Shown: piece after piece, positions 1-30,722 of the stretch
Numbering within the stretch: position 1 is the first letter of the stretch
Layout: each line of letters starts with the position of its first letter
Assembly (NCBI GenBank): GCA_964016885.1
Contig: CAXHJY010000969.1
Coordinates: 1-30,722 of the forward strand
Source: Eledone cirrhosa
Lineage: Eukaryota
DNA length: 30,722 bases
Reading direction: 5' to 3'
Translations under genes and position numbers: made by a program
The notes under the pieces: model-generated
Told to the model about the DNA's origin: nothing
Seen by the model: the letters and a program-made list of their open reading frames with translations, nothing else
Databases searched by the model: none

Positions 1-298
1 ATATATATATATAATATATATGTAATATATATATAATATATATATATAATATATATATATTATATATATATATAATATATATATATATATAATATATATA
101 TATATATAATATATATATAATATATATATATAATATATATATATAATATATATATAATATATATATATAATATATATATAATATATATATAATATATATA
201 TATAATATATAATATATATATAATATATATATATATAATATATATATATATATAATATATATATATAATATATATATATATAATATATATAATATAAT

Positions 299-332
<34 letters not shown>

Positions 333-1288
333 ATATATATATATAATATATATATATAATATATATATATAATATATATATAATATATATATAATATATA
401 TATATAATATATATATATAATATATATATATAATATATATATATAATATATATATAATATATATATATAATATATATATATAATATAATATATATAATAT
501 ATATATATAATATATATATAATATATATATAATATATATATATAATATATATATATAATATATATATATAATATATATATATAATATATATATATATATA
601 ATATATATATATAATATATATATATAATATATATATATATAATATATATATATAATATATATATATATAATATATATATATATAATATATATATATATAT
701 AATATATATATATAATATATATATATAATATATAATATATATATATAATATATAATATATATATATATATATAATATATATATATAATATATATATATAA
801 TATATATATATAATATATATATATATATATAATATATATATATAATATATATATATAATATATATATATAATATATATATATAATATATATATATAATAT
901 ATATATATAATATATATATATATAATATATATATATAATATATATATATAATATATATATATAATATATATATATAATATATATATATAATATATATATA
1001 TAATATATATATAATATATATATATATAATATATATATATAATATATATATAATATATATATATAATATATATATAATATATATATATATATAATATATA
1101 TATATAATATATATATATATAATATATATATATATAATATATATATATATAATATATATATATATAATATATATATATATAATATATATATATATAATAT
1201 ATATATATATAATATATATATATAATATATATATATATATAATATATATATATATATATAATATATATATATATATAATATATATATC

Positions 1289-1322
<34 letters not shown>

Positions 1323-1393
1323 AATATATATATATATATAATATATATATATATCTATATATAATATATATATATATCTATATATCTATATAT

Positions 1394-1459
<66 letters not shown>

Positions 1460-1475
1460 CTATATTATTATATAT
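1..1475. repeat. Interrupted (AT)n microsatellite array with an extra A (ATAAT) roughly every 9-15 bp
   Basis: Almost pure AT alternation with recurring AAT interruptions and a few C near the end; runs off the left edge. Confidence 0.97.
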
Positions 1476-1900
1476 GCTCAAAATCTATAATATATCTATA
1501 TACTTTAAGGTAATCTAGGTCCTCAGATACAGAGAGCCCCTATTGAGCAAACTAATTATCTACAATTAATGACTAAAATTCAATTTTCAGTGACTTTACT
1601 TCCTCTTTTTAGATTTGTAAAGTTTACCAACCATGGAATAATTTTGTCAGTAAAATCAGCAAAAATATAAAATAAAAGCAAATTGAGTAAAGAGTCTATA
1701 TAATAAATTGAGGAATAAAAGAAAATAGAAATAATAGCGGATGTATAGTTAACGTGAAGGGAATAAGTTTAGGTATATTTAAAGCATAATTAGATTAAAA
1801 CATTAAACGGAAAACTATAAATTTACTCGAAGATTATATTAAAATGGTAAAAAAAAAAAAAAAGTATTAGAGTTGAAGCCATGCAAATATGAAAAGACAT

Positions 1901-2152
1901 TTAACCTTTTAAATACTAACCCACCCAACTGTTAAGGTTACTACTACCAACCCACTTGAATGTCATGGTTACAGGATACAAAACCTTTATGATTTAAAGA
2001 GTTCCTATTTAAATTTAAACACTCCACCATAATTTTTGTTCCAAACACTATTTTAAAAATAAAAATGTTACATATGTTACTAAACTCCTCCTAATTATTG
2101 ATTATTTTCAAAATTAATTGAAACATAGACAATGTATTTAATTAGAAATATG
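1901..2152 (+). mobile_element. Degenerate piggyBac-like MITE, same family as 11416-11889, right TIR lost
   Basis: Starts TTAACCTTTTAAATACTAACCCACC, similar to TTGACCCTTTTGATACCAACCCACC at 11416; shares the internal TCCACCATAA and ATTTTCAAAA blocks. Confidence 0.55.
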
Positions 2153-3089
2153 TACTTTGAACACAATGATTTCATGAACAGAGTAACTAAATTCACAAAC
2201 CAAACCTCATTTGTATTTTACTGATTATAAATGCTGAAATATCAATGTTTCTTTGAAAGCAGGCATTTGGACAATTTTACATCCTGGTGAGAAATCTGAA
2301 AAATGGTACCCTACCTCCTTACTAAGCAATTACCATAAAAGATAAGTTTTTGTACAACAAAACACAGTAATATATGACAACAGAGATACTGATAAAAAAA
2401 ATACTTTACTTCTTTGTCACAGTGTTTAATTTAATTGCTTAATTCTTAATCTGTTGAGATAACCAAATCAGAGGAACTATTATTCATGCAATATTTACAC
2501 TGGAAAATTTAAATCACACAACTCATTTTCGAATGGATCTGGTATTGTTATAGTTCTATATAACACAAAATAAATTAAGTCTGATACAACAAAGATTCAC
2601 TTTAAAATGTTTTTATTGAATACCAGTCATTACATGTGTTTCACAGATGATTGGCTCGAGATCTATGAAACATGTAACGGTTGATATTCAATAAAAGCAA
2701 TTTAAAGTGAAATTTCATTGTATCAAACTTTATATGTATATATACATACATACACACACACACACACACACTGCTATAACATTGAGGGCTCACACTAGTA
2801 CCACCACCAGTAAACAACAAAATTACTGAATATATTATATAATACAAAATAAATATGTACTAGCAGAAGTCAACAGTATATATACACACCACTAACAACT
2901 AAGCATGCCATTCTGATATTTTCTAAAGATTGTCAATAAAAATTATAAAGAGAAAACATAAATCTGCTTGCTTATTAAAAAAATGGAAATGTATGGGTGT
3001 ATGTATGTGTGTGTGTGTGTGTGTATACACTCTTTGGTGTGAATCTGTAACACAGACCTTAAGTTACTCCTTTACACAGGAAAAGCAGC

Positions 3090-3240
3090 AAACTGGCAGA
3101 GGTGTTAAAACATCAGGTGGAATGCTTTGCAGTATTCTTTCAAACTCTGTGCTCTGAGTTCAAACCCCACTAAAGCCAACTTTGCCTTTCATCATTTTGA
3201 GGTAGATAAAAAAAAGAAGTACCAGACCAGTACTGGGCTG
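3090..3240 (+). mobile_element. tRNA-type SINE, family A (same as 22346-22523), diverged
   Basis: TGGCAGA head, B-box-like GAGTTCAAACCCC, then ACTTTGCCTTTCATC...GATAAA...AAGTACCAG...GTACTG matching the 22.4 kb copy. Confidence 0.75.
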
Positions 3241-3699
3241 AATTTTTCCTCTATATCTCTTTCTCACTTCCTCTCTCACCCTTTATGAAAGAAATCAGTT
3301 GTGTTCAAACACTATGTCACTACAATATCCCTATGACTCCAACAGGAGTTACAAGCACATAAGTATGTAACATCCCTCTAGAGACCTTAGACAAGTGCTA
3401 ACACCCTCTTTTACTTCCTCTGTCAAAGCTATGGTGAAATCAAGTCTGATGGAACAGGGTGACATATCTTCAACTGATATGTCTAACTTAATAGTTGCTA
3501 ACAGTTTGCAATTTCTAATTATCTCAATGGATGTGTGCGTATGGATATATATGGGTGCTTGTTTGCATGGGTGCACATATATACACGTGTGTGTGTGTGC
3601 GTGCATGTATGGGGCAGCAACTTCATGCTGAACAAAACCAGGTATAGTCATCCACACCAAGGATAAAGAGAACTCTTCTGTTGAGTTAATGACTGATAA

Positions 3700-4133
3700 T
3701 CTCTTAGTGCTGGTGCCATGAAAAATACACCCAGTACACCCTGTAAGGTTGTCAGTAACAGGAAGAACATCATGTTGCTGAAACCATATCAAAAAAGGGT
3801 TGAGAGGACTCTTCAATTGTGCCAAAGACATGACAATCTCCCTAGTGTTGCTGATTTACATGATATATGCACCCAGTACACTCTGTAAAACAAAGGGTCA
3901 GGAGGACTCTTCACAAGGGCATGGCAACTTCCCTAATGCTGGTGACACAATAAAATGCACTCAGTGCACTCTGGGGAGAGCAAAAACTGGAAAATATGTG
4001 AGATCTAACCCCCTAGTAGATCTGAGAGGTCAGTAACACCAATTAAGTACTAATTTGACCATGATGACCCATCCAACCCTAGCTAGCAGGGAAAACAGAT
4101 GTTAAATGATGATGATGATGATGGTGGTGATGA
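3700..4133 (+). mobile_element. RTE 3'-UTR-derived retroposon fragment with (GAT)n tail
   Basis: Repeated CACCCAGTACAC(T/C)CTGTAA blocks; ends GCTAGCAGGGAAAACAGATGTTAAATGATGATGATG, like the LINE tail at 15500-15547. Confidence 0.7.
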
Positions 4134-4947
4134 TTTTATGTGTGTGTAGTATCAACAATATTAACTTCAATAAGTTGTTTAACAAAAAAGAATTAAAACT
4201 TTCTAAAAAAAATTAAACCCTATAAACTACACACAAGCAATATACAAAATAAAACATTTTTATTTTTTTTTAAATCAACATGCAAATATCTGAAAATAGC
4301 ATTTAATAATAAAAGTGAAGATTGTAAAGAAAAGCATCCAGCAAGTAGTTAAGGAGAAGGTCTTATGATTGTTTAAACAATATTATTATTATTGCACAGC
4401 AAAAAAACAACATGCAAATAGGTAAAACAGATATAAAGAAACAAAAAAAAAAGTAATAATAAGTAATAGTAAGGTTTTTCTTGATTTCTTAAAACAGGGT
4501 TTTACAATCACTACAGCAGAAATTTTGCTACAGAATTGTAACAATATGAATTGCAGGAAAATTAACCATTAGCTTTGTTTAACTCTTAACATGCTGTACC
4601 ACATGAACCTGCATTAACAAAATATTCTTGAAAAGTACAAAGCAGTATTACGATTAAAAATTAAAGTCTTTACAACGATCTATACACTAGTAACTATAAA
4701 CCTGTTTATAATATTTTCTGCTAAATCATTGCAGGATATTATAAATTAAGATTAAAGTTCGTTTTTGTTAAATTAATGACTTTTTTTTCCTTTTGACAAT
4801 TATTCAAAAGATTCAAACATCCTAAAATAAATGATAGTTTTCATACATTAAGAATTTAATAAAAAAAAAAAGCATAAATTAAAATTCTACCAACTAGCAT
4901 TAGCAGAAAAAAAATTGAAAAGAATGAAAATGAAAATGAAAATTATA

Positions 4948-5008
4948 AAAAAGTAAACTGTATATAACTTATAATAAAAAAAAGTAACTGTATATAACTT
5001 ATAATAAA
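4948..5008. repeat. Tandem duplication, about 30 bp x2
   Basis: AAAGTA(A)ACTGTATATAACTTATAATAAA occurs twice in tandem. Confidence 0.9.
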
Positions 5009-5130
5009 TGTTAGGCGAGTTCCATAATGCATGGGGTCATATGATTACCATTTTGCAGATTATCCTCATCAGCTCTATTTATAGCAAGTCAACTTAGTGA
5101 ATGTGTTGTTTTTCAGGCTATATATATATA

Positions 5131-5335
5131 TGAAAGGATATATCTTCAGCACTTTGAGGCCTCCATATTTTTCATGCTAAACATATAAGAGGACCTATCT
5201 TCAGCACTCTGGGGCCTCCATATATTTCATGCTAAACATGTGAAAGGTTATATCTTCAGCACTTTGGGGCCTATATATTTTGTGTTAAACATATGAAAAA
5301 TATATCTTCAATACTCTGGAGCTTCCATATATTTC
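5131..5335. repeat. Minisatellite, about 55-bp unit x ~3.8, with ABAB structure
   Basis: TATCTTCA recurs at 5141, 5196, 5251 and 5303; units 1 and 3 share TGAAAGG/CACTTTG, units 2 and 4 share ACTCTGG/TCCATATATTTC. Confidence 0.92.
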
Positions 5336-5349
5336 TTGAGACAAATACA

Positions 5350-5560
5350 TCTGCACCTGGAAAGTTCCTCTCCAAGTTGCAGGCTTAGGGAATTTGTTTT
5401 TGTTGTTGTTTTTTTGTGTGTGTGTGAGTGGCAAACCAGCTGTTGGCTAAGTACGCAAGTCTCTCCTTACTATACCACTAATGGTGTCCAAGTGAAAGAC
5501 AAAGGCCCACACAGCTTGATGCCAGTATTGTTACAGACAAAGTTAAAACACAAGGGGCTC
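5350..5560 (-). mobile_element. Diverged retroposon fragment related to 6411-6560
   Basis: TGCACCTGGAAAGTT, CAGCTGTTG and CCACTAATGGTGTCCAA align with TGCACCTAGAAAGTT, CAGCTGTTG and CCACCAATGTTGTCCAA at 6447-6560. Confidence 0.6.
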
Positions 5561-5619
5561 AGAGAAATCAGGCAATACATCATATCAGAAGCTCTAACAC
5601 TTGTAGGAATCCACGCCCT

Positions 5620-5745
5620 AAACTATTTATCAACCACAAAATAATGTAAGACGAAGTTGATCTTCATAGGATTTGAACTCAAAACACAAAGCCAGAACAG
5701 ATACTGCAAGACATTTAATGCAATGATTGTCAAGGACTTGCTGAT
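5620..5745 (-). mobile_element. SINE family A fragment
   Basis: TTTATCAACC...AAGTTGA...GGATTTGAACTCA is the reverse complement of the family A core. Confidence 0.6.
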
Positions 5746-6410
5746 TATTCAGTGTTATCACTACTAACAATATATCTTGTACCTAACCATGATACCTATT
5801 TATAACTAAGTGGAATAGGTTAGAAATAGTTACATTGGCGAAGGGATATAAATTGCTAATTTTTCTGGCAGTAAGCTAACATCTGTAAAATGTATGTTAT
5901 ATTAAATACAATTTAGTTTAAGACTGCCTATGTTTAATTTTCTATATAAAATTTATTTTAGTTCAAACAGTTTGAAAGCCAAATGTTATTTGTAGCATTA
6001 ATATTTTAACAGCAATGCATAAATTGTTAGTGAAAGCAGTCTTGAATATTCAGTTAGGCTTCATAAATAAACAATATTTAACACAATAATAGTTCAATCT
6101 AATCATTTGAAGAAACTGGTGTTTTCAGCATCAACAGATCCCTCATAAAATATCAGTTTTCTTCTATCTATGTTCTATACCAGCATGAATTGCTATAACA
6201 GGTTATACATCTAGATGCCCTTCAAATAGAGACCGAGTCAATATAATAATGTTTAATTTTTTATATAAATTTCTACTCCAACACCAATTAGATGTTTAAT
6301 GATTTGTTTACCTTCGAATATATGTATATAATTAAGTATTTCACTGTATACAAGTATGTTAATGCTTCTGAAATCAAATCTTTTTTTTTAGAACAAAATT
6401 GTAAAAAACT

Positions 6411-6695
6411 TTAAAGATCCCTTTCGGTCGTGAATAACCATGGATTTGCACCTAGAAAGTTATTCTCCTAGGCACAAGCCCAGGCAAGGTGATTTGAGGA
6501 AGATCAGCTGTTGCCCATGTATATTAGTCTCCCCACTCCATGCCACCAATGTTGTCCAATATTTTTTTCCCATCTGAGTAGACTGGAGCATCATAAAATG
6601 AAGTATCTTGATCAAAGATATGTGCTGCCCAGTCCAGGAATCGGACTCACAACTTTATAATCATGCGCCAAATACCCTAACCTCTAAGCCACACT
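6411..6695 (-). mobile_element. tRNA-type SINE, family C head plus 3' body
   Basis: CTGAGTAGACTGGAGCA...TCTTGATCAA...CCAGTCCAGGAATCGGACTCACAAC...CTAACCTCTAAGCCAC matches the minus-strand SINE head at 15760-15890. Confidence 0.7.
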
Positions 6696-6779
6696 ATTTC
6701 CCAAAAGTCTAACTTCTACAAAAGTATGAATTGTTTTAATGTATCTTTAAATATTTCTTTTATTTATAATAATCAAATA

Positions 6780-6867
6780 AAATTTGTTAGAAATAGTACA
6801 TCACTGTAAGCTCACAACAATAAATTTGTTAGGAACAGTACATCACTAAGCTCATAACAATAAATTT
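6780..6867. repeat. Tandem duplication, about 41 bp x2
   Basis: AAATTTGTTAG(A/G)AA(T/C)AGTACATCACT(GT)AAGCTCA(C/T)AACAAT occurs twice. Confidence 0.88.
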
Positions 6868-7801
6868 CCCAATTAAATCTACAATGAATGAAATTATTTT
6901 TGAAATGCATAAGTAAAAAAAAATCCAATAAAATATAACAAACAATTCTCTACAATTTGAAAAATAAAAATACCCAAACTATAAATAGCAACAGGCCGAA
7001 GAAAAAAAAACAACAGCTGAACATCTATGGAGTATTAGTAAAAAAAAAAAAGATTTATAAAAAAATTGTAAAAAGCAAAATAATTTTTAAAAGCCTTTAA
7101 AGGGAAAAAAATGATGAAAACAACTTGAATGAGGAGAATCCATCAATAGAAATATCTATAAAGATTTTTGATTCGAGAAACAATGATAAGAGCCTTTCTC
7201 AAAAGAGAATTATGAGAAAACCAGATTGAAATAAAAAGTGTTTTAGAAGAATAAGAATTGACAGTTATGTATATTAGTTAGCAAGTTGGTTTAAAGTGAG
7301 CAGGTTTTAGTGGGAAGGAAGTAGTAAAACTTTGATTATCCTCATTTACAGAAGTAATCATTTAATCGCCCTTGTGATTGATAATAGAACATACTCAACG
7401 CTACACTTTACTCTAACTGCAGCTGCACTCCTCTAGATTCTTTAGCTAAACAATTACTTCTTTATTGACATCCATCTAACAACTTAATGATCTTAATGTT
7501 TAGTTCTATTACACACAAATTGGTCATTTTCAAATATTACATTTCTATTCATCATCCTGATTGCTAGGATTACTTATAATGCATTTAATTAAAATTTTGC
7601 TTTCATTAAATACATTATATTGCTTTTTTTTATTGGGGTTTTTTTCCCCCTTAAAATTCTGGAACTCAAATTATAGATCATCATTTGGACAGATAGAAAC
7701 CAAAATGCAAATATATCTTTATTCTAAAGAAAAATAAACTAAATCTTTAAAATACATATTCATGCCCATACACACACACACATATATATATATTTTTTTT
7801 T

Positions 7802-8033
7802 ATTACATAATAAACAATACAATCTAATTATTCCATTGCCAAAGGTTTCAGGAAACTAGACGATCTTAACAGAAACGTCCAGCACACTCATCAGATGAAA
7901 TATTTATGTTGAGCATGCTGAATGTTTCCTGAAACCTTTGGTAATGGAATAATTATATTGTGTTGTTTATTATGTAATTAAATAGCTCTGTACTATACAT
8001 AGAGCACTCTTTTTACCTTTTCTACGGAAATAC
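7802..8033. mobile_element. Penelope-like terminal remnant: inverted arms (7802-7856 / 7924-7978) plus conserved 3' extension
   Basis: The 55-bp arms are reverse complements with 3 mismatches. The extension AGCTCTGTA..TACATAGAGCACTC..TTTACCTTT..CGGAAATAC recurs at 16852-16905. The arms carry hammerhead sequence. Confidence 0.65.
7829..7902 (-). ncRNA. Type I hammerhead ribozyme motif with the triplet mutated to GCA
   Basis: Minus strand: TATTTCAT-CTGATGA-[GCTGGACG/CGTCTAGT helix II]-GAAA-CC-TTT-GG-CA-ATGGAATA. The opposite arm keeps GGTA. Confidence 0.65.
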
Positions 8034-8192
8034 GTAACATATGTGTGTGTGTGTAGAAAATAGTGTTTTGTTTGAAGGCTACCACAGTGTGGATTGGATG
8101 GTAAATGTTAAAAATATGATGATAACAATGATGCTGGGGTGTCACCTTGCAGTTCTTTATAGTTCTTTTTGAAATTTCAAAAAAGTGACAAC

Positions 8193-8410
8193 TTAAACCT
8201 TTAGCATTTAAACCAGCCGTATCCGGCCAGAATTCTCTCACCTCTTTCTGTTCAAACTGGCCATAACCGACTGCCTAAACTTATGTTAAGATAAAATAAA
8301 TAATTCCAAAATCTCGTAGATTCGATATTATGAGATAATTATGTGAAATAAAGTGTTTACCGTGAAAATATAATGGTACATATAGAGTAATGTAAATGCT
8401 AAAGGGTTAA
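8193..8410. mobile_element. piggyBac-like MITE (218 bp including flanking TTAA)
   Basis: TTAA-ACCTTTAGCATTTA ... TAAATGCTAAAGGG-TTAA: 14-bp TIR with one mismatch, TTAA on both sides, GGG terminus, no ORF. Confidence 0.85.
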
Positions 8411-10011
8411 GGGTGATAAAAAATATACAACTCCGAGCAAGCTATTAATCTTTTAATGAACTAATTTTATTCTGAAATATAAGGACCTATAAAGAACTAC
8501 AAGATAACATCTCAACATCAGTTATATATTTTAAACATTTACCATCCAATTCACATTGTGGTAGCCTTCAAATAAACATTATTTTACATACACACACGTG
8601 CATGTGAATGAGAGCATTAAACTGAGGATATTCACAAGATAAAGACAAAGGACTAATTCGGTAAATAATTTAGATAATTAAAGTAAATTCGAAATCTAGA
8701 AAGAAATAACAAAAAGAGAGAAAGAGAAGTAGCAGCTCAGTTTGAATAATAGATTAAAAAGAAGAGAAGATATCTGTTAAAAAGCAAATATCCTAGTATA
8801 GTTTCCAGGCTAAGGGCTAAGAAGAGGAAATGGTTCATTATAAGGTTGTGATAATGAAGTGCAAATCACAGACGATGAGGTCAGGAGGAAAAGGGTCTTA
8901 CTTTATGCCCTTCATGTTGCTGCAATGACGTCAAAGATACTCCCCAAATTTTTCTGTCATTGTATCTCTGTGCATTCTATAAGGAAAACAGAAAAAACTG
9001 AAGTTTGGAAAAGGCATTATTTTTCAATTCAGATGATTCAAATTAGAAAATAAATCAACGAAATTTAACCAATGTTATCTTGAATCGAAACTTTGGGATT
9101 TTTATATGCTGCTGCTTCTTCATATATATATATGTGTGTGTGTGTGTGTGTATGTGTTTAGGTGGATAAGAGTTTTTTAAAATAGTCATAAGTATACCAT
9201 TATTATACCATGAAGGATAAAAATAAAATTGAACATCTTAAAATCAAGAGAAATATTGACACAGAATTAATTGTTAAGAAACAAAGAAACATTTTATCCA
9301 TACTACAGTTGAGCAAGATATATCTACTTAATGGATAGTTAAATAAGGTGGTGGTAAGCCCTATTAAGTCAAAATTGTTCCCTGAAGGCTTCATCTTTCA
9401 TGTAGTTTGTCTAGCACAAATAAAATTGATAGATTGTATCCTTCATCACCATAGAGGAAGTTAGACTCAACACCTCAAGCTGTAATGAAGCACTTGTCAA
9501 ATTATGCAATACAACTGTCAAATTTTAATCAAATTATATGACGTTTGTAATAAAAACAAGAAAAAGAGAAAAAATTATGTAATCAAAGAGAAAGTGGAAA
9601 GGGAGTGGCAGACTCTACAACTCTGTCTAGGCAGTATAACTCAGCTGCACCCTATAGATAAAATAGCAAAGAACAGCCAGCAACACCCACTGCATCAGCT
9701 ACCCCCTCCTAATTTTGCAGATGAAAAACGGCAGTCTGGGAACCAAGGACACCAGATGTCTAGACGGTTAAGCCCCAGTACCTTGAGTTACTTCTCACTT
9801 GCTCAATCCATCTCTCTATAAATAGGTACCATGGTATGGTTACAGTGGACTGAAACATTGAAAAGCCAGTATTTCTGCTAAAAGCCAAGACACAAACCAC
9901 TGATACTTTCACTAAGGTTTTTAGGTGAACATGTAGTGGTGAGTATACACATACACACTCTTTAACCTCCCTTTCTTAGCAGAACATCCAACTGCAAGTA
10001 TTTTCAAAGCT

Positions 10012-10125
10012 GCACCAGCACTGAGCTGGTATTTTCTTTATCGACTCCGAAAGGATGAAAAAGTAAATGGACGATAGTGGACTTTAAAATGAGAGTGTGG
10101 AGAGCAGGAACAAATATCTAATGCT
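10012..10125 (-). mobile_element. SINE family A fragment
   Basis: CTGGTATTTTCTTTATCGACTCCGAAAGGATGAAA is the reverse complement of TTTCATCCTT..GGGGTCGATAAA..TACCAG. Confidence 0.7.
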
Positions 10126-10844
10126 CTCATCACTCAACCAAATTTATACATGAATTTTATAAAGTTCATACCTAACAGTACATTTTAATTAACTTCTTTG
10201 ATTCAGTTAATTATGAAAAGAAAATTAATCCATCTGAGAACTGGTTTTAAAATATTCAAATGAATTAAACTGAAATTACACAAATTTATCACAAGAAATT
10301 TAGCTCTATAAATTATCATAAAATATATGTTTTGTTTAAGAAAAAAATTAAAATGTAAAATTTAGATAAAAGGATATAATTACAAGAAATAAGATAAATA
10401 TTTCATTTGACAAAGCACAAGGTCAATTTTTGAAATGGCATCTGTACAGATAGTTAAAAGTACATATTACTTTATTTTATCAACTTGAGGAGTTAAACTC
10501 TGAACAATGGTGTAATTAACTGTCACAAAGCATCAATTCTGATGTTCTAATACCACAACAATAATATTTCTCATATTGACAGACGGCAATAAATTTGTGG
10601 GGTTAGGTTTATACTCAAGTTTAGTACGTTACTGGTTCTTAAGAGCCCTAAAAATATGTGAAGCAAATTTTTTGGTTGTTGTCTCAGATTTGTGTGTACA
10701 GCAACAGAACTTCTTTATATAAATGAGTAGTAATTGAGAGAGAGAAGTTCACTTCAACTTTATAGGGAGTCAGCAACTGATCAGGATTTAAATGTCTTCT
10801 GGACCTAAAGAGGAAACCTAATCTCTGGGTTGCAGTTAAAGCAT

Positions 10845-10950
10845 TATCATCCTTTTTACATTCATATTTCCATGTTAGTATAGGTTGAACAAGACCTTTT
10901 GTGACAGGCTTCTACAGCTGGATACTCCACTTGATGTTAATCCTCACTTT
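10845..10950 (-). mobile_element. RTE-type 3' tail fragment
   Basis: CATC..TTTAC..TTTCCATGTTAG...TTCTACAGCTGGAT resembles 15550-15650. Confidence 0.55.
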
Positions 10951-11109
10951 TTTCTCTTTTACTTGCAGTTAGACATCTTCGCATGTCTAACTGCTGAGCT
11001 GCAGGACTTCTGTTTATGACAGATATAAACAAATGCAAATGCTTGCACTAGTGATATAAAATGCAAAGCAAAGACACAAACACACACACAAACAAACAAA
11101 TATATATAC

Positions 11110-11270
11110 AACAGGCTTCTATACAGTTTCTGTCTACCAAATTCACTCAAAAGGCATTAATGAGTCCAAAGCAATAGTATAAAACACTTGCTCAAAGTGC
11201 CACACAGTGCAATACAATCGAAAACCACATGGTTGCAATGCAAACTTCTTAAGCACACAGCCATAACTGC
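11110..11270 (-). mobile_element. tRNA-type SINE, separate family, diverged
   Basis: CAGTTTCTGTCTACCAAATTCACTCA...ACACTTGCTCAAAGTGCCAC...CCACATGGTTG...CACACAGCCA next to a CA-rich tail. Recognised from memory as an octopus-type SINE; no second copy here. Confidence 0.55.
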
Positions 11271-11415
11271 ACTGCAGCAATGTTATATATTTGAGGTAGC
11301 CATGAGAAATTTCACAGATTGTGATACTAACATGTGTAGCAATCATTCAGTGAAGGGTTGGTGTAGATATCATAGTGATTGTACTGTTGAAAGATATTTC
11401 ATTGCTGTGTCTTTA

Positions 11416-11889
11416 TTGACCCTTTTGATACCAACCCACCAGAAATCACCATGGTCTTATACAAAAATGCAGATTTTAAAATGTTTATACTTAAATCCAT
11501 CCACCATAACTTTCTTTAAAATATTTTTGTTGAGTAATCTTCCATGTGAAGGTGCATGGCCTAGTGGTTAGGGTGTTGGACTTATGATCATAATGTGATG
11601 GGTTCAATTCTGCTCCAGTTCACTCAGCTGAAAATGAGTACCAACATTAACTGGGAATTAACCCTGCAATGGACTGGCATCCTGTCTGGGAGGTGGGATC
11701 TTGTCGCTTAATGCCAAGGAAACTGTGGTAAGCACCAGCCTGATGAACCTCCAAGCTTGAAACAGATTAACTTTCAAATGTTCCAATCATCAGTTTACTA
11801 ATAAAAAGTTATTTTATTAAATTATTCAAAAATATTTTCAAAAATTATTGAAGCACATTTCATTTTAAAAATGGTAACAAAAGTGTTAA
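11416..11889. mobile_element. piggyBac-like MITE interrupted by a SINE
   Basis: TTGA-CCCTTTTGATACC ... GGTAACAAAAGTG-TTAA are inverted termini with few mismatches; homologous to 1901-2152. Confidence 0.7.
11548..11767 (+). mobile_element. tRNA-type SINE, family C head, nested in the MITE
   Basis: A-box-like TGGCCTAGTGG and B-box-like GGTTCAATTC, then TGCTCCAGTTCACTCAGCTG; TAACTTTC occurs at both 11507-11514 and 11768-11775. Confidence 0.78.
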
Positions 11890-12183
11890 AAGATATTTTC
11901 AGTAGCCTAAATGACAATATCTGAAACTCTCGCACATCGTTCCATCACTAGTATTCTAATTGCTATATAGTCCAAATAGTCCTATATATATATGGAGGCA
12001 CATGGCTTACTAATTTTGAATGTGTGATATCAAATCTTTGAATTTAAACTTTTAAAATGTGTTGCTAACAATGTCAAATGAATTCAACCAATTCTACCCT
12101 CTACATAAGAACCAGATTAATATTAGTATTAATTTACATATGTTTCTTATATATATTTTTTTATTTTTACGCGAAACAGCAGT

Positions 12184-12960
12184 TGGAATCAAGAGGACTG
12201 AGTTAAGACAAAAGTGTTGATGAGTAGAAAAGAGGACAATACTCTGGTTCCATCAGGGAAATGGCCATGTTCGATATGTAGAAAAGGAACTGGCATAAAT
12301 TCCATAAAATGTACGCAATGCAGATCTTGGGTACACGAGATGCAGTGGGATAGCAGGCAAACTAACAGGTAGGGAAAACTACGTATGCAGTAGATGTACA
12401 GGGAAAGTTGGCAGTAGTAATTGCAGTGATAGACACATTTTTCCAATGCAGGCGGCTGCTATAGAAGTGGTTGATAGCTTCCGGTACCTAAGTGATCAGA
12501 TTAGCATGGGAGGGGGGTTTCTAAAATAAGGACCGGTTGGAAGAAGTTTAGGGTGCTACTTCCTCTGTTGACAAAGGGTTTCTCCCTGCATACGAAAGGA
12601 CAGGTATATGATGCCTGTGTGAGATGCGCGATGCTGCATGGTAGTGAGACATGGGCAGCAACTGCAGGAGAGAAATGAAGCTAGCATGCTCCGTTGGATG
12701 TGCAATGTCAATGTGCGTGAATGACCAAGCATAGACGAGTTGAGAAAGAAACTGGTGTGCAGGAGAGAAGACTGAGATGGTATGGACATGTGATGCGCAT
12801 GGTAAAAAAGTGCCAAGAAATCCCAGTAGAAGGAAGACCACGAAAAACATGGGTGGAGGTGGTGAGAGCAGACCTCAGATTGCTGAAACTCACAGAGATG
12901 ATGAAGGACCGTGACAAATGGAGAGATGCTGTGCTGAATATGAAACCCACCCCCTCCTTT
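12184..12960 (+). mobile_element. Decayed RTE-clade LINE, RT thumb, Cys-rich finger and C-terminus
   Basis: Frameshifted peptides KTKVLMSRK, GKWPCSICRKGTGINSIKCTQCRSWVH, VDSFRYLSD, MLHGSETWA, RLRWYGHVMR, GRPRKTW; homologous to 14504-15178. Confidence 0.92.
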
Positions 12961-12972
12961 GTTCCTTCTCAG

Positions 12973-13081
12973 ATTTCCTGAAGAAATGCAGTTTTATGTA
13001 TTATGTATAGTGATAATTAATTATTTTGATTGTTTTCATATGCATGTACTTTTGTAACCGTATTGAAACAGACCTAGAAAT
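12973..13081 (+). ncRNA. Type I hammerhead-like motif with about 80-nt helix II domain and imperfect helix III
   Basis: ATTTC-CTGAAGA-AATGCAGTT...AACCGTATT-GAAA-CAGAC-CTA-GAAAT. Helix I pairs 5/5 and the helix II base 8/9. Confidence 0.55.
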
Positions 13082-13171
13082 TAAAGACTGAATTTAATTT
13101 GTTAACCTTGGTCTTTTGTCATTTTGAATATATTTGCAAGCAAGGAAAAGCGGATATAAAATGATGATATA

Positions 13172-13369
13172 TATATTAAACATGATGTTTACACTCTAAT
13201 AATATATTGAATACCTTACTAACTATGGTTACCACTGATTGAATCTGGGACTCTCTCTATCACATATGTGAGAGAGAGAGAGAGAGAGAGAGTCCCAGAT
13301 TCAATCAGTGGTAACCATAGTTAGTAAGGTACTCAATATATTATTAGAGTGTAAACATCGTTTAATATA
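13172..13369. repeat. Near-perfect long palindrome, arms about 86 bp
   Basis: 13172-13258 is the reverse complement of about 13284-13369 with one substitution and a 2-nt indel; centre CACAT|ATGTG plus (GA)n. Confidence 0.95.
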
Positions 13370-13372
13370 GAG

Positions 13373-13471
13373 ATGACTTCTACAGGACTAGAAATGGTTC
13401 ATTCAAAAGAAATCATCAGGGCTTTCCTGATGATTTATTTTGAATAAAACAGTTCTAGTCCTGTAGAAGCC

Positions 13472-13473
<2 letters not shown>
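13373..13473. repeat. Hairpin of 48-bp arms, each arm a degenerate hammerhead core
   Basis: ATGACTTCTACAGGACTAGAA...TCATCAGG-GCTTT-CCTGATGA...TTCTAGTCCTGTAGAAGCCAT; arm consensus CTGATGA-TTTCTTTTGAAT-GAAAC. Confidence 0.85.
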
Positions 13474-13514
<41 letters not shown>

Positions 13515-13995
13515 TGATGCAGATATATATGCATTTATCTATATAGCTTGAGTGTGGATAGGTACAATGTACATACAAATGAAAATATACATAAAGAGGA
13601 AAAAAGAAATGGTCTCCAAATTATCCACAGATCATTTATTTATCACTCAAAAATGGAAGAATGTATATGCCACATAATTTCTTCCATTGCTGCAAGGCCA
13701 CACATTTATTTCAAGCTCAAATGTGGTTTATTTTATATTCTAATGAGAGATAGTTCAGAGGTAAATCCAGTTGGTATACTTTCGGACATCTTAGATGAGA
13801 TCACAGACTGCCTTTATATATATATATGTAAAAGTTCTATTTAAATTGTTGGGATGCAACAAGCAAATATTTTTATAACTGATATAAAGCACTCAACAAA
13901 TAATTGGAGTAAAAATATATCCGGGAGCTTCCAACAGTAATGGTTGCATTCTTTAAGGGTATGTCAATATTTATTTATAAAACTGCTCTATATTA

Positions 13996-14060
13996 TATTT
14001 TATCTGATGAAAGCACACCATAATTTAACTTGGTGTCCTTGAAATATGTATAATGAAATA
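13996..14060 (+). ncRNA. Type I hammerhead ribozyme, AUA triplet
   Basis: TATTTTAT-CTGATGA-AAGCACACCA/TGGTGTCCTT-GAAA-TATGT-ATA-ATGAAATA. Helix I 8 bp, helix II 9/10, near-palindromic helix III ATATGTAT. Confidence 0.8.
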
Positions 14061-14101
14061 AATATGGTTTTTATAAATATAGTTTCCATTTGTTAATATC
14101 G

Positions 14102-14443
14102 TATATATATATATATATATTTGTGTGTGTGTATTTGGTTATATATGTGTATGTAGAGGTAAGCATGTAGATATATATATGTGACCGTGTACGCACATAT
14201 AGATACGCGTACGTATGTGTACGTGTATTTATTGATGTGAGTGTTTCTATATATGTATGTTTTTTTTTTTACGCAGATGTGTGGGTGTGTATATATATAT
14301 GTCTATATATATAAATGTGCGCGCTTGTGTGTGTGTGTGTGTGTAAGTATATGTTATAAGCAAGCATTTGTACGTTGAAAAAATGTTTTAAAAATATATA
14401 CATGTAGATAATATGGTTGGGTTGTATATCTGTAGGTGTATGT

Positions 14444-14490
<47 letters not shown>
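14102..14490. repeat. Degenerate (AT)/(GT) microsatellite tract ending in (GT)n
   Basis: Alternating purine-pyrimidine low complexity with pure (TG)n at about 14449-14487. Confidence 0.85.
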
Positions 14491-14503
14491 ACTAAGAACA
14501 TAG

Positions 14504-15547
14504 ATTTTTACATGTGGCCGGTGCTCTGGTGCAATAAGTAGCAGCAAGTGCCCACAAAATACTAGCTCTTTCAATTGCGCAGAGGGTTCTATAGAAATAG
14601 TGGGCAGCTTCCGTTACCTGGGTGACAAAATCAGCAGTGGGGGAGGGTGCTCTGAAAGTACAGTAGCTAGAGTCAGAACTGGATGGAAAAAGTTCAGAGA
14701 GCTTATACCACTATTAGCCACTAAAGGGTTCTCCCTAAAAATGAAAGGCAGGCTGTATGATGCCTGCATACGAACAGCAATGTTGCATGGCAGTGAGACC
14801 TGGGCATTGTGTGCAGAGGATATACGCAGACTAGAGAGGAACGAAGCTTGCATGCTCCGCTGGATGTGTAATAGTAATATACGTGAACGGCAAAGCATAG
14901 ACGAACTAAGGGAAAAATTAGAAATAAGAGGGATCAGATGTTGTTTACTCGAGAGAAGGCTAGGTTGGTATGGTCACGTGATGCGCATGAAAGACGACAG
15001 CTGTATAAAAAAGTGCAGGGCAATAAAGATAGACGGTAGCCACAGAGTAGGCAGACCCAGAAAAACCTGGCACGACCTGATAAATTCCGACCTCACACAC
15101 TTACACCTCTCCAAGACAATGTCACTGGACCGAGATCTTTGGCGGTACTCAGTAATAGAGAAGACCCGCCTTACCTAAATACAAAGTAAAACCTACTACA
15201 GTCAGTAGGCATCTCTAACAAAATACACCCCCGCCCATCCACACCGCCCCTTTCAATGTAAAGTTATGTTGGTGCCACAACATCCAGGCCGAAACAAATG
15301 AGATCGTGTAGGTGTCACAACAAAAAAATACAGTCCACGCTGTAATGTGGCCGTGTAGGCAACACGGTAAAAACCTCCCAGTCCCACACTGTAAATGTGG
15401 TTGGTATTAGGAAGGACATCCAGCTGTAGAAAACCCGCCAGACAGTCCTATGCGAGCAAGACAACCACTCTTGCCTCAAGTGGGAAAACTCCCGTCCAAA
15501 CCCATGCAAGCGTGGAACATGGACGTTAAACGATGATGATGATGATA
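14504..15547 (+). mobile_element. 5'-truncated RTE-clade LINE: uninterrupted C-terminal frame, 3' UTR and (GAT)n tail
   Basis: Frame open 14504-15178: FTCGRC...FRYLGDKI...WKKFREL...MLHGSETWAL...LGWYGHVMR...GRPRKTW; ends GGACGTTAAACGATGATGATGATGAT. Confidence 0.95.
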
Positions 15548-15549
15548 AT

Positions 15550-15890
15550 CATCATCATCATCATCATTTTACGTCCGCTTTTCCCTGCTTGCAAGGGTGG
15601 GACGGGAACTGATTCTGGCTTGATTTCTACAGCTGGATGCCCTTCCTAACACCAACCTCATTTACAGTGAGTGCTGGGTGCTTTTTTGCCGTGGCACCTC
15701 CACGACCACTTTGCAGTGGAATGATAAGGACCGCAGTCCCTATCATCTCATTTCTACAGCTGAGTAAACTGGAGCAATGTGAAATAAAGTGTCTTGCTCA
15801 AGGAAACAACACATCACCCAGTCTGAGAATTGAACTCACAACCTTTCGATTGCAAGGCCAATGCTCTAACCACTAAGCCATGTGCCTCCA
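15550..15890 (-). mobile_element. SINE with family C tRNA-like head and RTE-derived 3' tail
   Basis: Minus strand begins GGAGGCACATGGCTTAGTGGTTAGAGC...GAGTTCAATTCTC and ends GCATCCAGCTGTAGAAA...CGGACGTAAAATGATGATG. Confidence 0.85.
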
Positions 15891-15893
15891 TGA

Positions 15894-15929
<36 letters not shown>

Positions 15930-16104
15930 ATACTTTGTAAATTTATAAATATATAATAAATTGAAGTGAAAGCAACTGGTGCGTGTGTTTCTTATTGGCA
16001 ACATGACCCTCCCAAAGTATAACAATATCGGTTTCAACACACGATTTCAGATAAAGAATCTTGCTAAACAAATTCAGAAACGAAATATATATATATATAT
16101 ATAT

Positions 16105-16160
16105 ATCATCATCATCATCATCATCACCGTTTTACGTCCGTTCTTCCACGCTAGCATGGG
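16105..16160 (-). mobile_element. RTE/SINE 3' tail stub cut at the Penelope-like arm
   Basis: (CAT)n-CACCGTTTTACGTCCGTTCTTCCACGCTAGCATGGG. Confidence 0.8.
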
Positions 16161-16192
16161 TTTGTAGTTATGTAATAAACAACATAAGATAA

Positions 16193-16265
16193 TTATTTCA
16201 TTTACCAAAAGTTTCACGAAGACAGACGAGCTTGGCACATGCCTTCAATCGTCAGAACGAAATAA
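16193..16265 (-). ncRNA. Type I hammerhead ribozyme, inverted copy with 6-nt shorter helix II domain
   Basis: Minus strand: TTATTTCGTT-CTGACGA-TTGAAGGCA...TGTCTTCGT-GAAA-CTTTTG-GTA-AATGAAATAA. Confidence 0.75.
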
Positions 16266-16741
16266 ATTTTATTGAAATGTATGTTTATATGTATGTGTGT
16301 GTATATGTATCCATGTGTGTGTGCCTGTGTGCCTGCATGTGTGTACTTGTATGTATGTGTGTATACGTACGTGTATATACATATATGTGTGTATTTGTAT
16401 GATTGTATGTGTATGTATATATATATATATAAGTATATATATGTATTTTTGTATGCGTATGTATGTATATTTGTACGTAATTTTTTATGTGTATGTGCAT
16501 GTGCACGTGTGTGTGAGCGTTAGAACGCATGTATATGTGTGTGTTTGTATTTGCATGTAGACGCACATATACTTATGTGTGAAGGTATATGTTTACGTAT
16601 ATGTATGTGTTTGTATATATACATATTCATTTTTTATTTTAATTTCCCCCTTTGCATTTTGTCCGTTATTTTATTTCAGCCTCACTTTCATTTATCCTAG
16701 ACTGTTTTGAAATCCTTACTTCATTTCCATTTCAATAAAAT

Positions 16742-16820
16742 TTATTTCGTTCTGACGATTGAAGGCAGACGTATGTGCCAAGCTCGTCTGTCTTCGTGAA
16801 ACTTTTGGTAAATGAAATAA
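16742..16820 (+). ncRNA. Type I hammerhead ribozyme, GUA triplet
   Basis: TTATTTCGTT-CTGACGA-T-TGAAGGCAGACG/CGTCTGTCTTCG-T-GAAA-CTTTTG-GTA-AATGAAATAA. Helix I 10 bp, helix II 12 bp. Confidence 0.85.
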
Positions 16821-16909
16821 TTATCTTATGTTGTTTATTACATAACTATAAAGCTCTGTAGACTACATAGAGCACTCTTTTCCTTTACCTTTCCTCCGGA
16901 AATACTTCA

Positions 16910-16912
<3 letters not shown>

Positions 16913-16950
<38 letters not shown>

Positions 16951-17265
16951 ACAGATATATGTGGTTATATAGATGAATATGTGTATTATATATATATATG
17001 TGGTTATATAAATGTATAAGTGCATTATATATGCATATATGTATGTAGGTGAATGTACATGTATGTATGGATGTAAATGCATATGTATCTATGGGTATGA
17101 ATGTACGTTTATTCATAAATGAGTATGCTATCATATAGATGGACGTATGTACGGTTTTATGGGCATATGGCCTGTAAAGATGTGTGTGTGTGTGTATGTG
17201 TATATATGGAAGTGGAGGTCCGTATATATATGGTTTGTATTAGCAAAAAAACCGGTATATATATA
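16913..17265. repeat. Degenerate AT/GT microsatellite tract
   Basis: (AT)n followed by alternating low-complexity sequence, with ATATATGTGGTTATATA twice. Confidence 0.75.
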
Positions 17266-17621
17266 GCTAACCTAATAAAATAAACGCTGATAAACCCTAG
17301 ATATTTTTAGCCATTACTTGCTTCCATAGACTTCATAACATTAACGCTTAAAAAACAATATACCGAGGTTAAATTTGATTATCACTTCCTTAAATACCAA
17401 TATAGTTGTACTAATAACAGACATAGATTATATTAACATCAGAATATGACTGCTGGTAACACCAGGTAGAACAACTATTATGAAGAGTACCGTTAAACAT
17501 TTCTGGCAATTTTAACCTTCCATAACCTTAGAAAAAACTTTGTTTACAATTGACGTCCGGAGCATGCGGTTAAGGAATACATTGATCAGTAATTAAACAC
17601 TTTTTAATGTTATATATATAA

Positions 17622-17692
17622 TTGATCCTGACGATATCTTTATAAGGATATTGTGCGCAATATACTAAGAGAATGAAACACGTGTCGATCAA
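17622..17692 (+). ncRNA. Type I hammerhead ribozyme, GUC triplet, palindromic helix III
   Basis: TTGATC-CTGACGA-[...ATATTG-TGCG-CAATAT...]-GAA-ACACGTGT-C-GATCAA. Helix I pairs 6/6; predicted cut after 17686. Confidence 0.88.
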
Positions 17693-17902
17693 ATAAATAA
17701 TGTATTAACTGTTGAATTAGGTGACTTATTTCTTTGTTAATATATGCTCTGTGATTTAACTCAAGATGACCGGAAATATACCGACTTGATATAACCCTGA
17801 AATATCTCTCGTTATTCTGGATATAAAATAAACCACATTTGAGCTTGAAATAAATATCTGATCACCTTACTATTATAGAATCATCTGGGAGCGGTGACTA
17901 AT

Positions 17903-18013
17903 CTCTCAGAGGCTGAGGTCACAAGAGCAATTAAAGAGCTCAAATGTGGCAAGGCCACTGGGGAAGATGAAATCCGGCCTGAGATGTTAAAAGCTTTAAA
18001 TAGAGAAGAAATT
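17903..18013 (+). mobile_element. Isolated RTE-clade LINE fragment from the start of the RT domain
   Basis: Translates as LSEAEVTRAIKELKCGKATGEDEIRPEMLKALNREEI, the GKAxGxDxIxxEMLK motif of non-LTR reverse transcriptases. Confidence 0.85.
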
Positions 18014-18839
18014 TGTATATTAAAATACTATTTTGTTCATCATTAGTTGTTCATAAATAAATGAAATGTTAAAAACAGTATAAACAATATTAGCTTTTGA
18101 AAATTGGGTAAAATACTATTATAGACAGAAAAAAGTGGCCACTTTTTTCTTTCCATAAGGGACTCGGTTTTCTAAAGCTGTTATTTATAGTGATTTCTGC
18201 ATTTGAATTCCAAAATTACAAATTTCAAATCATCTAAGCGCCTCAATAAATCATAAGATTTGTTAAAAACAGTATTTTAAAATTTCCCCTTTGATGGAGA
18301 AATTTTATGCTCGAGATGTAAACTAAAATTCCTGAATAGTGTCATGGTAAATATACTTCCAAAAATATGCCAAGGAGTAAACGAAATGAAAGGGTTAGGA
18401 AACCCCAAACCTTTCTTAAAATATTACCATCGCCCTGAAAACTAGACCTCCTCTTAAAACCAAACAATAACACACTGGTTCTGATAGGTTACTGACCCAC
18501 TATAAGTACGGCTTCAGTACGCTACTACACAAACAAATATCCTTGACTGCATCTATAAAAAAAACAAAGACCATCCCATCCCTGATGATTGACAAGCTCA
18601 TTCCTAAACACTTCAACAGCAAATTCACTGTTACTTCTATAGCTAATACAATATCAGTGTCTAGCTCAGAAAATTTGCCTCAGCCCCCACCATATATTCC
18701 CCTCTCCTTACTGGTAACATCACACCTAAAAAATAAAAATGACACTAAACACATTTCCCAGTCCTTCCTATGTATCTTTTTTCTTCCAGACAATATATTT
18801 GTTGCATCTTTTTTAAGACTTTAGAGTGTATAAATATAA

Positions 18840-19420
18840 AAACACATGATTAAATGATTAGAGTATTCAGCTTAGGATCATAAGGTCATGTGTTTAATTT
18901 CCCAGCTGTACATTGTGTTCTTGAGCAAGACACTTATTTCATGTTGCTCCAGTCCACTTGGCTGAAAAAAATGATACCCGACTCCCCACGGGTACAGGCC
19001 GAAGCTTCACCACCCCCTCCCACTGTAAAGTGGTCATGTAGGTGTCACGACAAAAAGCACCCAGTCCACAATGTAAGGTGGTTGTGTAAGTGTCACGACA
19101 AAAAGCACCCAGTACTCACTGTAAATGAGGTTGGCGTTAGGAAGGACACCCAGCTGTAGAAATCAAGCCAAAATCAGATCTGTAAGAGCAAGACATGGTT
19201 ACCTGACCTGGCATTGCCCCCAACAGGACAGCACGCCTAACTCATGCTAGCGTGGAAAGATGGACAAAAACGGTGATTAAAAAAACTGGCTTTGTCACAG
19301 TGTGATGCTGAATCTCATTAAGGATACACACGTCTGTGCAATTCTCAGTACCCCTAGATACAGAAAAAAGTGGACAGAGAATCAAACCGATCAAGTGCAG
19401 TTAACCATTACACCTTTTCA
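18840..19420 (+). mobile_element. Family C SINE apparently split by an RTE 3'-UTR insertion (about 18975-19278)
   Basis: Head CTTGAGCAAGACACTTATTTCATGTTGCTCCAGTCCAC. The insert has tandem GTGTCACGACAAAAAGCACCCAGT repeats and the CATGCTAGCGTGGAAAGATGGAC tail. The right boundary is approximate. Confidence 0.65.
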
Positions 19421-19504
19421 AAAGTGTTAAGCATGTGGCTAGAAATGTAGACAAGATTGGTTGAAATGTAGACGAAGCATTGGGAAATTTGAAACTACAG
19501 TCGC

Positions 19505-20700
19505 CAAAAAAAGTTCAGAGATCTACTGCTACTAATAGCTACAAAGAGTCTCTCTATTAGAGTCAAAAGCCGGTTTATGATGCTTATGTGCGAATGGCAA
19601 TGCATCATCATCATCATTTAACGCCAATTTTCCACACTACATGATAGTGAAATTTGGGCTTTGTGTAAAGAAATGAGGCAAGCATGCTCTGATGGATGTA
19701 TTATAGCAGTATTCATGAGTGACGAAGTATCAATGAGCAGAGAGAACAGCTGGGCATAAGAAACATCATGTACAGTGTGCAGGAGAGGCGACTGCGATGG
19801 TATGGACATGTAATGCATATGAAGGATGAGAGTTTCAGTGCACTCAAAATCAAAGGAACCCTTGAAAGGGAAAGACCAAGAAAAACCTGGAATGATGTAG
19901 TGAGGGCCAACCTCATGAAGATGACTCAGGACCAAGAAAAGAGGCGATATCCTATAATACAAGAAACTCATCTTCCCACGCAAGTGGAATGAAACAGCAC
20001 AAAGAAGATGGCTAACCTACCTACTACCCTCCACTCTAAACCGAAAGAAGCAGAGAGGCGGTATAACACTCAGATCCCATCTCCTGCCCACCAGTGTACT
20101 CCTGAAATCCCTGCCAGCATGCCTCTGACCCCCTTCTCCACTCTAAACCGGAAGCAAAGATATGAAACAGCTCTCAGGTCCTCACCTGCCAATATACTCT
20201 TGACTTCTTCGTCCAACTCGTGCAAGCATAGAAATCTAGGAGGAACCATGACTAATTCACCTTTCCTTGCTAAACCTTTGCACTCCCAACCCAGGAAAGC
20301 CTGGCACACCACAAAATGACAAACACCACCCTCTCAACCACTTTCCTCAAGCAGTATATAAATGCCCAGTTTTAGGCCACAAAAGGAAGTCAATCCCCAC
20401 CATGAACACCCCCTTCCAGCAATGTATTGCCAGACCCCAGACTTACCCCCCATCCTTAGCACAACCATATACACTGAGCTGAGCACCCTAGTGCTGGGGT
20501 CAATATAAACGCATCCAGTCCACTCTGTAAGATGGTAGTGCTGGTGCCATGACATAAAGCACCCAGTTCATCCTGTAAGGTGTTAGAGTCACAATAAAAT
20601 GACCCCTGTTTCCACTGTAAAGTGGTTGGCATTAGGACAAGCATCCAGCTGCAGAACCAAGCTAAAACAAAGCATGAATAGAACACAGTCACCTGGCCTC
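19505..20700 (+). mobile_element. Decayed RTE-clade LINE C-terminus and long 3' UTR
   Basis: KKFRDLL, LHDSEIWAL, VQERRLRWYGHVMHM, RPRKTWND; the UTR ends with CACTGTAAAGTGGTTGGCATTAGG...GCATCCAGCTG. Confidence 0.85.
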
Positions 20701-20809
20701 CACACACATATATATATATATATTCAAAACTGAAGATTGGATAAAATCTCCAATAATGGAATTTGCCATTCTCAACAATAAAAGCCCCATGAAACTTTTT
20801 GAAAGTTAT

Positions 20810-21906
20810 AATATAAGTCAATCCGAATATAAGTTGACCACCCCACTATTTTATGTCTGAGAAATGAGCAAAAATCCAAACTCCGTGTAAAGCTTGGGCA
20901 ACACATTGTTTAGATGACGCAGTTTTGAAATTCTCATGAAATGAGCATATATTTATGAAGTTGTAATATTTTGATATCTAAAATGTTTTAAATGTTGTTT
21001 AGAATATAGTTTCTTTCACAACTCCATTTCATCCGTTTTAAAATAAAAGGCTTCAACAAATTTCTCGAATTGTTGTTTACTTCCAGCTCCTGGGAGTATT
21101 TTGCTTTTTATTTTCAGATTTTTTTAAAAATAAACACATCGATTGAAATGCATAACGTCTTACAACTATTAGATAGATTTTTGCAATTGTACACATCTAA
21201 CTCCAGCATGCCCCCTCACTAAGTTAACTAAATAATTCAATATTCAACACAGGTGTAATTTTGAAAAAAATGTTTTCTTTATTAGTTCACTCAGTTTAAT
21301 TGTTTTTAACTATTATGTAAACTAGTTAAAAATGTTTATATCTGCCAAATTATTACTTGAAAATCACTAAAATTTGATATATTATTAGTCTACCCTTATT
21401 TATTTTTGAAAAAAAAAAAAATGTTCCTTTAACTGCTATGGAAATCATTAAAAGCACTAGAGGGAGATCGAGGGGACATAATGAATAGGGAATGATTGAA
21501 AGCAGGATCAACTAAGAGAACATTGTATAAGGATTCAGAATAGAAAGGGAAGGAGACAGCAAGAGAGTGAGAGGGGAAAGCAATAAAATACCAGAAGTAA
21601 GATTGAAAAAAAAAGTGTAATTAAATCAGAGAAAAACAGTCGGCACACGTGTGCATGTATGTGCAGGGTATATTTGTATTAAAAAGTTCAAATTATAAAA
21701 CTTTGTGGGGAAAGTTCTCACTCATGACAATGTAGAAAAATAATATTTTGTTGTAAAATAATCATTTTAGCTCCTTATTTACGTAGAATTTGAAGTCTAT
21801 GAAAATCATCAAAATACTGACCTCAAATATAAGTCGACCATCCATTTTACCATGGATTTTTTTTTTTGCCACACATTTCACAGCTTATATACAAGTAAAT
21901 ACAATA
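20810..21906. mobile_element. Probable non-autonomous Tc1/mariner-pogo-type DNA transposon remnant
   Basis: Subterminal AATATAAGT(C/T)(G/A)A repeats at about 20810, 20826 and 21826; inverted CTTATAT in the right end CTTATATACAAGTAAATACAATA. The left TIR is not visible. Confidence 0.45.
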
Positions 21907-22175
21907 CTAAGATAAAGATATATTATGCACGTGTGTGCAAGTATATATATATATATATATATATATATACTTTCACACAGGTGCATAATATACATGCAGT
22001 TCTGTTTGCATGTCAACACAAGAGCGAGAATGAGGGGCTCATTCTATTGACATGGCTTATAAAATTGGCTGTTAGCATAATTGCAAACGAATCAATTATT
22101 ATTATTCGAAAAACTCAGATTACATTTATTATATATATATATATAAGATCAAAAGATGGTTAAAAGAGTTCCATG

Positions 22176-22243
22176 TATTTTATTATGCGCATTTCAAAAA
22201 CAAATATCATGCGGTGACATTTGCGTTTTCGTCAGATAAAATA
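22176..22243 (-). ncRNA. Type I hammerhead ribozyme, AUA triplet, palindromic helix III
   Basis: Minus strand: TATTTTAT-CTGACGA-AAACGCAAATGTCA-CCGCA-TGATATTTGTTTTT-GAA-ATGCGCAT-A-ATAAAATA. Helix I 8/8, helix II 13/14. Confidence 0.9.
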
Positions 22244-22345
22244 GGGAGACATGATATGAAGGTTAAAAAACACTTGTGAATAGTGCAGTTTTAAATCAAC
22301 ATATCATTTAACCATCTTTTGATCTTATATTATTTATACTCCAGT

Positions 22346-22523
22346 GGATTGGCAGTATCGGTAGAGGGTCGGACGCCATGCTTTCCAGCATAGTTATGTC
22401 CCTTTACGATCTGAGTTCAAATCCCGCCGAGGTTGACTTTGCCTTTCATCCTTACGGGGTCGATAAAATAAAGTACCAGTAATGTACTGAGTATTTGCTG
22501 GCCTTATGCCTAAAGTAGAAACA
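22346..22523 (+). mobile_element. tRNA-type SINE, family A, with 17-bp target-site duplication
   Basis: TGGCAGTATCGG A-box-like and GAGTTCAAATCCC B-box; ATTATTTATACTCCAGT at 22329-22345 and 22524-22540. Confidence 0.9.
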
Positions 22524-22994
22524 ATTATTTATACTCCAGTCCTACAAACTGTAGAGTGTTACTTATCCGATATCTGCATTGCTTTATTGTACTACAATAA
22601 AACTCACCTCCTACATTATATATATATATATATAGAGAGAGGGGGGGGGGGGGGCACAAAACAAAGATAACAAGAAAAAAACGACAGTCAACTAAAAATC
22701 CTTATAGTTTCAGTTAATTAAAGTTAACACTATTCCAGTGTTCGTGGGACGGTACAAAATAAAACGGGGAGCTAGGAGAAATTGTGCCTTTCGTGGTGTG
22801 TGTGTGTGTATATAGTTGCTAATTACTGAGTTACTTATCCGTAAGCGTTGTGTTGCGACGTCTCAATGAAAAGCAGGCGTAAACAGATAAGAACACGCCA
22901 TGTCAGTCATATATAACCAGCAATAAGATGGCAATCAAACGCAAGAGCTTCTATGTATGAATTAACGTTAGATAGATGTTATATAAATGTATTT

Positions 22995-23088
22995 ATGGCA
23001 TAAAACGTATTTCAGTGACACCAGTGTGCAGCTGTTATGCAATCATTACAACAGCAACATATACCGGTGTGATATCATCAGATATTAA
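22995..23088 (-). ncRNA. Degenerate type I hammerhead with long helix II
   Basis: Minus strand: TAT-CTGATGA-TATC-ACACCGGT...GCTGTTGT...ATAACAGC...ACTGGTGT-CACT-GAAA-TACGTTTT-ATG. Helix I is only 3 bp. Confidence 0.55.
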
Positions 23089-23315
23089 CAACTATGTGAA
23101 AGAATTGATATGCTACATGCAAATACTTCCATGTTTGCAAAAGTCCAGTGAACATGACTTGCCAATTGTTTTTTCTTCCTTCGTTTTTTTATGTGGCATT
23201 GGTATCTATTTTCTCACTGGTGGATTCCGTCAACTCTAGGATACGTTGATTAATTTAAGTGTTGACATGTGGTTAGAATGTCTCAGGAAACAATCCTAAT
23301 ATTATATATTAATCC

Positions 23316-23363
<48 letters not shown>

Positions 23364-23459
23364 ACGAAGGAAATGTGGTAAGGAACCAGGTGGACCATAA
23401 CGCACCAAAGTACTCAATACTTAGAGTAGTAGAGTGGGTAATAGGAACAAGTAAGATGT

Positions 23460-30722
<7,263 letters not shown>

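Follow-up and report, generated by a model that had tools for sequence, protein, structure and literature searches.

Hammerhead ribozyme cores on a small Eledone cirrhosa contig probably mark 5'-truncated ends of Hydra-clade Penelope-like elements and of likely related families

A small contig of Eledone cirrhosa (CAXHJY010000969.1, assembly GCA_964016885.1) carries hammerhead ribozyme cores on both strands, which raises the questions of whether these motifs are genuine, what kind of element left them and whether they could act on a host transcript. An earlier note, made from the sequence alone, had suggested either truncated ends of Penelope-like elements (PLEs) or non-autonomous derivatives. 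The window analysed here is the whole contig (C996; 30,722 nt).

The CTGANGA sequence occurs 20 times in the window where 4.2 occurrences are expected, a count reached in none of 100 shuffles, and all cores of this kind named earlier are present at the positions given. A strict type I descriptor, in which a Watson-Crick or G-U pair is required at 10.1-11.1, finds two motifs (14004+ and 22235-; mean of 0.02 in block shuffles), and a relaxed descriptor, allowing U10.1-U11.1 and one mismatch per helix and loosened after the window had been viewed, finds five (14004+, 16255-, 16752+, 17628+ and 22235-). The comparison with shuffled sequence that had been proposed earlier thus places these five above chance, the relaxed descriptor giving a mean of 0.055 and a maximum of 1 in 200 block shuffles of positions 1401-23600. 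An Rfam search, proposed at the same time, yielded no hammerhead among 92 matches up to E 10 in positions 7700-23200; the Rfam scans (including the best 150 of 231 matches) returned microsatellite and hairpin miRNA noise and one weak tRNA-like match. Each of ten cores sits within a multi-copy repeat family, and when a CUGANGA and GAAA core, an NUH triplet and three helices are required, five of the ten are intact and five damaged.

The ten cores are real hammerhead motifs. That they are chance matches, or assembly artefacts in the form of false palindromes, is scarcely credible and already largely refuted. Such a reading could appeal to the lack of any Rfam score, to the small size of the contig with very long microsatellites on its flanks and to the post hoc loosening of the descriptor, but the shuffle controls fall well below the observed counts, every family has hundreds to thousands of first-look candidates, and the arms of inverted copies diverge in sequence yet obey the one-tail rule described below. 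Many family D body-to-tail joints also occur in short-read contigs, although this support is not independent since the sample is probably the same. The features are as follows.

7798..7925, minus strand: tailless arm of family H, which is related to A; its hammerhead (core 7894-7888, expected cut after 7837) is damaged, with a GCA triplet.
7926..8042, plus strand: family H inverted tailed arm of the same insertion, beginning at GAAA and therefore without a core.
12024..12176, plus strand: family F upstream 3'-UTR piece, separated from its hammerhead by a LINE-like fragment.
12955..13128, plus strand: family F hammerhead with 80-nt helix II; core 12978, expected cut after 13076, damaged (CUA triplet and a C-C mismatch in helix III).
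13169..13261, plus strand: extra inverted copy of the family E tail, a 93-nt hairpin arm pairing with 13282-13374.
13282..13420, minus strand: tailed arm of family E; core 13419, damaged (GAAC in place of GAAA).
13424..13473, plus strand: tailless arm of family E; core 13427, damaged (AAAA in place of GAAA).
13704..13807, minus strand: family C tail-only piece without a core, absent from the earlier list.
13828..13916, minus strand: family B inverted tail, +51 to +139 from the cut, tiling end to end with the body.
13918..14104, plus strand: tailless family B body; hammerhead intact, with core 14004, predicted cut after 14052 (AUA) and near-palindromic helix III.
16161..16279, minus strand: family A tailless arm with intact hammerhead; core 16255, predicted cut after 16203 (GUA), U10.1-U11.1.
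16280..16910, plus strand: family A tailed arm with intact hammerhead; core 16752, predicted cut after 16810; TG-rich 3' UTR, hammerhead, tail and (TA)n in that order.
17040..17861, plus strand: family C 3' end with tail and intact hammerhead; core 17628, predicted cut after 17686 (GUC), palindromic helix III.
22130..22304, minus strand: family D tailless arm with intact hammerhead; core 22235, predicted cut after 22184 (AUA), palindromic helix III.
22304..22614, plus strand: family D inverted tailed arm without a core, interrupted by a high-copy SINE-like insert at about 22344-22529.
22900..23266, minus strand: 3' end of family G; core 23081 with a long helix III that is damaged, and an expected cut after 22986 (AUU).

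The suspicion that several subfamilies are present is borne out, the cores falling into repeat families A/H, B, C, D, E, F and G. The 7894 element is a relative of family A and has kept a GTA triplet in its inverted plus-strand arm. The motifs are of type I, as had been proposed, whereas the minimal helix III proposed with it does not extend to family E (4 bp) or to family G, in which it is long. For the site listed earlier at 22995(-) the core stands, at 23081(-), but helix I does not close at 22995 since the expected cut lies after 22986. Among relatives of the damaged window copies, intact cores are found in 7 of 14 fetched for family F and 1 of 14 for family G (in each case with one further match unrelated or mis-folded), and in many for family E.

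The statement that the window holds no parent ORF is confirmed: tblastn with natural PLE proteins from the loci gave a single low-complexity match, and a Pfam scan of 12 window ORFs gave no credible match. Elsewhere in the genome, families A/H, B and D, which account for five of the cores, have copies in which a same-strand frame with reverse transcriptase (RT) and C-terminal GIY-YIG endonuclease (EN) lies upstream of the hammerhead, so that for these families the flanks do extend into Penelope coding sequence and the description as truncated Penelope-like ends is supported. Two family D parents (L132, L133) are collinear over 2,156 nt at 91% from EN to hammerhead. The family A parents (L353, L354) combine RT and EN with a common UTR and a hammerhead of A type, and identity between L353 and window positions 16511-16848 is 75%; an A-type hammerhead lies downstream in 4 of 30 loci found with an EN-end query (1.5-kb flank examined). 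For family B, the parents (L140, L350), reached through loci matching the family B tail, belong to a sister subfamily (83% identity to the window element) and not to the window's own. Pfam gives GIY-YIG matches below threshold or no match; the Atlas neighbours of a related frame (L144) carry HTH_animal, RVT_1 and GIY-YIG. Several other candidates were rejected. The EN at L143 is not a family B parent, because its EN family has a hammerhead of its own and B is nested downstream, an error which illustrates that nesting can imitate linkage. PLE frames beside family A matches in L012, L013, L019 and L067 are separate insertions, and a unit-length element with a fixed 5' end was discarded for families A and G because some copies reach further.

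Judged by its motifs against the printed description, the family A parent bears the marks of the Hydra clade (Craig et al., 2021; PMC8557442). It has RWK (as RMRWK), DKT, CxCx5C, CxxC before E and CxH after N, lacks CCHH and has (TA)n targets. RWK and DKT are present in L353 and L354 as well as in L134, L143 and L067; neither was seen in the parents of B and D, which are broken. The EN of the A, B and D parents alike has the CxCx5C linker, CxxC before E and CxH after N and no CCHH, the absence of the cysteine pair inside GIY-YIG being judged by eye. Assignment to the Neptune clade was rejected, its CX2-5CxxC linker with CCHH and its DKG being absent from the parents. Most ends adjoin (TA)n, as read from printed flanks without a count. 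Hammerhead-bearing Hydra elements have been published, one of them from Octopus bimaculoides (PMC8557442), and since the A/H, B and D elements match this described clade their novelty is reduced, as the earlier note had anticipated for copies that map to known Penelope termini. We hold with a probability of about 0.85 that the ten cores are hammerheads in 5'-truncated 3' ends of multi-copy repeats, five of them tied to Hydra-clade PLEs and the other five likely belonging to related families, and that the head-to-head pairs likely reflect twin priming.

Parent frames could be tied to none of the remaining families in the sequence searched, namely 20 upstream stretches and the 1.5-kb flanks of 24 further matches for family C, 8 upstream stretches and the 1.5-kb flanks of 24 further matches for F, 7 upstream stretches for G and the 1.5-kb flanks of 19 further matches for E. 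In one family C stretch (L309) an EN does lie upstream, but it is separated by a (TA)n tract and by another, different hammerhead; an upstream walk with a TG-rich query returned simple-repeat noise only. This lack of a parent would suit a reading in which one or more of these four families are non-autonomous derivatives, resembling a non-LTR retrozyme or a deleted PLE and mobilized in trans by Hydra proteins. The genome has a 420-bp tandem hammerhead unit elsewhere, which also occurs dispersed and in inverted pairs, and a 2026 preprint derives retrozymes from PLEs (bioRxiv 10.64898/2026.07.22.740005). No window motif lies in a tandem unit, however, and C, E, F and G have graded 5' ends entering TA/TG tracts, as is seen in UTRs of the families with proven parents. 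Families C, F and G are moreover old (about 75-88% identity), so that intact parents would be rare. Tandem hammerhead units without a coding parent, which mark retrozymes, are not what the window motifs form; the tandem arrangement is found in a separate family at L259. Mobilization in trans is accordingly given a minor share of the probability, and truncated ends of related families remain the preferred reading.

The elements share with the Hydra clade, including Hydra-1_Obim, the C-terminal GIY-YIG EN, RWK, DKT, the CxCx5C linker, CxxC, CxH and the absence of CCHH, together with (TA)n targets, a hammerhead near the 3' end, inverted 5'-truncated copies, a tail at one end and, in many families, a U-U pair closing helix II (PMC8557442); U10.1-U11.1 occurs both in Hydra-clade hammerheads and in PMC3088659. 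The described Hydra families are few and generally under 3 kb, a tendency and no strict criterion, and in these elements of 2-3 kb the hammerhead lies some 100-200 nt away from the end. In E. cirrhosa, by contrast, ORF remnants of 1.5-2.5 kb are followed by 1.1-1.7 kb between EN and hammerhead, exceeding that length, and tails are 60-120 nt rather than 30-40. The printed Hydra-1_Obim hammerhead, compared by eye, is unlike every window motif. With the minimal hammerheads of metazoan PLEs (Cervera and de la Pena, 2014; PMC4209133) the motifs share a long helix II, a short or palindromic helix III, a mostly solo or opposite-strand paired arrangement and many sequence families per genome, but helix I is longer (6-11 bp), the 10.1-11.1 pair, G-C in that set, is here often U-U or A-U, and helix III is longer in families E and G. 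Non-LTR retrozymes (Cervera and de la Pena, 2020; PMC7229834; bioRxiv 10.64898/2026.07.22.740005) likewise have type I hammerheads, copies without an ORF and high copy number, but form tandem units (about 330-390 bp in coral, mussel and salamander examples), whereas the motifs here occur as dispersed or inverted copies, and coding parents exist for three of the families.

Truncated, inverted and tailed PLE ends have been published, with a tail at only one end of a copy (PMC8557442; PMC3846280), and opposite-strand or single hammerheads 100-700 bp apart have been interpreted as truncated PLEs (PMC4209133). Among 444 distinct copies, 402 have one of two fixed end points, one including the tail and the other lacking it. 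Inverted pairs number 119, of which 103 combine a short and a long end, one has two short ends, none has two long ends and 15 are unclassifiable, so that one tailed and one tailless arm are found in 103/104 classifiable pairs (P about 2e-30 if arms were independent). These counts cover families A-E, in which 5' truncation, inverted copies and a one-end tail are all found, F and G being judged by eye only. The tailless arm reaches further 5' in 42 of the 103 pairs, the tailed arm in 23, and the two are about equal in 38, proportions that the choice of loci by likeness to window pieces may bias. Some pairs tile without overlap, as in the window at 13828-14104. The predicted cut site is spanned by 162 of 202 close copies and is the start point of seven, suggesting a mostly uncleaved template.

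It has been proposed that inverted ends arise by fold-back self-priming of a single cDNA (PMC3846280), which here would require subsequent loss of the tail from one arm. The pairs with about equal arms or a longer tailed arm (38/103 and 23/103) are compatible with this proposal, as are the palindromic junctions reported for rotifer PLEs (PMC3846280). Where the tailless arm exceeds the tailed arm by over 20 nt in its 5' reach, as in 42/103 pairs, neither arm can be the other's copy, and the tiled pairs without overlap likewise count against fold-back, which is considered unlikely. Together with the one-tail rule, these pairs favour twin priming. The nearest precedent is the Poseidon PLE of Anolis carolinensis (Frangieh et al., 2024; PMC11167929), in which two RT start sites also bracket the tail, targets are AT-rich and the template is uncleaved, although it belongs to another clade and carries its hammerhead across the start of the ORF. 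Inverted ends are not discussed there, as far as a word search shows. By analogy with it, the PLE endonuclease would nick both strands of a (TA)n target and RT would begin at two internal sites. Each nicked strand might then prime at a different site on a mostly uncleaved RNA, and joining of the two truncated cDNAs through their 5'-truncated ends would give one tailed and one tailless arm. UTR microsatellites could themselves serve as targets, so that the ends of many families would nest and accumulate. The full proposal, of asymmetric twin priming by one RT-EN complex always using an outer and an inner start site, with about 10^5 ends from an expansion of long-UTR Hydra elements recording this rule in thousands of events in a genome among the most ribozyme-dense of animals known, is offered tentatively, at slightly less than even odds. 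The one-tail rule with non-nested arms may be new; the term twin priming is absent from the nine listed open-access papers that use the term pLTR.

Extrapolation from 40 sampled 10-kb stretches gives about 2 x 10^5 such motifs genome-wide (1.1-3.1 x 10^5), in keeping with the dense population of ribozyme-bearing retroelement pieces inferred earlier, and at least 16 hammerhead families occur among the examined loci, some without a tie to Hydra frames. For comparison, 235 Hammerhead_1 matches are annotated in the giant squid and 126,247 hammerheads were found by descriptor in the axolotl. For a clade that has been described as sparse this is a heavy load, and the observation may be new. Since Rfam overlooks these motifs, counts of hammerheads and Hydra elements in such genomes are likely far too low. 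The idea of a special cluster is not upheld: five motifs in 22.2 kb fit the rate of chromosomes C5-C24 (P=0.16), with P=0.02 at the pooled rate, one tandem array left out, and P=0.0002 at the C1-C4 rate, and for a small contig the rate of either chromosome stratum may apply.

A retained functional ribozyme cluster cutting a host pre-mRNA is very improbable. Five cores are intact, the density exceeds the C1-C4 rate, and the palindromic helix III of families C and D could pair in homodimers (about -10 kcal/mol, predicted). Against this, half of the cores are damaged, both strands and seven unrelated repeat families are represented, the density agrees with the small-chromosome rate, and no credible Pfam match exists in the 12 window ORFs scanned. 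Pairing predictions for the inverted A, H and E pairs place the core in a duplex with its antisense arm, and published minimal PLE hammerheads are inactive singly, weak as dimers or protein-dependent. The window copies are probably inert; if they cleave at all, dimerization or the protein of the element would likely be required.

Taken by itself, the window holds ordinary transposon debris. The origin of PLE inverted ends with a one-sided tail is, however, a standing question in the field, and the 103/104 rule with non-nested arms leads to a testable twin-priming model joining the 2024 in vitro result to genome structure. Head-to-head arms would, in addition, yield many long hairpins in read-through transcripts.

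The window, which is contig C996 in its entirety within an animal assembly of 3.0 Gb, is AT-rich and has very long microsatellites at both ends; its repeats suggest an octopod source. It holds 20 CTGANGA matches against 4.2 expected; a 55-nt unit repeated four times in tandem at 5123-5339 is the source of three spare CTGAAGA matches. Scanning located every hammerhead core at the position reported in the earlier note, and the ten cores are distributed over repeat families A-H as follows:

7894, reverse strand, damaged core of family H (the A-related 7829 element)
12978, forward strand, damaged core of family F
13419, reverse strand, and 13427, forward strand, damaged cores of family E
14004, forward strand, intact core of family B
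16255, reverse strand, and 16752, forward strand, intact cores of family A
17628, forward strand, intact core of family C
22235, reverse strand, intact core of family D
23081, reverse strand, damaged core of family G

A strict type I descriptor detects two motifs in the window. A relaxed one, adopted after the strict scan, permits U-U at 10.1-11.1 and a single mismatch in each helix and detects five; 200 shuffles averaged 0.055 and never exceeded 1. The remaining five of the ten cores are damaged in the triplet, GAAA or helix III. What had been described as a degenerate double core at 13373-13473 is a family E head-to-head pair, and intact relatives of this family have a helix III of 4 bp. No window core received a hammerhead score in the Rfam scan. 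U10.1-U11.1 is a known variant (PMC3088659, available part) and is frequent among the Hydra-clade hammerheads printed in the supplement of PMC8557442.

Genome searches assigned every window motif to a repeat family, with first-look candidate totals, which are not copy numbers, of 2,721 (A), 454 (D), 309 (C), 303 (B), 614 (F), 401 (G) and 4,491 (E, the query being a relative of the window copy). The 3′ end of the 7829 element is ∼80% similar to family A. Among fetched loci, 291 distinct descriptor hits form 16 clusters of at least two and 21 singletons.

The suggested Penelope-like element (PLE) origin of the flanks stands for A, B (via a sister subfamily) and D, for which parents encoding reverse transcriptase (RT) and a GIY-YIG endonuclease (EN) were found; for C, E, F, and G no parent frame could be tied in upstream stretches or flanks of the fetched relatives. 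An EN frame lies upstream in 2 of 19 family D relatives, and longer stretches contain RT and EN remnants, collinear over 2,156 nt at 91% as far as the hammerhead. One inverted family A copy holds the last EN codons ∼500 nt upstream, and a query with this EN end recovered RT+EN loci; in L353 and L354 these are followed by a UTR, first pyrimidine-rich and then TG/TA-rich, and by an A-type hammerhead. In the 1.5 kb of flank scanned, only 4 of 30 loci have the hammerhead. At L140 and L350, RT+EN frames precede a hammerhead of the family B sister subfamily (83%); L143 was rejected as a parent, B there being a nested insertion. Families C, E, F, and G may be non-autonomous (bioRxiv 10.64898/2026.07.22.740005).

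As defined in the available part of PMC8557442, the Hydra clade combines RWK, DKT, a CxCx5C linker, absence of CCHH, (TA)n targets and hammerheads, with CxxC and CxH flanking the conserved E and N of its EN. The A parent has the full set of Hydra protein marks and the B and D parents have the EN marks, on which account Neptune was dropped as the parental clade. Hydra-1_Obim from Octopus bimaculoides is listed with its hammerhead in the same supplement. Two Hydra-type EN queries gave 59,664 and 53,374 first-look candidates, and in one such family the same hammerhead occurs at least ∼1 kb past the stop codon in the majority of 30 loci. L134:3037-5577 is a Hydra-type open frame of 847 codons in which a long low-complexity insert separates RT from EN. 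The numerous relatives of its EN, 90-97% identical, point to a recent burst. Non-Hydra PLE-type remnants lie beside Hydra ends at L013:36-533 (with a cysteine pair within the GIY-YIG motif), L019:1981-3240 and L145:5678-7000.

In loci chosen because they resemble parts of the window, families A-E are represented by 444 distinct copies, of which 402 stop at either of two points past the cut site, 220 being tailed and 182 tailless. The head-to-head pairs number 119: 103 join a tailed to a tailless arm, one is tailless on both sides, none is tailed on both and 15 have an unclassed end; a smaller locus set gave 89/90 pairs with one arm of each kind. The A, H, E, B, and D pairs of the window obey this rule, and in B the body and inverted tail tile end to end. 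The tailless arm reaches further 5′ (by >20 nt) in 42 of the 103 pairs and the tailed arm in 23, with approximately equal reach in 38. A tail on one side only has been published (PMC8557442, PMC3846280, and PMC8969392, available parts), and the available part of PMC3846280 attributes inverted ends to self-priming. Twin priming would be the simpler reading for loci chosen in this way, because non-nested arms cannot be mutual copies. According to PMC11167929, both target strands undergo cutting and extension, the tail is bracketed by two RT start sites and hammerhead cleavage is not needed; neither the part consulted nor a word search connects these features with inverted ends. The quantitative arm rule was not found in the open-access literature searched. 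Further multi-copy pieces adjoin (TA)n at 15925-16085, 22000-22135, and 23345-23460 (51, 10, and 69 loci matched), and probably represent other PLE families, of which the tail is present here and the core is not.

The cut site lies inside 162 of the 202 close copies, while seven start ≤5 nt from it and 33 start past it; inserted cDNAs therefore derive mostly from uncleaved RNA. Predicted folding gave no stable monomeric helix III in any of five intact motifs, with homodimer pairing possible for C and D. In the predicted folds of pairs A, H, and E the antisense arm base-pairs with the core, which it does not do in B and D. Minimal PLE hammerheads have been reported as inactive when single and weak as dimers (PMC4209133, available part), and in another case activity required the element's protein (PMC11167929, likewise).

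Three related LINE-like 3′ fragments, which we take to be RTE-like, occur at 12180-12950 (interrupting the family F element), 14504-15178 (with an open frame of 224 aa) and 19600-19990, none with a Pfam match. The family D tail is interrupted (22344-22529) by a SINE-like insert of very high copy number, flanked by a short duplication, with more SINE-like pieces at ∼15280-15880 and ∼18990-19280 and a weak tRNA-like Rfam match at 15819-15882. Long hairpins at 2574-2733 and 21904-21993 had no match among the fetched loci.

To sample genome-wide density, 40 stretches, each 10 kb long and placed at round coordinates, were hand-spread over 19 large contigs; they yielded 40 descriptor hits (not active ribozymes) against 0.58 in shuffles. 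Thirteen belong to L259 (C28:110000001-110010000), left out of the density estimate, where a 420-bp unit carrying a small hammerhead is repeated in tandem ∼24 times over 10 kb with 92% matches. This family is also dispersed, with copies exceeding the length of a single unit, and forms inverted pairs; it looks like a non-LTR retrozyme mobilised by PLE machinery. Of the other 27, C1-C4 (210 kb sampled) contributed five, C5-C24 (170 kb) 22 and the other C28 stretch none. In this small sample (L220-L257) density is ∼5× lower in C1-C4 than in C5-C24, and Hydra-type ORF remnants make up 4.3% and 0.7%, respectively. A special cluster in the window is not supported: its five hits do not stand out against the C5-C24 rate (P = 0.16), are borderline when the rates are pooled (0.02) and are high for C1-C4 (0.0002). 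Published counts, reached by different methods, are for Xenopus tropicalis ∼9,000 minimal motifs (PMC4209133), for axolotl 126,247 (PMC7229834) and for giant squid 235 Rfam matches (PMC6962438). A stratified estimate, which assigns the rate of the non-C1-C4 stretches to all sequence outside C1-C4, is 2.0 × 10^5 dispersed motifs genome-wide (bootstrap 1.1-3.1 × 10^5), an expansion size not found in the same open-access search. The hammerhead motifs of the window are real, exceed chance and are explained as members of an already known kind.
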